Assembly (NCBI GenBank): GCA_026387175.1
Contig: JAPLME010000006.1
Location: forward strand, 108,078-172,077
Source of the DNA: Candidatus Omnitrophota bacterium
Lineage (GTDB): Bacteria; Omnitrophota; Gorgyraeia; 2-01-FULL-45-10
Length of the DNA: 64,000 bases
Direction: 5' to 3'
Shown: positions 1 to 64,000 of the stretch, piece by piece
Numbering within the stretch: position 1 is the stretch's first letter
Layout of the letters: every line of letters begins with the position of its first letter
Program-made: the position numbers and the translations under genes
Notes under the pieces: generated by a model
The model's input: only the letters and a program-made list of their open reading frames with translations
What the model was told of the DNA's origin: nothing
The model's database searches: none

Positions 1-983
1 ACGATATTATAGGTAAGCAATCTGATCCGATGTTCTTTTATTATAGCCGTCGCGGATTCTATCTGGCCTATGGTCACCTCTTTCTTCAGGATGTCGTTCC
101 TCATATGATCGTCCCCCGATTCGATGCCGAGCCTTATCGAAAAACACCCTGCGCCCTTCATCTTTTTCACAAGGTCCCGCGTTACAAGGTTCGCCCGCGC
201 GGTGCAGCTGAACGGCAGGCCTATCTCATTTTTATAAATACCGAGGAACTCATCCACCCACTGTTTGGACAGTATAAATGTATCGTCAAGAAAGAAGATG
301 TGCCCCAGCCCGGGATTCTCTGTCTTCAAGGCCCTGATCTCATCGATAACATGCCTGACGCTGCGCCGCCTGATCACTTTCCCGTTGTTCCGGTACATAT
401 CGTTATACAGCTTATTGAAACAGAAAGAGCACTGGAAGGGGCAGCCCCTGGCGGTAAGCATGTGCCTGTGTTTCTGTTCTTTGAAAAACCCGTATTTGTC
501 ATAGATGCCTCTGTCCGGATACGGAATCGAATCCAGATCGTCTATCAGAGGCCTGAGGCCGTTGGTATATATACGTCCGTCTTTTTTTACCACAAGGTTC
601 CTGATACCGGTTATATCTTTTCCGGATTCCATCGCGTTGACGATGTCCAGTATCGCGCCCTCCCCCTCTCCGCGACAGATGATATCGAATGACGGGTCCT
701 TTGCGATATCAGGGTAGAATGTGGGGTGCGCTCCTCCGCATATTATCGGCGCATCGATACGTGCCTTGACCTTCCGGGCAAGTTCGGACATCCAGGAATA
801 TTCGCCTGTGGTTATCGAAAAAGCTATGATGTCCGGCCGGCATTCCTCGGCCTTCTTTATCAGGTCCTTTTCAAGGCTCTCGATGAGAACGTCGGCCCCG
901 TGCCCCGCTTTTTTCAGCACGGCCGACAAGGTCGCGATACCGAGCTTTACAAAAGGGTCCCTCTGTAAAAAAAGTACTTTCAT
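1..983 (-). CDS. B12-binding-domain radical SAM protein, N-terminal part (C-terminus truncated by the window edge)
   Basis: The reverse-complement from 983 translates to MKVLFLQRDPFVKLGIATLSAVLKKAGHGADVLIESLEKDL..., which matches the N-terminal cobalamin-binding domain of nine paralogs in this window (MK[IV]L[FL]... followed by GH.V). The start ATG overlaps the stop of the upstream gene as ATGA at 980-983. The gene is not in the ORF track because it lacks a stop inside the window. Confidence 0.6.
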   Translation of the reverse strand, partial: MKVLFLQRDPFVKLGIATLSAVLKKAGHGADVLIESLEKDLIKKAEECRPDIIAFSITTGEYSWMSELARKVKARIDAPIICGGAHPTFYPDIAKDPSFDIICRGEGEGAILDIVNAMESGKDITGIRNLVVKKDGRIYTNGLRPLIDDLDSIPYPDRGIYDKYGFFKEQKHRHMLTARGCPFQCSFCFNKLYNDMYRNNGKVIRRRSVRHVIDEIRALKTENPGLGHIFFLDDTFILSKQWVDEFLGIYKNEIGLPFSCTARANLVTRDLVKKMKGAGCFSIRLGIESGDDHMRNDILKKEVTIGQIESATAIIKEHRIRLLTYNI

Positions 984-2359
984 TCCAGCTCCCATAACAT
1001 CGAAAGGCACTTCTGCATCATACCGAGGCCGTGGCGAAAAGCCTTCATCTTGGATTTACCGCTGATCCTCTTCTTATAGTGAACGGGCATCTCGGCCATC
1101 TTCAATCTCAGCTTTGCGGCTCCATACAGAAGATCAAAGTCGCCCCACTTGCAGTCCTTCATCTCGATATGCCGGTAATGACGCTTCAGGAGCGCCTTGG
1201 TGCCGCAGAGCGTATCGGTATTACGCTGCCCCATTATGATGCTCATCATGATGCCGAACATCTTGTTACCGATATAATTGGCGAACTTCATCGCCTCTTT
1301 CTCCATCGGGTATACCATCCTGGTGCCGTTCACGAACTCAGCGGTCCCGTCGGCGATGGCATTGAAGAACTTGGGGATATCTTCCGGCATTACGGCCATA
1401 TCGGCGTCCAGTATCATAAGCACATCGCCTTTCGCGCTTTCAAAACCCGTGCGCACGGCGTTCCCCTTACCAAGGTTCTTCTCTATGCGTACCACCCTGA
1501 CACCCTCGATCTCTTTCGCCATCTTCCGGGCTATATCATACGTCCTGTCCGTCGACCCGTCATCGACGATGAGGATCTCCGTCTGCGCCCCGACTCTGGG
1601 CACCCTCCTCACGCACTCCTCAACATTGCCCTCCTCGTTATGGCACGGCACTATGACGGAGCACGACAGCTTGTCCCTTTTCGAAAGGCGCTGCCGTTTT
1701 CGGCAGACCGCATATTGGACAAAGGATATATTATTTATAACAAAGACTCGCGGTATGATCTTATTGATGATCTTCGATATCAGCGGGATCCGGACCGGAA
1801 GGGCCAATCTGAACCCTTTCTCGGAAATATCGTAATCCGCCACTTCCAGTATATTGCATATGTCCCTGAGCGTGACAAAATTACGGGGCGCATCCGGCGT
1901 CCTCAACCCAAGCTTCGCGCCCAGCCGTATCACGGGGGCCCACAGGGGATTTATATTATTGATCAATATTTTCGTATCATCGCCGGCCCATTCTCTCAGC
2001 CGGCCGAAGAACAGGCACAGGTCCTCGGTATAATCCAGAAGATTGGAGAGTATTATGTAATCGAAATCCTGCCTCGGTTCGAGCGTCCATATGTCCCCTT
2101 TCACAAGATCCAGGTCCGGATGCTTCTTCTTTGCGGCCTCTATCATATTCCCGCTTATGTCCATACCGAATCCATACAACGGCTTTACGGCAGCCAGTAG
2201 GCTCCCCGTCGCACAACCGACCTCCAGTACCCGCGAATCCGGCGGTATGATCTGGCAGTAAAACCTTGTCACCTGGTCGTGGTAGTACCCGTTCTTCCTT
2301 TTGTAAGAATCGTAATTATCGGCTATGGAATCGAAATGCTTGCGAACCTGATCAATCAT
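980..2359 (-). CDS. Bifunctional class I SAM methyltransferase (N-terminal) fused to a GT2 glycosyltransferase (C-terminal, dolichyl/polyprenyl-phosphate sugar synthase-like)
   Basis: N-terminal MTase motif I VLEVGCATGSLL and later DYIILSNLLDY. C-terminal GT2 motifs CSVIVPCHNEEGNVEECV and ILIVDDGSTDRT with an aspartate-rich catalytic region. Confidence 0.75.
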   Translation of the reverse strand: MIDQVRKHFDSIADNYDSYKRKNGYYHDQVTRFYCQIIPPDSRVLEVGCATGSLLAAVKPLYGFGMDISGNMIEAAKKKHPDLDLVKGDIWTLEPRQDFDYIILSNLLDYTEDLCLFFGRLREWAGDDTKILINNINPLWAPVIRLGAKLGLRTPDAPRNFVTLRDICNILEVADYDISEKGFRLALPVRIPLISKIINKIIPRVFVINNISFVQYAVCRKRQRLSKRDKLSCSVIVPCHNEEGNVEECVRRVPRVGAQTEILIVDDGSTDRTYDIARKMAKEIEGVRVVRIEKNLGKGNAVRTGFESAKGDVLMILDADMAVMPEDIPKFFNAIADGTAEFVNGTRMVYPMEKEAMKFANYIGNKMFGIMMSIIMGQRNTDTLCGTKALLKRHYRHIEMKDCKWGDFDLLYGAAKLRLKMAEMPVHYKKRISGKSKMKAFRHGLGMMQKCLSMLWELE

Positions 2360-3014
2360 TTTTCCTGTATTCTCCTATGCAGTAGAAGCCCAGATCAACC
2401 GGAACATATGCGGGAAATACGCGCGTTCCGCAAAGAGACATCTGTTTATCCAGCGCCCCGAGTATCGAGCTGTGGCTATTCGGGTGTATCTCATCATCAT
2501 CGCGGCCAATGAGCTTAAAGAGCATCTTTGTCACCGCATTCTTTACGGGAAAACCCGCAACCAGGCAACCGCCTTTTTTTATCACTCGCTTCATCTCGCT
2601 GATCGCGTCGCCAAGCTTGACCACATGTTCCAGCACGCTCATGCAGACGACCGTATCAAAGCTCCCGTTCTTGTATGGCAGGCGCAGAATATCCGCCCTG
2701 CTGAAGCCGATCCGTTTCAGGCCCTCCTTTTCCATCGCGCTCTTCACCCTTCCGAGGAGCGGATGGATATCCATCGCATGGAGATCTTTAGCCCTGCGCG
2801 AAAGGGCCGGCAGAAATAATCCGTAACCGCATCCTATCTCCAGCACCTTATCGGACTCCGGCATCCGCGGCAGCGCCATCTTGTAGCGGTGACGGTAAAC
2901 CAGGCCGTAAAGAGGGTGATAGACGAGCTGCGCGAGCAGATCGAGCTCTTCATCTCCCCACGCTTCCTGATAATGCCGATGATCGGGCAGTTTAAAACGC
3001 TGTTTATTCATCAT
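2352..3014 (-). CDS. Class I SAM-dependent methyltransferase
   Basis: Motif I VLEIGCGYGLF and post-I region DTVVCMSVLEHV. Confidence 0.75.
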   Translation of the reverse strand: MMNKQRFKLPDHRHYQEAWGDEELDLLAQLVYHPLYGLVYRHRYKMALPRMPESDKVLEIGCGYGLFLPALSRRAKDLHAMDIHPLLGRVKSAMEKEGLKRIGFSRADILRLPYKNGSFDTVVCMSVLEHVVKLGDAISEMKRVIKKGGCLVAGFPVKNAVTKMLFKLIGRDDDEIHPNSHSSILGALDKQMSLCGTRVFPAYVPVDLGFYCIGEYRKND

Positions 3015-3742
3015 ATAGAAGGGCGAACAGCCTTTATGTACAACGAACCTGAGAACTCGCGCAGAATCGGAGTTGCCTCGAACATACGTCCCATCGCCGA
3101 AACCATACCGATCAAGGACCGGGGCACATACGGATGCAGCCAGTCAAAAGGCGCTATCTCGATCTCCCTAAAGCCCGATTCCCGCAATGTCTTCCTTAAC
3201 TTCCATCGGACAAATGCGGTCTCATTCGGCGAAACTTTAGGAAATAGGCCGCGGAACCTGCGCTCGGCCCAAACTTGCGGATTGAGCATATTGGGTTCGG
3301 TAAAACTGATTATACCATTAGGCTTCAGCAGTCGGAAAATTACTTTGAGCGCTTCCTGGAGATCAAGATGATGTAAGATCGAAGAGCCGATGATCGCGTC
3401 GAACGGGCCGTCCATATCGCAATCCTCAAATCGCCTTTTCACAAAGCGGACCCTGTCTTCCGGCAAATGCCGCGCCCTTGCCTTATTCAGCAGATCTTCC
3501 GAAATATCGACGGCCACTATACAGGCCCCTTTTTTGGCAAAGATCTCGGTGAAGAGCCCTGTGCCGCAACCGATCTCCAGGACACGCGCGCCCGGACGAA
3601 GCCGCGCGCCGGAGGCCACCATCTCCGCGCGCCGTTCGGCGCGCAAACGGCCGGCCGGCGTGGCCCATCCCCAGAGCAGTTCGGTATCGCCTTCGGCGAG
3701 ATATTTTCCATGTTCTATCTCGTGAGCGGCCCGTGTATTCAT
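3011..3742 (-). CDS. Class I SAM-dependent methyltransferase (start re-assigned to MNTRAAHEIEH)
   Basis: Motif VLEIGCGTGLFTEIFAKKGACIVAVDISEDLL and AIIGSSILHHL. The track ORF 3011..3835 overlaps the upstream gene by 97 nt. The internal ATG at 3740-3742 forms an ATGA overlap with the upstream stop at 3739-3741. Confidence 0.7.
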   Translation of the reverse strand: MNTRAAHEIEHGKYLAEGDTELLWGWATPAGRLRAERRAEMVASGARLRPGARVLEIGCGTGLFTEIFAKKGACIVAVDISEDLLNKARARHLPEDRVRFVKRRFEDCDMDGPFDAIIGSSILHHLDLQEALKVIFRLLKPNGIISFTEPNMLNPQVWAERRFRGLFPKVSPNETAFVRWKLRKTLRESGFREIEIAPFDWLHPYVPRSLIGMVSAMGRMFEATPILREFSGSLYIKAVRPSI

Positions 3743-4986
3743 GCGTGAGACCTCGGAGCCAGAGCGCGTATGCCATCTATTATCATAAGTATACCGCCCG
3801 CCGTAAATACTAACAGGAGCGGCTCTACCGACCAACGATGCCGTGCCTCTACGAAATAGAGCGAATGCGTGAACGTGAGCGCGGCGAAGAAGAGGCAGAT
3901 CAGGACAATGGCCGGCTTTTCGCCTTTCTTCGAAACGAATAGACGATAGAAGATCGAGAGAAGCGCCGGAAGGAGAATGGCGAGGTAGTATATCTTATAT
4001 AGGCCCATCCACCGTTTCGGGTAAAGCCCTCCCTGGTGCGGGGAAAAATACCAGAAATAGCCCATCTTTTTGATTATCCTCTTAATGAATCCCATCGGAT
4101 CATCTTTGAAATAACCGACCGTGAGTTTTTTAAGGTACTCTCCCTGCTCCAGCTCGTTCATCTTATAAAACTCTTCCGGAAGCTCCGAAGCCATCTTATC
4201 CACCGTCGTGACATTATCCTCGATATAGAGGGAGCCCGTCGTCCCGGGCGCGTTGCCGCACCAGAGGGCCTCCCATTTATTGGTCTGAAGCAGGACCGGT
4301 TTCCCGAAGACGATCCAGTTCCTGACGATCCACGGAGACAGGATGGCCCCGCTTATCGCCAATATGGCGAATGTCAATGACAACCACTTCCGCAGGGCTT
4401 CATGCGACACGATACAGAACCATGCAAGACCGAGGACCAGGAACGGCAGGGTGGTGAACCTGAAGTTGATCGCCAGCCCGGCGGCGATCCCGACAAATGC
4501 CGCGTTTCTTAAGTCCGGCCTTTCTTTCAGGCGGATGAGCGACCAGGTCAGAAGTATGAACAGGAAAGAATAGACGTTCATAGCATGCAGTTTCGATGTC
4601 GAATAGACGATGAACGGCGGATAGAGCGCCGCGAGGGCCGCGGCAATGATCGCGGCCTTTCTGTCAAATATGCTCCGCGCAATCAGAAAGATCGGCGCAG
4701 ATATAAGCGACGTCACCACGATCTGTATAAAAACGACATAGAGCGGGTTATGTCCGAATAATTTATATATGGTGAAACACAGGAGTATGTATCCGGGGGC
4801 CTCTAGGCCGTAATAATTTGTATGAAAATGCCTGTAATAAAACCCTCCCCCGTTCAGCATGTTATTGACTATCGATTCGTATTCGAAGAGGCCCGGTTTC
4901 ATATAGACGCCTGAACCGAATAAGAAGACGAGCTTCACCACGATCGAAAGGATCACCAGGAGCGCTATTATATTCTTATCACGCAT
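3739..4986 (-). CDS. GT-C fold integral membrane glycosyltransferase, ArnT/PMT_2 (GT39/GT83-like) family
   Basis: Multi-TM protein. The first loop FEYESIVNNMLNGGGF resembles the DE..Y...A..M...G motif. LFGHNPLYVVFIQIVVTSLISAPIFLIARSIFDRKAAIIAAALAALYPPFIVYSTS matches the PMT_2 core pattern. Confidence 0.55.
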   Translation of the reverse strand: MRDKNIIALLVILSIVVKLVFLFGSGVYMKPGLFEYESIVNNMLNGGGFYYRHFHTNYYGLEAPGYILLCFTIYKLFGHNPLYVVFIQIVVTSLISAPIFLIARSIFDRKAAIIAAALAALYPPFIVYSTSKLHAMNVYSFLFILLTWSLIRLKERPDLRNAAFVGIAAGLAINFRFTTLPFLVLGLAWFCIVSHEALRKWLSLTFAILAISGAILSPWIVRNWIVFGKPVLLQTNKWEALWCGNAPGTTGSLYIEDNVTTVDKMASELPEEFYKMNELEQGEYLKKLTVGYFKDDPMGFIKRIIKKMGYFWYFSPHQGGLYPKRWMGLYKIYYLAILLPALLSIFYRLFVSKKGEKPAIVLICLFFAALTFTHSLYFVEARHRWSVEPLLLVFTAGGILMIIDGIRALAPRSHA

Positions 4987-4995
4987 GCTATGGCC

Positions 4996-5910
4996 TCACC
5001 GGTACACTATCCTGTATCTTAAAAGCGCCGCGGCAAGGCTTACGTACGCCTTGTAGTTCATGGGATCTTCCTTGATGGCCCTGAGATACCATCTCCGGCT
5101 CGCCCTGAAATCGCGGTTATGATGATGCATCCTGCCTCCTGCGATCATAACGGACGCCCGGCGCTTCCGTACCATCGCATCGATCCCATCCTGTGATCTG
5201 TCGATCCGGGCAAAGTTCCTGTCGAGGAGCTTTAAAGTATTGACGGCATTGGATTCCGCGCTTCGTAAAAAGGCCCCCGTCTCCGTCACCCTGTAAAACG
5301 CAAGTGAATCCGGCAGGAAATGGAATCGGTATCTCTGCGATAATCGCATCCAGTAATCATAGTCCTCTATCGTAAAAAGCTCTTTGTCTTCGGAGTATTT
5401 CATGCCGTCGTCGAAGACGATCTTCCTCCGGAGGACGACCGCCGAAGAGTGCATGCAATTGCCTTTGAAGAGCAGCTTATTATACATGTTATCCGCGAGC
5501 GGGCCGAACGAAGTATGCCTTAATACCTTTCCGTTGTAGACCACGGCCTCATTATGAAAAACGAGATCGACGCCGGGGTTCTCATCGAGTATCTCCCTGC
5601 AGCGCGCAAGCTTATCTTCGCGCCAGGTATCATCCCCGTCGAGAAGAGCGATATATTTGCCGCGGGCAAGGCTCATACCCCTGTTCCTGCCGCATGCGGG
5701 CAGACCGCTGTTCTCCTGATAAAAATATTTAACTCTTTTATCGTCGATCCCGGCAATGATCTCCCTGGTATCATCTTTAGAGCCATCGTCGAAGACGATG
5801 ACCTCGAGGTCGGCAAAAGTCTGTTTAAGGACGGACCTGACCGTTTCCTCTATATACTTGCCGTGATTATATGCCGCTATTACTACGCTGATCTCAGGCA
5901 CCTTTTCCAC
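4996..5910 (-). CDS. GT2 family glycosyltransferase
   Basis: ISVVIAAYNHGKYIEETVRSVLKQTF...VIVFDDGSKDDT...LLDGDDTW (DXD) motifs. Confidence 0.8.
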   Translation of the reverse strand: MEKVPEISVVIAAYNHGKYIEETVRSVLKQTFADLEVIVFDDGSKDDTREIIAGIDDKRVKYFYQENSGLPACGRNRGMSLARGKYIALLDGDDTWREDKLARCREILDENPGVDLVFHNEAVVYNGKVLRHTSFGPLADNMYNKLLFKGNCMHSSAVVLRRKIVFDDGMKYSEDKELFTIEDYDYWMRLSQRYRFHFLPDSLAFYRVTETGAFLRSAESNAVNTLKLLDRNFARIDRSQDGIDAMVRKRRASVMIAGGRMHHHNRDFRASRRWYLRAIKEDPMNYKAYVSLAAALLRYRIVYR

Positions 5911-6805
5911 AGCGTTCCTTTCTCATGGCCTTCATGGACAAAAGACCTTCCCGCAACCCCAGAGACACGAACCCTATCTCGCTCTCGATCTTCTCTGTGC
6001 GGTATGACGTGTTCTTCGGTCTCGGCGCTATATTCGGAAAGAAACTGCTATCGACGGGCTTGATCAGGCGCGCATCCAGCCCGAACACATCCGCAATGAG
6101 AAGCGCATAATCATAACGGCTGACTATGTCCCGCCCCGCGATATGATAAGTCCCCTTCTTGTCCATTTCGAGAAGCGACCAGATCGCTTCGGCGCAATTA
6201 TAGGCGCACAACGGATTATCGTAAACATCCACGACCATATTGACGTCCTTGCCGGAGCCGAGGGAGTCGATCAGGGCCGTGACGAGGTTCTTCCTTTCGC
6301 CTTCGTGGTTCCATCCGTACATCAGTATCGGCCTGACGATGATATTGTCCTCTAACGCTTTCTTGACCATGATCTCGCAATCTAATTTCATGGCTCCGTA
6401 TTTATTGATCGGGTTGACCTTGTCGTTCTCTCCGTAAGGGGCATGCTCCCCGTCAAAAACGGCATTGGTCGATATATATACAAGCTTTGCCTTTGCTTTT
6501 TCGCACAGTTCGACGATATTCTTTGTCCCCAGCACATTGGACCGGTATGCAAGGTCATAATGCCTCTCGCAAAAATCGACATCCGCCGCGCCTGCAGTAT
6601 GGATGACGGCGTCGATCTTCTTCGCCAGGAATACCGCCTCGAGCGCGCCGCGATCCTGCACGTCCGCCGGATAATACGTTATGTCGGGCCCGTTCGCCAT
6701 CCCATACTTGCCCAAATAGACGCCGGCGACCTTATGCGAAGGTTTTTTTGTATCGATGAGCGCCCTGCCCAACAGCCCCGTAGCGCCGGTTATCAAAATA
6801 TTCAT
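5894..6805 (-). CDS. RmlD-like NAD(P)H-dependent nucleotide-sugar 4-ketoreductase (dTDP-4-dehydrorhamnose reductase family)
   Basis: MNILITGATGLLGRAL Rossmann motif, YISTNAVFDGE, NKYGAMKLDCE (YxxxK) and C-terminal PRPKNTSYRTEKIE, colinear with RmlD. Confidence 0.6.
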   Translation of the reverse strand: MNILITGATGLLGRALIDTKKPSHKVAGVYLGKYGMANGPDITYYPADVQDRGALEAVFLAKKIDAVIHTAGAADVDFCERHYDLAYRSNVLGTKNIVELCEKAKAKLVYISTNAVFDGEHAPYGENDKVNPINKYGAMKLDCEIMVKKALEDNIIVRPILMYGWNHEGERKNLVTALIDSLGSGKDVNMVVDVYDNPLCAYNCAEAIWSLLEMDKKGTYHIAGRDIVSRYDYALLIADVFGLDARLIKPVDSSFFPNIAPRPKNTSYRTEKIESEIGFVSLGLREGLLSMKAMRKERCGKGA

Positions 6806-7863
6806 CTCTGTCCTTTTAAAAAATATCTCAACTTCTTCAGCATGGCACCGCGTCTTGTCGGCGCACCCAGGCAGTGCTGACAGGCGGTAGGAAGGGGCGT
6901 CCCCTTATTCCTGATATTATCCAGCAACGGCGCGCTCTTCTCCAGTATCGCTCCGAGCGTATCTTTCTGGATATTTCCAAGCGAGACTTTACCATCATAC
7001 GCCATGCAGCATGGAACGACATCGCCGCTTGACAGCACCCCCAATATCCTGCTATTGCACGGCCTGGCTTTTTTCACAGGATAGAATTTCTCAATCCTCC
7101 GGCCGTAAATGAAAGGCTTTATCTTCAACGAAATATTATCAGCAACTCTCAACCCCGGCTCCAGCATATAATTCGCACTAACATCTGCAAGATAACCATC
7201 GACAAGGTCGGCGTCGTATCGGTACGAGGGGATCCAAGCCTGCATCTCCCGTAAGAAGCCTTTGCTGTCGATCTTCAGGTCTTTTACAGTATCATATACG
7301 GAAGGATCACCCTGCTCAAGTCCAAGCAGCTGCTTCAATCTGCCGGTCCCGGATATAAAATTGCATGCAATATCAACGGTGACGTTCGAGGTGGTGTTGC
7401 GGACCGCTTTCAGGAATGCAAATATCCCATCCTTGTATTGCTGAAAATCGTATCCTGTCTTACGAACGCGGGAGAACAATCCGGCGCTCAATACCTGCAG
7501 CGACACCTTGATATATTCCGGGCGGGCATCGATTAGCCTATCTATCACCTCTTTTGAATTGAAAAGAAGTCCGTTCGTTACGATCATCACGGGCACCTTG
7601 CGCCCCCTGGCGTAACTGATGAAAGAATATATACGCTGATCGAGCAATGGTTCATTGAACTGGCTAAGGCAGAGATGCCGAAACTCTTCCGTCACACATA
7701 TCGAATCAATGACGCTGAACACGGCCTTATCCGGCAAGATACTGGCCTTATCGCGCCGTAGCGGATAACCGCAAAAATCGCAGTTCATATTGCAAAGGGA
7801 CATTGTCTCGAGTTGGAGGATGGAGAACCCGTATCGCGTTATGTCAACTTGCTGAAGGCTCAT
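6802..7863 (-). CDS. Radical SAM / SPASM-domain protein (start re-assigned to MSLQQVD)
   Basis: CNMNCDFC radical SAM cluster motif. C-terminal auxiliary-cluster cysteines CNSRILGVLSSGDVVPCCMAYDG...CQHCLG. The ATG at 7861-7863 forms an ATGA overlap with the upstream stop at 7860-7862. Confidence 0.65.
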   Translation of the reverse strand: MSLQQVDITRYGFSILQLETMSLCNMNCDFCGYPLRRDKASILPDKAVFSVIDSICVTEEFRHLCLSQFNEPLLDQRIYSFISYARGRKVPVMIVTNGLLFNSKEVIDRLIDARPEYIKVSLQVLSAGLFSRVRKTGYDFQQYKDGIFAFLKAVRNTTSNVTVDIACNFISGTGRLKQLLGLEQGDPSVYDTVKDLKIDSKGFLREMQAWIPSYRYDADLVDGYLADVSANYMLEPGLRVADNISLKIKPFIYGRRIEKFYPVKKARPCNSRILGVLSSGDVVPCCMAYDGKVSLGNIQKDTLGAILEKSAPLLDNIRNKGTPLPTACQHCLGAPTRRGAMLKKLRYFLKGQR

Positions 7864-8945
7864 CCGGCCCTCCTGTTGCGCAAACAGTGAAGCAGCCACG
7901 TAGCGCGGGTATAAAAGTGATGGTCGTGCAGCATCATATCCACCCTGCGTGAAACCGCGCCTGACAGGGAATTTTCACGCCACCGGATAAAACGCATATT
8001 TCTTTCGTATTCCCGCGGAAACGGCAGCGTCTTCTTTACCCGTGCACGCTTAAATATTCCTCTCGCCTTCCCATCCACATAAATCGGTTCCAGACCTTCT
8101 GCAACGCTTATCAATGCATTCCTTGAAAAATGGTACAGGTGAGCTATATGAAGTGAACCGAGATAACTACGGGTGGGGCTGTTATAATACTGGGCATTCT
8201 TGATGCTCGGCACCGATAGGAAGAGGATCCCGCTGTCCTTGAGAAGACCGCATGCCACCATGACCGCTGCCTTCGGATCTGCCAGATGCTCAAGCACATG
8301 GTTCATTATTACCAGGTCGAAGCGATCGCGGATATGCTTCATATCGTCGATGCCACCGTGGCGCAGATCAAGCCCTTTGTTAATGCTTCTGCCATACTCA
8401 AGATAGCTATCGTTTAGGTCATACCCCCGGACCTCAGCGCCTGCGTCCAGGAAGGAGGCCAATATTCCTCCGGCGGAACAACCGATCTCCATGACCGATT
8501 TACCCTTCAATGTAAACGCCTTGTAATGAGCACGGAGAAAATCCATTATGTACAACCCGTTCGTCCGCTGCGCCTTGAAATGCGCGGATATGCTTGACGT
8601 TCCGGAATTGAAATAGAGGTCTTGGTACTCCTTGCTGTAGAATTCTCTTAAAGAACGATCGTCGAGGCGGGGGTCTGTGCGTAATATACCGCAAGACTTG
8701 CAAATCACCGTATTCAAACTGAACCCGTAGCGGTCAGTTTCAGCGATAATCGCCGCATCGCCGGAACCGCACAGACATCGGCAGTGTTCAAGCGCATAGA
8801 TCCCGCTCCCGATCTTCTCCTGGATAGCATCCCGTAGCTTTATCTGTTCATCGCTTAACGGCAGGTGCGCTATGTTCGAGAATTGGTATTTCTTCGATAT
8901 TATTTTGCGATCGTGCGTGCTCATCTTATGACCCATTCGTTGCAA
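7860..8945 (-). CDS. Class I SAM methyltransferase with N-terminal zinc-ribbon (2x CxxC)
   Basis: CRCLCG...CKSCG zinc ribbon, then VMEIGCSAGGILASF and DLVIMNHVLEHL. Paralog of 19804..20805. Confidence 0.7.
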   Translation of the reverse strand: MQRMGHKMSTHDRKIISKKYQFSNIAHLPLSDEQIKLRDAIQEKIGSGIYALEHCRCLCGSGDAAIIAETDRYGFSLNTVICKSCGILRTDPRLDDRSLREFYSKEYQDLYFNSGTSSISAHFKAQRTNGLYIMDFLRAHYKAFTLKGKSVMEIGCSAGGILASFLDAGAEVRGYDLNDSYLEYGRSINKGLDLRHGGIDDMKHIRDRFDLVIMNHVLEHLADPKAAVMVACGLLKDSGILFLSVPSIKNAQYYNSPTRSYLGSLHIAHLYHFSRNALISVAEGLEPIYVDGKARGIFKRARVKKTLPFPREYERNMRFIRWRENSLSGAVSRRVDMMLHDHHFYTRATWLLHCLRNRRAG

Positions 8946-9554
8946 TTATGAAATTTTGGTTATATTTTCGCTATGCTTATAACTTTCTTCAAGCACATCG
9001 GCCACAGCCTTATCCCATTTATTCTGGGCCTTCAGTATGAGCCGTATCGCCTCTGCAACGGCACCTTCGCCGCCGTTCTTCTTCGTAATATAATCGGCGA
9101 CATCTTTCACCTCATCTACCGCGTCGTTTACCGCGATCGCAAGCCCGACGTTTTTCAAGATCGGGAGGTCCAGAAAATCGTCTCCCATATACGCTATAGA
9201 GTCCCGTGTTGCGCTATTATTCTTCATCACCTCATCCAGTGTCTCGAGCTTATTTATCCTGTCCAGATACAACTCATCTATCTTGATCTTGCTTGCCCGC
9301 TTAGACACCGCCTCGGAGGCCCTTCCCGATACCAGCACGATCTTAAGCCCTGCCGCCTTTGCTGCCCAGCAGGAAGACCCGTCATGTATGCAGAAGAGCC
9401 TCGTCTCGAAGAGCTTCTTCTTACCGAGATCGTCGTTACTCCAGATAACAAAAGGTTTCGTCATGACCCCGTCCGTATCTATGATGAGTATCTTGATCTT
9501 TACGATCTTCTCCCTCAACCTGCTGTCCATGCTATTCATGCGTCCCCCTATCAT
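8946..9554 (-). CDS. kdsC: KdsC-like HAD-superfamily phosphatase (3-deoxy-ulosonate 8/9-phosphate phosphatase family)
   Basis: ILIIDTDGVMT (DxDGV), VSGRASEAV, AYMGDDFLDLP, GGEGAVAEAIRLILKAQ. Colinear with E. coli KdsC and immediately downstream of kdsB. Confidence 0.7.
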   Translation of the reverse strand: MIGGRMNSMDSRLREKIVKIKILIIDTDGVMTKPFVIWSNDDLGKKKLFETRLFCIHDGSSCWAAKAAGLKIVLVSGRASEAVSKRASKIKIDELYLDRINKLETLDEVMKNNSATRDSIAYMGDDFLDLPILKNVGLAIAVNDAVDEVKDVADYITKKNGGEGAVAEAIRLILKAQNKWDKAVADVLEESYKHSENITKIS

Positions 9555-10302
9555 TCTTCATCTTTGCGAATATCCTGTTGACTTCAACCAGATCCGACGG
9601 CGTATCGACACTGTAGGTGCGATGTTTCGTCACAACCCCTTTAAGCTTATGCCCGTTCTCCAACACCCTCAAGAGTTCTATCCCTTCGATTATCTCGAGA
9701 GGCGTCTGCTTCATGGCCGCAAAACGCAGAAGATAATCCCGCCTGAATGCGTAAAGCCCGATCTGTTTGTATACGCAGTAATTCTTCCTTGCTTTAGGAT
9801 ACGGTATAGGAGCCCTGCTCATGAACATTATGTTCGCGTTGACATCCATCACGACCTTAACGTTCATCAGGTCTACAAGATCTGCAGGATCTGTTATCCT
9901 GCCGGCTAATGTGACAACATTCACCGCGCGGTCATCCATAAGAGGCCCGGCCGCCTGCGATATCATCTCCGGGTCGAGCAAGGGTTCATCACCCTGAACG
10001 TTGACTATGATGTCCGCCCCGCGTTTCTCTGCGACTTCGGCGATCCGGTCTGTGCCTGTCTGGTGCCGAGAAGACGTCATGACCGCTTTGCCGCCGAAAC
10101 CTTCAACGCACAATAGTATACGTTCATCGTCAGTGGCGACAACTACCTCATCAACTATCTTCGACTTGACGGCGCGATTATATACATGGTAGATCATCGG
10201 TTTACCCGCTATCATCGCCAAAGGTTTTCCTTCGAATCTGGTCGAGGCATAGCGCGCAGGTATGACCACTAAAACCTTCTGTCCAATACCGGTTCTCTTC
10301 AT
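9532..10302 (-). CDS. kdsB: 3-deoxy-manno-octulosonate cytidylyltransferase (CMP-Kdo synthetase family)
   Basis: VIPARYASTRFEGKPL, IVNVQGDEPLL, QIGLYAFRRDYL, EIIEGIELLRVLENGHK. Colinear with KdsB throughout. Confidence 0.85.
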   Translation of the reverse strand: MKRTGIGQKVLVVIPARYASTRFEGKPLAMIAGKPMIYHVYNRAVKSKIVDEVVVATDDERILLCVEGFGGKAVMTSSRHQTGTDRIAEVAEKRGADIIVNVQGDEPLLDPEMISQAAGPLMDDRAVNVVTLAGRITDPADLVDLMNVKVVMDVNANIMFMSRAPIPYPKARKNYCVYKQIGLYAFRRDYLLRFAAMKQTPLEIIEGIELLRVLENGHKLKGVVTKHRTYSVDTPSDLVEVNRIFAKMKNDRGTHE

Positions 10303-10352
10303 AATGGTTTCCCTTTTATTGTCGTGACACTAAATGAACATAACCGGCCTCT

Positions 10353-12299
10353 TTATGATCGGGCCAGCAGCTCTACCGCTTTCCCCGCAATCCTGTCCGA
10401 CGCCATACCGTCCGTTTTATAAAAACACTTGCGCAAGACCAGATCTTTAAGCTTTTCATCGGGCCTTAATGAGTCGGGATCTTCCAGTAATCTCCTGAAC
10501 TCCCGCCTCAGGCTCTCTACAGAATATGCGCTTGGGACTACACCAATATCTCTGAACACAGAGCCATTAAAACCATTAGCCTGCCACCGCACGACCGGTA
10601 TGCCTCTCAAGAACGCCTCTTCTCCGACAGTGGAGTATGTGAATAGAAGAAGGTCCGCGGAGTTAAGGTCTTCTTCAAGCGAAACATTGGATAAAGTAAA
10701 AGCATCTCTGTACCGTTTGTATGCGGGCATCTCCTCCATCTTGGCAAAGGGATGGCTTCGCAGGAATAAACGTATTCTCAGTCCCTCGCTCGCAAGCGGC
10801 GCAGCACGTACCATCTCGAAATCAAGCCGCACATTGAGCGTCGAAACTAAAAGGACTTTTGCCGGATCCGACGCTTTGCCTGATCGAGGTTTATTTCCGG
10901 CATTCTCCATATGATCAAAACGAGCGGATCCCGTCATGAATATCTTTTCGGCGGAAATACCGTTCTCAAGCAGGATATCCCTGCACAATTCTCCCATCAC
11001 GAAAAATCTATCGGGAGACGGCATCGCCTTTCCATCCGGCTTGCCGCTGAATTCCATCTCAGGATCTGCAAGTATAAATGTCTTCTCCCGGGCATAGCTT
11101 GCATGCTGCATATCACATTTTACGGTCGCGGGGCTTCCAAGAATAGCGCCCTGGTTAAAAGCCCTCGCCGACAGATAGAGCTCAAGAAAAGAAAACGATA
11201 CCTTGGGTTTATAAAAAGCGAATGCTCTTTTAAAAGCGGTCTCCATCAAATAATTATGCGGTAAAGAGGAGTCGCAGAACCCATAAGCCAATTTATTGCG
11301 AAAAAGCGGCATCATATCACAGCCGTCTTCCTTAAAGATAGCCTTGAACTCATCGGAACGGCTGAAACGAAGATACCTATAAGCAGGCCGCATGTCAAAA
11401 ACCAGGGAGGGTATATCCATCATCCTTAGAAACTTTTGTACAAAGATAAACTCGGCGTCTACGGTAGCGGATCCAAGGGCATCGATCGCTGATCTGCACC
11501 CTGGGGCATCTCCCGACTTCCGACCTACCCATAAAAACCATGCGCACTTAGCTCCCTTGCCGCGAAGCTTGTCGGGAAGCGCTTTAAAATATTTATCGTC
11601 TGCCTTGCCTGTACTGTCATCTATCTTGAGGCTCCAGCCCCAGAAACCTTGAAACACAATATTGGGCTCTGCGATAGGCACAATGGCGATCCGTTTCATA
11701 TAATGATATGCGCGTAAAGAATCGAATAAATATTTTATCCGCGAAAGAGTCGCCCGTATCAAACTGGTTCCTCTTTCAAATTGGCATTGCATTCCGGTGG
11801 TTTTATATTTCGTCTTCAATACGCTAATGACTTCTACCGGGGCGCCATATATCACGATCTCATAGGCCCCCTCCCTATCAGCTACGTACATGGCCGTGAA
11901 GATCTGCAGGAGCCTGTTAAATGTGTCATCGCGTTCAACCTGCTTTTCGCTCACCGCGTGATACCACCATGGATTGCCGCAACCGGGGATCTCAAGGGCC
12001 TGACGCAATGTTTTTCCATGACATGGCGTTGCCGCGATACGGGAGACTATATCAACGTATTTCTTGCGTGTATTTTCCCGGATCGCATCCATCTCCTTCC
12101 TGCCGAAAAAGAACCGCTGGAAACGCGAAGCCGCCCTGTATTCTTCGTCCGGCGGCATAAAGCTCAATACCGCCTCGCCGGAGACGGGGGAAATAGAGCT
12201 GTCTTTATAAAGAATGTATAATCTTTTCACTATTTTTCCGATCCACTTAACATTTGCATTAAAGAAGCGGGCTTTTGAACAACATGCATTCGCCCACAT
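10353..12299 (-). CDS. Large (about 648 aa) TagF/Glyphos_transf-like GT-B protein; candidate CDP/CMP-activated-substrate transferase
   Basis: C-terminal half carries SADLLLFTYSTVGEEAFLRGIPVV, resembling the TagF-family SDxLITDYSSVxFDxxxLxxPIIFY motif, and RSHP (HP motif). Paralogous to 26740..28653 and 18638..19816. The start is uncertain: the track start overlaps the upstream gene by 41 nt with no RBS, and alternative Met codons lie at 12158 and 12092. Confidence 0.4.
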   Translation of the reverse strand: MWANACCSKARFFNANVKWIGKIVKRLYILYKDSSISPVSGEAVLSFMPPDEEYRAASRFQRFFFGRKEMDAIRENTRKKYVDIVSRIAATPCHGKTLRQALEIPGCGNPWWYHAVSEKQVERDDTFNRLLQIFTAMYVADREGAYEIVIYGAPVEVISVLKTKYKTTGMQCQFERGTSLIRATLSRIKYLFDSLRAYHYMKRIAIVPIAEPNIVFQGFWGWSLKIDDSTGKADDKYFKALPDKLRGKGAKCAWFLWVGRKSGDAPGCRSAIDALGSATVDAEFIFVQKFLRMMDIPSLVFDMRPAYRYLRFSRSDEFKAIFKEDGCDMMPLFRNKLAYGFCDSSLPHNYLMETAFKRAFAFYKPKVSFSFLELYLSARAFNQGAILGSPATVKCDMQHASYAREKTFILADPEMEFSGKPDGKAMPSPDRFFVMGELCRDILLENGISAEKIFMTGSARFDHMENAGNKPRSGKASDPAKVLLVSTLNVRLDFEMVRAAPLASEGLRIRLFLRSHPFAKMEEMPAYKRYRDAFTLSNVSLEEDLNSADLLLFTYSTVGEEAFLRGIPVVRWQANGFNGSVFRDIGVVPSAYSVESLRREFRRLLEDPDSLRPDEKLKDLVLRKCFYKTDGMASDRIAGKAVELLARS

Positions 12300-13020
12300 T
12301 TGGATTAAAGTAGCCCGGCTCTACCGAACGCTTAGTAACAGAGACGAGTTTGTAAGGGGCCATCCAGCTGCCGTATGTTTCCACACTGCGGGCCCTGCTT
12401 ATGAACGAATCACCATCCGTAACATTCTTAGTAGTAAAGTTATCCTCTGCCTTCTCGATCAGCAGGATATGCCCCTTAGGGGCTATCCGCTTTATCTCTT
12501 CCAAGACTGCCTTGCACAGGTCATCCGTAAGATGCTGAAGGACTGTGCAAGTCATCACAAAATCGAACTGGCATTTACCGAAACCTGAAAGCTTGTCCAA
12601 CGAATCAATTTTGCAAAAATCTATGGCGGGCAGCAGCTCTTTGGCTATATCGACCAGGTGCTGCTCCCGCTCAAAACCGACCACTCTCTTGGCATACTCT
12701 TCCATCACCATGATAAGCCGTCCGTAGCCGCACCCGACTTCGCACGCTGAATTGATCGGATATTCCTTGTCGATCCTGTCAAGGATCGAACGTATAGCCT
12801 TTCTCTCCTTGTAGTCTCGGATATTCGCGAAAGGACCTACGGCGTCGCTCACCATATCCACCGTCCATACAAGGCGGGATCTCTTGTCCAGCAGCTTGCC
12901 CCACGTCTTCCTGCGAACCTTCACCAATATAGACTTAAGAAGCACGCTCATTGGCAGCGCTGTGGTATCGAAACATTTCAGCTGCATTTTCTGGAAATAC
13001 TTAAGTTCGTTCAGGTTCAT
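12259..13020 (-). CDS. Class I SAM-dependent methyltransferase
   Basis: ACEVGCGYGRLIMVM and FDFVMTCTVLQHL. Confidence 0.7.
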   Translation of the reverse strand: MNLNELKYFQKMQLKCFDTTALPMSVLLKSILVKVRRKTWGKLLDKRSRLVWTVDMVSDAVGPFANIRDYKERKAIRSILDRIDKEYPINSACEVGCGYGRLIMVMEEYAKRVVGFEREQHLVDIAKELLPAIDFCKIDSLDKLSGFGKCQFDFVMTCTVLQHLTDDLCKAVLEEIKRIAPKGHILLIEKAEDNFTTKNVTDGDSFISRARSVETYGSWMAPYKLVSVTKRSVEPGYFNPNVGECMLFKSPLL

Positions 13021-13048
13021 TTAATACCCTTTCTCTGCTTCTGGAGCG

Positions 13049-13843
13049 TTATTTTATAATGAAACATCCGCCCATAGGAAGCTCGTAGCATAAATAACAT
13101 TTATTTTCCGACAAGAACGTGTCAACGGCTTTCTTAGATCCCGGGAACTTCGTGAATCCGTAATCATCTACGACTATGCACCCTCCGGCAACGATCCTCG
13201 GAAAGAAAAATCTCAGGCTGTCCAGGGTAGGCTGGTACAGGTCCACATCTATATGTACAAACGAGAAAGCATGACCTTCGACCTCTTTGAACCGTTCCGG
13301 TATCCACCCTTTATATAACTTCACAAACTTAAAATCAGACAACACCTTCCGAACCTCATCTTCCGTAGAGCCGAACATCATCTTCTCCTGTGCAACCTCT
13401 TTCGCAGACAATGCAAATCTTTCGTTTTCATCTTCCGGCGTCTTATCCGAAAGCCCATTCTCAAAAGAGTCAAAAACATGGAAAGAAGCCCTGAAATTAT
13501 TGTCCGAGAGAATTTTCGAAATGATATACGTCGAATGTCCCCTCCAGCATCCGCATTCTGCGAAGTCGCCGCCCAGCTCTTTCCCCAGCACCCACCCGGC
13601 CATCTCCTGCAGGCCATAGAACCTGCATTGCTTGGAGAAGTTGTCGGTCCATTCGCCCTTGGTCCGCTTCAATCCGTCATAGTACAACCGCACCCTGCCA
13701 TTATTATTATAAAATGAAGATAACATATTCCTATCGAAGAAGACCATGTCGCTCTTATCCCTTTTCCGGGCGAAATATGCTTTAACTCCCGCCAAGTCAA
13801 ATAATGCCTCCATGCCGGCCTTCACAGATCGCTTGATTTTCAT
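13049..13843 (-). CDS. TylF/MycF-family (macrocin O-methyltransferase-like) sugar O-methyltransferase
   Basis: FAECGCWRGHSTY, VHIDVDLYQPT, GGCIVVDDYG; the hallmark ECG...G / DxDxY / DDY pattern of the TylF family. Confidence 0.65.
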   Translation of the reverse strand: MKIKRSVKAGMEALFDLAGVKAYFARKRDKSDMVFFDRNMLSSFYNNNGRVRLYYDGLKRTKGEWTDNFSKQCRFYGLQEMAGWVLGKELGGDFAECGCWRGHSTYIISKILSDNNFRASFHVFDSFENGLSDKTPEDENERFALSAKEVAQEKMMFGSTEDEVRKVLSDFKFVKLYKGWIPERFKEVEGHAFSFVHIDVDLYQPTLDSLRFFFPRIVAGGCIVVDDYGFTKFPGSKKAVDTFLSENKCYLCYELPMGGCFIIK

Positions 13844-13875
13844 ATTATCCCTGATCCTATTTTATAACCTTAAAA

Positions 13876-15333
13876 TCAATACCTGTTCCATACTATTTTC
13901 ACCACGTACTGTTTGAGCCGCCTGCCGACCTTATTATTGAACGCGGACTTCACGGCGGTGCCGAACCAACTCTTCCACACTGCATCCATCAAAGTCCATA
14001 TATAGTATTTAATCCTATCCTTACCGCCCTTCTCTTTCATTATAAGTCGAACCCAGTTATCATGATAGTACCCGATCTTTTCCTTGGAGAGAGCCGGCAA
14101 GTCAAGGATCGAATCCTTCCTCTCTTCGAAACCATGTTTATCGGGTATGCCGGCAGGCATGAAACCTTTTTCCTCGCATACAGACCTGAGGACCGTACCC
14201 TTATAAGGATAGAATATATTTATGCCGTATGTGGATATCGACGGAAGACCTGCCATAGTCTTTATAGAATCATCTATCATCTCCGCAGTTTCAAAGGGAA
14301 GGCCTATTATGCATGACACCATAGTATTGATTCCGTGCCTGTGGCAGGTCTCGAAAGACTTCACAAGCACCTCTCTAGATATATTCCGTTTCATCACTTC
14401 GTTCCGGATGTAATCATTGCCCGACTCAACGCTCATCATAAGCGTCTTGCAGCCCGCTCGCTTCAATGACGCACAAACGTCATCATTGATGTGATTGGAG
14501 CGGGCCGTACACCAGAAAGGTCTTCTGATGGTCTTCTCATAAATAGCACAGAATTCCGTGATCCACCGTTTGTCGGACAGGAAAAGGTCATCCTGGAAAC
14601 ATAGAAGCTTATCGTTCTGTATCCTGTATTTTGTCAGGGTAGACGTTATCTCGCGCATCACGCTTTCAACGGTCCTGTAGCGCATGCGGTTCGTCGCCAT
14701 GCCGTATACTTTTCCGAGCGCCTCATTCGAACAGAATGTGCAACGATACGGACACCCTCTGTTAAAATGGAACAGGGCTACGTTCTGCCGGTCGATGATA
14801 TCCTGATACGGGAAGAGCTCGGTCGCCGGAAATGGCAAGGCGTCGAGATCGGCCATAAGCGGCGCGAGCTGATTCTTCACTATCCCGCCTGAGACCGAGT
14901 CCCTGTACGCGAGGTTTGGCACACTGCGCCACTCATCACCCTTTTCCAGTTTCGAGACGAGATCTAAAAGCGAGAACTCGCCTTCACCCATAATGACAGC
15001 ATCGAGCGGGCTCGCTTCTTCGATCACCACTTCAGGGAATAAGGTGGTAAAGACGCCGCCGCATACGACCAGACACGGATAGGCGCTCTTAATGCGCCGC
15101 GCGAGATCCCTTACATAAGGAAACTGGGTCTCGACAGCGGTGAATCCGACCACTGCAGGCTTGCGCGCCTTTATACCATCAAGAACACTTCCGATCTTCT
15201 TTACGCTATCTATGTAATTTATCCTGACTTCATGCCCGTTCGCCTTGAGCACGGCGCCTATCGACGCAAGGCCCGGATGATACGGCAGGCCGTGAAACGA
15301 TGACACATCCGGATATATCAACTCAACCTTCAT
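13876..15333 (-). CDS. B12-binding-domain radical SAM enzyme (class B)
   Basis: N-terminal MKVELIYPD...GHEVRINY...VVCGGVFTTLFPE (GGxHxT-like B12 domain). Radical SAM motif FNRGCPYRCTFCSNE. Confidence 0.8.
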   Translation of the reverse strand: MKVELIYPDVSSFHGLPYHPGLASIGAVLKANGHEVRINYIDSVKKIGSVLDGIKARKPAVVGFTAVETQFPYVRDLARRIKSAYPCLVVCGGVFTTLFPEVVIEEASPLDAVIMGEGEFSLLDLVSKLEKGDEWRSVPNLAYRDSVSGGIVKNQLAPLMADLDALPFPATELFPYQDIIDRQNVALFHFNRGCPYRCTFCSNEALGKVYGMATNRMRYRTVESVMREITSTLTKYRIQNDKLLCFQDDLFLSDKRWITEFCAIYEKTIRRPFWCTARSNHINDDVCASLKRAGCKTLMMSVESGNDYIRNEVMKRNISREVLVKSFETCHRHGINTMVSCIIGLPFETAEMIDDSIKTMAGLPSISTYGINIFYPYKGTVLRSVCEEKGFMPAGIPDKHGFEERKDSILDLPALSKEKIGYYHDNWVRLIMKEKGGKDRIKYYIWTLMDAVWKSWFGTAVKSAFNNKVGRRLKQYVVKIVWNRY

Positions 15334-15342
15334 GCCGTTCCC

Positions 15343-17130
15343 TTACTTAGATGCGTTAAACTGAGTTTCATACAATCTTCTGTAAACCCCGTTCTTCGAC
15401 ATAAGCTCCGCGTGGCTCCCACCCTCGACGACATTGCCGTTGTCAAGCACCACAATGTTATCGGAGCCTTGTATTGTAGAGAATCTATGCGCTATAAGAA
15501 TGACCGTCCTGTTCTTGGCAAGCTTATCTATCGCGTTCTGTATCTGCCTTTCGGTCTCACTATCGAGATGGCTCGTCGCCTCATCGAAGATCAGTATCTC
15601 GGGGTTCTGCATGATAGCTCTCGCTATCGATATCCTCTGTCTCTGGCCTCCAGAAAGCTTTACCCCGCGTTCTCCGAGTATCGTATCATATCCCTCAGGA
15701 AGGCTTTCCAGATACCTGTCGATCTCCGCGATCCGGGCGGCCTTCCTCACCTCTTCATCCGATGCATCGCGGCGACCGAAAGCTATATTTTCTCTTGCAG
15801 ACGCATTGAATATGAATACGTCCTGCGAAACCAGGCCGATCCTGGTCCTCCATGAATAGAGGTCGATATCCCTGAGATCCGATCCGTCAACCTCTATCCT
15901 GCCTTCGGTGATCTCATAAAATCCTAAAACTAGATTGATCATCGTCGTCTTGCCAATACCTGAAGAGCCGACTATCGCAGTCATCTTGCCTTTAGGAATT
16001 ACGAGCGAAATCCCTTTCAGTATATCCTTTTCGTCCGAATACCCGAAACGTACATTATTGAACCTTATACCTTCCTTAAGAGCCTCAAAGCGTTGCATCC
16101 CCGGCCTTTCAAAAGTCACCTCCATTGCCTTGTTGAAATTTTCATAGGAATCGAACGAGCCCAGATAACCGGCTGCCTCGGCCCTGCGGTCCTGAAAACT
16201 GCCGAGATCCGTCAATACATTTTTCGATACGTAAAGGTAAGCTACAAGATAGGGTATCACCTTCACGAGATCCAGCCGTGCGACCCTTATAAACAGAAGG
16301 AAGAGCGTCAGAAACACTCCCAAGAACGCAACCTGCGTAATCGGCAATAATAATTCCGACTTTTTCAGGATGGAGTAATTATATTCGTAGCACTTATCCG
16401 CGATCTCCTTAAATCTTCTCCGCTCACGATCGCCGTCCGAGAATATGCGAATGACACGTATCCCGTTTATGATCTCAAGGACGGTGAAGTTAAAATCGGC
16501 TATGGCCCTGTTCACGGATGCGCCCAGCGCCCTTATCGATTTGACGGTCATGCCCAGGGGGATCCTGACCACCGCGAATACTAAAAGGGCGGCTACGGTC
16601 CATTGCCATGATATGAAAAATAGTATCATGACATTAACAATCAGTCTGGCGGCCATCGCGAAAATACGAAGTGCGCAGTTTATAAAATTACCTATCCTAG
16701 TCGTCTCATTATAAAGGCTATTGACGATATAGCCCGTTTTCGTTGAATCGTAGAACTTCATCCCCGAACGCATCAATTTATCGAAAAGATCCAGCTGCAG
16801 GTCCCTGGTGATCAGAAAGCGCTGCTTACTGATCGCGACGTTCCCGAAATAAAAGGCCACGTGTTTCGCCCCGAAAGAGATAATATATACGAGGAGGAGA
16901 AGCGATAAGATATCGGTCCTCGCCCAGCCCTTGAAGATGCTATCCAACCCGCTCAATAAAGGTATACCGGAAAAGATCGAATTGCTTCCTATCACACCCT
17001 GGAGTATCGGGAATAGCAATCCGATATTAAACATCTCAAGGAACGAGCCAAAGACTACGAATAAGAATATAGAGACGGAAAGGAGGTAGTATTTTTTAAG
17101 ATAATATATGACCCGTTCTGTCCTATTCAT
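15343..17130 (-). CDS. ABC transporter, fused permease/ATPase exporter (MsbA/PglK-like lipid-linked glycan flippase type)
   Basis: Six predicted N-terminal TM helices. Walker A GSSGIGKTT, signature LSGGQRQRISIARA, Walker B ILIFDEATSHLD. Confidence 0.9.
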   Translation of the reverse strand: MNRTERVIYYLKKYYLLSVSIFLFVVFGSFLEMFNIGLLFPILQGVIGSNSIFSGIPLLSGLDSIFKGWARTDILSLLLLVYIISFGAKHVAFYFGNVAISKQRFLITRDLQLDLFDKLMRSGMKFYDSTKTGYIVNSLYNETTRIGNFINCALRIFAMAARLIVNVMILFFISWQWTVAALLVFAVVRIPLGMTVKSIRALGASVNRAIADFNFTVLEIINGIRVIRIFSDGDRERRRFKEIADKCYEYNYSILKKSELLLPITQVAFLGVFLTLFLLFIRVARLDLVKVIPYLVAYLYVSKNVLTDLGSFQDRRAEAAGYLGSFDSYENFNKAMEVTFERPGMQRFEALKEGIRFNNVRFGYSDEKDILKGISLVIPKGKMTAIVGSSGIGKTTMINLVLGFYEITEGRIEVDGSDLRDIDLYSWRTRIGLVSQDVFIFNASARENIAFGRRDASDEEVRKAARIAEIDRYLESLPEGYDTILGERGVKLSGGQRQRISIARAIMQNPEILIFDEATSHLDSETERQIQNAIDKLAKNRTVILIAHRFSTIQGSDNIVVLDNGNVVEGGSHAELMSKNGVYRRLYETQFNASK

Positions 17131-17132
17131 AT

Positions 17133-18635
17133 TTAAGTCCTCACCAGCTTCGACAGCATCCTCTTCACGCCCATCGGAAGATACGGCGCTATCGCGCTCC
17201 TGACATTTTGTATCAACGCATACAACGGATAATATTTAGAGTTCCGTCTTGAGTAATGGTCAAGCCTCGTCTCTTTCCGGATCAGATCGGCCCAGCGGCG
17301 CCATTCATTATCATGCGCGGAGGTGAGGTTGACGATAGGCTGCCCGCCGTATTCAGCTACCATATCGAGATACTTCTCAACATCCTTAATCAACCCGGAA
17401 TCTTCGACGCGTCCCCATACAGGCGTCCCCGGCAGAGGCATCAGATAATTGAGCGAATAGTAATGGGCGCCTATCTCTTTCAGAAATTCTATCGTCTCTA
17501 AGATGGTTGCGTGCGTCTCCGATGGAGAGCCTATCACAATCTGTACGACGCTGAATAGGCCTATATCTCTCGTTGTCAGCAACGTGACTTCTTTATTTTG
17601 CCGGCGCGTTATCCCTTTCCGGTATTCCGACAGTATCCGATCCGATCCGGATTCCTGTCCGTACTCGATCTTTATGCAGCCCGTTTCCTTCAGCCGCCTC
17701 AGCAGGCTGGCGTTCACCCTATCGACCCGCGCGCCGGCTATCGTGTAAAACACTTCCAGTTTTTCTCTCTCAAGGGCGTCGCAGAATTCGCGGACCCATT
17801 CGGGCTTCGAATTGAACAGCTCATCCGCTATCAGGAAACCGTCAACACCATACATGTCTTTTAGGTATTTCATGTGCCTGATGACATAGTCTGTGCTGTG
17901 CTGCCTGATGCCGCGCATGTGCCTGTAACAGAAACTGCATCTGTGGGTGCATCCCCTCGCGGTCACGATAGACACATAGGACCTGCCTTCTCCCACGCGC
18001 TCTTTGATCTCGGCATAAAGCGGATTCTCGGCTATCATGCCGCTGTACGCCTTAAAGAGGTCGGTGGTAGAATCAAAGTATCTCTTCAGGTCCACGAGGT
18101 GGTATGCCGGGAACGGTATCGTGTCAAGATATGCGACCTGCTCCGCATCCTGATTCTTTAAAACCTTATCGCCGTTCCTGTATGAGATACCCGGCACGCC
18201 TTCTAACAGCTTCCCGTATGCGATCTTATCCAAAAATACCGGCAAGCTCGCTTCGGTCTCGCCATGAAACACTACGCCGATAGCTGTCTTATTGAGCAAA
18301 AGTCCTGAAACGGATGCAAGCGGCCCGCCGGCTATCTGTATTATACTATTAAACCTTTCCTTAACGGCAAGAGATATCTTCTTGGTCCTCCCGAAAGAGG
18401 TTGCGATACCTCCGTACCCTATAACTGACGGCTTAAAATCATCGATTGCTTTGAATATGCCGCTAAAATCGCCGCTATCCATAACCGTGAGCTCAAGATC
18501 ATCGATATGAGGGTCCAATATCTTCGCCCGGTGTCCAGCACGCTCGATGATCGAGGCTGCATAGAGAAGACCCAGCGGCAGCATCAACCCTCCCGGACCC
18601 CTTCTCGATGGTACATTTATGAGCAGTATATTCAT
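17133..18635 (-). CDS. B12-binding-domain radical SAM enzyme (class B)
   Basis: MNILLINVP...AGHRAKILD B12 domain; VTARGCTHRCSFCYRH. Confidence 0.8.
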   Translation of the reverse strand: MNILLINVPSRRGPGGLMLPLGLLYAASIIERAGHRAKILDPHIDDLELTVMDSGDFSGIFKAIDDFKPSVIGYGGIATSFGRTKKISLAVKERFNSIIQIAGGPLASVSGLLLNKTAIGVVFHGETEASLPVFLDKIAYGKLLEGVPGISYRNGDKVLKNQDAEQVAYLDTIPFPAYHLVDLKRYFDSTTDLFKAYSGMIAENPLYAEIKERVGEGRSYVSIVTARGCTHRCSFCYRHMRGIRQHSTDYVIRHMKYLKDMYGVDGFLIADELFNSKPEWVREFCDALEREKLEVFYTIAGARVDRVNASLLRRLKETGCIKIEYGQESGSDRILSEYRKGITRRQNKEVTLLTTRDIGLFSVVQIVIGSPSETHATILETIEFLKEIGAHYYSLNYLMPLPGTPVWGRVEDSGLIKDVEKYLDMVAEYGGQPIVNLTSAHDNEWRRWADLIRKETRLDHYSRRNSKYYPLYALIQNVRSAIAPYLPMGVKRMLSKLVRT

Positions 18636-18637
18636 CG

Positions 18638-19816
18638 TTATCCAAATTCCTTCACGTTATCCGAAAATATCTGCCAGAATAACCGATCTCCGGAATTCGG
18701 AATTTTTATATATGACTCCGCATACCGTCCATATACCCTGCCATCGATGGCGAGCTCCTTCTCCAGGTCGATTTCAAAACCATCGTTCAAGTTTATCGGA
18801 TTCTTTTCAAAGATCGACGCTATCCGTTCTATGAGCCTTCCCTGCGGGCTCCTCTTCAGATCATCCGTCGTTATGAATATTATCGGTTTCCCGTAGAGGA
18901 CTGCAAAGTTGATGGATGAGCTGTTATGCGCCATAACGAAACGTGACTTCTTCACTAGCTCGATCGTCCTTCCTTTGATGACCGGCCGATCCCCGAAATA
19001 GCCCGGGTGGTCTTCGTATCTCGATCGCGGATGAGCCGCGACAGTTATCTTTATGCCCAATCTATTTTCAAGATGGTCGAAGAAATCACGCAAAAGCGGA
19101 AAATATTCTTCGGCCGTAGAGTACGGTTTTTCATTCCGTATTATATATTCCGGATGAAAACAAACATCCTCATCCAGGAATACTCCCGTCATGCTATCCG
19201 TCGAAATGTTCGCCTTTCCCTCCCTGAGATAGATATCGTAATCGAGCGTATGGATCGGGATCGTCTTCGTGCTATTGTCTCTAGGGTAGAACCTTCCGAA
19301 ATGGACCGATCCGCTCCCGCCCGCCAGGAACATGGCTGCCGGGCGGACCCCTATCAATTTATGCGGAATTCGTAGAAACAGACTGTTCAGCATTCTTCCG
19401 AAACCGCCTTTGTCAAATACGCGGGATATCCTCGGCATGATCGCGCTGTCATTGACCAGGGGTATCGCATTTGCCCCGAACATGCAATACCGTATGTTAT
19501 TGTTCGAAAGCGCCCTGAAGATCGCATATGAGATCAGGCTGTAAGAGATCATACAGACGATCATGCATTCATCCTTATCGATCCGGGAGATCGCGTAACT
19601 CGCTCTCTTCAATGTATTAAACAGTTTGTGGCCGTCCCGATCGCCGGGATCCTCAGCTTTTACATTTCCATGAAGATCGGGATGCAGGAATGGCGTAAAA
19701 TCCCACGCTTCGACCTCAAATCCGTTCTTTCGTATGATATCTACGCCGAACCTCTCGTAGTCGCGCCGGCAAAATGGGGATTCCACGAAGAATATTATCT
19801 TTTTTACTTTAGGCAT
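18638..19816 (-). CDS. TagF/Glyphos_transf-like transferase (candidate CDP/CMP-substrate phosphotransferase or glycosyltransferase)
   Basis: AAHPRS (HP motif) and MAHNSSSINFAVLYGKPIIFI, resembling TagF SDxLITDYSSVxFDxxxLxxPIIFY. Confidence 0.35.
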   Translation of the reverse strand: MPKVKKIIFFVESPFCRRDYERFGVDIIRKNGFEVEAWDFTPFLHPDLHGNVKAEDPGDRDGHKLFNTLKRASYAISRIDKDECMIVCMISYSLISYAIFRALSNNNIRYCMFGANAIPLVNDSAIMPRISRVFDKGGFGRMLNSLFLRIPHKLIGVRPAAMFLAGGSGSVHFGRFYPRDNSTKTIPIHTLDYDIYLREGKANISTDSMTGVFLDEDVCFHPEYIIRNEKPYSTAEEYFPLLRDFFDHLENRLGIKITVAAHPRSRYEDHPGYFGDRPVIKGRTIELVKKSRFVMAHNSSSINFAVLYGKPIIFITTDDLKRSPQGRLIERIASIFEKNPINLNDGFEIDLEKELAIDGRVYGRYAESYIKIPNSGDRLFWQIFSDNVKEFG

Positions 19817-20805
19817 AACGCCCTCAACACGGATTTTATCCGGAATTTGACATTCGACTTCATGATATGCCGGCGCATTTTTTTATAATGGCCCCCGAGA
19901 TCTGCCTGCCGTCCTTCCTTGGCGACTTTCCTGAATATCCCGTACATGTGGATCTTCTGGGCAGGGCCTCTCTTCACCATCTCCAGCCCTCCGAGAGAAC
20001 AGAAGTATTCTAGCGTCTCAGGCGAAAAATAATAGGTATGCGCGTTCTGAAGCTGCAGCATCCCAAAATTCATTATATTCGGGACCGCTATATATACGAC
20101 GGACCCCGTATCAAGATGTTTCGTCAGCTTCTTAAGGAAGCTTACCGGGTTCAGCATATGTTCAAACACATGGTTAAGGATGACCACGTCATAGGTGCCG
20201 TTTATATTTGTTATATCACCCTGCACCATCTCCATCCCATTATCCCGGCCGAACTTTACAAGGCTCGGACTATACTCCACGCCTAGGACCTTGGCTCCCG
20301 CATCCCTGAACGGCACCAGATTCCAGCCGCCCCCGGCGCCCAGCTCCACAATAGTCATGCCAGGCACGATCTCTCTAACTTTTCTTATCTCATCGAATAT
20401 ATAGTAGCCGTACTTAGTATCATATTTGAATTTTGCCGTGTCCAGATAGTCGTCGCCCTCGTAGCACCTCCGGTATAAATCCGAAGAATAGAAGCGCCGA
20501 AGCTCCTCTTCCGTCATCCTTGGGTTCGACTGGATGAGCCCGCATTTTGTGCAAACCACTGAATCCTGTATCATGGCGTACCTGTCCGCTGATGCCAGGA
20601 GATCGAATGCGCGGGCGCCGCACAGACATTCGACAGTCTCGTATTCAATAAGGCCATCCGTCACCTTACGGTTAAACTCCCGTACAAGTTCAGCCTGAGA
20701 TGCCGTGATCTTCATAGCAGCCTTTGAGGGAGAGTGAAATTCGGCGAATGGGATCAGTTTTTTCTTTATCTCGATATCTACGCCTTTTTTTATTTTCGTC
20801 TTCAA
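19804..20805 (-). CDS. Class I SAM methyltransferase with N-terminal zinc-ribbon
   Basis: CLCG...CTKCG ribbon; IVELGAGGGWNL and VVILNHVFEHM. Paralog of 7860..8945. Confidence 0.7.
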   Translation of the reverse strand: MKTKIKKGVDIEIKKKLIPFAEFHSPSKAAMKITASQAELVREFNRKVTDGLIEYETVECLCGARAFDLLASADRYAMIQDSVVCTKCGLIQSNPRMTEEELRRFYSSDLYRRCYEGDDYLDTAKFKYDTKYGYYIFDEIRKVREIVPGMTIVELGAGGGWNLVPFRDAGAKVLGVEYSPSLVKFGRDNGMEMVQGDITNINGTYDVVILNHVFEHMLNPVSFLKKLTKHLDTGSVVYIAVPNIMNFGMLQLQNAHTYYFSPETLEYFCSLGGLEMVKRGPAQKIHMYGIFRKVAKEGRQADLGGHYKKMRRHIMKSNVKFRIKSVLRALCLK

Positions 20806-20806
20806 T

Positions 20807-21949
20807 CTAAACCTCTCTCAGTACCCTAAGGGCTTCTTCGAGCCCGAACTCAACCGGATTATTGCTCAATGCGGGCGTAAGGTCTAAGCCCCTCTTAGCT
20901 ATAAAACCGCGGTTTTTTTCCGTCACACCGTAATCACTGAATTTTTTAGTAAGGCACGATAACGGGCCATAGACTGATAGGTCGCTGCTGAACCTCTCTG
21001 CCTTCATCCTTATCGATAAGCCTTTATCGGCGACATCTATCAGATCATAAAGATCTGCATACAAGTTGCACCCTTTTTCCATATTTATCTTCACGACCGC
21101 CGGTAATAGATATGCCACCGCCAGACCGTGCGGAATATTGTGGTAGAGCCCCATCGCGTAAGATATCGAGTGGCATGCCCCGGTATTGGAGTTAGCGATC
21201 GCTATGCCGGCCAGAGTCGAGCCGAGAAGGACCTTCCTCCGCAAGTCCATATTCTGCCTGTCGTTAAGAACTTTGGGAAGATTGTTATAAACGAGCCTGA
21301 ATGCCTCTTTTGAGTAGATCCTCGTTATATCGTTCGCACACCGTGCCGTATACGACTCCACCGCATGGCCTATAGCATCCATTCCCGTGGAGGCCGTAAT
21401 ACTGTCCGGCATCGTGGCCGTCAACGATGCGTCCAATATGGCATAATCCGGAATGACATACTTGCCCCCGATGCCTCTTTTGAACTTTGTCCTTTCGTTG
21501 ACCAGGACCGCGCCACCTGTCACTTCGCTTCCTGTACCGGCGGTTGTCGGCACCATCATCTTCTTTACGCCAGACGTAAAGATCTTGCCGGTCCCGTGAT
21601 ATTCCTCGACTTTGCCGGCGTTTACGGTCATGACGGAAAGCGCCTTAGTCAGATCAAGCACGCTTCCCCCGCCAATACCTATATACAGGCCCGTCTTCAC
21701 CTTCCTCAATTTTCCGGCATATTCGTTTACCATATCCGTAGTGGGTTCAGCTGATTTCACGGTAACCGCTTTCACCGCGGCAATAGTTTCGATAGCTTCG
21801 AGCATCTTTACTACGCTTTCTTGTCCGGCAATGTTAGCATCGAGTATAACCGTAATATTCTTCGGCATCTCGTCTCTGACGATCGCGCCGATATCGGATG
21901 CCAAGTTATCCGACAATATCAGCTTTGTTGTCGACTCAAACTTTATCAT
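20807..21949 (-). CDS. Iron-containing (group III) alcohol dehydrogenase-family oxidoreductase
   Basis: GIGGGSVLDLTKA, VPTTAGTGSEVT, DAIGHAVESY, HSISYAMGLYHNIPHGLA (metal-binding histidines). Confidence 0.75.
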   Translation of the reverse strand: MIKFESTTKLILSDNLASDIGAIVRDEMPKNITVILDANIAGQESVVKMLEAIETIAAVKAVTVKSAEPTTDMVNEYAGKLRKVKTGLYIGIGGGSVLDLTKALSVMTVNAGKVEEYHGTGKIFTSGVKKMMVPTTAGTGSEVTGGAVLVNERTKFKRGIGGKYVIPDYAILDASLTATMPDSITASTGMDAIGHAVESYTARCANDITRIYSKEAFRLVYNNLPKVLNDRQNMDLRRKVLLGSTLAGIAIANSNTGACHSISYAMGLYHNIPHGLAVAYLLPAVVKINMEKGCNLYADLYDLIDVADKGLSIRMKAERFSSDLSVYGPLSCLTKKFSDYGVTEKNRGFIAKRGLDLTPALSNNPVEFGLEEALRVLREV

Positions 21950-23150
21950 TCTTTTGTCCCCTCAGCTTCATTAAGGCTTTCTTGGTGCTATTCACCATGT
22001 ACCCAAAATCTTCATCGGACATCCATTGATGGAAAGGAAACGAGACCATGTTGTCGAATAAGTTATCCGTATTCGGGCATTCGGCCTTCCCCTGGCCGCA
22101 TTTCTTGTAGAGATCATATCTGTACAAAGGATAATACTGGACTATCGCCTGTACCTTATACTCAAAAGCCAGCGCTTTTATAAGATCGTCTCTCGTCGAT
22201 GCTATTCCGTGCTTCCGGCCTTCATACTTTGCTGGCAATAGATGATATGATGGTTCACATCCATCCGGCACCTTCTGAAAGACCAGTTCAGGGAATGCGG
22301 ATAGCGCCTTCCTGAACTCGAGATACCGCGCTTTCCTGGAATTATTAAGGCTCTCTATTCTTTTGAGAAGCTTATACCCTATCGCGCATTGTATTTCAGA
22401 AATCGTAAATTTATAGGGAAGTTCATTGTCGAGAACCGTATCTATGTTTGTCATAGCCGGCTTCCAGTAGAACTCTTTCTTATCGAACGGCTTTGCGCCG
22501 AAATTTCTCATACCGGGCACCTTGGCCGCAATACCCGCATCCTTAACATATAGTGCTCCGCCTTCGCCGAAAGTCGTCATGTTCTTCTGTGCATGGAAGC
22601 TGAATACCCCGAAATCGGCGAGTGTGCCCGCTCTTTTTCCGGCATGCATCGCCCCGAATGCCTGGGCGGCGTCTTCCACTATAAGTATCTTTTTATCGGC
22701 GCCTATCTTTATGAACTTACCGACATCAGCGGTCACGCCGTATAAGTGGACCAGCACTATCGCTTTCGTCCGTTTCGTGATCTTATTAATTACATCATCG
22801 GCGCTTATAACCCAGGTCAAAGGGTCAATATCCGCCCAGATGATCCTTGCTCCCCTCCTTAAGAATGGCAAGGCCGAAGCGGTGAATGTATGGCCGGGGA
22901 CTATAACTTCATCCCCTTCTTTAAGGCCGCAGAACGCCGCTACGAGTTCAAGCGCAGATGTCGCGCTGTTCAGGGCGCAAACGCTGCCGGTATCTGCCCC
23001 CAGGTATCTGGTAAGCTCTTCTTCGAATAATTTCAGGTATTTACCCTGTGTAAGCGGATCAGCCGTCTTCATAACATTTACAATAAAGGATATCTCCTCA
23101 TCGGTAAAATCATGAGCCTTTCCGCTCCACGGTATTTTCCAGCTATCCAC
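21936..23150 (-). CDS. DegT/DnrJ/EryC1/StrS-family PLP-dependent sugar aminotransferase
   Basis: CALNSATSALELV, GDEVIVPGHTFTAS, LIVEDAAQAFG, FSFHAQKNMTTFGEGG (PLP lysine region). Confidence 0.8.
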   Translation of the reverse strand: MDSWKIPWSGKAHDFTDEEISFIVNVMKTADPLTQGKYLKLFEEELTRYLGADTGSVCALNSATSALELVAAFCGLKEGDEVIVPGHTFTASALPFLRRGARIIWADIDPLTWVISADDVINKITKRTKAIVLVHLYGVTADVGKFIKIGADKKILIVEDAAQAFGAMHAGKRAGTLADFGVFSFHAQKNMTTFGEGGALYVKDAGIAAKVPGMRNFGAKPFDKKEFYWKPAMTNIDTVLDNELPYKFTISEIQCAIGYKLLKRIESLNNSRKARYLEFRKALSAFPELVFQKVPDGCEPSYHLLPAKYEGRKHGIASTRDDLIKALAFEYKVQAIVQYYPLYRYDLYKKCGQGKAECPNTDNLFDNMVSFPFHQWMSDEDFGYMVNSTKKALMKLRGQKNDKV

Positions 23151-23182
23151 AACATTCCTCCATCATTTAAAGGCCAACGGGA

Positions 23183-24700
23183 TCATGGCACGAAAGCGTC
23201 GAGCGCCTCTTTTACGCCTATGCTCATCCTGCCGCGGCCCGCAGCAGAACCATCGCTTCCCGGGGCGGGAAGGTTGAACTTCTCCGGTATTGAGATGCGC
23301 CCATCCACGTAATCGATAAATTTATAGAATATATCCATGAGCCTTTCAGCTGAGATCTCAGGATTCTGTATAACAGGACCGTATCTCATATTGATCTGTC
23401 TCGACATGCCCTTAAAACCGGGCCTATCAGACACCTCTATATAGCCGAATTTCTTCGAGACGGAATATATCGCTGTCCCGGCGTACGGCGCGACGAAAGT
23501 GACATCGCAGCTCTTCGGCTTTATGCGTTTATTGAGCTTTATTGTCTCAAAAATATCTTCCTCGTATTCACCGGGAAAACCTATCATATTATTCGCAGTA
23601 GTGCGTATGCCGAACTCGTGTATAAGTCCAAACACATCTTCTATCTTCTTATTAGTAACCGAGCGGCGCAGGATGTGCCTTCTCATCCATTCACTGCCGG
23701 ACTCTATCCCTATTCCAATGCCGCAGCATCCGGACGCTTTAAGCATCTCCAGCTTCTGCCTCGTGAGCGTTTCGACGGTAGTGTTTATCCAGTAAGGCAG
23801 GGTTACCTTCAGCTTCCACAATGCCGCAAATTGCGCCATCTTCCTATCCGGTAATAGGAGAAAGTTGTCGTCGCAGAAGAATATGATGTCGAATCCGTAC
23901 CTTTCCTTTAAAGACTTTATCTCGCCGATAGCCCTTTCAACCGACTTCCTGCGATGGTAGCTGCCTGAATCGCGGAATAATTTCTGATATGAATCATTTA
24001 TGCAATAAGAGCACCTGTTGAGGCAGCCTCGCGACATCTCGAAATATCCGGCTTTATAAAGTTTCCCGTTGTACGCCTTCACAAAGTGGCGGCTGTCCCA
24101 AAAGTCGAGATCCTGAAATGGAAGCGTATCAAGATCCACGAACGGCCTTAACGGGTTACGCCGCACCTTTCCGTTATCCTTAAACCATAGGCCCTTTACA
24201 CCCCTGACATCTTTATGGGCAGACAAGAGGCCGCAGAACTCAGCCATAGCATCTTCTCCTTCACCCTGGATTATATAATCGATATTGGGGTTGTCGATAA
24301 GGATATGCGGCACTATGGTCGGTGTAGAACCTCCCGCGATTACCGGTATATCCTTGTCTATGCCGTTGATGATACTGAGAAGATGGTCCGCATATTGATA
24401 ATTGTCTTCCACTATGCTTATCGCTATAAGGTCAGGTGAAAACCTCATGAACTTTTCTTCCAGCATTCTGTCCACTTTTTCCGGCGAAAGCCCCTCGTAA
24501 AGGTTTGACGTATCCGTAGGAAGGACCAGTTTCGCCTTCTCCCTGACAGCATTATCGGCGTGTTCTGTCTTCAGTATAAATGTCGTGTCAAAGAGCTCTA
24601 TCTTGTGGCCGCGGACGGACAGCATGGTCATAATAACCGAAATCCCAATAGGGATCCTGCCATAACCGTTGGCATTCGGATAGATAAACAGTATCTTCAC
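23183..24700 (-). CDS. B12-binding-domain radical SAM enzyme (class B)
   Basis: MKILFIYPN...RGHKIELFD; EMSRGCLNRCSYCIND. Confidence 0.8.
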   Translation of the reverse strand: MKILFIYPNANGYGRIPIGISVIMTMLSVRGHKIELFDTTFILKTEHADNAVREKAKLVLPTDTSNLYEGLSPEKVDRMLEEKFMRFSPDLIAISIVEDNYQYADHLLSIINGIDKDIPVIAGGSTPTIVPHILIDNPNIDYIIQGEGEDAMAEFCGLLSAHKDVRGVKGLWFKDNGKVRRNPLRPFVDLDTLPFQDLDFWDSRHFVKAYNGKLYKAGYFEMSRGCLNRCSYCINDSYQKLFRDSGSYHRRKSVERAIGEIKSLKERYGFDIIFFCDDNFLLLPDRKMAQFAALWKLKVTLPYWINTTVETLTRQKLEMLKASGCCGIGIGIESGSEWMRRHILRRSVTNKKIEDVFGLIHEFGIRTTANNMIGFPGEYEEDIFETIKLNKRIKPKSCDVTFVAPYAGTAIYSVSKKFGYIEVSDRPGFKGMSRQINMRYGPVIQNPEISAERLMDIFYKFIDYVDGRISIPEKFNLPAPGSDGSAAGRGRMSIGVKEALDAFVP

Positions 24701-25572
24701 TTAAGCTTCTTCCTAATCTCCAGCTCTTTCTCCGTGATCCTCTTGACGCCATCCCCAAGAAGCATATCTATATCCTTTATGCGCTTATAGAGCATATTCA
24801 TCGCATGGACCTCAAGGCTGGCAGCATGGTCAGAACCCCACATGCCGTGATCAAGCGTTATGTGTCTCTCCACGACTTTCGCTCCCAAGACGCTTGCGAT
24901 AACGGTGGGTTCAAGGTCATACTCGTGTCCGCTGTAGCCGACTATGCATCCGTATCTTTTCTGCAAAAGCGGTATAACCCGCAAGTTCACTTCAGCGGCC
25001 GGTGTAGGGTATGTGGAGTTAGTATGCATAATGACATAGTTCCCTTTCGAATACTTCTCCAGCACCTCAACGGCCTCATCGACCTCCTCTATTGTGCTCA
25101 TCCCGGTCGACAGGATCACGGGCTTACCGACCCTGCAGGCCTGGCCAATAAGCTCCTTGTCGGTCAGCTTGGCCGACGGTATCTTGATAAAAGAGATGTC
25201 ATACTTCAATATAAAATCCAGGCTGGGCAGATCCCATATTGAAGCGGTCCATGCCAGAGGCTTTTCTTTGCAATACCTGTCGATGTAAGAATATTCCGCG
25301 TCCCCGAACTCGACCTTATGCCGATATTCAAGATACGTCATCCTTCCCCATGGGGTATCGCGCATCACGCCTTTCTGGTGCTCCGGGACGCATATCTCGG
25401 GAGTCCTCTTCTGGAATTTCACACAATCCCAGTTGCAAGCGAAGGCCGCGTCAATAAGCCTCTTGGCGATATCGAGGTTTCCGTTGTGGTTGATCCCTAT
25501 TTCGGCGATCATGAATACCGGGGAACCTTCTCCGATAGTATGATCAGCGACCTTTATCACTTTCTGCGCCAT
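24697..25572 (-). CDS. NeuB-family nonulosonic/ulosonic acid synthase (N-acetylneuraminate synthase-like TIM barrel, no SAF/AFP domain)
   Basis: VFMIAEIGINHNGNLDIAKRLIDAA...VKFQ; the barrel is colinear with NeuB/PseI/LegI. The protein ends at GDGVKRITEKELEIRKKLK, which corresponds to the very start of the NeuB SAF domain. Confidence 0.75.
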   Translation of the reverse strand: MAQKVIKVADHTIGEGSPVFMIAEIGINHNGNLDIAKRLIDAAFACNWDCVKFQKRTPEICVPEHQKGVMRDTPWGRMTYLEYRHKVEFGDAEYSYIDRYCKEKPLAWTASIWDLPSLDFILKYDISFIKIPSAKLTDKELIGQACRVGKPVILSTGMSTIEEVDEAVEVLEKYSKGNYVIMHTNSTYPTPAAEVNLRVIPLLQKRYGCIVGYSGHEYDLEPTVIASVLGAKVVERHITLDHGMWGSDHAASLEVHAMNMLYKRIKDIDMLLGDGVKRITEKELEIRKKLK

Positions 25573-25575
25573 AGC

Positions 25576-26271
25576 TTATCCCCGCTTTTTTAAAATATTA
25601 TTTTTCATGAAATATTCACACACTTTTAAATCCTCGGCATTATCTATCTCGTACGATCTCCAGAAGTCCATAATATACATGCGCATCCTGCCGCCCAAAC
25701 GGTTCTTGCATCGTTTTAGTATCTCCGGTTTAAAAAGATATATCGAGCCGTTCTCCAGATAAAGCGGTTCCCTGTCCTGCCTGCGGCCTCTCTCCTTATA
25801 ATTAAAACTGACGCTCTTAAGCCGGGGGCCGATCTTCTTCCAAATGGTATAATCCTCCAGGATGGCCGCCGAAAACATCGAGTCGGCCTTCGTCGCGCGA
25901 AACTGCGCTATGGCCATATCTATATCTTTTGCGCGGCGAAGCGGCGAAGTAGCCTGAAGGAAGACCACCAGATCTATCCCGGCGCCTCTCTTCTCTATCT
26001 CCGATAGGGCATGCATAAGGGCATCTTCCGAGCTCGCAGTATCGGTCGATAGACGTTTCGGGCGCCTTATCACCTTCGCGCCGTATTTCTCCGAGACGGC
26101 GGCGATCGTATCGTCATCCGTTGTCACATATACGTCATCGATAAGGCTGCTCTCGAGCGCCTGCCGGATCGTCCAGGCTATCAGCGGCTTTCCACAGAAA
26201 TCCACAATATTCTTTTTCGGTATCGACTTCGAGCCGCCCCTGGCGGGAACGATGCAGATTATATGCGCCAT
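25576..26271 (-). CDS. neuA: CMP-N-acylneuraminate-type cytidylyltransferase (NeuA/CTP_transf_3 family)
   Basis: IVPARGGSKSIPKKNI, VYVTTDDD, FLQATSPLR, YLENGSIYLF. Confidence 0.85.
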   Translation of the reverse strand: MAHIICIVPARGGSKSIPKKNIVDFCGKPLIAWTIRQALESSLIDDVYVTTDDDTIAAVSEKYGAKVIRRPKRLSTDTASSEDALMHALSEIEKRGAGIDLVVFLQATSPLRRAKDIDMAIAQFRATKADSMFSAAILEDYTIWKKIGPRLKSVSFNYKERGRRQDREPLYLENGSIYLFKPEILKRCKNRLGGRMRMYIMDFWRSYEIDNAEDLKVCEYFMKNNILKKRG

Positions 26272-26771
26272 ATCCCACCGAAGATACAGCCCGCAAGCTC
26301 ACGAACGGCTCCAGAGCCCGAGGGGGTCTTTAAGATCATCCGCGACACGTCCTTGATCGCTCTATATGCGTCGGAAGGGCAGACGGGCCAGCCAACGACT
26401 GCCATCGCGTCAAGATCATTCACGTCATTACCTACATAAACGACCTTCCCGAGCGGGATGCCTTTAATTTTGCAATATCTTTCAAGGGCATCCCTCTTAT
26501 CGTCGATACCGTACTTGATGGGGATGCGAAGCTTGCGCGCGCGAAAGACCGCCGTCTTATTCTTTTCTGTAGTGAGGATGACCTGTTCGACCCCGGAGCG
26601 GCGCATCATATCGATCGCCAGGCCGTCCGACCTGTTGACCATCACGCCCTCCGCCCCTTTCTCGCTGACGATCGCCCTATTATCCGTAAGCACACCGTCA
26701 AAATCGTATACGATCAGCCCTACATCTTTCAACTGTATCTTATGCACACGCTTTTTCAAATGAACCTCCAC
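26259..26771 (-). CDS. KdsC/YrbI-like HAD phosphatase (ulosonate-phosphate phosphatase family)
   Basis: LIVYDFDGVLTDN, TTEKNKTAV, VYVGNDVNDL, GSGAVRELAGCIFGG. Confidence 0.7.
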   Translation of the reverse strand: MEVHLKKRVHKIQLKDVGLIVYDFDGVLTDNRAIVSEKGAEGVMVNRSDGLAIDMMRRSGVEQVILTTEKNKTAVFRARKLRIPIKYGIDDKRDALERYCKIKGIPLGKVVYVGNDVNDLDAMAVVGWPVCPSDAYRAIKDVSRMILKTPSGSGAVRELAGCIFGGIWRI

Positions 26772-28653
26772 GAACGCCTGAAGAAAGGCCGTTCTCTTCC
26801 ATGTATCTTTCGACCGAATATTTTAACGATGGCCGGATCTCGTCGGTAGCGGAGAGCCTGTCCATAAAAGTCATTATGAAGCGCCCGACCCTTGCGGGCG
26901 CAGCAAGATCGTTAAAATAGTTAAACTCGCGCGCCCAATTTGAAAAATCTCCTATAGACGTATCGCCCGCAGCAGAGAGTCTGATCGCTTCCTTCATCTC
27001 ATCGAGCGTCTTGAAGAAGAAACGCTGCTGGACATCTTCATAAAATGCGAACCTGCCCACGCCACCGCAATCCCAGTGCACGGCGGGAGTCCCATAAACG
27101 GCGGCGACGATACCGGCTGAATTCAGGCCGTAACATACTGCGAGGTCCGCCTCCCTCGAAACGGCAAGCGGGCTCTGGCCGTGATCGATGACCGCCAGCC
27201 GGCCTTCCTTGCCGAGAGATTCCACCTTCGAAACGATCTCTTCGCCGCGCGGCAGCTGCCTCAACGCAGCGATATCGTAGGACTTGCTCTTGATGATGCC
27301 TCCCCATCGCGGGTTCTGCTCTAATAACTCCAGCATCTCCAGATAGAACCTCGCGAGAGACCCGGGAGAATGGAGCACTTTATATCCCGCGGAATTATCG
27401 AATATCGCCATGATAAAATCAAGGCCGCCGGCCATCTTTTGAAGCCCAGCAGGGGTCTCTTTCCCGGGCGTAAGCCAGAGCCCGGAAGGCAGGATGTTCA
27501 TCGACATATTGCCCAGCTTCATCATGCTCTCTTTAATGTTGTCTCCCCATACGAAATAGACGTGCTGAGGGAAGATGTGCGTAGGCAGGGGATAAAAATA
27601 GTAATTGGACCAATTATATCCGAACATGATGCCGCCGGCGTCTTCGATCGCGCGCGACTGGACGTCCTGTCTCCACGAAGTCTCCTGATGCTGTATAAGC
27701 ATCCTAGCTTTAAAGCGCACAAATACGGCCCGATATAGAATGTACAATATTTCGTACTCGAAGGTGTATATCGCAAACCATCGCGGCTCGTTGGAGCTTC
27801 GAAGACGTCTCTTAAAAAAGATGGGCGCCAGATCGGATGGCTTCAATCGCGCCAGCTTCATCAGCGCGACGATGTCCAGCCTGAGCCACTTGAAGGCCCG
27901 GTCCGTGATATCATCGACCGTCTCTTTAAAATGGCCGCGGTCATCTCTATCTATGTAATTTATTATGTCGAATGTCTCCGCAACTATATGCCTGCGCCAG
28001 AAGGCGAAGTCGAATACATCCGTCTTCACGTACTCCACCCAGACCGAGGGCTTCGTTTGGCAGGCATTACCGAGACCCCTTTGCGGAATGAATCTTACCA
28101 GGAGGGCTAAGAACGCATAGTACAACGGTTTCAGGTAATGCTTGATCGTATCCTTGAGACCGTATTCCTTGATGCAGTAGTTCCGCCTATCGTAAAATCC
28201 ATCGAGGGCCCTGTTTGCGGGATGCCGCGTTATATAAAGTATATTATCGCAATCGACCGCGCCGTCGATCTTCAGTTCGACCATACCGATGAATTCGCAT
28301 TGGCTGCGGACTATCGCCGCAAGATATGACTTGATCGTCTTCCGTGACCGTCCGTCGGCTCCGGCGCAACAGTCATCGCAGAAACGGTCGATGCTCTTAT
28401 CCATGCGCTCCCAGATGCCCTGAGACGCGGCAAAACCTTCCCCATCCCTCTGGCTTATCGATAGCTCCGCAGGCCGCAAAAGAGAACCTGCGCCAACGGC
28501 TGCAATAGCTTTCATGATGAGCTTTGCCGTAGGCGTTACGCAATGTTCGTCGTAAAATATCTCTGACGATCCTGCGATCCTCCTGAAAAGCATGGAGACT
28601 ATCTGTGGCGAGCCCAGCCTCTGGATCCATATAACGTTCTTTTGCCTCTTCAT
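26740..28653 (-). CDS. Large (about 637 aa) TagF-like GT-B protein, paralog of 10353..12299
   Basis: C-terminal ADLAVCYGLNSAGIVAAVYGTPAVHW is the same degenerate TagF-like motif. Length and architecture are similar to 10353..12299. Confidence 0.35.
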   Translation of the reverse strand: MKRQKNVIWIQRLGSPQIVSMLFRRIAGSSEIFYDEHCVTPTAKLIMKAIAAVGAGSLLRPAELSISQRDGEGFAASQGIWERMDKSIDRFCDDCCAGADGRSRKTIKSYLAAIVRSQCEFIGMVELKIDGAVDCDNILYITRHPANRALDGFYDRRNYCIKEYGLKDTIKHYLKPLYYAFLALLVRFIPQRGLGNACQTKPSVWVEYVKTDVFDFAFWRRHIVAETFDIINYIDRDDRGHFKETVDDITDRAFKWLRLDIVALMKLARLKPSDLAPIFFKRRLRSSNEPRWFAIYTFEYEILYILYRAVFVRFKARMLIQHQETSWRQDVQSRAIEDAGGIMFGYNWSNYYFYPLPTHIFPQHVYFVWGDNIKESMMKLGNMSMNILPSGLWLTPGKETPAGLQKMAGGLDFIMAIFDNSAGYKVLHSPGSLARFYLEMLELLEQNPRWGGIIKSKSYDIAALRQLPRGEEIVSKVESLGKEGRLAVIDHGQSPLAVSREADLAVCYGLNSAGIVAAVYGTPAVHWDCGGVGRFAFYEDVQQRFFFKTLDEMKEAIRLSAAGDTSIGDFSNWAREFNYFNDLAAPARVGRFIMTFMDRLSATDEIRPSLKYSVERYMEENGLSSGVRGGSFEKACA

Positions 28654-30044
28654 GTATGGCGCAGCCCCCTGAACGAGGTATCGTTATGGCAATACATCTT
28701 TTCGAATTGCTCCACCGATGCCGCAAATTTCTTTTTAAAATAGTTCTCGAGAAGCATCTTGTTAGCTTCAAATAGCGATGCGTGAAATTCATTGTCGGTC
28801 ATGTCTGTAAAATTAACACTTAACAGGTCGGAGTTCCGGTGTTTATGCTCATAAAAATCCGCGCAATCTTTCAGCAGGCCTTTTTCGATCGCATAATAAT
28901 ATAGCGGGGACCCTGGATATGGCGTAACCGGCCGTATGGTCCTTATCTGCGCCATATCGTCATATTTCAGCAGGAATTCAACGCCCTTCATGAGGGTCTC
29001 TCTGCTCTCGCCGAGATTGCCGAAAATAATATTAAGCCCGGGGCTTATGCCGGCCTCAAGCGTGTTTTCAACGCCCCTTATGATCTGTGCCGTAGTAAGC
29101 TGTTTCTCCATCTTTTCAAGGGCGAGGTCATCCATGGCTTCTATGCCGTAGTTGATAAAAACACATCCTGCCCTTTTCATAAGTTTCAGAACCTTCCCGG
29201 AAGCGTAATTAAGTCTTCCGTTACAGTACCAGTTTATACCGAGATTCGCCTTCAGGAATTGATCGCACAGCTCGATCGTTCTCGCTTCCGAAGACATTAA
29301 GAGTTCGTCCGAAAATGTTATATAAGTGATGCCATATCTCTCCTTGAGTATCTTTATCTCATCGATAATGCTTTGCGGCCGCCTCGGACGGAACCCTTTA
29401 TCCATCCTGTAGCAAAAATTACATCTGTATGGACATCCCCGCCCCGTGATCATGGGCAGTCCGCGCTGGTTATGCCTTATATTAGGATACCGGAATAACG
29501 CGTAATAATTTATGTCGAACAACTCCCATGCCGGATGAGTTATCAGATCGAGATCTTTTATCAGCGCCCTCTCTCCGTTCGTCTGAAACTTTCCGCGCTT
29601 ATTATCCATGTAGGCGATGCCTTTAACGTCTTCCCACGGGCTCTTGCTTTCAATGGCCCGGCATAATTCGACTATGGTATTTTCGCCCTCGCCTATCACC
29701 ACGGCATCGGCCCCCGTCTTCTTTAAAAAATAGGCGGGCTCGGGAGACGGTCCGTGGCCTCCGATCACATAAAGGGGTCTCTTTCTCGATCTATTTATAC
29801 TGTCCGATATCTTGAGCAGTTTACGATATTGATAGTAACCGCCTATCACCCCCACGCCGACCATATCATAATTATTGCCGTCAAGGTGCGCAGTAAGGTG
29901 ATCTTCGGGCATATGGTATACATCCTGCTGATATATCGTGACATCATGCCCGGCCTTCCTCAGGGCAGCGGCTATATACGCCGTCCCTAAAGGGAACTGG
30001 TGCAAAAACGCGTCATTATCATAAACCACTAACAATATCTTCAA
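28650..30044 (-). CDS. B12-binding-domain radical SAM enzyme (class B)
   Basis: MKILLVVYDN...AGHDVTIYQ; ITGRGCPYRCNFCYRM. Confidence 0.8.
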   Translation of the reverse strand: MKILLVVYDNDAFLHQFPLGTAYIAAALRKAGHDVTIYQQDVYHMPEDHLTAHLDGNNYDMVGVGVIGGYYQYRKLLKISDSINRSRKRPLYVIGGHGPSPEPAYFLKKTGADAVVIGEGENTIVELCRAIESKSPWEDVKGIAYMDNKRGKFQTNGERALIKDLDLITHPAWELFDINYYALFRYPNIRHNQRGLPMITGRGCPYRCNFCYRMDKGFRPRRPQSIIDEIKILKERYGITYITFSDELLMSSEARTIELCDQFLKANLGINWYCNGRLNYASGKVLKLMKRAGCVFINYGIEAMDDLALEKMEKQLTTAQIIRGVENTLEAGISPGLNIIFGNLGESRETLMKGVEFLLKYDDMAQIRTIRPVTPYPGSPLYYYAIEKGLLKDCADFYEHKHRNSDLLSVNFTDMTDNEFHASLFEANKMLLENYFKKKFAASVEQFEKMYCHNDTSFRGLRHT

Positions 30045-30700
30045 GGCTTCTCCACGAACGATATGGCGTTGGCATACGGCAATTTATTGATCCTGGTCTT
30101 CTTGTCGGCAAAGAAATCGTCTATAGCCTTATTGGCGCCCGCAAATGCGCCATAATCGTCAAGTATGACTATCCCGCCTCTTGAGACAAGCGGATAGAGT
30201 TCCTCGAGACAGACCGCCGTGGCCTCATGAAGATCGACGTCTATATGCAGAAGTGATATTTTGAGGTGCGGATTCTTCGACTTGTATTCCGGCACGGTCT
30301 TTAAAATATCCCCTTCGACCAGTTCTATGTTCTGGTAAAGCTCGAGCTTCTTAAGGAGGGTGATGAATTCCTCTTTCCCTATGCTCCTGCTTCCGGCTTC
30401 ACGGATGAACTGCGCCCTCTTCGCTACGTCCTTTTCAAACCTGGCTTCCGGGAACTCCCCGAATATGTCGAAACCTATTATCTTCTTTGAGTAAACATTC
30501 TCGAAAAGAGCCCTGAACTTGATGAGCCTGGAGAGGGATACGCCTTTAAAGACACCGCATTCCACTATGTCGCCCGCAATGTTCGATACCTTCCTGAATA
30601 GCTCAAGATGCGTCGCGAACTTGCTTATCCTGTTTATCGGAGCGGTCAGGTAAAAATTATTTTCGTAATAGAACTGCTTGGAAAGATCGAGCTCTATCAT
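30041..30700 (-). CDS. TylF-family sugar O-methyltransferase
   Basis: IVECGVFKGVS, LLHIDVDLHEAT, GGIVILDDYG. Confidence 0.65.
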   Translation of the reverse strand: MIELDLSKQFYYENNFYLTAPINRISKFATHLELFRKVSNIAGDIVECGVFKGVSLSRLIKFRALFENVYSKKIIGFDIFGEFPEARFEKDVAKRAQFIREAGSRSIGKEEFITLLKKLELYQNIELVEGDILKTVPEYKSKNPHLKISLLHIDVDLHEATAVCLEELYPLVSRGGIVILDDYGAFAGANKAIDDFFADKKTRINKLPYANAISFVEKP

Positions 30701-31362
30701 GCTGCTCTCCTTTTGGCTATCTTTTTGGCCTCTTTAAAATCCTCTTCGGTATTTATATCGACTAAAGACTCCAGCCTCTTCTGTTCATAAAGCATAGTTC
30801 CATTTCCATACCAACTGCTCCTCCTGCGGAAATAACCGACATTCATAATATAGAACATGCCGTTCTCGACCGCATACTGTTTCTTGAAATCCTGAGTGTT
30901 CGGCCGCTTGCCGCTGGTCGGGAACAACGGCCTATCGCCTTTCCATATGAACGGGCTTACCCCCGTAACCGATATCACCGCTTTCGGCCTTTCTTCCCTG
31001 ATCAGTTGCGAGATCTCGCGGTAATCTTTAAGGCTCCTGAACGGCGAGGTCGGGTTCAAAAGCCAAAGGTAGTCGGAATCACGCATCCCGTATTCCTTAA
31101 TGATCACCTTAATGAGATCCATGACGGACGAATCTTCTCCGGCCAACTCTTTACCTCTGAGATGTGCACTTACCCCTTTCGGAACGGAATAGCCCTTTTT
31201 ATCGGTCGAGACGATCACGGTATCGAAGATGCCTTCCGGCGTGGTCTTCACGGCGAAATCGACCAGCGAATAGCCGCCCGTGAAGTCCCGCCAGTTCTTG
31301 TTATGGCACCGCGAAGATCTTTCCTTGGCCGGTATGAGCGCGTAATTCCTCATAGCCTTCAT
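30697..31362 (-). CDS. NeuA-like CMP-sugar cytidylyltransferase (CTP_transf_3 family)
   Basis: IPAKERSSRCHNKNW (compare IPARGGSK..KN), VIVSTD, LLNPTSPFR. Confidence 0.6.
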   Translation of the reverse strand: MKAMRNYALIPAKERSSRCHNKNWRDFTGGYSLVDFAVKTTPEGIFDTVIVSTDKKGYSVPKGVSAHLRGKELAGEDSSVMDLIKVIIKEYGMRDSDYLWLLNPTSPFRSLKDYREISQLIREERPKAVISVTGVSPFIWKGDRPLFPTSGKRPNTQDFKKQYAVENGMFYIMNVGYFRRRSSWYGNGTMLYEQKRLESLVDINTEEDFKEAKKIAKRRAA

Positions 31363-31366
31363 CTCT

Positions 31367-32719
31367 TTAGCATGTTCCTTTCGCGATTATATAGGTCGTC
31401 TTGTTGTTCAAAGTATCGCGCGAGAATATATCCTGGCCGGAAAGGTTGAAAAAGGCCGCTTTCCGGAAATACGACTTCATTAATTTATTTATCTCCTCAT
31501 ATGTCATCTCGCTTATATGGAACGGATTATCGACATGCTTTACCGACTTATCGGCAAGGGGGCATGTAAGCCATAGCTCCCCTTTCGGCTTAAGCCATCC
31601 TTTCGCGCGGGACAGGAACGCGGCCGGATCCGTAAGGTGCTCTATAGTCTCTACGGATATTATCTTGTCATATCGGCATTTCGGGCAGAACATCTCTGCG
31701 GATGACGCCTGGAACGCGATATTCTCTCTGGAGTGGTGACGTTTGGCATATTCGATCGTCTTCGCATCGCCGTCCACACCGGTCACCAGACGTGCTTTTT
31801 CCGCGATAAGCTCCGAACCATATCCGCTGCCGCATGCGATGTCGAGCACAGAATCCGAAGGCTCTATGTGATCCAGGAAGAAGCGGTAGCGCGCAAAATG
31901 CCTCTCATAGGCGGCCGCATCGAATATCGTCCTTCTGATGCCGAGCGCGGCGTCATCGTGCATATAAAATCGCTGGACGTTGAACCCGCCCCTCGATTCC
32001 CAACTTATGCGCTCTTTCCGAAACGATAGCATTGCTTCGGCAAAAGGGATATCGTAAAGAGTCTCCACATTTACGCTATCTGCCTCATCCATTTCGAATC
32101 CATACGAATCTTTACCGAGTAGGAGATCATTCAGCTTCTGGACATCCCTTGCCTTCACAATCCAGATAGCGCCATTCAGTTTATATGTTACCGGCTGGTC
32201 CTGGCGTCTGAAATACTTCGGTCCATCCTTAAGAAGGAACTTTGCCCTATTCCGCCCGTCAAGTTTAAGCCCGCCGTAAGGAGAGAATCTCGTACGTGTA
32301 ACGCTCACCACGCTATCGAACGACTTGAGCGAAATGGCGAACTCTACGGATCTATCGACATGAGAGGCTGTCCTGAGCGGCGCTGACGGAAATAGCAGGG
32401 CCAGTATATCCGGCTTATTCTTGTCCATTGCGCTTAGGGCGTGTAATATAACATCCTTTATCGAGACATCGTCTCCGGACAAAACTTTGGGCCTTTCGAT
32501 AATCCTTATGCCGTGATAGCCCTTATACTTAGAGAGCAGGTCCGGTTCATCCGTAGTAAGATAGACATGTCTTATATGTTTCGCGCCCACCGCCGCGTCA
32601 AGCGTATACTCGATTAGGGGCTTAAAATCCAAAAGCACCATGCTCTTCCTGTAAAGGCCCTTCGACCCGCTGCGGGAAGGTATGAGAATATCGATCTTCG
32701 GCGTTTTTAAGTCCGGCAA
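31367..32719 (-). CDS. Bifunctional protein: NeuA-like cytidylyltransferase (N-terminal) fused to a class I SAM methyltransferase (C-terminal)
   Basis: N-terminal ILIPSRSGSKGLYRKSM, VYLTTDEPD, LLFPSAPLR. C-terminal VLDIACGSGYGSELIA and IISVETIEHL. Confidence 0.7.
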   Translation of the reverse strand: MPDLKTPKIDILIPSRSGSKGLYRKSMVLLDFKPLIEYTLDAAVGAKHIRHVYLTTDEPDLLSKYKGYHGIRIIERPKVLSGDDVSIKDVILHALSAMDKNKPDILALLFPSAPLRTASHVDRSVEFAISLKSFDSVVSVTRTRFSPYGGLKLDGRNRAKFLLKDGPKYFRRQDQPVTYKLNGAIWIVKARDVQKLNDLLLGKDSYGFEMDEADSVNVETLYDIPFAEAMLSFRKERISWESRGGFNVQRFYMHDDAALGIRRTIFDAAAYERHFARYRFFLDHIEPSDSVLDIACGSGYGSELIAEKARLVTGVDGDAKTIEYAKRHHSRENIAFQASSAEMFCPKCRYDKIISVETIEHLTDPAAFLSRAKGWLKPKGELWLTCPLADKSVKHVDNPFHISEMTYEEINKLMKSYFRKAAFFNLSGQDIFSRDTLNNKTTYIIAKGTC

Positions 32720-32734
32720 GTTGCCTCCATATTT

Positions 32735-33259
32735 TTATTGAGCATCTCTTCGATCAGGCAACACCGATAGAAATTTATCCGCGAGATTTATGGCACTGAT
32801 GGCAATGCTCTTAAGCTCCTCTATATTCTTCATCCTTTCCTGATAGAGCTTGGCTGTCTTCTGCTCTTCTTCGGTAAGCTCGCCGCCTGCCGACCGGACG
32901 ATCGCGTTAAACTCATCCAGCATACTGGAAACCTCATTCGCCCTCTTCTGGATGCCGCTCTTGATCTTATTAGCGATTATATTCTTAACATCCAGGTTTG
33001 CCTCATAATAGTCTCTGCGCGATCCTTTGATCCAGATATTCTTGACGGCCCCCCATTTTTCAAGCTCCCGTATGTTGAGACTTATCGAACCTTTGCTGAC
33101 TTTCAGCTTACCCATCAGGTCATCGAGCGATAAAGGCTTGTCGCTTAAATAAAGCACCGCATACAACTGAGCTATAAATCGGTTTAATCCAAAACTGTCG
33201 CACATCTTACCTATGCTCTCTATAAACTTATCTTGCGCACTTTCTAGTTTAGAATTCAT
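32735..33259 (-). CDS. GbsR/MarR-type winged-helix transcriptional regulator
   Basis: 174 aa with an HTH core FIAQLYAVLYLSDKPLSLDDLMGKLKVSKGSISLNIRELEKWGAV, typical of the GbsR/MarR fold. Strong RBS AAAGAGGAGACA 5 nt upstream of the ATG. Confidence 0.55.
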   Translation of the reverse strand: MNSKLESAQDKFIESIGKMCDSFGLNRFIAQLYAVLYLSDKPLSLDDLMGKLKVSKGSISLNIRELEKWGAVKNIWIKGSRRDYYEANLDVKNIIANKIKSGIQKRANEVSSMLDEFNAIVRSAGGELTEEEQKTAKLYQERMKNIEELKSIAISAINLADKFLSVLPDRRDAQ

Positions 33260-33283
33260 TGTCTCCTCTTTAGTATTTATATT

Positions 33284-33301
33284 GTTTAAAACATATTAAA
33301 C
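33284..33301. promoter_or_regulatory. Inverted repeat GTTTAA-N6-TTAAAC (candidate operator), just downstream of the promoter -10
   Basis: Perfect 6-bp arms with a 6-bp spacer. A near-identical copy, GTTTAG-N6-TTAAAC, lies at 41710..41727 in the same position relative to a second promoter. Confidence 0.45.
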
Positions 33302-33309
33302 GTTGAATA

Positions 33310-33338
33310 AGTATACTACACCACTGATATCGTGTCAA
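33310..33338 (-). promoter_or_regulatory. Sigma70-like promoter for the regulator gene (TTGACA-N17-TATACT on the minus strand)
   Basis: The minus-strand -35 TTGACA is the reverse complement of 33333-33338, and the -10 TATACT is the reverse complement of 33310-33315. The spacer is 17 nt. The element lies in the 87-bp intergenic gap upstream of the regulator. Confidence 0.5.
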
Positions 33339-33346
33339 TTAATATG

Positions 33347-34849
33347 TTATAATCTAGTTCTGAACTCTTCCAATAGCCTTTTATACACCAAATCATCTGT
33401 TTCTGCCTCTTTTATCTCATCATACCTGTCTTTTGGGAAGCGAACATAAAATGAAAAGGTTCGAAATAGGCCCTCAAGCTCTTTGCGGGTCATCCCTTTT
33501 GGCACAAATTGAACGCCGATAAAAGCCGTCGCATCGTAATCAGGGTCCAAACCCTCCTCCTCGCACAATTTTCTGATAGGAGTACCTTTAAAAGGCGCTA
33601 ATAAGCTGACTGAGAAGGAATCGGGCTTTACCAATCTATTCAGCTCTATGGTATCGAAGATATGCTTTCTGGTTTCACGAGGCAGGCCTATTATGTTATA
33701 TGAAGATACCCTTATGCCTAATGAGCTGACGATCCTGAACTTCTCTATTATCTCCTCGTTAGTCATCCTTCTGTTCATGACTTCTCTTCTTATGAAATCA
33801 TTGCCGCTCTCTATCCCTATTGCGAATGTCCTGCACCCCATCTCTTTCAATATCCCTGCCTTCTCCTCAGTGATAGTGCTTACGCGCGCATAGATAAGAA
33901 ACGGAAGACCGATCTCCTTTTTGTAGGCATCGGCGTATTCTCTTATATAAGCGGCATTCAAAGAAGTGAAATCCTCATCCCAAAAGCGGATAAAGTTGAA
34001 ATTATATTTAGCGATTAGGTTTTTAAGCTCTTCAATGCTCCTGGGTATTTTTTTTACCCTGCGATAAACTCCGAGTTCCTTAAACCTTGTTTTAAAGACA
34101 CTGTTCACGCAATATGAGCAATCGAACAGGCATCCTCTTGACAGTTCATAATTAAGCATCTTATATTGTTCTCCGTCAAACGGCCTGTAAAAATGAATCG
34201 GGTCAAAAGATCCGTAATCCGGGTCCGGCAGGCTCGAGATATCTTCCAGCGGCATGCCGGGATTTTTTATTATAACGCCGTCCTGCTTGAACCATATCCC
34301 ACGCACCGTGCTCAACGGTTTCGCATGCTCGAGCGCATCCATCATGGCCAATATCGTCTTCTCACCTTCTCCGGTACAAATTATATCGCATGCCGGAGAA
34401 GCAAGCGTTTCCTCGGGCAGCAGTATGGCCTGGCAGCCTCCGTAGATGACCTGTATATTATATTTTTTCTTGAACGGCAGCAGGAACCGGCTGCTGAATT
34501 TAAAATCCACGGTTAATGCGCTTACGCCTATCAGATCCGGACGAAAATCGTTCAAAAGCTTATCGAAATCGGCTTTGTAGTCCGTTCTCTTCAAATCGCA
34601 ACCTTCGACCATGATACCGAAATCGTATTTATAAAAATCCTTCCTGTCGCGTATGACCTGATCGGCATCGAGCGGCGCGCTCTTAAAGAACATCTTTTTG
34701 TAAAGTTCGTAGCTAAATTTCTCGTAATCCGGAAAATCGAACAGCCGGACTTCGTGGCCGTGGCTTTTCAGTACGCTGATCAGGATAGGGATATTAAGCG
34801 GAATGTTCCCTTGGCCTGCCCGTGACGGGTTAACAAATAAAACCTTCAT
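33347..34849 (-). CDS. B12-binding-domain radical SAM enzyme (class B)
   Basis: MKVLFVNPS...HGHEVRLFDF; ELSRGCLFDCSYCVNS. Confidence 0.8.
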   Translation of the reverse strand: MKVLFVNPSRAGQGNIPLNIPILISVLKSHGHEVRLFDFPDYEKFSYELYKKMFFKSAPLDADQVIRDRKDFYKYDFGIMVEGCDLKRTDYKADFDKLLNDFRPDLIGVSALTVDFKFSSRFLLPFKKKYNIQVIYGGCQAILLPEETLASPACDIICTGEGEKTILAMMDALEHAKPLSTVRGIWFKQDGVIIKNPGMPLEDISSLPDPDYGSFDPIHFYRPFDGEQYKMLNYELSRGCLFDCSYCVNSVFKTRFKELGVYRRVKKIPRSIEELKNLIAKYNFNFIRFWDEDFTSLNAAYIREYADAYKKEIGLPFLIYARVSTITEEKAGILKEMGCRTFAIGIESGNDFIRREVMNRRMTNEEIIEKFRIVSSLGIRVSSYNIIGLPRETRKHIFDTIELNRLVKPDSFSVSLLAPFKGTPIRKLCEEEGLDPDYDATAFIGVQFVPKGMTRKELEGLFRTFSFYVRFPKDRYDEIKEAETDDLVYKRLLEEFRTRL

Positions 34850-35589
34850 CTCTTTTCCTTCTTCCCATCGAATATCTTCCCGAATTCGAACAGGATACGC
34901 CTTAACGGCATCTGCTTCTGGGTCCTGAACTTCATCTGTTCTTCGATCTGGTCCAGATTATAATAGAACGTCTTATACGGGACGCCTTTTATAAAAATAG
35001 AATCTACGTCCCCGCCGCTCACTATAGAGTGGTCGCCTGATATATCTTCCACAGACGCGATCTTTCCTTCTTTATTCCTGAAATACTTACCGTAATAAGC
35101 GTCGAATACCCGCAACTTTTTATCCAGCGTCACAAAGGAAAGAGTGTATTTAACTTTACGGTCTTCGCCGTAAACCCTTCCCCAAAATGCCGGAACGCCC
35201 GAATAGGCGCAAAGCGTGGTAAAGACATCCTGAAACTGCTCCTGCACACCGTAGCCTCTTATAATGATATTCAAAATATGGTCGTCGATGACCGGCATGC
35301 CGGGCGGAATCTCTTTAATATTTTCACGCGTCCATTTCAGGATAGCCAGCACTTTTTGCTCATCGGTGCTACAGCCCGCGGTTACGTCTTTAGCCAACCT
35401 GATGTACTCAAGGTGCCTGGTTAAGAACTCCGCACCCTTTGCATAAAGGGGCATATGGATCTCCCTGACACGGCCATCGACACCCTGCTTTATCGAAACG
35501 TCAATAGTGAGAACGGCCGCCGCGGCTGCCGCGAGGATCAGTAACAACAGGAAACGCCGCATCTTCTTGCTTATTGTGAATTGCTTCAT
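34846..35589 (-). CDS. Membrane-anchored or secreted transglutaminase-like domain protein, likely catalytically inactive
   Basis: N-terminal hydrophobic anchor LLLLILAAAAAAVL. The core GVQEQFQDVFTTLCAYSGVPAFWGRVYG aligns to the transglutaminase-core pattern [27 protein letters not shown], with the nucleophile Cys replaced by Gln. The following YTLSFV lies where HAWVEV is expected, with His replaced by Tyr. Confidence 0.45.
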   Translation of the reverse strand: MKQFTISKKMRRFLLLLILAAAAAAVLTIDVSIKQGVDGRVREIHMPLYAKGAEFLTRHLEYIRLAKDVTAGCSTDEQKVLAILKWTRENIKEIPPGMPVIDDHILNIIIRGYGVQEQFQDVFTTLCAYSGVPAFWGRVYGEDRKVKYTLSFVTLDKKLRVFDAYYGKYFRNKEGKIASVEDISGDHSIVSGGDVDSIFIKGVPYKTFYYNLDQIEEQMKFRTQKQMPLRRILFEFGKIFDGKKEKR

Positions 35590-36833
35590 GCCTTCCCTTC
35601 TGAGCGCGATAAAATGCCGTATATCTTTTCGTATTTATCCGCTCCTTCACTCAGGGAAAGGCAGCGCATCGCCGCATCTCTGCATCTGCGCTTAAGGGTC
35701 TCACCTTCGCCTTTCATCGCCATCAGGCGTAATGCCGCATCCTTGTAATCTCTTTCTTCGAAACCTTCGACCACGACCCCGATATTGTTATTTCGCACAA
35801 GCTCCTCCGTATCCCCCACCCCGGGATTTATGACAACAGGGACTCCCGAAGCAAGGAACTCACCCATCTTGATGGGCGATGAACCAATCTTCTTGTATGG
35901 GTTGATAAAGAATATTCCTGCGTCGGCTACGGCCATATAACGCGGCATCTCTTCAAACCGGATGCCACGTACGATCTTAATGCCCCGTTCATCGATGCCG
36001 ATAGCCCTCGCTTTTTCGAGAACGGCGGCGGTGTCGTCATTTGTCAATATCAAAAATACGGCCTTGGGCAGATGAGCAGTTAAAACTTTATAGAATTCGA
36101 GCATCTCCTTCATCAAATAGAACGTGCCGATCTTGCCCGGGTACATAATAACAAATGAGCCATCGATCCCCAACTCTGAGCGGGTCGTATCGTTATCTCG
36201 ATTATATCCGAATCGATCCATATCCACGCAGCATGGGATAACATCCATGGGGACATCTCTATCCTTTAAATAATCCAGGGTCCTGTTGAATTCGAGGTGT
36301 TTCTGCGTAAGCACCGTTATCGCATCGGCGCGCAATAGCATATTTCTTTCGGCCATTTTGACCGCCCTGAAGGCAAGGCTGTCCTCCTTCCATAATCCGC
36401 CTCCCACATATTCCTCAGCGAGAAGCCCTCTCATATCGAAAAGGACCTTCACCTTTAATAATCTCGAGAGCATGAGCACGATAATGCCGGGCGTGATCCC
36501 TCTTACATGTATTATGTCGACCTTCTCTTTTCGGACAAGGCGCGATACGGCGGCGGCGCCTGCGGCAAGGTCAAACAGCGTCGACAACAAAGGGGGCCGT
36601 TTATGGTAGGGCAGATATCTCCAATCTATGCCCTTCGACCTTAACTCGCCTTTCAGGATTTCTATCTTTCCCTTCCCGACCCTCTCCAGATCCCGTTTCT
36701 TCTCATAGGTAAAGAGCATGAAGCCAAATCCCTTTGCGACCAATTTCTCCAGATACGGAACGGCCTGGGAAGGCAGGATCGGCTCGAGCAGGCCATTATA
36801 GGATAAGAAAAGGATCTTCGCTTTATTTTGCAT
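35586..36833 (-). CDS. GT4 family (GT-B) glycosyltransferase
   Basis: N-terminal ILFLSYNGLLEPI...IIHVRG; C-terminal EFLASGVPVVINPGVGDTEELV (E-x7-E-like region). Confidence 0.8.
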   Translation of the reverse strand: MQNKAKILFLSYNGLLEPILPSQAVPYLEKLVAKGFGFMLFTYEKKRDLERVGKGKIEILKGELRSKGIDWRYLPYHKRPPLLSTLFDLAAGAAAVSRLVRKEKVDIIHVRGITPGIIVLMLSRLLKVKVLFDMRGLLAEEYVGGGLWKEDSLAFRAVKMAERNMLLRADAITVLTQKHLEFNRTLDYLKDRDVPMDVIPCCVDMDRFGYNRDNDTTRSELGIDGSFVIMYPGKIGTFYLMKEMLEFYKVLTAHLPKAVFLILTNDDTAAVLEKARAIGIDERGIKIVRGIRFEEMPRYMAVADAGIFFINPYKKIGSSPIKMGEFLASGVPVVINPGVGDTEELVRNNNIGVVVEGFEERDYKDAALRLMAMKGEGETLKRRCRDAAMRCLSLSEGADKYEKIYGILSRSEGKA

Positions 36834-38307
36834 GTGAGGCCTTATTCAGCGTCGAAAGCCTGATAAACGACCTGCACGTCTTGATCAGGACCCCGCGGAA
36901 CTGCGTCAGGGCTATCCGGATAAGCCGTGCGGGATTCCGGATGTTATCCGCAATGAATGCCTTCAGATTAAGCGGCAATATCAGCTTCAGCCGCGCTTCC
37001 AGGTAGAGCCTTTCGAACGTCTCCCGCGGCATATCCGCGTAATTTATATGCGGCATCTCCGGATCGCCTATATCGTCCCATTTCGGGAGAGTTTTCTTAT
37101 CGCGCTTCAGCGCCTCGTAGCTCGACGTGCCGGGAAGTGGCATGAAGATGTTGAAACCCACCATATTCGGTTTCACTCTCTTTATGAACGACAGCGTCTC
37201 TTTGAAATCTTCTTCCTTCTCGCCCGGATATCCGACGATGATATTCGCCTGGAAACGCAGCCGGGCCTTGCGCGTCAGGGTGGCGGCCCTCAGGCTTTCG
37301 TCGATCTTCAGGCGCTTGTTCATAAGGTCCAGCACCCTCTGCGATCCCGATTCGAACCCGTATTCTATGCCGACGCAGCCCGCATCCTTCATGAGGCCAA
37401 GCAGATCATCCGTAATGATGCTCGCTTTTGCCTGCGCCATCCATCGGATCGTCTTATTTAGGCCTTTTTTGATAAATATATTCAGAAGCTCTTCGGCCCT
37501 TTCCTTCGAGCTCAGGAACATGTCTTCCGCGAAATAGAGGGCCTCTATACCGTAGCGCGACACGAGCTCCTCTATCTCCGCCACAACACGCCCGGGCGAA
37601 TGAAAGCGGACCTTACCGCTGAAGATGAGCGGCCCCGCGCAAAAAGTACAGCGGTACGGGCACCCTCTGGCCGTAAAGATCGAAGTTGTCCTTAAACTCA
37701 GGTTCCTTGAAGTGAAGCGGCTTGGCCTGGTATAGAATTTCATATCGAGCAGATGTCGCGCCGGCATGGGTAGATCGTCTATATTCTTGATCACTTCGCG
37801 CGGCGCGGTAGAGGCGACCGAGCCGCCGTCCCTGTAGTATATCCCTTTTATATCTTTCCGGAGAAGGCCTTCCGCGATATCGAGCAATGCGAACTCTCCT
37901 TCGCCCTTCACGACTATATCGACACACGGATTTTCATCGAGACTGAGCGCAGGCTCACCGGAAGGATGCGGGCCGCCCAGGACGATGGCGGCATTACCGC
38001 ACGAGTCCTTAATGAGCTTTGAGATGTGCCCGACATCGGACATATTAGGCGTCGTAGCGCTTATACCGACGAGATCCGAACCGGATGACCGTATCTCGTC
38101 GATCATGATAGCATCGACCTTGTCAAAATCCATCGCGTTCTTCCGCAAGGATGCGTCCCTATCGATGATTCTGACCCGGTGTCCGCCTTTTTCGAGGACT
38201 GCCGCGATATAGGCAAGCCCGAGGGGAGGCCAGAACTGCTTATTCTCGTCTATCCTGCTCCGGTGCTTCGACAGGAGAGGATATATAAGCGTTATATTCA
38301 TCTTCAC
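36823..38307 (-). CDS. B12-binding-domain radical SAM enzyme (class B)
   Basis: MKMNITLIYP...GGHRVRIID; FTARGCPYRCTFCAGP. Confidence 0.8.
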   Translation of the reverse strand: MKMNITLIYPLLSKHRSRIDENKQFWPPLGLAYIAAVLEKGGHRVRIIDRDASLRKNAMDFDKVDAIMIDEIRSSGSDLVGISATTPNMSDVGHISKLIKDSCGNAAIVLGGPHPSGEPALSLDENPCVDIVVKGEGEFALLDIAEGLLRKDIKGIYYRDGGSVASTAPREVIKNIDDLPMPARHLLDMKFYTRPSRFTSRNLSLRTTSIFTARGCPYRCTFCAGPLIFSGKVRFHSPGRVVAEIEELVSRYGIEALYFAEDMFLSSKERAEELLNIFIKKGLNKTIRWMAQAKASIITDDLLGLMKDAGCVGIEYGFESGSQRVLDLMNKRLKIDESLRAATLTRKARLRFQANIIVGYPGEKEEDFKETLSFIKRVKPNMVGFNIFMPLPGTSSYEALKRDKKTLPKWDDIGDPEMPHINYADMPRETFERLYLEARLKLILPLNLKAFIADNIRNPARLIRIALTQFRGVLIKTCRSFIRLSTLNKASHAK

Positions 38308-39626
38308 GCATCCTTGCCGCTGGTGTTGATTATTACAGCTATAACGGGCGAGGCCAATACCAGGAAGAACGGCGTGAAGAGGTCTCTGTGCCTGAATGCC
38401 GCGCCGATATTACCCTCTGCCATCGCATGAACGATCACGCCCGCAAACAGCATAATTCCGATCAAGATGGCCGCCCTTGTCTTGTCGCAGGCAAGCTTGA
38501 AATAACCGAAGACCGCGAGAAAAAGCACAAGATACCACAGGAGCATCTGAGGATAAGCTACGGCCCTCTCGCGGGACGTCATCTGCCACGGAAACGGCGT
38601 AAGCATAAAATAGGAAGTGCTCAGGAAAACCGACTTCAGGAATTCGGGCGGCGGCATCTTGCCGTTCTTTATCGACCTCATGAAATCATCCGAATAAAAA
38701 TGGTAACCCGCGTAGTCGGATTTCGCAATTGTAAACTGCTTCTCTTCACACGCCTGTATCAATTTGATAAGCGGTTTCGTGTTAACGGAAAAGAAGTATA
38801 CGCCGCCTGCCAAAAAAATAATTACCGTCATGGATAAGATAGCCATCCTCGATTTCATATTCAAAACGGTAAAAGCTCTTAACGCCACCGCTGCGGCCAC
38901 CCCTCCCAGGGCAAGCACGAAATGGAAGCGTTGAACGAAAAAATATAGAGTTACTATAGATAAAACCAGGACGCCATATTTCCATATGGCCATTCTGTTA
39001 TATATAAGGGCAACGCATATATAAACACAGACCATAAAAGAGAGTATGGTCAGGGAATCCTTAAGATTCGCGATGGACCACCGTATCAGGGACGGGTAAA
39101 ACATCGATATCAGCATAGCTATCCTGCCCGCCTTCCGGCCGAACAGCTCCTTTCCTATCAAGTATGACATCCACCCTATCAGGGTACCTATGATGCAATT
39201 TATGATCTTGACGGACATCGGATGGAAACCGAATACTTTATAAAAAAGCGCCATAATAAAAGTAAACGGGTTAACTCCGTACTCTAATGAGCCGCTAAGG
39301 TCCTGCACCCAGGAGTAAGGCTTCCCTTCCCATTTGAAGACGATCGCCCAGCTTCTGACGGTATAAAGCAGATCGTCCCCGGAGGTAGCTCCCTCGTATC
39401 CCTTGAGATAACTGAACGCATGCAGCGACATGGCTACGCCAAGGCGTATCAGGAAACCGGCTATAAGCACTGAAAGTATAAATCTCCTGTCCTCCAACGG
39501 CGCGTTTTTTAAGATAAGGTAACAGACCGACCCGAAGACAATTAAAAGAAATACCGCGCCGGTGAAAAAGAAGCTCGCAGTAGCAAGAGATATAGCGATC
39601 AAAACAACGTATAATTTATCTCTCAT
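38304..39626 (-). CDS. GT-C fold polytopic membrane glycosyltransferase (PMT_2/ArnT-like), partner of the upstream GT2
   Basis: At least 11 predicted TM helices. Periplasmic loop YEGATSGDDLLY. Positioned immediately after a GtrB/ArnC-type GT2, the classic polyprenyl-P-sugar synthase plus GT-C pair. Confidence 0.45.
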   Translation of the reverse strand: MRDKLYVVLIAISLATASFFFTGAVFLLIVFGSVCYLILKNAPLEDRRFILSVLIAGFLIRLGVAMSLHAFSYLKGYEGATSGDDLLYTVRSWAIVFKWEGKPYSWVQDLSGSLEYGVNPFTFIMALFYKVFGFHPMSVKIINCIIGTLIGWMSYLIGKELFGRKAGRIAMLISMFYPSLIRWSIANLKDSLTILSFMVCVYICVALIYNRMAIWKYGVLVLSIVTLYFFVQRFHFVLALGGVAAAVALRAFTVLNMKSRMAILSMTVIIFLAGGVYFFSVNTKPLIKLIQACEEKQFTIAKSDYAGYHFYSDDFMRSIKNGKMPPPEFLKSVFLSTSYFMLTPFPWQMTSRERAVAYPQMLLWYLVLFLAVFGYFKLACDKTRAAILIGIMLFAGVIVHAMAEGNIGAAFRHRDLFTPFFLVLASPVIAVIINTSGKDA

Positions 39627-39633
39627 AAAGACG

Positions 39634-40593
39634 TTAGCCCCATAACTTTACGCCGAGCCTTCCCGTTAAATACCTGGCCCATCCCGCGAACATGGCGCAA
39701 TCTATGCTAAATATCAGGAACCCGGATATCACGGCATATGCCGGAACATTCATGAGCTTGAAATATGGCTCGTTGATGTTAATAAGTATTTTTTTTATCA
39801 CTCTTGCCGCAAAACCGATAACCGGTAAAATAAAAAATATGGGCGACATGAAAGCACCCAATAGGATGCAAATAAACACGGCGATATACATCTTTAATAC
39901 GGGTATGTGCCAATCTCTCGAGCGGCCGGCCCTCATATCATGATATGAGTAGCTGCAGAATCTCCGGATAACTCTCTTGAGGTTTTCCGGAATATCCCAT
40001 ATCACAAAGGCCTTCGGATTATATAAAACTTTGAACCCCTTATCTTCGACTCTCTCCATAAATATCCTGTCCTCCGCGGCCCTCAGGTCCGGAAAGGCCC
40101 CCACCCCTTCCCATACGGATCTCTTCATAAGCGAAGAGGCGATGAAGCGCGTTCTCATGCAAACGCCGTTCCTCGAGGTGAACGGCGGGACTACTGCTAT
40201 CGCCAGGCATTCCTTAAATAACGTATCGGTCCTCGGAAAATAGCTGCCGTATACTACATCGCAGGAGGCGTCCTTTTCCATAAAAGAATTTAGCTCTTTC
40301 AGCCAATCGTTATCGAGCTCTATTCCCCCATCGGTAAACGCGATCAGGTCATGCTTCGCCTCTTTGATGCCTGCGTTTCTTGCCTTGCCGGGGTAGGCCG
40401 GACCTATCGAAATGACCTTGACCGCAAGCTTATCGTCTTTACGTGTTTCTATCAGATACCGCGTCTTATCGGCCGATCCGGCGTCGATAAATATGACTTC
40501 GTCGGGGGATCTCGTCTGTCCGGCAATGGACGCAAGCAGCCTCGATATGCTGCGCTCTTCGTCTCTGACCGGGATAACTAATGAGATATTCAT
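39634..40593 (-). CDS. GT2 polyprenyl-phosphate sugar synthase (GtrB/ArnC-like, with C-terminal TM helices)
   Basis: ISLVIPVRDEERSI, VIFIDAGSADKT, TDGGIELDNDW. Two C-terminal TM segments (IAVFICILLGAFMSPIFFILPVIGF...). Confidence 0.8.
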   Translation of the reverse strand: MNISLVIPVRDEERSISRLLASIAGQTRSPDEVIFIDAGSADKTRYLIETRKDDKLAVKVISIGPAYPGKARNAGIKEAKHDLIAFTDGGIELDNDWLKELNSFMEKDASCDVVYGSYFPRTDTLFKECLAIAVVPPFTSRNGVCMRTRFIASSLMKRSVWEGVGAFPDLRAAEDRIFMERVEDKGFKVLYNPKAFVIWDIPENLKRVIRRFCSYSYHDMRAGRSRDWHIPVLKMYIAVFICILLGAFMSPIFFILPVIGFAARVIKKILININEPYFKLMNVPAYAVISGFLIFSIDCAMFAGWARYLTGRLGVKLWG

Positions 40594-40599
40594 AGCTCT

Positions 40600-41664
40600 T
40601 TAAGTCCTGTGAGCTTCCTTTCTGTGTCCTTTAAATATATCCTCTATTATCCTGCTTACATCGTATTTGAACTGCCACGACGGATAGTGCTCCTTAAACT
40701 TCGAAACATCCGATATCCACCATATGTGGTCGCCTATCCTGTTCTTATCTACATATTCATAATTGAACTTTTTACCGCAGATCTTCTCGCATAGTTCTAT
40801 CGCCTCAAGCACCGAGCAATTCGAGAACCTTGAGCCACCCATATTATAGACCTCACCCTGGCGGGGCTTGAGATAGAAATGATAAAAGGCGTTTACGAGG
40901 TCTTGAGAGTGTATGTTATCGCGCACCTGTTTCCCTTTATAGCCGTAGACCGTATATCTCTTGCCTTCGATACAGCATTTTACCAGATACGCCAGAAAAC
41001 CGTGAAGTTCTGCGCCCGAATGAGCGGGCCCCGTGAGGCATCCGCATCTGAATGCGGCCGTATTGAGGCCAAAGTACCTTCCGTACTCCTGCACAAGCAT
41101 ATCCGCGGCGACCTTAGAAGCGCCGAACAGGCTGTGGAGGCAATTATCTATGCTCATCGACTCATCGATACCGTTATAATACTTGTGGTCCTTGCGTAAT
41201 TCGTAGCGTTTATCAAGCTCTACCAGAGGAAGCGAATTCGGGTTATCACCGTAGACTTTGTTCGTCGAAGTGAATATAAAAGCGGCCGCGGGAGCGAAGC
41301 GCCTGAAAGATTCAAGAAGCACCAATGTGCCATCGGCATTTATGCTGAAATCCGTATATGGATCGCGCGCCGCCCAGTCATGCGACGGCTGCGCCGCGGT
41401 ATGCACTATAAGGTCGAAACTGTATTCGCCAAACAGTTTCTCGATGGCGGACCTGTCCCTTATATCGGCATCATAATGGGTATAATCGGCGACCGTTTCG
41501 ATGAGCAGCTTCTTGTTCCAGTTAACAGAGGCCTCCTCTCCAAAGAACGACCTGCGCATGTCATTATCTACCCCGACTATCTTGAACCCTTTCTGAGAAA
41601 AAAACTTGACGCACTCAGACCCTACCAGGCCCGCCGAACCTGTGATTAGCGCTATTTTACTCAT
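40600..41664 (-). CDS. NAD-dependent nucleotide-sugar epimerase, CDP-paratose 2-epimerase (Tyv/RfbE)-like extended SDR
   Basis: [42 protein letters not shown]; colinear with Tyv. Confidence 0.65.
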
Positions 41665-41709
41665 ATTTTATGGCATCCCATTTCTCAAATTTCCTTATGT
41701 TTTCATATC

Positions 41710-41727
41710 GTTTAGAACGTTTTAAAC
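41710..41727. promoter_or_regulatory. Inverted repeat GTTTAG-N6-TTAAAC (second copy of the candidate operator)
   Basis: 5 of 6 arm positions match, with the same 6-bp spacing as the copy at 33284..33301, and it has the same placement downstream of a -10 element. Confidence 0.4.
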
Positions 41728-41736
41728 ATTCTGTGA

Positions 41737-41766
41737 ATTGTACCCTATTCACATACCGATTGTCAA
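41737..41766 (-). promoter_or_regulatory. Sigma70-like promoter (TTGACA-N18-TACAAT on the minus strand) in the 119-bp gap upstream of 40600..41664
   Basis: The -35 is the reverse complement of 41761-41766 and the -10 is the reverse complement of 41737-41742. It is followed by the inverted repeat at 41710..41727. Confidence 0.45.
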
Positions 41767-41783
41767 CATGCTTTAATCTTGGA

Positions 41784-43169
41784 CTATGAGAAAAAGCATT
41801 TATTGCATATCGGGATCTTGCCATGCAGCATATTTTTGCGAAACCGCCTGTATTTCGGCGAGTTCCAGATATCCCTTATGGAAACATCTCGATCTATCTT
41901 CAATCCGTCCAAAAGGACCGTATTGAAGTCTATGCAGCATGGGGTGACGTTTCCGTTACACATGATTGAAATGGCCCTGTAGGCCCAACCGCACAAATTC
42001 TTTTTTCCTTCTATTATGGCTTTCTTATCCTTCTCGTTCAGCGTAAGGTCCTTTTGCAGCGGAGCTATCGAATATCCGTCCTCATCCGATAAACCGGTAA
42101 ATTCATGGAAAAAGCCTTTAAAGAGCAGCCTGTCCGCACCCAGCTCCTCCTTAAGCCTCTTAGCGCCTCCTTTCTGGCTCTCCGAATACCTTGTAAGGAT
42201 CATCTGGACGACTACCTCCGGCTTTAAGAGGCCCTTCTCCTTTTTTGCGGCGGTGAGGTTCTTTACAAATTCGAAGACAAGCTCAAAATTTCCGCCCTTC
42301 CTGAAGCTCTCGTATGCTGTCTTGTCCGTCCCGTCGACCGAAATACTGATCAGGTCCACACCTGTTCCTAACAGCCTGCGAACCAATTCTTTCGAGTCCG
42401 GTATATTGCCGTTTGTGTGCAGCTCTATGCGCGTGTAAGGAGATGATATCCTGCGCAGCTTTTTCAGGTAATCGATCATCTTATTATTCAAAAGCGGCTC
42501 GCCGAAGATGAAGGGATATATCGTGTCGAAATATCTGAAATTTATCCTGTTCTTTTCCGTTATATTGTCGAATAGCTCCTGCGGTATAAGCATCGGCGGC
42601 CTGTTAAGCTGCCCGAGGCCGGTAGGGCAACCCCTGCATTGCAGATTGCATATAGTGGTCGTCTCGATCGATATCTCCGAAGGGAACCCCAGGCTCACTC
42701 CCATCCTGAATCCCATCGAAATATGTATCAGTATCTTATTCACAAAAAAATAGAGCTTCTTCCGGAATGTTGCGAGAAATTGCCCCTTTGTTATGGCCCG
42801 CACTATCTCTTTGCTGCCGAAATCTATCATGAATATCTTTTTAAAGTTCATGAACAACAGCAGGAAAGCGGTATTAAGGCTGAAGCCGTAATCTATTATA
42901 GCGGCATCGAAGCCCATCCCTTTAAATATCTTCAATTGTTTCACAACTGAGGGTGCGCCTTTAGGCTCAAGGCTTGCCAGCTCAAGGACCGTTATTCCAA
43001 AGTCGTGATTTTTTGCCACATCTTCGGTGTTCGCGGTGATAAGCGTTATATCGTTTTCGGGAAAATATTTTCTGGCAACGGTTGCCGACGTATAGGCCCA
43101 GGAATAATTCGAAAAAAGGGCTATCTTCTTAAGGTTACTCATTTGCTCAGGGGCCTCCATGTCGATCAT
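41784..43169 (-). CDS. Radical SAM / SPASM-domain protein with an about 165-aa N-terminal extension of unknown function
   Basis: ETTTICNLQCRGCPTG radical SAM motif. C-terminal CGWAYRAISIMCNGNVTPCCIDFN...CNKCFFS auxiliary-cluster region. The N-terminal 165 aa has alternating beta-alpha character and no recognised motif. Confidence 0.6.
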   Translation of the reverse strand: MIDMEAPEQMSNLKKIALFSNYSWAYTSATVARKYFPENDITLITANTEDVAKNHDFGITVLELASLEPKGAPSVVKQLKIFKGMGFDAAIIDYGFSLNTAFLLLFMNFKKIFMIDFGSKEIVRAITKGQFLATFRKKLYFFVNKILIHISMGFRMGVSLGFPSEISIETTTICNLQCRGCPTGLGQLNRPPMLIPQELFDNITEKNRINFRYFDTIYPFIFGEPLLNNKMIDYLKKLRRISSPYTRIELHTNGNIPDSKELVRRLLGTGVDLISISVDGTDKTAYESFRKGGNFELVFEFVKNLTAAKKEKGLLKPEVVVQMILTRYSESQKGGAKRLKEELGADRLLFKGFFHEFTGLSDEDGYSIAPLQKDLTLNEKDKKAIIEGKKNLCGWAYRAISIMCNGNVTPCCIDFNTVLLDGLKIDRDVSIRDIWNSPKYRRFRKNMLHGKIPICNKCFFS

Positions 43170-44647
43170 TTTCCTTTCTTATTAAAGTATACCGATACGG
43201 CCTCGGCGCATCTCCTCGCCTCGTCCTTTGAAATAGTGAGCGCGATCCATCCCAGGCCGACTGCTATCTTTATAATAACACTGCCGATATTCACATCCGG
43301 TATGAAATATATAATTCCAAGAAATACCACGCTCTTCATGATCCGCGCGATATTATTCCCTGTTAATACAAATCCCGTGTCATACTTCGAATAGATCATG
43401 TAGACCGCCACAAGCATAAGATTCGTGAACGCGATAGACAGGTTAAGGCTGCGAAAACCGATTATGGAAAAATGTGTTAATGTCAGGTATGACAACAATA
43501 GCACCGCATTATATCCTATCGTCGAAATAAGTATAACCCCCTTAAACTGCTTTCGGGCCATCAGGGCCGTACTGAACATACAGAAGAGTATAAAAAATAT
43601 ATCTCCTATGGCCTGAATTGCCAGAAGATCATATGCTTTCATAAATTGCCCGGAAAACAAAATAAGGATGATATATTTCCTGAAGATGATACAGCCGGCC
43701 GCTATCGCCGTAGAAACAAGGACAGCAAACCGCACAAACTGGTTCAGCTCCCGGTTGATGTCCTTATTATCTTTTAAGGCGCACATCTCAGGATAGAAAT
43801 GCCCCCAGATGCCATTCGTCACAAAAGGAAGATAGTAAGCGCTTATACCATAAGCGACCTGGTAATATCCGTTCGCGTCCGCGCTATATTGTTTCATAAA
43901 AAGGCTTCTCAGGTAAAGAATAACGAACATATTAACGTTAGCCGGTATAAAAGATATGAGCCCGTATTTAAAAAGCTGCTTCGAAACCGCACGCGATTCT
44001 TTGTCCTTGAACAGTCCCCATCGGATCCTCGGCGCTAACGCTATCTTATTCTTGAGGAAATACGACGCCATGCCGAACCCTATAGCAGAAACTATAAGTA
44101 TCTGTACAAGCACCCCATCCACTCTGTAAAAGTAAACGGCCGCTATAAGAATAACGAGCGTTGCCACCGTATACCAGATCATCAGCTTCGTGTACTCAGC
44201 AATCTTTCTGAACCCGTAAAAAATAGGATCGGCCATGCCGATCATATATAGCGCAAGCGGAGTTACCAGGGTAATGCCCACAAAATATATCCAGTACCTG
44301 CTGTCCGAAAAAACGAATTTCGTAAGGTCTTTTGAAAAAGGCAATACCGCGGCTATGAGCAGTAAGGATGCCGCAAGTTGAAATGTACCGGCTGTATTGA
44401 TTATGAGCGGTATCTTATCTTCTCTCTTTTCCGCAATGCTTTCAGAGATATATTTAGTTATGCCCATACCCATATTAAGCGAACAGAATTGTATCGTAAG
44501 GCCGGAGTACATGAGGGCCTGGCTGATGACCCCGACGCCGGCAGGGCCCAGATAACATGCAAGAAATTTCGCCCGGATCGCGCCGGCGAATATCTTGACA
44601 AGCGTAGCTACGCCCAAAATCGAAGCGACCTTTAATATCCTTCTCAT
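43166..44647 (-). CDS. wzx: Wzx-like polysaccharide flippase (MOP/PST family)
   Basis: About 14 TM helices. N-terminal ARFLACYLGPAGVGVISQ matches the PST-family RxLGPxxxG motif. Confidence 0.6.
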   Translation of the reverse strand: MRRILKVASILGVATLVKIFAGAIRAKFLACYLGPAGVGVISQALMYSGLTIQFCSLNMGMGITKYISESIAEKREDKIPLIINTAGTFQLAASLLLIAAVLPFSKDLTKFVFSDSRYWIYFVGITLVTPLALYMIGMADPIFYGFRKIAEYTKLMIWYTVATLVILIAAVYFYRVDGVLVQILIVSAIGFGMASYFLKNKIALAPRIRWGLFKDKESRAVSKQLFKYGLISFIPANVNMFVILYLRSLFMKQYSADANGYYQVAYGISAYYLPFVTNGIWGHFYPEMCALKDNKDINRELNQFVRFAVLVSTAIAAGCIIFRKYIILILFSGQFMKAYDLLAIQAIGDIFFILFCMFSTALMARKQFKGVILISTIGYNAVLLLSYLTLTHFSIIGFRSLNLSIAFTNLMLVAVYMIYSKYDTGFVLTGNNIARIMKSVVFLGIIYFIPDVNIGSVIIKIAVGLGWIALTISKDEARRCAEAVSVYFNKKGK

Positions 44648-45951
44648 ATGCTCATAAGGCTGTCATATATCGTCTTCTCATTCTCGATCGATCTTTCCCG
44701 CGAATAACCGGATACGGCGGCCTTGCGGCAATAATCGCCCATCGCGAGCCTGAGCGATTCATCCTTCAGGATATCGACGGCCTTTTCCGCCATGGTTCGG
44801 ACATCACGAAAAGGAACTATGTACCCCATCTTACCGTCTTCGAGGAACTCCCCGTGCCAGTCAAAATCATAAGTGACGATCGGCGTCGACGCGAGCGCTG
44901 ATTCCACCAGCGTAACGCCGCCATGCGGGGCGAGCAGGAGATCCGCCGTATAAAGAATATCGATAAGCTCTTCGTACTTCTTCGGTCCAAGGAAGATAAC
45001 GCTCTCCTGGAGCCCTTCCCGGCGGGCCATCTCCTTCAGCGGTTCCTCCAATATCCCTGAGCCGGCCACGAGGAGCACGGCGTCGCCGACCGATCGCCTT
45101 ATGATGGCGAGCGCCTTTAATGCGTCTTCAGGATATTTGACCGGATGCAGCCTGCCGACGTAAAGCAGGATCTTTTTATTATCCAGGCCCATCGCGCCTT
45201 TCAGGTCTTTTCTGGAATCCGGATCGCTGTAGTGCAGCCTCTCGACGCGGACTCCGAACGCCCTGTACTTCCTCAGGCTCCTTTTCGGGAAACTCGCCGA
45301 CTTTGAATAGAACTTCCTGTCCGCCATCACTATGTCATATGAATTTATTATGGCGGACTCGAAAAGCTTCTCCAGCCCTCTTGAAATGAATATGGGAGCC
45401 GACACCTTCCCCGTCCCCCGATACTTCATGCCGAAATCGGAGTTCATGTGCAGCACGCATGGAAGCCTGAACCATCGGGAGACCATAAGGCCGTTGAAGC
45501 CCAGGAGATGCGGGTCGTGCGCTTTAACGAAACTTATATTTTCACGCCGCGCTATCCGGAACGCCGCTGCCAATATCTTCAGCTCGGTGAAGAGCATGCT
45601 CATCATGGTAAATCCGGAATTATACAATGTATTGTCGGGATGCGCGGCCACACTGTAAAAAAATATCTTATCCTCCATCTTCTCGAACCTGTCATACCTG
45701 TTATTAAAATCCAGATAGATGTAGTGGTGCTTCGAAATATAACCGTTCAGGAGCGCATCCTCGAACATGCTCGAATATTTATTGCTTATGAGGTCGAATA
45801 CGGCGAATGAGAGCTCATTGACGGGCCCCGCGCCATGTCTTTTCTTCTTAAAAAAAGCGAGCGCGGCAAACGCTGCGGCCGTAATAATGCCGAAGATGAC
45901 GCCGAACAGGACAAATGCCGCCCTATCGCAGATCTGTATTACTCTCTTCAC
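44644..45951 (-). CDS. GT4 family (GT-B) glycosyltransferase with N-terminal TM anchor
   Basis: ILLYVGRLHPVKYPEDALKA...VLLVAGSG...GGVTLVESALASTPIV pattern of the GT4 C-domain. Confidence 0.75.
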   Translation of the reverse strand: MKRVIQICDRAAFVLFGVIFGIITAAAFAALAFFKKKRHGAGPVNELSFAVFDLISNKYSSMFEDALLNGYISKHHYIYLDFNNRYDRFEKMEDKIFFYSVAAHPDNTLYNSGFTMMSMLFTELKILAAAFRIARRENISFVKAHDPHLLGFNGLMVSRWFRLPCVLHMNSDFGMKYRGTGKVSAPIFISRGLEKLFESAIINSYDIVMADRKFYSKSASFPKRSLRKYRAFGVRVERLHYSDPDSRKDLKGAMGLDNKKILLYVGRLHPVKYPEDALKALAIIRRSVGDAVLLVAGSGILEEPLKEMARREGLQESVIFLGPKKYEELIDILYTADLLLAPHGGVTLVESALASTPIVTYDFDWHGEFLEDGKMGYIVPFRDVRTMAEKAVDILKDESLRLAMGDYCRKAAVSGYSRERSIENEKTIYDSLMSI

Positions 45952-45954
45952 TCT

Positions 45955-46875
45955 TCAGCCCTTCTCGATTACCAGCCCTATAGAGTACCCGATATTTTTT
46001 ATCAATGGGAGGCCGCCGAGCCTGTCATTAAGATAGTGCGATCGGTGAGATAGAAACCTGACTACCGAAGTCCCCAGAATATCGAAAACCCCCAGCGGCA
46101 GTATCTGTGTGGAAAAAGTGTTCACCACTTTAAACCCGTTCCTCTCGAATAACTTTTTCCATGAACCCGGCGTATGCCTGAACATCTCTTCCATAAAACT
46201 TTTGTATGCGCCGTCCGGCCTCAACAATAACTGGTCTCTCAGCGCCGCGAGTTTATCCTGTGCGCAGGCGCTCTGAGGGCAGCCAGCGCCGCCCTGCGCG
46301 GCCGATACCGCTTTCGCATGGCCGCTCTTGAATATACGGGACAGGATCCGCTGTGCCGCATATTTATACTTCATAATGGGCGAGAAGACGCGCTCCATAA
46401 AATTTGGCACCACCATTATAATACGGCCATCGTCAGTCAGCACCCGGTGCATTTCCATAAGGGCTTTATCCTTATTCTTCACGTACTGCAGCGCGTACTC
46501 CGAGAATATGAGGCGGAACGATCCGTCCTTGAAGGGCAGCGTTTCAGCTGAACCCCCGGTGACATGCACATTTATGCTATTCAATCTCTTCACAAGCTCA
46601 TTAGCGGCCCCTATGCCCATCGAATGGCTCACAGGATCCTTGAGCGGCAAATCGAACGCCTCCACCCTCTTCGCCTTCTCGGACAGGAGCAAAGCCGTAA
46701 AACCGTTACCGCATCCTATCTCCAATACCGAATCGGCATCGCCGCATCCGGAAAAACGAAGTATCGTCCTTAACTCTCTCGCCTTGGATTCGAAATAGTC
46801 ATGCCACGGCTGAAGGTCGGAAGCCTCCGCCTTAGCCTTATAGAGCGTATCATCTATCCACTTATCGCTTATCAT
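45955..46875 (-). CDS. Class I SAM-dependent methyltransferase
   Basis: VLEIGCGNGFTALLL, RLIFSEYALQYV, DDGRIIMVVPN. Confidence 0.7.
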   Translation of the reverse strand: MISDKWIDDTLYKAKAEASDLQPWHDYFESKARELRTILRFSGCGDADSVLEIGCGNGFTALLLSEKAKRVEAFDLPLKDPVSHSMGIGAANELVKRLNSINVHVTGGSAETLPFKDGSFRLIFSEYALQYVKNKDKALMEMHRVLTDDGRIIMVVPNFMERVFSPIMKYKYAAQRILSRIFKSGHAKAVSAAQGGAGCPQSACAQDKLAALRDQLLLRPDGAYKSFMEEMFRHTPGSWKKLFERNGFKVVNTFSTQILPLGVFDILGTSVVRFLSHRSHYLNDRLGGLPLIKNIGYSIGLVIEKG

Positions 46876-47743
46876 GGTGCCGCTCTTCTCGCATATCTAA
46901 AATATCCATCCAGACAACGCTCTCCCCGGACATCTGCAGCGCTTTGACATTGGACCATATATTACGACGATGCTTCGGCACGTCCCAGTCATGAAGCGGA
47001 AATACAAAGGACAGGCCTTCATCCTTATTCTTGTCCAGATATCGCGACAGGTGCCCTTTCATAATAGGAGCGGGCATAATCGGCCCGAATACGCTCTCTA
47101 TCTCGACTATATTCTTCGAAGGGGGAAGTATAAATTGCCTGCCATGCTCCGGAATGACCCCATCGTCCAGGTATCTCCCGCCGAAGGTATTGAGCTTCCC
47201 TTTCCTCACGGACAGATCCACTAATATGCCCGCGCGCTCCAGCTCAAGCACTATATCTTCCGTCAGGAACCACCATCCCCCTATATATATTTTCGGAGCG
47301 ATACCCATATCTTTGAGCCAGCCGGTCTCGGCCCTGATCTGAGCCCTTACAACATCTTTATCATAATTATCGCCGGATACTTGAGTCGGCCCATTCCGGC
47401 CCTCTAGATAAAAATGTCCGTGATACCCTATATCCGCGAATTTCGCAATATCGGCAATCCTCCGTCCTATAAGCTCCTGCGGCATCCCGATCCTGTCGAT
47501 AGCGATCTTGACCGCCGGACAATGAGGTGTGCTGACACAGACAGCTATCTTTTTTCCGGTGAGATTAGTAAAATCTCTTGAGAACCCGAGAAGCGTTCCG
47601 GAGATCTTCTCGTCATACAGCATCTCCGTATGTATGCAAAAATTTATTCGCGCGGGCGCCTGCCGGTGTGGAAGCCCTGGGTCCTTGAGATACCACCCGG
47701 CCTTGGTGAACTTATCCAGTAAAATCTCTTTGATCCCGGCCAT
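46862..47743 (-). CDS. Hypothetical protein, possibly carbohydrate esterase/deacetylase-like
   Basis: No firm motif. HGHFYLEG and C-terminal FPLHDWDVPKH loosely resemble NodB-type His/Asp motifs. Confidence 0.25.
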   Translation of the reverse strand: MAGIKEILLDKFTKAGWYLKDPGLPHRQAPARINFCIHTEMLYDEKISGTLLGFSRDFTNLTGKKIAVCVSTPHCPAVKIAIDRIGMPQELIGRRIADIAKFADIGYHGHFYLEGRNGPTQVSGDNYDKDVVRAQIRAETGWLKDMGIAPKIYIGGWWFLTEDIVLELERAGILVDLSVRKGKLNTFGGRYLDDGVIPEHGRQFILPPSKNIVEIESVFGPIMPAPIMKGHLSRYLDKNKDEGLSFVFPLHDWDVPKHRRNIWSNVKALQMSGESVVWMDILDMREERHHDKR

Positions 47744-47745
47744 AT

Positions 47746-48477
47746 CTATTTATCCTGAAATGTTTTCGAACGCGCGACCGCCCGTATAACGCCGGGGCCC
47801 CTTGAGGAGACAACGTCCGTCCATCCGCTCTGCTCAAGCTCGTCCTTCAGAAAATTGTCGTTGTATAGCTTTATATGCTTGTCGTCTCCGATATCCTCGA
47901 TATCCATATCTTCCAAGAGCTCGGCCACCCAGTCCGATTCTTCGCTGGGGGTCTCGACCACTATATTTCGCGCCAATGCCGATAACTTTTTCAATATGGC
48001 ATCGCTCTTCTCCATGTGTTCTATGGCGTGCACCATGACAGCGACGTCGAAGGGCTCTTCGAATTCAAGATCCAGTACATCGCCTGTTATGAACTCGACG
48101 TTCTTCAGTCCCCTGACATCTTTATCGATATTCTCTATATAGTTCTTATCGATATCTACGCCCACTACGCTGCGCGCCTTGACAGCAACGATACCGGACA
48201 GATGGCCCTCTGCGCATCCCACATCCAGCACCCTGTCGCCCGGCTTTATCTGCGACAATATGAATTCATCTATACCGCCCCTGTACTTGACAACCGCCGG
48301 CCCGTAGTATTTGCATGCGAGCCGCCATGTCACCGTTCGAAGCACATAGGTCAGGTAAGAATAAAATCTTAATACGGCCCTCTTCGGCAGTATCGCATAA
48401 AATAGATCCGCGGAACGGCAGATAAAACTCTTTAATGCCCTCCAGAAAATACCGATTCTCTTTTTACGCTCCGGCAT
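47746..48477 (-). CDS. Class I SAM-dependent methyltransferase
   Basis: VLDVGCAEGHLSGIV, VAVMVHAIEHM. Confidence 0.7.
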   Translation of the reverse strand: MPERKKRIGIFWRALKSFICRSADLFYAILPKRAVLRFYSYLTYVLRTVTWRLACKYYGPAVVKYRGGIDEFILSQIKPGDRVLDVGCAEGHLSGIVAVKARSVVGVDIDKNYIENIDKDVRGLKNVEFITGDVLDLEFEEPFDVAVMVHAIEHMEKSDAILKKLSALARNIVVETPSEESDWVAELLEDMDIEDIGDDKHIKLYNDNFLKDELEQSGWTDVVSSRGPGVIRAVARSKTFQDK

Positions 48478-48480
48478 GAT

Positions 48481-49809
48481 CTATGCCCTCGCCCTGTCAA
48501 TAAGTGAATCGAAAATACCGGCAAGTTCCCCCGCCCTGAGCTTTCGGGACAGATTTCGTATCTCCGTCTCCTTCCCATCGTATCGCACATTGCCATTTCG
48601 TGTAAATTCATCATACAGGCCGGCCAGCGCAGAGCGCAGATCTTCCCCTGTATCTGCCGTCAGGCCGCAGGATGTCTTTCGGATCAGTTCGTCCACTATG
48701 CTTCCCTTTCTGGCCAATGCCAGTATGGGCCTGCGCGATCCTATGTAGTCGTAAAGTTTCGCCGAATACCAGCCCTCGCCGCCTCTTCCCTGCCACTGGA
48801 CGAAGAGAAGCGCATCGGCCGACCTCTGCGCCTCCAGAGATTCCCGGTAACCGAGCTTTCCCATGTCTCTGACTATCCCGCTTAAATTATACGATACGGC
48901 CATTCCCTCTATGTCGGGCTTATCATAGCCAAGGACATGAAACCTGACATCCATCTTTCTGCCGTCTATACGGCCCTCCGCCATAAGATCCCTCATCGTC
49001 TTAAAGAGAAGATCCAAAGGCTGTTTGTCACGGTGAAGTTTTCCCGTATATGTTATGGTGAACTTATCGTTCGACTTATATGTGAACGGCTTAAAGTCCT
49101 CCTCATCGAATGCATTCTCAACGACCTTCACTTTACCGGGAGGACCCCCTATGGATCGGCGAAGCGTCTCTGCCCATGGCTCCGAAACGGTGATCACGGC
49201 ATCGGCGTCCTTCAGAACGCGCCTTTCGATCGACTTCAGAACCATCTTCTTTATCATGGGCCTTTGCCTGAAGTGGTCCTCCGCCCAGAGGTCTCTCAGG
49301 TCCGCTACCCACGGTATGCCGAACATCTTTTTCAATCTTCTTCCTATCAGATGCGCCGTCTCGGGCGGCGAGGTGCTAAAGATCATATCCACATGTTCGG
49401 CGGCGATGATCTTTCCGCCCTCTTCGATGCCAAACTTGTGCCATCCTATCTGGTCGTCCGGCATCAGTATGAGCTCGCGTAATAGAGACGGCCTGCGCGA
49501 GCATCCGGCCGGAGTTTCGGCTCTTGCAGCGGACGGAGCGCCGCATGCGCATCCATTCCGCCTGAAAGGCGACAGCTTTCTGATCTCTTCGATCGGATCC
49601 CTGTAATCGGTCCTGAATACACGCACATCAGGTAGAGATATCGTATCATTATTGCCGGTGCTCGATCCGGACTTCGCGGTCAACACAAGAGGCTGCCAGC
49701 CATACGCAGGAAGGTACTTGGCGAACTTAAGCGCCCTGACCAGCCCCACGCCTTCCATCGGCGGCCATACGTACGAGATGATCAGCACCTTTTTATCATT
49801 CACCGGCAT
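48481..49809 (-). CDS. GT4 family (GT-B) glycosyltransferase
   Basis: N-terminal VLIISYVWPPMEGVGLVRALKFAKYL; C-terminal domain with LGYRESL...ADALLFVQ pattern. Contains a GC-rich Ala/Arg/Cys-rich insertion at residues about 83-108. Confidence 0.65.
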   Translation of the reverse strand: MPVNDKKVLIISYVWPPMEGVGLVRALKFAKYLPAYGWQPLVLTAKSGSSTGNNDTISLPDVRVFRTDYRDPIEEIRKLSPFRRNGCACGAPSAARAETPAGCSRRPSLLRELILMPDDQIGWHKFGIEEGGKIIAAEHVDMIFSTSPPETAHLIGRRLKKMFGIPWVADLRDLWAEDHFRQRPMIKKMVLKSIERRVLKDADAVITVSEPWAETLRRSIGGPPGKVKVVENAFDEEDFKPFTYKSNDKFTITYTGKLHRDKQPLDLLFKTMRDLMAEGRIDGRKMDVRFHVLGYDKPDIEGMAVSYNLSGIVRDMGKLGYRESLEAQRSADALLFVQWQGRGGEGWYSAKLYDYIGSRRPILALARKGSIVDELIRKTSCGLTADTGEDLRSALAGLYDEFTRNGNVRYDGKETEIRNLSRKLRAGELAGIFDSLIDRARA

Positions 49810-51355
49810 CGACCTCTGACATGGTAAGGCGTTTTAGATCGAGAAAATACCGTTTTTGCGGCAGGGGCTTCTCTTGAACTGTCCGGCTGTCGCCGCTGAC
49901 TCCCCATTTACCGTCGGGCAGCCTTGTAAAATATATCCCGCGCCTCAGATTAATGCTGTCGACGCTTGTCCTGTAATTTTTCCTGTACGATACGGACTGC
50001 TTCAGCCTTTTGAAAAAGTTCCGATAATCGTACCTCAGGATCAGCAGCCATTTTTTGATCTTAAACAGGATCGGATGCATATCCGGCTCATTGTAGCTTC
50101 CGCTTCTTATATTCAGGATGCGCCTGGCCTTTATGCGTTCTTTCAACGGGAAATCTTTGGTCTCGTAAGCGATGCTGCCGTACCGCGTGCCTATCGACGA
50201 GATGTTATAAGCGTCGGCAAGCATCACGGCGTTGTCCTTCGCCCATCGTTCGATCCCTGTACCGGTGAAGGGCACGCAAGAAGCGTACGCCAGGAGATCG
50301 AGATCCAGCTTCCTCGCGTTTTCAAACGACCTCAATGTCTTTTTGAAGGTATCGCCCGGGAGCCCCATAAGCATATATCCGAAGATCTCTATATTATGTT
50401 TCTTCATCAGCGCGATCCCTTTCCGGATCTGCTCTATGGTCTCGCCTTTATTGATCTTCTTAAAGACATCCTCTTCAAGCGTCTCTATACCGACCCATAT
50501 GCGCCGGCAGTTCGCGTCCTTAAGGCTCTGCATCAGGCCCTCCGTCATCCTGTCGGCCCTGAATCCCTGTACGACCCACGGCATATCGAGTTTCTCTTCC
50601 ACTAAAAGCCTGCAGAATTTTTCCACGCGGCCTATATCGACATTGAACGACGCGTCGCATACATGGAACATCTTCGCTCCATATCGCTCCTTTGCCGCCC
50701 TGATCTCCTTTATGATATTCTCCGGAGAGCGCGCCCTCCACTTCTTCCCTAAGTGCGAGAAACAGAATACGCAGCCATACGGACAGCCGCGGGTGGTAAC
50801 GATAGGATAGACATCCATCTTGTCGACGCCGAATACGCCGTAATCGGGGAATTCGATCGAGTCGAGATCGCCTATGAATTCCCTGGGAGGATTGATCGTG
50901 ATATCCCGCCCGTTCCGCCAGGCCAGGCCCTTGACGGGACCGAGTGCTGCCTTTTTGTCCAAGGCATTCAGCAGTTCTACAAGCGTCAGCTCGCCTTCGC
51001 CTATGACTGCAATGTCGGCTTCCGGGATAAGCTCGAGCGCCTTGCCCTTAAGCGCGGACACCTCGGGGCCGCCCAATATCACGGTGCCCTTAAAATATTT
51101 TTTCATCTCTTTCACGTAGGCCTTCACGTTGTTGAAGCTCATATTGGTGACCGATATCCCTATCGCGTCCGGTTTGAAGGCATCCACCGCGTCCCTGATG
51201 GACTTGAGCGGCTCATCCACCCGAATATTGACAAAATCCAGAACGCTGACGATATGGCCGCGCCTCAGGGCGCTGGTCGCGCAATACGCTATACCGATAT
51301 TGAGCCCCGTCGATTCCTTGTCACCCATCGGATCTATGAAAAGTATCTTCATCAC
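49796..51355 (-). CDS. B12-binding-domain radical SAM enzyme (class B)
   Basis: MMKILFIDPM...RGHIVSVLDF; VTTRGCPYGCVFCFSH. Confidence 0.8.
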   Translation of the reverse strand: MMKILFIDPMGDKESTGLNIGIAYCATSALRRGHIVSVLDFVNIRVDEPLKSIRDAVDAFKPDAIGISVTNMSFNNVKAYVKEMKKYFKGTVILGGPEVSALKGKALELIPEADIAVIGEGELTLVELLNALDKKAALGPVKGLAWRNGRDITINPPREFIGDLDSIEFPDYGVFGVDKMDVYPIVTTRGCPYGCVFCFSHLGKKWRARSPENIIKEIRAAKERYGAKMFHVCDASFNVDIGRVEKFCRLLVEEKLDMPWVVQGFRADRMTEGLMQSLKDANCRRIWVGIETLEEDVFKKINKGETIEQIRKGIALMKKHNIEIFGYMLMGLPGDTFKKTLRSFENARKLDLDLLAYASCVPFTGTGIERWAKDNAVMLADAYNISSIGTRYGSIAYETKDFPLKERIKARRILNIRSGSYNEPDMHPILFKIKKWLLILRYDYRNFFKRLKQSVSYRKNYRTSVDSINLRRGIYFTRLPDGKWGVSGDSRTVQEKPLPQKRYFLDLKRLTMSEVDAGE

Positions 51356-52833
51356 GCCGCTCCTTTTGCAGAATATTTAGGGTTATAGTATCTGTTGAAC
51401 CGGTGCAGCACCTCTATCTCCCAGGGGAAAGCGAAGAACTTTGTCTTTAGCCTTGCTTTGCTTATCCTGTAAAATATCTCTTTTCCGAAAGTCCGTATCA
51501 TATTGGATCCCTTGGAATGTGTCAATAGCTTGCCGTATTTATCTATCCTGTAGAAGAGCGTCTTCGTATCTTTATCCGCCCATGGAAGCCAGCTGAGGTG
51601 CATCTTTCCGGTGAACGTGTCGAAGGTATCGTAATCCGCCATATTCGCCGGCAGGTTGAACCCGTTCTCGATCGCAAGCTGGTAGAGATACGATCCCGGA
51701 TACGGTATGAATGTCTGGAACGTCACGACTATGTCGGAAAATATTTCCGACAACGTAACTCCGAGGTCCACTGTCTGCCATATCTCATCCATGGTTTCCG
51801 TAGGAAAACCTATTATCATCGCGGCCGTTACGGATATATTCGGAAACTTCGACAGGAGCTTGAACTGTTTCAATATGAGTTCGCGCGTCAGCCCCTTATT
51901 GATCAGCTCCAGGACACGGCTCGATCCCGACTCCACCCCCACGAATATCCGCCTCACCCCCAGCGCCTCCAGGCGCCTCAATATCGGTTCCGTCAATACC
52001 TCGAGCCGTATCATGCACGATGTGGCCACCACATCCATCTCTTTCAACTTCTCAAGGATATTGAATGCCCTGTCCATATCAACAAAGAAGTTGTCATCAT
52101 GAAATTGTATCGCCCTTATATTATGATGTCTCCTGAGATACCCTATCTTGTCTATAACGTATTCCGGCGAATGCTTGCGCCATCTCCTGTCATTGAACTT
52201 CAGGTTATAGCAGAAACTGCAGTTATAGGGACAGCCCCTCGATGCGACGAAATCCACCTGCCTTCTGCCGTCGGGCAGGACCGTGACGCATTTCTCAAAA
52301 TCATTCTCGAGGCTCCAGTCAGGTTCGTATTTATCGAGCTCACCTATGAACGGCCTCCTCGAATCTATGACAAATTTACCGTTCTCTTTATATCCTATGC
52401 CCCTGACGCCTTTCAGCTCTTTACCCTGCGCCAGGCAACCCGCCAGCTCCGCCACCATCTCCTCGCCCTCGCCCATTGCGACTATGTCCACGCAATCTTC
52501 TTTGAGGCAGTCCTCCGGCAGAAGGGTCGGATGGACGCCGCCCCAGACTATGGTCACATCTTTGTCGCGAGCCTTGATGGCCTTCGATATTTCATAGCTA
52601 TATTTTGTCTGGGCCCCCGTGAGAGTGGATATCCCGACGAAGAGCGGCTGCATGGCCGTTATCTCATCCGCCGCGGTGCCTATATCCTCTTTAAAAATGT
52701 TAAAGAGGCGCACGTCATACCCGGATTTTTTAAGCGTGCTTCCGAGATAGATGAGCCCGAGCGGGTGTATGACCACGTCCGACTCGATACGCACGAGGGC
52801 CACGATCTTATTATTTTTAATTTTCTTCTCCAT
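51352..52833 (-). CDS. B12-binding-domain radical SAM enzyme (class B) (start re-assigned to MEKKIKNNKIVAL)
   Basis: VASRGCPYNCSFCYNL. The track ORF start at 52980 would overlap the upstream gene by 143 nt. The ATG at 52831-52833 leaves a 4-bp gap and has a GGAGCG RBS. Confidence 0.75.
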   Translation of the reverse strand: MEKKIKNNKIVALVRIESDVVIHPLGLIYLGSTLKKSGYDVRLFNIFKEDIGTAADEITAMQPLFVGISTLTGAQTKYSYEISKAIKARDKDVTIVWGGVHPTLLPEDCLKEDCVDIVAMGEGEEMVAELAGCLAQGKELKGVRGIGYKENGKFVIDSRRPFIGELDKYEPDWSLENDFEKCVTVLPDGRRQVDFVASRGCPYNCSFCYNLKFNDRRWRKHSPEYVIDKIGYLRRHHNIRAIQFHDDNFFVDMDRAFNILEKLKEMDVVATSCMIRLEVLTEPILRRLEALGVRRIFVGVESGSSRVLELINKGLTRELILKQFKLLSKFPNISVTAAMIIGFPTETMDEIWQTVDLGVTLSEIFSDIVVTFQTFIPYPGSYLYQLAIENGFNLPANMADYDTFDTFTGKMHLSWLPWADKDTKTLFYRIDKYGKLLTHSKGSNMIRTFGKEIFYRISKARLKTKFFAFPWEIEVLHRFNRYYNPKYSAKGAA

Positions 52834-52837
52834 GATC

Positions 52838-53911
52838 CTACGCTCCGATACGGATGCCTTTATTGTCGGGACAGACCTTGCAGGGATCCGGGATCCGGCA
52901 ATTATCCTTAGACAGGAAGGCCCTCCGCATATCTTTAAAGAAAGCGTTGTTCCAGACATTTTCGTCTTTGTAGCTGCCATGCCCGGACATATTGAGCAGC
53001 ATCATCGAACAGCTGGAGACGTTGCCGTCCCCGTCGAACCTTATCTGGGAAAAATGCGTTTCGCAGTTATTTTCGCTCATATTCCTATCGACCAATAGCG
53101 GCGGAGTAAGCTTCCTCCTGATGGCGGCAGGATAGGACGCGAATATGGCTCTCATCTCGTCGATAACCTTCTTATCGGCCATAAGGGACCTCTCCTCGGC
53201 CCTGAGGCCGTCATAAGGGGCCGACAGGAAGTTGCAGAAGAAAGAGTGGTCGGCGCCCAGCGCAATACTGACATCCACCATATAGGGAATGAATTTGTAG
53301 TTATGCCTATCGATTATATATGACAACTTTACCTTCACACTTGAAGACCTCCGCCTCTTCTCTTCGACCAGCATCCTGACGGAGTCGTAAATCTCCTGAT
53401 AGGTTTCCGGGCCCATGCCGGTCATACGGCTGAACTCTTCCGAATTGTGCCCGTTTATGCTTATAGTGATGCCGTCCAGGGCCGAATTCAATATATTATC
53501 GATATTCTTCCGGATCATCGTGCCGTTGGAGAAGGTCTTTACGGTCATCTTCTTGAGCGCCGCGTAATCGACCATCTTGAAAAAATCCTTGTTCAGAAGC
53601 GGCTCGCCGGAACCTATTATATGCACCGTCGCAGCGTTCTTGAATCGGTTTATGATCTCCTTGAACCTTGCCAGGTCCATATCCTTTATGGACTGCTGGG
53701 CGTGGGCGTAGTCGCCGGGGACGCGCCCCGAATGCGTCGGACACATGTCACAGGAGAGCGTGCAACGGCCGGTCGCCACTATGGAGATGGTGACGGGATC
53801 GTAATGCAGCATCTCCTTCTTCCCTGAAAGAAGGTACCGTAAGTAATTGCTCTTTTGGGCCAGGGTATGAGGGGCCAGGACCATGTTGATCATATCTCTT
53901 GCGATACTCAT
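52838..53911 (-). CDS. Radical SAM / SPASM-domain protein
   Basis: ATGRCTLSCDMCPTHSG radical SAM motif. C-terminal CETHF...SSCSMML...CRIPDPCKVCPDN auxiliary-cluster cysteines. Confidence 0.65.
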   Translation of the reverse strand: MSIARDMINMVLAPHTLAQKSNYLRYLLSGKKEMLHYDPVTISIVATGRCTLSCDMCPTHSGRVPGDYAHAQQSIKDMDLARFKEIINRFKNAATVHIIGSGEPLLNKDFFKMVDYAALKKMTVKTFSNGTMIRKNIDNILNSALDGITISINGHNSEEFSRMTGMGPETYQEIYDSVRMLVEEKRRRSSSVKVKLSYIIDRHNYKFIPYMVDVSIALGADHSFFCNFLSAPYDGLRAEERSLMADKKVIDEMRAIFASYPAAIRRKLTPPLLVDRNMSENNCETHFSQIRFDGDGNVSSCSMMLLNMSGHGSYKDENVWNNAFFKDMRRAFLSKDNCRIPDPCKVCPDNKGIRIGA

Positions 53912-53912
53912 A

Positions 53913-55394
53913 TCACACCGCGCTTCTTATCTTCTCGGCCGCCATCCGGTTCTTTAACCGTTTCCGCAGGTTTGAGATGAATTTATTGTTAACGATATGC
54001 TCATAGACTATGCCGCTGGCGTATATGCGCGCCAGGGCCGAGGCCGTGCGGGGCCCGAGCCCCATATCCCGGAATTTCCGGTACGCGTTATTCCTGGAAT
54101 ACGCGCGCCTCGTCCTCTTAATATGCCCCGAAGTCGAGCGGTAAGCGTAATCGAACGCCTTCTTCCTGAGCTCGTAGGGAAATTCCGGCGTCGACAAAAA
54201 AGGCGTATTCCTGCGCTGCGATCCGTCATTGAGGTATTCCTCGGGGCTCCTCAGCAGATATCCGGACTTTTTGACGGACTCGAAAAGCTCCGTGCGCGGA
54301 TAAGGAAGTATATGATAGAAGCTGGCTATCATGACAGGATACTTGGTTGCCAGGCTGACAGTCTTCTCGAAATCCTTCCACGTCTCACCCGGGGCGCCGA
54401 TCAGAAAATAGAGTTCGACTATATAACCGAGATCGCAGGCCGTCTTAATGGCCTCTTCCATGGTCTTCACGGTGGAACTCTTCTTAAGGCTCTTGAGTAT
54501 CCCGTCGTCGCCGGACTCCACGCCGAGCCCTATCATCCTGAACCCGACCTCCTTCATGCGTTTCAGTATCTTATGGTCTATCTTATCGGCCCTGACGCCG
54601 TTATCGCACATCAGGTACAGGCCCTTTAATCTACGCCGTTCGATCTCATCGCATACCTGATACACCCTCTCTTGAACCAATGTGAAATTATCGTCCCGAA
54701 AACTGAACTCGCGGCGGCCAAGATTATAATGGTATTCGAGCTCATCGGCCACGCTCTTCGCGGAACGCGTAACGAACCTTCTTCCTATGGCAAGCTGAAC
54801 GGGACAATAGGTGCACTCGAAAGGGCATCCGCGCGAAGAGAAAAGGGATATCAGCGACGAATAATCGGTTTTGTCGAATTTCTCATACTTCGGATACGGC
54901 AGGCTGTCCAGATCCTGCAGGAATGGCCTGTCGCCGTTATAGACTATCCTGCTGCCGTCTCTATGTATCAACCCCTTTATCCCGGCGATATCTCCGTCTC
55001 CGGCCAGTTCCACAAGAGCGTGCTCGCCCTCTATCACTATGCCGTAATCTATGGCAGGGCAATCTCTCAGCACCTCTTCGCGCATAGTGGAGACATGCGC
55101 TCCGCCGGCAACGATCCGTATCTCCGGAAAGAGCGCCTTGACGCGCCCGAGCATGCCGTAATTATATTTATAATTCAGGCTCATCATGCTGAGGCCGAAT
55201 AGATTCGGCTTGAAGCGCCTTATCTTGTCGAAGAGCCCCTTCTCGGTATTCTTCGCTACGTTCAGATCGAATACGTCATTCTCGATGCCATTTGCCGTAA
55301 GGAATTCGGACAGATATCCTATTCCCGCCGGAAGGACGTTCGAAAAGACGGAATCGTATTTGGCCTGGGCCAATAATATATTTTTAAATCTCAT
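53913..55394 (-). CDS. B12-binding-domain radical SAM enzyme (class B)
   Basis: MRFKNILLAQAKYD...NGIENDVFD; FSSRGCPFECTYCPVQ. Confidence 0.8.
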   Translation of the reverse strand: MRFKNILLAQAKYDSVFSNVLPAGIGYLSEFLTANGIENDVFDLNVAKNTEKGLFDKIRRFKPNLFGLSMMSLNYKYNYGMLGRVKALFPEIRIVAGGAHVSTMREEVLRDCPAIDYGIVIEGEHALVELAGDGDIAGIKGLIHRDGSRIVYNGDRPFLQDLDSLPYPKYEKFDKTDYSSLISLFSSRGCPFECTYCPVQLAIGRRFVTRSAKSVADELEYHYNLGRREFSFRDDNFTLVQERVYQVCDEIERRRLKGLYLMCDNGVRADKIDHKILKRMKEVGFRMIGLGVESGDDGILKSLKKSSTVKTMEEAIKTACDLGYIVELYFLIGAPGETWKDFEKTVSLATKYPVMIASFYHILPYPRTELFESVKKSGYLLRSPEEYLNDGSQRRNTPFLSTPEFPYELRKKAFDYAYRSTSGHIKRTRRAYSRNNAYRKFRDMGLGPRTASALARIYASGIVYEHIVNNKFISNLRKRLKNRMAAEKIRSAV

Positions 55395-56194
55395 AGCCTC
55401 TTCCGCAGCAAGACGCTGATCTCGCTGCCCTGTTTCAAAATGGACGGCGTAAGCCTGTCCATTAAAAAGAATATTGCGGCGCTCACCTTGCCGAAACAGG
55501 CTTCGATCGCGTTTCGCGAGGGGCGCTCGATGGAATCATTAAAACAATAAGGACATAGGGCCCCTTCGGCGCTGTACACCTTGCCGAGCTTCCGGGCCGC
55601 ACGGACAACGGCCGAGGGCCTGGCATCCCGTCTCTTTCCGAATACCTTCATGTTTACGATATCGAACTCCGCTTTTGGAAAGAGGCGGTTTATCAATTTC
55701 TCGTTCACCGCCCTTATGTGGCCGTAAACATTGAATTCTCTATTGCACTTGTTGCAAAGCGCGACCGGCCAATCGATAGCGTCCTTGAACGGGCTGTTTA
55801 TCAATATATATTTACGCGATACTCTTTTAAGCTCGGAAACGCTCTCGTCGAAATACTCATCTTTGAGATGCTCAAGGATATCGGCGGCCAGGACAAGGTC
55901 GAACTGACGGTCCTTAAAAGGGATGTTCTTAGCGTCGGCAACGCAGACGCGTGGATCCTTGAGCCTGCCGACAAGTTCGGGTGACAGGTCGATCCCGAAG
56001 CACCTGACACCGTTTTTCCTCTTAAGCTCCCCGAAGATGAACCCGCCGCCGAGGCCCACATCCAGGATCGCCCTCGCATCTTCCGGTATCGCGCCGACTA
56101 TGTTGCGTAAACGCTCCTCATCGAAACTGTCTGCCGGCGACGGATGGACGAACCTCTCCACCCACTCCTTGCGGCTGTAGATATTATCGCCCAT
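55391..56194 (-). CDS. Class I SAM-dependent methyltransferase
   Basis: ILDVGLGGGFIFGEL, DLVLAADILEHL. Confidence 0.7.
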   Translation of the reverse strand: MGDNIYSRKEWVERFVHPSPADSFDEERLRNIVGAIPEDARAILDVGLGGGFIFGELKRKNGVRCFGIDLSPELVGRLKDPRVCVADAKNIPFKDRQFDLVLAADILEHLKDEYFDESVSELKRVSRKYILINSPFKDAIDWPVALCNKCNREFNVYGHIRAVNEKLINRLFPKAEFDIVNMKVFGKRRDARPSAVVRAARKLGKVYSAEGALCPYCFNDSIERPSRNAIEACFGKVSAAIFFLMDRLTPSILKQGSEISVLLRKRL

Positions 56195-58079
56195 CGATAA
56201 ACTTCCTGAGCCATAGCTCCAGGTTCACCCAGCTCCATATCGTGAAATGACCACTTTCGCCGGCTCCGCCTTTTCCGGACATAAAATCATCCAGCTTCCT
56301 CTGGACCCTTGCCTGATTAAAATAGGGGCGCTTCTTGAATGAATCGGAATTGATTATGCCGTATACCTTCGTTTTGAGGTCCGTCCTGAACCATTTTTCG
56401 AGCGGAGTCGCGAACCCCATCTTATCGGTGCGCGTCCTTACCTCTTCGGGCAGGATCCCTTTCATGGACCGTCTCAACATATATTTGGTGATCCCGTCCC
56501 GTATCTTGTATTCGGGACCGAGAGAGAAAGCGTATTCCACAAGGCGGTAATCTAAAAACGGCGAGCGCGACTCGACCGAATGGGCCATGCTGGAGCGGTC
56601 GTCGATATGGAGAAGCGACGGAAGCGGCGATATCTTGAGCGCATTATAAAGATCGTTGTTCAATATACTGCCGAACCGCTTCTCGGTAAACACCCGGTTT
56701 GTGTTGTGACCTGCGAAGTCCTTATCGAGATATGCCGGGGCGCCCTGGGCGTTAAAGCGCTTCAAAATATTCTTGACGCCCTGCGGCGCGATATGGGAAG
56801 CCATGATCTTAAAGACCTTGCCCGCCACCAGCGCGTCGTCGCCCTTTAGTTCCCGGTATCGCCTGATCTCATTTTGGGCGGCGCCCCATTTACCCGAAGC
56901 TACGAGATCGGCTAGGAGATAGAAATAGTACTTATGGTATCCGCCCAGCACCTCATCGCCGCCCTGGCCGGTCAAGAGCACCTTGACTCCCTTCTGATGA
57001 GCGAGCTTCATGACATACCACTGCGGGAATATGCTCAGGGTGCTGTACGGCTCCTCCTGGTGCCACATGATCTCTTCCATCTCATCGAACAGGTTCTCGG
57101 GCCTCGTGAATATGAAGTTGGCCTTTGCCTTTGTCTTATCCAGCACCTGCGCTATGTATTCCCGCTCGTCATACTCCGCTTCGTCGAAACAGGATGAGAA
57201 TGCTTCGATGGCGCCGCCTTTTAGCAGCCTAGCGGAGACGCATGCGATCGACGATGAATCGAGGCCGCCGCTCAAACTGACTCCGAGAGGGACGTCGCTG
57301 CGCAGCCTGAGCTTTATGGAGTCCTCGAACAGATCCCGAAAGTTCTCATAGGCTTCCTCTTCATTGTTAAGGCGCAGCTTCTTGTGCGGAGCGAGGTTCC
57401 AGTAGCGCTTCTGCGAAAATTGCCGCCCTCCGTCGAGAGGTACGGTCGCGTAGTGTGCCTGCTTGAGCTGCCTGATGCCCTTAAAGAACGTCTCGTCGGA
57501 TATATCCATATATCCGTACCCTGAGGCGAGATAATTGAAGACGGTGCTATCGTTCGGCTGCCTTCTTACCTTCGGATGACAAAGTAACGACTTTATCTCG
57601 GACGCGAATATGAATATATCCTTATCGAGATGATAGTAAAACGGCTTTACGCCGAATCTGTCCCTTGCGCAAAATAACACTCTCTTATTCAGGTCCAGTA
57701 TCGCAAAGGCCCACATACCGTTGAAGCGCGACAGGCAATCCTCTCCCCACTCCTCGTATGCGTGTAGGATGACTTCCGTATCGCTTCTGGATCTGAAGGC
57801 ATGCCCAAGGCCGGCAAGCTCGTCTTTAAGCTCAAGATAGTTATATATCTCGCCGTTATGCACTATGAAGAGGCGCGAGTCCTCATTATGCATCGGCTGG
57901 CCCGCGTCTTTCGAAAGGTCGATGATGGAAAGGCGCACGTGCCCAAGCCCCACATGGCCGTTCACGTAAAGGCCACTATCGTCGGGACCGCGGTGGCGCT
58001 CGGAGCATATCATCTTTTCGATTATGCCGCCGTCCAGAGGCGATTTATCCAGATTTATAATGCCTGCTATACCGCACAT
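56184..58079 (-). CDS. asnB: Asparagine synthase (glutamine-hydrolysing) family amidotransferase, likely a sugar-uronate amidotransferase (WbpS-like role)
   Basis: N-terminal MCGIAGI (Ntn Cys), HRGPDDSG, and a synthetase-domain SLSGGLDSS PP-loop. Confidence 0.8.
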   Translation of the reverse strand: MCGIAGIINLDKSPLDGGIIEKMICSERHRGPDDSGLYVNGHVGLGHVRLSIIDLSKDAGQPMHNEDSRLFIVHNGEIYNYLELKDELAGLGHAFRSRSDTEVILHAYEEWGEDCLSRFNGMWAFAILDLNKRVLFCARDRFGVKPFYYHLDKDIFIFASEIKSLLCHPKVRRQPNDSTVFNYLASGYGYMDISDETFFKGIRQLKQAHYATVPLDGGRQFSQKRYWNLAPHKKLRLNNEEEAYENFRDLFEDSIKLRLRSDVPLGVSLSGGLDSSSIACVSARLLKGGAIEAFSSCFDEAEYDEREYIAQVLDKTKAKANFIFTRPENLFDEMEEIMWHQEEPYSTLSIFPQWYVMKLAHQKGVKVLLTGQGGDEVLGGYHKYYFYLLADLVASGKWGAAQNEIRRYRELKGDDALVAGKVFKIMASHIAPQGVKNILKRFNAQGAPAYLDKDFAGHNTNRVFTEKRFGSILNNDLYNALKISPLPSLLHIDDRSSMAHSVESRSPFLDYRLVEYAFSLGPEYKIRDGITKYMLRRSMKGILPEEVRTRTDKMGFATPLEKWFRTDLKTKVYGIINSDSFKKRPYFNQARVQRKLDDFMSGKGGAGESGHFTIWSWVNLELWLRKFIDGR

Positions 58080-59188
58080 GATTTTTTAGAGTAGAACTCC
58101 TCTATTTTACTCACGATGTATCCGCGCTCTTGGGCCGTCATCTCCGGATAAACGGCTATCGCGAATGTCGTATTGCATGCGCCTTCGGATTCGGGGAGAT
58201 CGCCCTTCTTATAGCCGAGGCCCCTGTAACATTCCTGCAGATGAAGCGGAACCGGATAGTACGTCCTCGTCTCAATTCCGCTGTCTATCAGGAATTTCAT
58301 GAGCTTTTCGAGGCCGTCTTTGACGCGCAGCACGTATTGATGATATGTATGCACATTATGATCCGGCACATACGGCAAAGCGATCGGCAGACCTTTTAAC
58401 TCTTCGCTGTAATGCGCGGCGTTATTTCTCCTGGCTTCAAGCCAGCCGTCGAGACGCCTGAGCTTCACCCTCAATACGGCGGCCTGCAGGTTATCGAGTC
58501 GGGAATTCATCCCTATCTCGGAATGGATATATCTCCGGGCGCTGCCGTGTACTCTCAGCATCCCGATCCTCTCCGCGATCTCCTTATCATCGGTGACTAC
58601 CATACCGGCGTCACCGAACGCGCCAAGGTTCTTGCTGGGGAAGAAGCTGAGCGTCCCGATATCTCCGATCGAACCGGCCTTCCTGCCCTTATACGTAGCG
58701 CCTATGGCCTGAGCCGTATCCTCTATGACCTTCAATTTGTATTTCCCGGCGATGACCATTATCGGGTCCATATCGGCGCACTGCCCGTAAAGATGGACAG
58801 GGATGATCACCTTTGTCCGGGAAGTTATGGCCTTCTCTATCGATCGCGGATCAATATTATAAGTCCTGGGCTCAATATCGACAAATACCGGTTTCGCGCC
58901 GAGGAGCGATGCCGCCTCCGCGGTGGCAAAAAATGTGAATGGCGTGGTTATCACCTCATCGCCGGGGCCGATATCCAGCGCCCTGAGGGCCAATATCAGC
59001 GCATCCGTTCCGGACGCCACACCGACAGCATATTTTGAGCCGCAATATTCGGCAATCTCTTTCTCCAAGAGACGACCTTCCTCGCCCAATATAAAGTCCT
59101 GCCTCTCTATGACCTTTTTCAGGACCTCCTCTACCTCTGACTTGATGGACCTATATTGCCCTTTAAGGTCCAGTAACGGAATCTTCAC
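58067..59188 (-). CDS. DegT/DnrJ/EryC1-family PLP-dependent nucleotide-sugar aminotransferase
   Basis: GVASGTDALILAL, GDEVITTPFTFFAT, VIEDTAQAIGA, LSFFPSKNLGAFGDAG. GTG start preceded by RBS AAAGGAGAG. Confidence 0.85.
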   Translation of the reverse strand: MKIPLLDLKGQYRSIKSEVEEVLKKVIERQDFILGEEGRLLEKEIAEYCGSKYAVGVASGTDALILALRALDIGPGDEVITTPFTFFATAEAASLLGAKPVFVDIEPRTYNIDPRSIEKAITSRTKVIIPVHLYGQCADMDPIMVIAGKYKLKVIEDTAQAIGATYKGRKAGSIGDIGTLSFFPSKNLGAFGDAGMVVTDDKEIAERIGMLRVHGSARRYIHSEIGMNSRLDNLQAAVLRVKLRRLDGWLEARRNNAAHYSEELKGLPIALPYVPDHNVHTYHQYVLRVKDGLEKLMKFLIDSGIETRTYYPVPLHLQECYRGLGYKKGDLPESEGACNTTFAIAVYPEMTAQERGYIVSKIEEFYSKKSCAV

Positions 59189-59370
59189 TTTCTTACTCTC
59201 CTTTGTTCATTAATTGTCCGGTATTACTGTCGGATACTGCCCGTTTTGCAGTCTTTAATGCGGCATATTCCATAATATATTAGTATAATATGTTACTATA
59301 AACGGCTCTTTTTAGCAAGCATAACGCACGAAGGGCTTTGTCAGGATAAATACAGGTTTTTGGGCTATGC

Positions 59371-60663
59371 CTAATGCAGATAGGCAGGCCTATCGGGCCC
59401 AAAAAAGGCGGGCATGACCGCCGACAGCAATCTGTCCAACGCCATAAAAGCGAATACCAGCACGAAAAATATGGCAGGGATGAGCATCCTGAAACCGTAA
59501 TTATGAACGGTTGTGGTCAGAACGAGCGATCCATAATAGCAGAATATATACAGATGCACGGAGACTTCCCAGATCTCCCACTTCTCGCGGTTCCTGATAT
59601 GCAGAAATAGATATGTAAAGTAGCCCGCCCACATGGCCATCCAGCGAAGGCGCGGACCGTACGATCCCGCCAGAAGGCTTGGCAGGTAGCCGAGGCAAAA
59701 CAATACCTTTTTAAAGTAGAACTGGAAGAAGAGGCCCGGCTCCTGCCTTATATACTCGACATAGTTGACTATTAATTTATCGATATGCAGTTTCGTGTAT
59801 AATAAATTCCCGGCCACTCTCGACAGGTCGACGGATGACGGTATCGGATGAAAATTTCTTAAGCCGTCTATGGACGACATGTTCGTCGGCAGAAAAATAA
59901 ATTGTTTAAGGAACAGGTAATTCCGTATTCCCAAAAATGAAGATCCCGCGATAAGCGCCAAGGCAAATATCAATAAATTCCTGTAGCCCGCCCCTCCTCT
60001 CTTGACGTAATATAACGCGACAAGAGGCATCAACGCGATCCCATATACAAATATATTCGGACGGGTCAGGATGGACAGCCCCAGTAAGAACGCGGCCATG
60101 ATCTGCAGGAATAGGTTATCTTTCTCAAAACCTTTAATGAAGCAAAAGAAAAATAGCGCGACCGTAAAGAGGGCGAGATTTTCGCTCAGCAGTAAAGGCG
60201 AATAATTTTTGTAAACATCCTTCAGCGCAAAGAAGAACAAGACGCAGAGAAATAAGATGCCTGTAAGGCCCCTCATCTTATCCCGAAAGGTCCAATAGAC
60301 CAGCGCCACGGAGAACCCCAGCATAAGGTGCTGCACGACAAAGATGGGCAGGCTCTTCTCTCCGAATATCACCAGGCATAGGGCGATAAAATAGTTATAC
60401 AAAAAACCGGCGGGACTGCAATAGGCCGATATCGCCGAAGGCATAAGCATGCCATTATGTTTTATATCTAAAGCATGCTGAGCGTATATGCCCCAGTCAT
60501 CCCCGGTAGCGTTAAGGATGCTTTCAAAGCTTTTGTAATCGTAGTTTCGCGTCAGGGATAGAATGAAGAATACTGCTATAAAAGATATGGCGAGAATGGT
60601 TCCGGCGCGTTTTGTGCAGCATAAATCCAATAGATTATCTATCAGCGTGTATGCCTTACGCAT
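59371..60663 (-). CDS. Polytopic membrane protein, PMT_2/GT-C-like candidate glycosyltransferase
   Basis: At least 10 TM helices. WGIYAQHALDIKHNGMLMP loop, then FIALCLVIFGEKSLPIFVVQHLMLGFSVALVYWTF resembling the ArnT-family core. Confidence 0.4.
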   Translation of the reverse strand: MRKAYTLIDNLLDLCCTKRAGTILAISFIAVFFILSLTRNYDYKSFESILNATGDDWGIYAQHALDIKHNGMLMPSAISAYCSPAGFLYNYFIALCLVIFGEKSLPIFVVQHLMLGFSVALVYWTFRDKMRGLTGILFLCVLFFFALKDVYKNYSPLLLSENLALFTVALFFFCFIKGFEKDNLFLQIMAAFLLGLSILTRPNIFVYGIALMPLVALYYVKRGGAGYRNLLIFALALIAGSSFLGIRNYLFLKQFIFLPTNMSSIDGLRNFHPIPSSVDLSRVAGNLLYTKLHIDKLIVNYVEYIRQEPGLFFQFYFKKVLFCLGYLPSLLAGSYGPRLRWMAMWAGYFTYLFLHIRNREKWEIWEVSVHLYIFCYYGSLVLTTTVHNYGFRMLIPAIFFVLVFAFMALDRLLSAVMPAFFGPDRPAYLH

Positions 60664-61456
60664 AACGGCTGAGCAGCTCTTCCCTCTTCTTTACCAGCAT
60701 TTCAGGGCTCCCGATAAGATCCGTTCCGCTCCAGGCGTCGGAGCAGTGCCGCTTAAGATACTCATATTTAATATACCCATAACCTTTGTCTCCCCACCCC
60801 TGGCTCCATGAATTCTTGAACTTGAATATCTTATCGGAGTCATCATATCCCATAATACATATGGCATGGCCGCCCTGCAGTTCATCGCGCGATTTCGGTA
60901 TAGGTATAACTCCGGTCTTTGAAACTTTATCCGTAAACCAGGACGCGAATACATCCACTCCCGCGAGGAACGGCCCGTTGACTACGAGGCTCCGCTTCAT
61001 ATCCTGTACGGAATTCAATCTCGCGTATGCCTTTATCACGTAGGTCTTCGCGGCTTTATCGGCTCCGGGCTTACAGGCGTCTTTTTGGTGGGGCCGGTAC
61101 GGCCAATAGGATTCGGGAGAGACGCCGTATTTCAACAGCATCTTCATGGCAACTCTGGGATACGTTCCTTCTTCGCCTGGTATGCCGTCATTGGCCTTAC
61201 ATAAATTGTAGAGATAGCGAGGAGAGAGCTCTATGTCCTTCCGGTATTCTTTGGTATCCTGGTATTCTTTCACCCCTACAACGCTCGCGAACGCGACGCA
61301 GGTACCTTCATCGCCCTGATCTCTTACGGCAGTCATTTCCTTTGAGTAATCAACTTGGGCGGGCACCTTTATCGGCGGGAGAACCAGCCCCATCGGGATA
61401 TCGCGCAGGTCCTTTCTGTCCTTGAAGCAGCCTAACTTATATGGTTTTATCGGCAC
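60656..61456 (-). CDS. Papain-family (C1) cysteine peptidase, intracellular (no signal peptide)
   Basis: [14 protein letters not shown] (Gln/Cys), [11 protein letters not shown] (His) and [17 protein letters not shown] (Asn). The C1A catalytic residues are all in place. Confidence 0.65.
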
Positions 61457-62403
61457 GGGCTCTTGTCTTTTATGGATATGAAATAATCTATGGTCCTTGA
61501 TAACCCTTCTTCAAGACGGATCTTCGGCGTCCAATTCAGGATCTTTTTGGCCTTCGCTATATTCGGCCGTCTGACCTTCGGGTCATCGACCGGAAGCGGC
61601 ATATATACGATCCGGCTTTCTGAATCTGTCAGTTTAATTATAACCTTGGCAAGCTTTAAAAGCGACATTTCGTTGGGATTGCCGATATTAACCGGGTCGG
61701 ATTCTTTTGACATTAAAAGTTTATATAAACCGCCAACTAAATCTGAAACATAGCAGAAGCTTCTCGTCTGCTTGCCGCTACCGTAAACGGTTATAGGCTT
61801 ATTTTTGAGCGCTTGACTGATGAAATTAGGGATCGCGCGGCCATCTTCTTCCCTCATCCGCTCGCCGTAAGTATTGAATATACGCACTATCCTGGTATCG
61901 AGCTTATGATATCTATGGTAAGCCATCGTTATCGCTTCGGCAAAACGCTTGGCCTCGTCGTACACGCCGCGTGGGCCTATCGGGTTTACATTACCCCAGT
62001 AACTCTCAGGCTGCGGATTTATGAGCGGATCGCCGTAAACTTCGCTCGTTGAGGCCAGCAGAATCCTGGCGCCTTTCGCCTTCGCTAAGCCCAGCGCATT
62101 ATGAGTTCCTAGAGAGCCGACTTTCAAGGTCGGTATCGGGTATTTCAGGTAATCTATGGGACTGGCCGGGGAAGCAAAGTGCAGAATATAGTCTATCTTG
62201 CCTTTGATATCAATATATTCGGAGACGTTATGCTTAATGAACTTGAAGTTCAGATCCTTCATGTGGTGCCTAATATTTTCGACCTTTCCGGTTATAAGGT
62301 TATCCATGCATATAACGTTGTAACCCTTTTCCAGAAACAGGTCGCATAGGTGCGAACCGATAAAGCCCGCGCCGCCTGTAATGAGCGTTATTTTTACTCT
62401 CAT
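61447..62403 (-). CDS. UDP-glucuronate decarboxylase-like extended SDR (UXS family)
   Basis: [82 protein letters not shown]. Near-perfect colinearity with UXS. Confidence 0.85.
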
Positions 62404-63383
62404 ATATTACCAAACCATTCGACCGTGCGCCGCAAGCCCTCTTTGAAACCGATGATATTCTTTATCTTTAAGAGACGCTTCATCTTCGATATGTCGGCGT
62501 ATGTCTTGCGGACATCCCCTCTCCTCTTTGGCGCATGTTTGGGCTTTATCTTTGTCCCCAATATCTTATTGAGCTCGTTCACGATATCTATGATAGATGT
62601 AGTCGTGCCGCAAGCGACGTTGAATACCTCTCCCGAAATACCCGGAATTACACAGGCTCTCAGATTTGCCTCGACTACATTGCCTACATACGTGAAATCC
62701 CGTGATTGTTTACCGTCCCACTCCACAATAGGCGATCCGCCCTTTGCCATCGTGAATAAAAATGCCGGGATAACGGCGGAATACTTGGAATCCGGATTCT
62801 GCCTCGGACCGAACACATTGAAGTACCTTAAGGACACGGTCTCTAAACCGAATGTCCTGGCAAATGCCACGCAATAATGCTCGGCGGCCAATTTAGCTAC
62901 ACCGTAAGGTGAGATAGGAGCCGGAATGTCGGTCTCTCTCTGCGGAAAATGCTTCGCGTCACCGTATGCGGAGCTTGATGAGGCATAAACTACCCTCTTA
63001 ACCTTGTGATCGCGCGCAGCAACGAGGAGGTTCAGCGTGCCATGGACGTTGATGTCATTCGTCGTAAAGGGATCATCGACCGATTTCGGGACCGACCGCA
63101 AGGCCGCCTGATGTATGACGTAGTCTACGCCCTTCAGGGCCCTGTCCAGGTCTTTCCTGTTTCTTATATCGCCCTTTACTAGTGTGATCCGCGTCAAGAA
63201 AGGCTTCAGGTTCTCCATCTTGCCGGTGATGAAGTTATCGAGGACGACTACCTCGCCGACTTTAGGGACAGTCCCCACCTTGTGAAGACTACCGTCTGGG
63301 GACAGTCCCTTCCGCCGGACTAGTTCCTCTACTATATTAGAGCCTATGAAACCCGCGCCGCCTGTAACGAGATATTTAGCCAT
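62400..63383 (-). CDS. UDP-GlcNAc / UDP-GlcNAcA 4-epimerase-like extended SDR (WbpP/TviC/CapD family) with a 17-aa insertion after the first beta-strand
   Basis: [46 protein letters not shown] (YxxxK), [33 protein letters not shown]. Confidence 0.85.
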
Positions 63384-63387
63384 AGTT

Positions 63388-64000
63388 TTATAATTTGATT
63401 ATGTTGCTCCTATCCTCAACGCTTTTCAGAATATTTCTGGTATCCACTATCAATTTCGAATTTTTGACTATGAAGCCGTAATCTACCTTCGTGTGATCGG
63501 CAACAATCACGACGCAGTCAGCGGACTTAAACGTCTCTTTCGAGAATTTCGCGCATTTGAGATTAATGCTATGTATCTTAAGGTACGAAAAGAATGGGTC
63601 GTAATATGAAACATCCGCTCCCTTTTTGACCAGCATCTCTATTATCTCAAGCGCCGGGGATTCGCGCAGGTCCTTAACGTCCTTTTTATACGCGACTCCG
63701 ACCACAAGCACCTTCGATCCCTTAAGAGGCTTCCTATGTTCATTCAGGCCCTCGGCCACCTTCGATACCGCGTAATGCGGCATCTCGGAATTGACTTGAG
63801 AGGCGAGATCGATGAAGCGCGCCTCGAATCCATGCATCCGCGCCTTCCACGATAAGTATATGGGATCGATCGGGATGCAATGGCCCCCGACGCCCGGGCC
63901 CGGATAAAACGGCATGAAACCGTAAGGCTTCGTCTTAGCGGCGTCGATGACTTCCCATGCGTCTATCTTCAGCTTATCGCACATGAGTAATATCTCGTTT
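63388..64000 (-). CDS. UDP-sugar 6-dehydrogenase (UDP-glucose/UDP-GlcNAc/UDP-ManNAc dehydrogenase family), C-terminal part; the gene continues past the window end
   Basis: Catalytic motif GGHCIPIDP and the C-terminal UDP-binding domain (VLVVGVAYKKDVKDLRESPA). Confidence 0.75.
   Translation of the reverse strand, partial: NEILLMCDKLKIDAWEVIDAAKTKPYGFMPFYPGPGVGGHCIPIDPIYLSWKARMHGFEARFIDLASQVNSEMPHYAVSKVAEGLNEHRKPLKGSKVLVVGVAYKKDVKDLRESPALEIIEMLVKKGADVSYYDPFFSYLKIHSINLKCAKFSKETFKSADCVVIVADHTKVDYGFIVKNSKLIVDTRNILKSVEDRSNIIKL

Follow-up and report, generated by a model that had tools for sequence, protein, structure and literature searches.

MarR, MepR, OhrR and SlyA are homodimeric winged-helix autorepressors that act on palindromes or pseudopalindromes of 16-20 bp overlapping the -10 box and the transcription start. 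The MarR-type mechanism of autorepression itself is ordinary and already well known. Within this family, the GbsR-type proteins GbsR, OpuAR, OpcR and CudC of Bacilli and Staphylococci respond to choline and glycine betaine, have been modelled on the fold of Mj223, and use AT-rich inverted repeats as operators. In the case of GbsR, the operator is located past the transcription start, where the bound protein has been proposed to act as a roadblock (PMC7396694). Two further GbsR-type proteins, CydE of Alishewanella sp. WH16-1 and CioR of Chromobacterium violaceum, are encoded by the first genes of the operons they repress (PMC11837568). Four sub-groups of the GbsR family have been described, none of them associated with glycan genes, and the sub-groups outside osmostress lack the aromatic cage for choline and glycine betaine (PMC6207618). 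A family survey of 2018 also recognised an Mj223-like group without a consistent gene context (PMC6207618). Mj223 itself (MJ0223 of Methanocaldococcus jannaschii, PDB 1KU9) has no assigned operator or function and so allows no functional comparison (PMC6207618, PMC7396694). Our literature search found no paper that joins Omnitrophota and GbsR. Omnitrophota are uncultured, mostly ultra-small bacteria, and their gene regulation can therefore be approached only by prediction.

The regulator described here appears, from its sequence and its surroundings, to be a clade-wide, glycan-cluster-associated repressor of the GbsR type with a sharply defined predicted operator. It is encoded within the window, the whole 64-kb stretch of Candidatus Omnitrophota DNA analysed here, which forms one continuous gene array on the minus strand. 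True gaps in this array occur at 33260-33346, 41665-41783 and 59189-59370. An earlier note on this DNA had named the former two as the only sizeable gaps; both are real, but a third one of 182 bp has to be added to them. Three other apparent gaps (693-979, 3015-3738 and 52981-53912) proved to be artefacts that contain genes missed by a crude gene call. Neither a tRNA scan nor an Rfam search at the gathering threshold gave a match in the window. Every promoter and repeat element of the 87-bp gap at 33260-33346 was re-read directly from the minus strand, and the features of this gap, of the second gap and of the genes behind them are as follows.

33349-33347, minus strand: stop codon TAA of the upstream gene for a B12-binding radical-SAM protein (sequence read)
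33333-33338, minus strand: -35 hexamer TTGACA of P2, the internal promoter of the regulator gene (sequence read; part of an 11/12 match)
33310-33315, minus strand: -10 hexamer TATACT of P2 (sequence read and promoter scan)
33283-33302, no strand assigned: O-reg, a 20-bp palindrome with half-sites CGTTTAATAT and GTTTTAAACA as read on the minus strand (26.3 bits with a matrix from other genomes)
33301-33296, minus strand: GTTTAA arm of O-reg, followed by tatgtt
33289-33284, minus strand: TTAAAC arm of O-reg
33263-33268, minus strand: Shine-Dalgarno sequence GAGGAG (sequence read)
33259-33257, minus strand: start codon ATG of the regulator gene (homologues share an MNxKLE N-terminus)
32735-33259, minus strand: gene for the 174-aa winged-helix regulator of the Mj223/GbsR-type subfamily of MarR (NCBIfam, PDB 1KU9, AF2/Foldseek)
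41737-41766, minus strand: promoter P1, TTGACA (41766-41761), an 18-nt spacer and TACAAT (41742-41737) (11/12 match, sequence read)
41709-41728, no strand assigned: O-epi, a palindrome with half-sites TGTTTAAAAC and GTTCTAAACG as read on the minus strand (32.8 bits, top-scoring in the window)
40600-41664, minus strand: gene for an NAD-dependent sugar epimerase/dehydratase, the first gene of the P1 unit (Pfam Epimerase, E 5e-40)

The P2 hexamers are separated by 17 nt and match the promoter consensus at 11 of 12 positions in a promoter scan of the window, which bears out the TTGACA-N17-TATACT promoter that the earlier note had read on the minus strand (33338-33310). Seven nucleotides, tattcaa, lie between TATACT and the palindrome, which reads CGTTTAATATGTTTTAAACA on the minus strand from 33302 to 33283. 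The note had described a perfect inverted repeat of two 6-bp arms around a 6-nt spacer. The arms are right, and a repeat finder returned GTTTAA-N6-TTAAAC (33284-33301) as a perfect 6/6 inverted repeat. The spacer, however, is no spacer, because the N6 stretch (AAYGTT) is itself a conserved part of the operator motif. In other words, the 6-N6-6 repeat makes up the central part of a spacer-less 20-bp palindrome with the consensus half-sites CGTTTAGAAC and GTTCTAAACG. O-reg is predicted to cover about +1/+2 to +21 of the P2 transcript, much as the note had placed its repeat around +1 to +20. O-reg is below the typical strength of such sites, with a T at position 8 and 26 bits versus 30-34 for most. 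A partial operator-like copy on the 5' side of the -35 box (33339-33352) was set aside as probably due to chance: it scores 3.6 bits, resembles only the window-specific centre of the operator, and is missing in the closest relative, L143.

The second gap has a similar anatomy. O-epi, which the earlier note did not mention, starts 8 nt past the P1 -10 box, and its core GTTTAAaacgttCTAAAC (41727-41710, minus strand) has one mismatch to GTTTAAN6TTAAAC. P1 heads nine genes in a gapless run from 41664 to 33347. The first of these, the epimerase gene, is 81% identical to the gene that directly follows the regulator gene in L143, so that this gene stands behind an operator in both the window and L143. 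Could one gap simply be a recent copy of the other? The two gap regions align in their -35 and -10 boxes and in the operator, and nowhere else. Because the likeness is confined to these three elements, neither gap is a recent copy of the other, and a recent duplication of one promoter region into the other was discarded. A scan of the window found no terminator-like site in either gap (33260-33346 or 41665-41783), and upstream transcription probably runs into both operators. Downstream of P2, the unit that starts with the regulator gene at 33259 continues to the window edge without any gap of more than 50 bp.

How unusual are two such sites in 64 kb? With up to two mismatches allowed, GTTTAAN6TTAAAC has 2 matches in the window versus 2.04 expected. 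The count of this loose pattern is uninformative on its own because it equals chance, and a weight matrix was used instead, which was trained only on sites from other genomes and then run over the window. This matrix found exactly two sites, 41709-41728 (32.8 bits) and 33283-33302 (26.3 bits). The next independent match in the window reached at most 5.3 bits, and the top score in 30 block shuffles was 16.3. Furthermore, both matches to the loose pattern fall inside the two gaps, which make up 206 bp of 64,000, and each lies 7-8 nt past an 11/12 promoter. Promoter-like sites as such were not enriched in the window (33 versus 27 ± 5.5). The earlier note had named a random occurrence of the motif with no tie to promoters as the finding that would speak against it, and the 64-kb window instead holds two sites that both adjoin promoters.

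The gene directly downstream of O-reg encodes a winged-helix protein, as the earlier note had recognised in calling it GbsR/MarR-like. Its 174-aa product matches the NCBIfam model for CudC over residues 3-146 (E 2.9e-21), with 76 bits versus a cut-off of 218. Because the equivalog cut-off of the CudC model is not reached, the regulator is orthologous to neither CudC nor GbsR. It stays under the curated cut-off in every family model tested, including the Pfam gathering scores of MarR_2 (18.2 bits versus 27) and HTH_11 (23.8 versus 25). Precomputed annotations on homologues list PF12802, and both JGI and NCBI name these homologues GbsR (MarR family). The closest solved structure by sequence is that of Mj223 (1KU9; E 1.7e-27, 99.7 bits, profile positions 5-159). 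An AF2 model (pLDDT 86.3) predicts an N-terminal winged helix-turn-helix followed by two long helices, with helices at residues 3-22, 27-38, 45-52, 56-68, 91-124 and 130-166 and strands at 72-75 and 84-87. The top Foldseek match of this model is again 1KU9 (E 3.4e-12), with other MarR-like structures next. The model also matches the fold of the classical family (MarR, MepR, OhrR, SlyA; Foldseek E about 1e-4 to 1e-3), but its C-terminal two-helix domain has the topology of Mj223, and its rmsd to MepR and MarR is large. By whole-length similarity and fold, the regulator belongs to the GbsR-type (COG1510, Mj223-like) subfamily.

A record from a Candidatus Omnitrophica MAG has exactly this protein sequence. 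More than 250 homologues were found, nearly all of them 164 aa long and 57-83% identical, and the named ones are almost all from Omnitrophota. When 1.84 billion cluster representatives were searched with a profile, 45 clusters matched at E ≤1e-30 and 1,186 at ≤1e-10; the close sub-family of the regulator is small and lies inside a large family. The recognition helix SKGNxSxNIRxLE and the wing KGSRKDYYEA are nearly invariant at overall identities of 35-100%, and this near-invariance runs parallel to the conservation of the operator core. The C-terminal helical domain is variable and fast-evolving. In MAG CAYHAE01, two paralogues of the regulator share one DNA-binding domain but differ in their C-terminal domains.

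Comparison with relatives showed that the promoter-operator-regulator arrangement is not confined to the window. A protein-led set consisted of 22 reference-genome loci fetched by way of the regulator together with L143. In 20 of these 23 loci, the transcription unit of the regulator begins with a TTGACA/TATAAT-type promoter followed by the palindrome. Eighteen of them carry TTGACA-N17/18-TAnnnT and then the 20-bp palindrome at most 130 nt upstream of the regulator start, one (L021) with a symmetric operator variant, CGTTCAAA....TTTGAACG. In L001 and L022 the promoter and operator stand at the operon head and the regulator gene is the third or second gene. The other three loci either lack upstream sequence, with the regulator close to a contig end, or have the regulator embedded deeper than the fetched stretch reaches. 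An exact TTGACA occurs at the equivalent place in 16 of the 17 genome loci with a proximal site, and in the related loci 0-8 nt lie between a TAnnnT box and the operator that follows it. The orthologous site of L143, CGTTTAGTATGTTCTAAACG, begins 6 nt after TATAAT. Each of the 22 loci (up to about 12.5 kb each) holds one site. In a position profile, 13 of the 20 operator positions carry 1.7-2.0 bits each, as against about 0.1 in the promoter spacer. The hexamers, their spacing within the 16- to 18-nt range and their conservation at orthologous positions are those of a predicted sigma-70-type promoter.

A second, motif-first approach started from the 18-nt core, ignoring the protein, and returned at least 120 loci from metagenome contigs. 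Among the matches listed, 25 of 120 have a homologue of the regulator nearby (35-63% identity), and in 24 of these 25 it starts 5-77 nt downstream of the motif. A promoter of at least 10/12 accompanies 24 of these 25 matches versus 2 of the 95 others among those listed. The 95 listed matches without a regulator were examined as possible regulon members, and only L027 and L035 have a strong promoter; in L027 the promoter and operator precede nonulosonic-acid genes, and no regulator gene is nearby. The remaining regulator-less matches among those listed look like chance hits in unrelated DNA. By a rough estimate, about 100 chance matches would be expected in the scan. One context recurs among the regulator-less matches, in L084, L085, L092, L097 and L121, which come from very large contigs.

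Taken across relatives, the position of the operator is of two kinds. In the majority of loci, 0-1 nt separates the palindrome from the -10 hexamer, so that it spans about -6 to +14. The distance is larger in the window (7 and 8 nt), L143 (6), L027 (5), L018 (5) and L056 (8), where the operator lies further downstream, at about +1 to +21. Both placements would fall inside the footprint of RNA polymerase on a promoter, and both indicate repression. The palindrome is a real control site conserved across Omnitrophota: the sequences show its anatomy, its restriction to two sites in the window and the clade-wide conservation of promoter, operator and regulator as a unit. Autoregulation, which the earlier note had suggested from the position of the repeat upstream of the regulator gene, is supported by comparison: the same arrangement of promoter, operator and regulator gene recurs in the 20 loci of the protein-led set and in the 25 metagenome matches among those listed, a pattern consistent with autorepression.

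The genes around the regulator point to the processes it may control. In all genome loci, and for 11 of 12 distant homologues that were checked, the regulator is flanked by sugar-modification and glycan-assembly genes; the exception, L069, has next to the regulator a gene that, judged from its translation alone, resembles a papain-type protease. The neighbours include NeuB-type synthases, CMP-sugar cytidylyltransferases, PseB-like dehydratases, PseC-like genes, DegT aminotransferases, NeuC- or WecB-like 2-epimerases, GT2 and GT4 glycosyltransferases, PMT_2 proteins, flippases, asparagine synthase homologues and many B12-binding and SPASM radical-SAM enzymes. No opu, gbs or cytochrome bd genes are among the neighbours in the window, in L001-L022, in L143 or in the distant homologues. 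In this respect the regulator differs from the described sub-groups, which go with opu/gbs or cytochrome bd genes.

It is quite probable that a dimer of this GbsR/Mj223-type protein binds both palindromes, represses its own gene and the upstream nine-gene unit, and probably acts as a roadblock as well. Binding by this protein and its repressive effect are inferred from comparison and from the characterised relatives CydE, CioR and GbsR, and together with a predicted transcription start, a probable roadblock and a putative ligand they would combine as follows. The internal sigma-70-type promoter P2 would have its initially transcribed region covered by the 20-bp palindromic operator. A dimer of the regulator would bind O-reg and the second, better copy O-epi. 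Bound at about +1 to +21, it would repress both its own unit (33259 and downstream) and the upstream unit (41664-33347) by blocking open-complex formation or promoter escape. The bound regulator would probably also be a roadblock to read-through from upstream, because both promoters lie inside a continuous same-strand gene array. A ligand or signal acting at the variable C-terminal helical domain would release the regulator from its sites. The net effect would be negative autoregulation of a supercluster for nonulosonic acids and surface glycans.

Other explanations of the palindrome have to be weighed against this one. That the palindrome and the promoter match are both accidents of an AT-rich spacer has next to no chance of being right: the loose pattern occurs as often as expected, promoter-like sites are not enriched overall, and 95 of the 120 metagenome matches listed look like chance, but the matrix from other genomes gives 26 and 33 bits versus a shuffle maximum of 16, and both sites adjoin promoters and are conserved across dozens of genomes. 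The matrix scan and the conservation profile refute this explanation. The palindrome might instead act as RNA, as a hairpin in the 5'-UTR that affects stability, translation or attenuation, and a few observations could be read in this way. The whole palindrome is probably transcribed in the window, 88.8% of arm positions are pairable across 20 sites, and there are symmetric changes at positions 1/20, 5/16 and 7/14. However, symmetric co-variation is equally expected at a site bound by a dimer, and the sequence itself is invariant beyond what pairing would need, with 18 of 160 cells unpaired. The predicted fold is weak in its UTR context (-3.5 kcal/mol, z = -0.7), the minimum-energy fold at O-epi does not use the palindrome, and Rfam gave no match. 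In most loci, moreover, the 5' arm lies 0-1 nt past the -10 box and would be absent from the RNA because it is upstream of any plausible start site. A role as RNA is most improbable and was dropped on operator position and sequence invariance.

Two further explanations accept a protein-binding site and differ in the protein or in its effect. The operator could be real and conserved yet be bound by a different transcription factor, such as a global regulator, with the regulator a frequent neighbour or target; its scores under the family cut-offs and the L027 site with no regulator gene nearby could be taken in that sense. We regard this as quite unlikely, for motif and regulator travel together through cluster rearrangements over 35-100% protein identity, the DNA-binding helix and wing are invariant like the operator, and the footprinted site of a GbsR-type relative shares the same architecture. 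Nor is there any further site in the 64 kb or in the 22 loci of up to about 12.5 kb. Some MarR-family proteins, SlyA and RovA among them, are activators or anti-silencers. The regulator might likewise bind as an activator or dual regulator rather than as an autorepressor, and the location of the promoters in AT-rich gaps would suit this behaviour. But classical activation is incompatible with a site between the -10 box and about +21, which most relatives have directly next to the -10 box, near-consensus promoters should need no activator, and the characterised GbsR-type proteins GbsR, OpuAR, OpcR, CydE and CioR are all repressors, all of which makes activation very unlikely. A LexA-type box was also set aside: the motif contains GAAC and GTTC, but it has zero spacing and is tied to this regulator.

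Repression of both units by the regulator is the preferred reading, and it has a wider and more tentative extension. The regulator-operator pair could be a clade-wide master switch of nonulosonic-acid and glycan superclusters in Omnitrophota and related uncultured bacteria, and the regulator could represent a fifth, glycan-associated GbsR sub-group; we hold this to be possible but doubtful. If so, the C-terminal domain would sense an intermediate of the pathway or a cue from host or environment, and operators placed past internal promoters would block both initiation and read-through, which would split arrays of more than 60 kb into switchable modules. In addition, Mj223, a structural template that has long been an orphan, would gain its first functional lead. 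Short of this extension, the locus offers a testable regulatory code made up of an operator of 20 bp, a consensus promoter expected to work in E. coli and a protein of 164-174 aa that can be made synthetically. It suggests that very large clusters for surface glycans and nonulosonic acids are expressed in a switchable rather than constitutive manner, and it would extend the GbsR family, itself poorly characterised, by a branch associated with glycan genes.

How closely do the described systems resemble this one? CudC is the best curated family match to the regulator among GbsR, OpuAR, OpcR and CudC. A 4-bp spacer interrupts the operator of GbsR, and that of OpcR overlaps the -35 box, whereas O-reg and O-epi are spacer-less and lie after the -10 box. 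With archaeal Mj223, the bacterial regulator shares the DNA-binding region LYLSDKPL...SKGNVS...W(I/V)KG(S/E)RK(D/N)YYEA. CydE and CioR, compared here by family, operator and operon layout, are likewise small GbsR-type winged-helix proteins that head the unit they repress (cydEAB, cioRAB). Their targets are cytochrome bd oxidase genes, whereas those predicted here are genes for the biosynthesis of nonulosonic acids and glycans. CydE responds to sulfate, and its second site is unrelated to the first, whereas the second site here stands at another promoter 8.4 kb away. CydE gives the strongest outside support for the reading preferred here. The DNase footprint of CydE contains a spacer-less 9+9 AT-rich palindrome with half-sites TTTCAGAAA and TTTCTGAAA and an AGAA/TTCT core (PMC6096048). 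This site 1 of CydE and the palindrome here, with half-sites GTTTAGAAC and GTTCTAAAC, have the same 9+9 layout and share 6 of 9 bases per half-site. The likeness hints at a mode of recognition, xTTxAGAAx followed directly by xTTCTxAAx, that is shared across the family to which the structural prototype Mj223 belongs.

The window (1-64000) holds approximately 57 genes, all on the minus strand, in a single unbroken array whose gene junctions mostly overlap or are less than 35 bp apart. True gaps occur at three places only: 33260-33346, which carries the regulator promoter P2; 41665-41783, which carries the promoter P1 ahead of the epimerase gene; and 59189-59370. According to Pfam, at least nine genes of the array encode B12-binding radical-SAM proteins, and this density of radical-SAM genes is unusual for a glycan cluster.

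Radical-SAM genes of the window
13876, 17133, 23183, 28650, 33347, 36823, 49796, 51352 and 53913, minus strand: B12-binding radical-SAM genes (Pfam)
start ~982, minus strand: further B12-binding radical-SAM gene (judged by eye)
41784, minus strand: SPASM or SPASM-like radical-SAM gene (Pfam)
52838, minus strand: SPASM or SPASM-like radical-SAM gene (judged by eye)

The third gap (59189-59370) is an intergenic region of 182 bp in which the best promoter match was 9/12 and a search for an operator found none. A GC-rich hairpin (59422-59407) that resembles a terminator, with TTTTTT after it, lies just upstream of the gap, within the end of the preceding gene. This region may represent a transcription-unit boundary within the array. 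The P1 leader, for its part, contains a small open reading frame that is preceded by AAGGAA.

41662-41682, minus strand: 6-codon mini-ORF, ATG GGA TGC CAT AAA ATA TGA (MGCHKI*), in the P1 leader

The mini-ORF ends in a stop codon that overlaps the epimerase start codon (ATGA), and the epimerase gene's own Shine-Dalgarno sequence is weak. The overlap may reflect translational coupling, or it may be due to chance.

Next to P2, a 14-nt inverted copy (33339-33352) matches the middle of the P2 operator (TTAATATGTTATAA) in 13 of 14 bases. It lies directly against the -35 box, and part of it falls within the upstream gene's stop codon. The conserved GTTTA/TAAAC arms are missing from this copy, which scores 3.6 bits with the matrix trained on sites of other genomes and was not found in the closest relative, L143. 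It probably arose by chance, though CydE, the GbsR-type autorepressor of Alishewanella sp. WH16-1, also has two sites.

Extra half-sites are present at the loci of some distant regulator homologues. In a group of homologues with 43-44% identity, a third half-site immediately follows the palindrome (…ATTCTAAACGTTCTAAAC).

Extra half-sites at distant loci
L031, L052, L055, L098, L099, L113, L124, L125 and L128: extra half-sites just 3' of the palindrome
L087, about 1300-1349: run of 9-bp direct repeats, CGTTTATAA CGTTTATAA CGTTTAGAA CGTTTAGAA CGTTCTAAACG

Judged from sequence, this arrangement suggests that more than one dimer is bound, or that binding is cooperative, in those distant lineages.

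At another locus, L027, an operator is present and no regulator gene follows it.

L027, 3125-3505: promoter and operator (TTGACA-N17-TATATT, 5 nt, TGTTTAGAATGTTCTAAACA) and the stretch that follows

The ~380 nt 3' of this operator contain no ORF of 60 aa or longer, and a search for a remnant of the regulator gene returned none at an E of 10 or better. A PseF-type cytidylyltransferase-like gene, as read by eye, comes after this stretch, which could be a long leader, harbor a very small gene, or mark a lost regulator.

The window regulator itself ends in a 10-residue C-terminal extension, SVLPDRRDAQ (32735-32764), that is missing in nearly all 164-aa homologues. One metagenome-assembled genome, CAYHAE01, encodes a pair of regulator paralogues, and each of the two has a separate operator.

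L002, 6001-6495: CAYHAE01 regulator paralogue
L004, 3488-3985: second regulator paralogue, same genome

These paralogues share 78% identity overall; their N-terminal DNA-binding halves (~95 aa) are almost identical and their C-terminal helical domains have diverged. Such a pattern of conservation fits a common DNA specificity with differing partners or signals.
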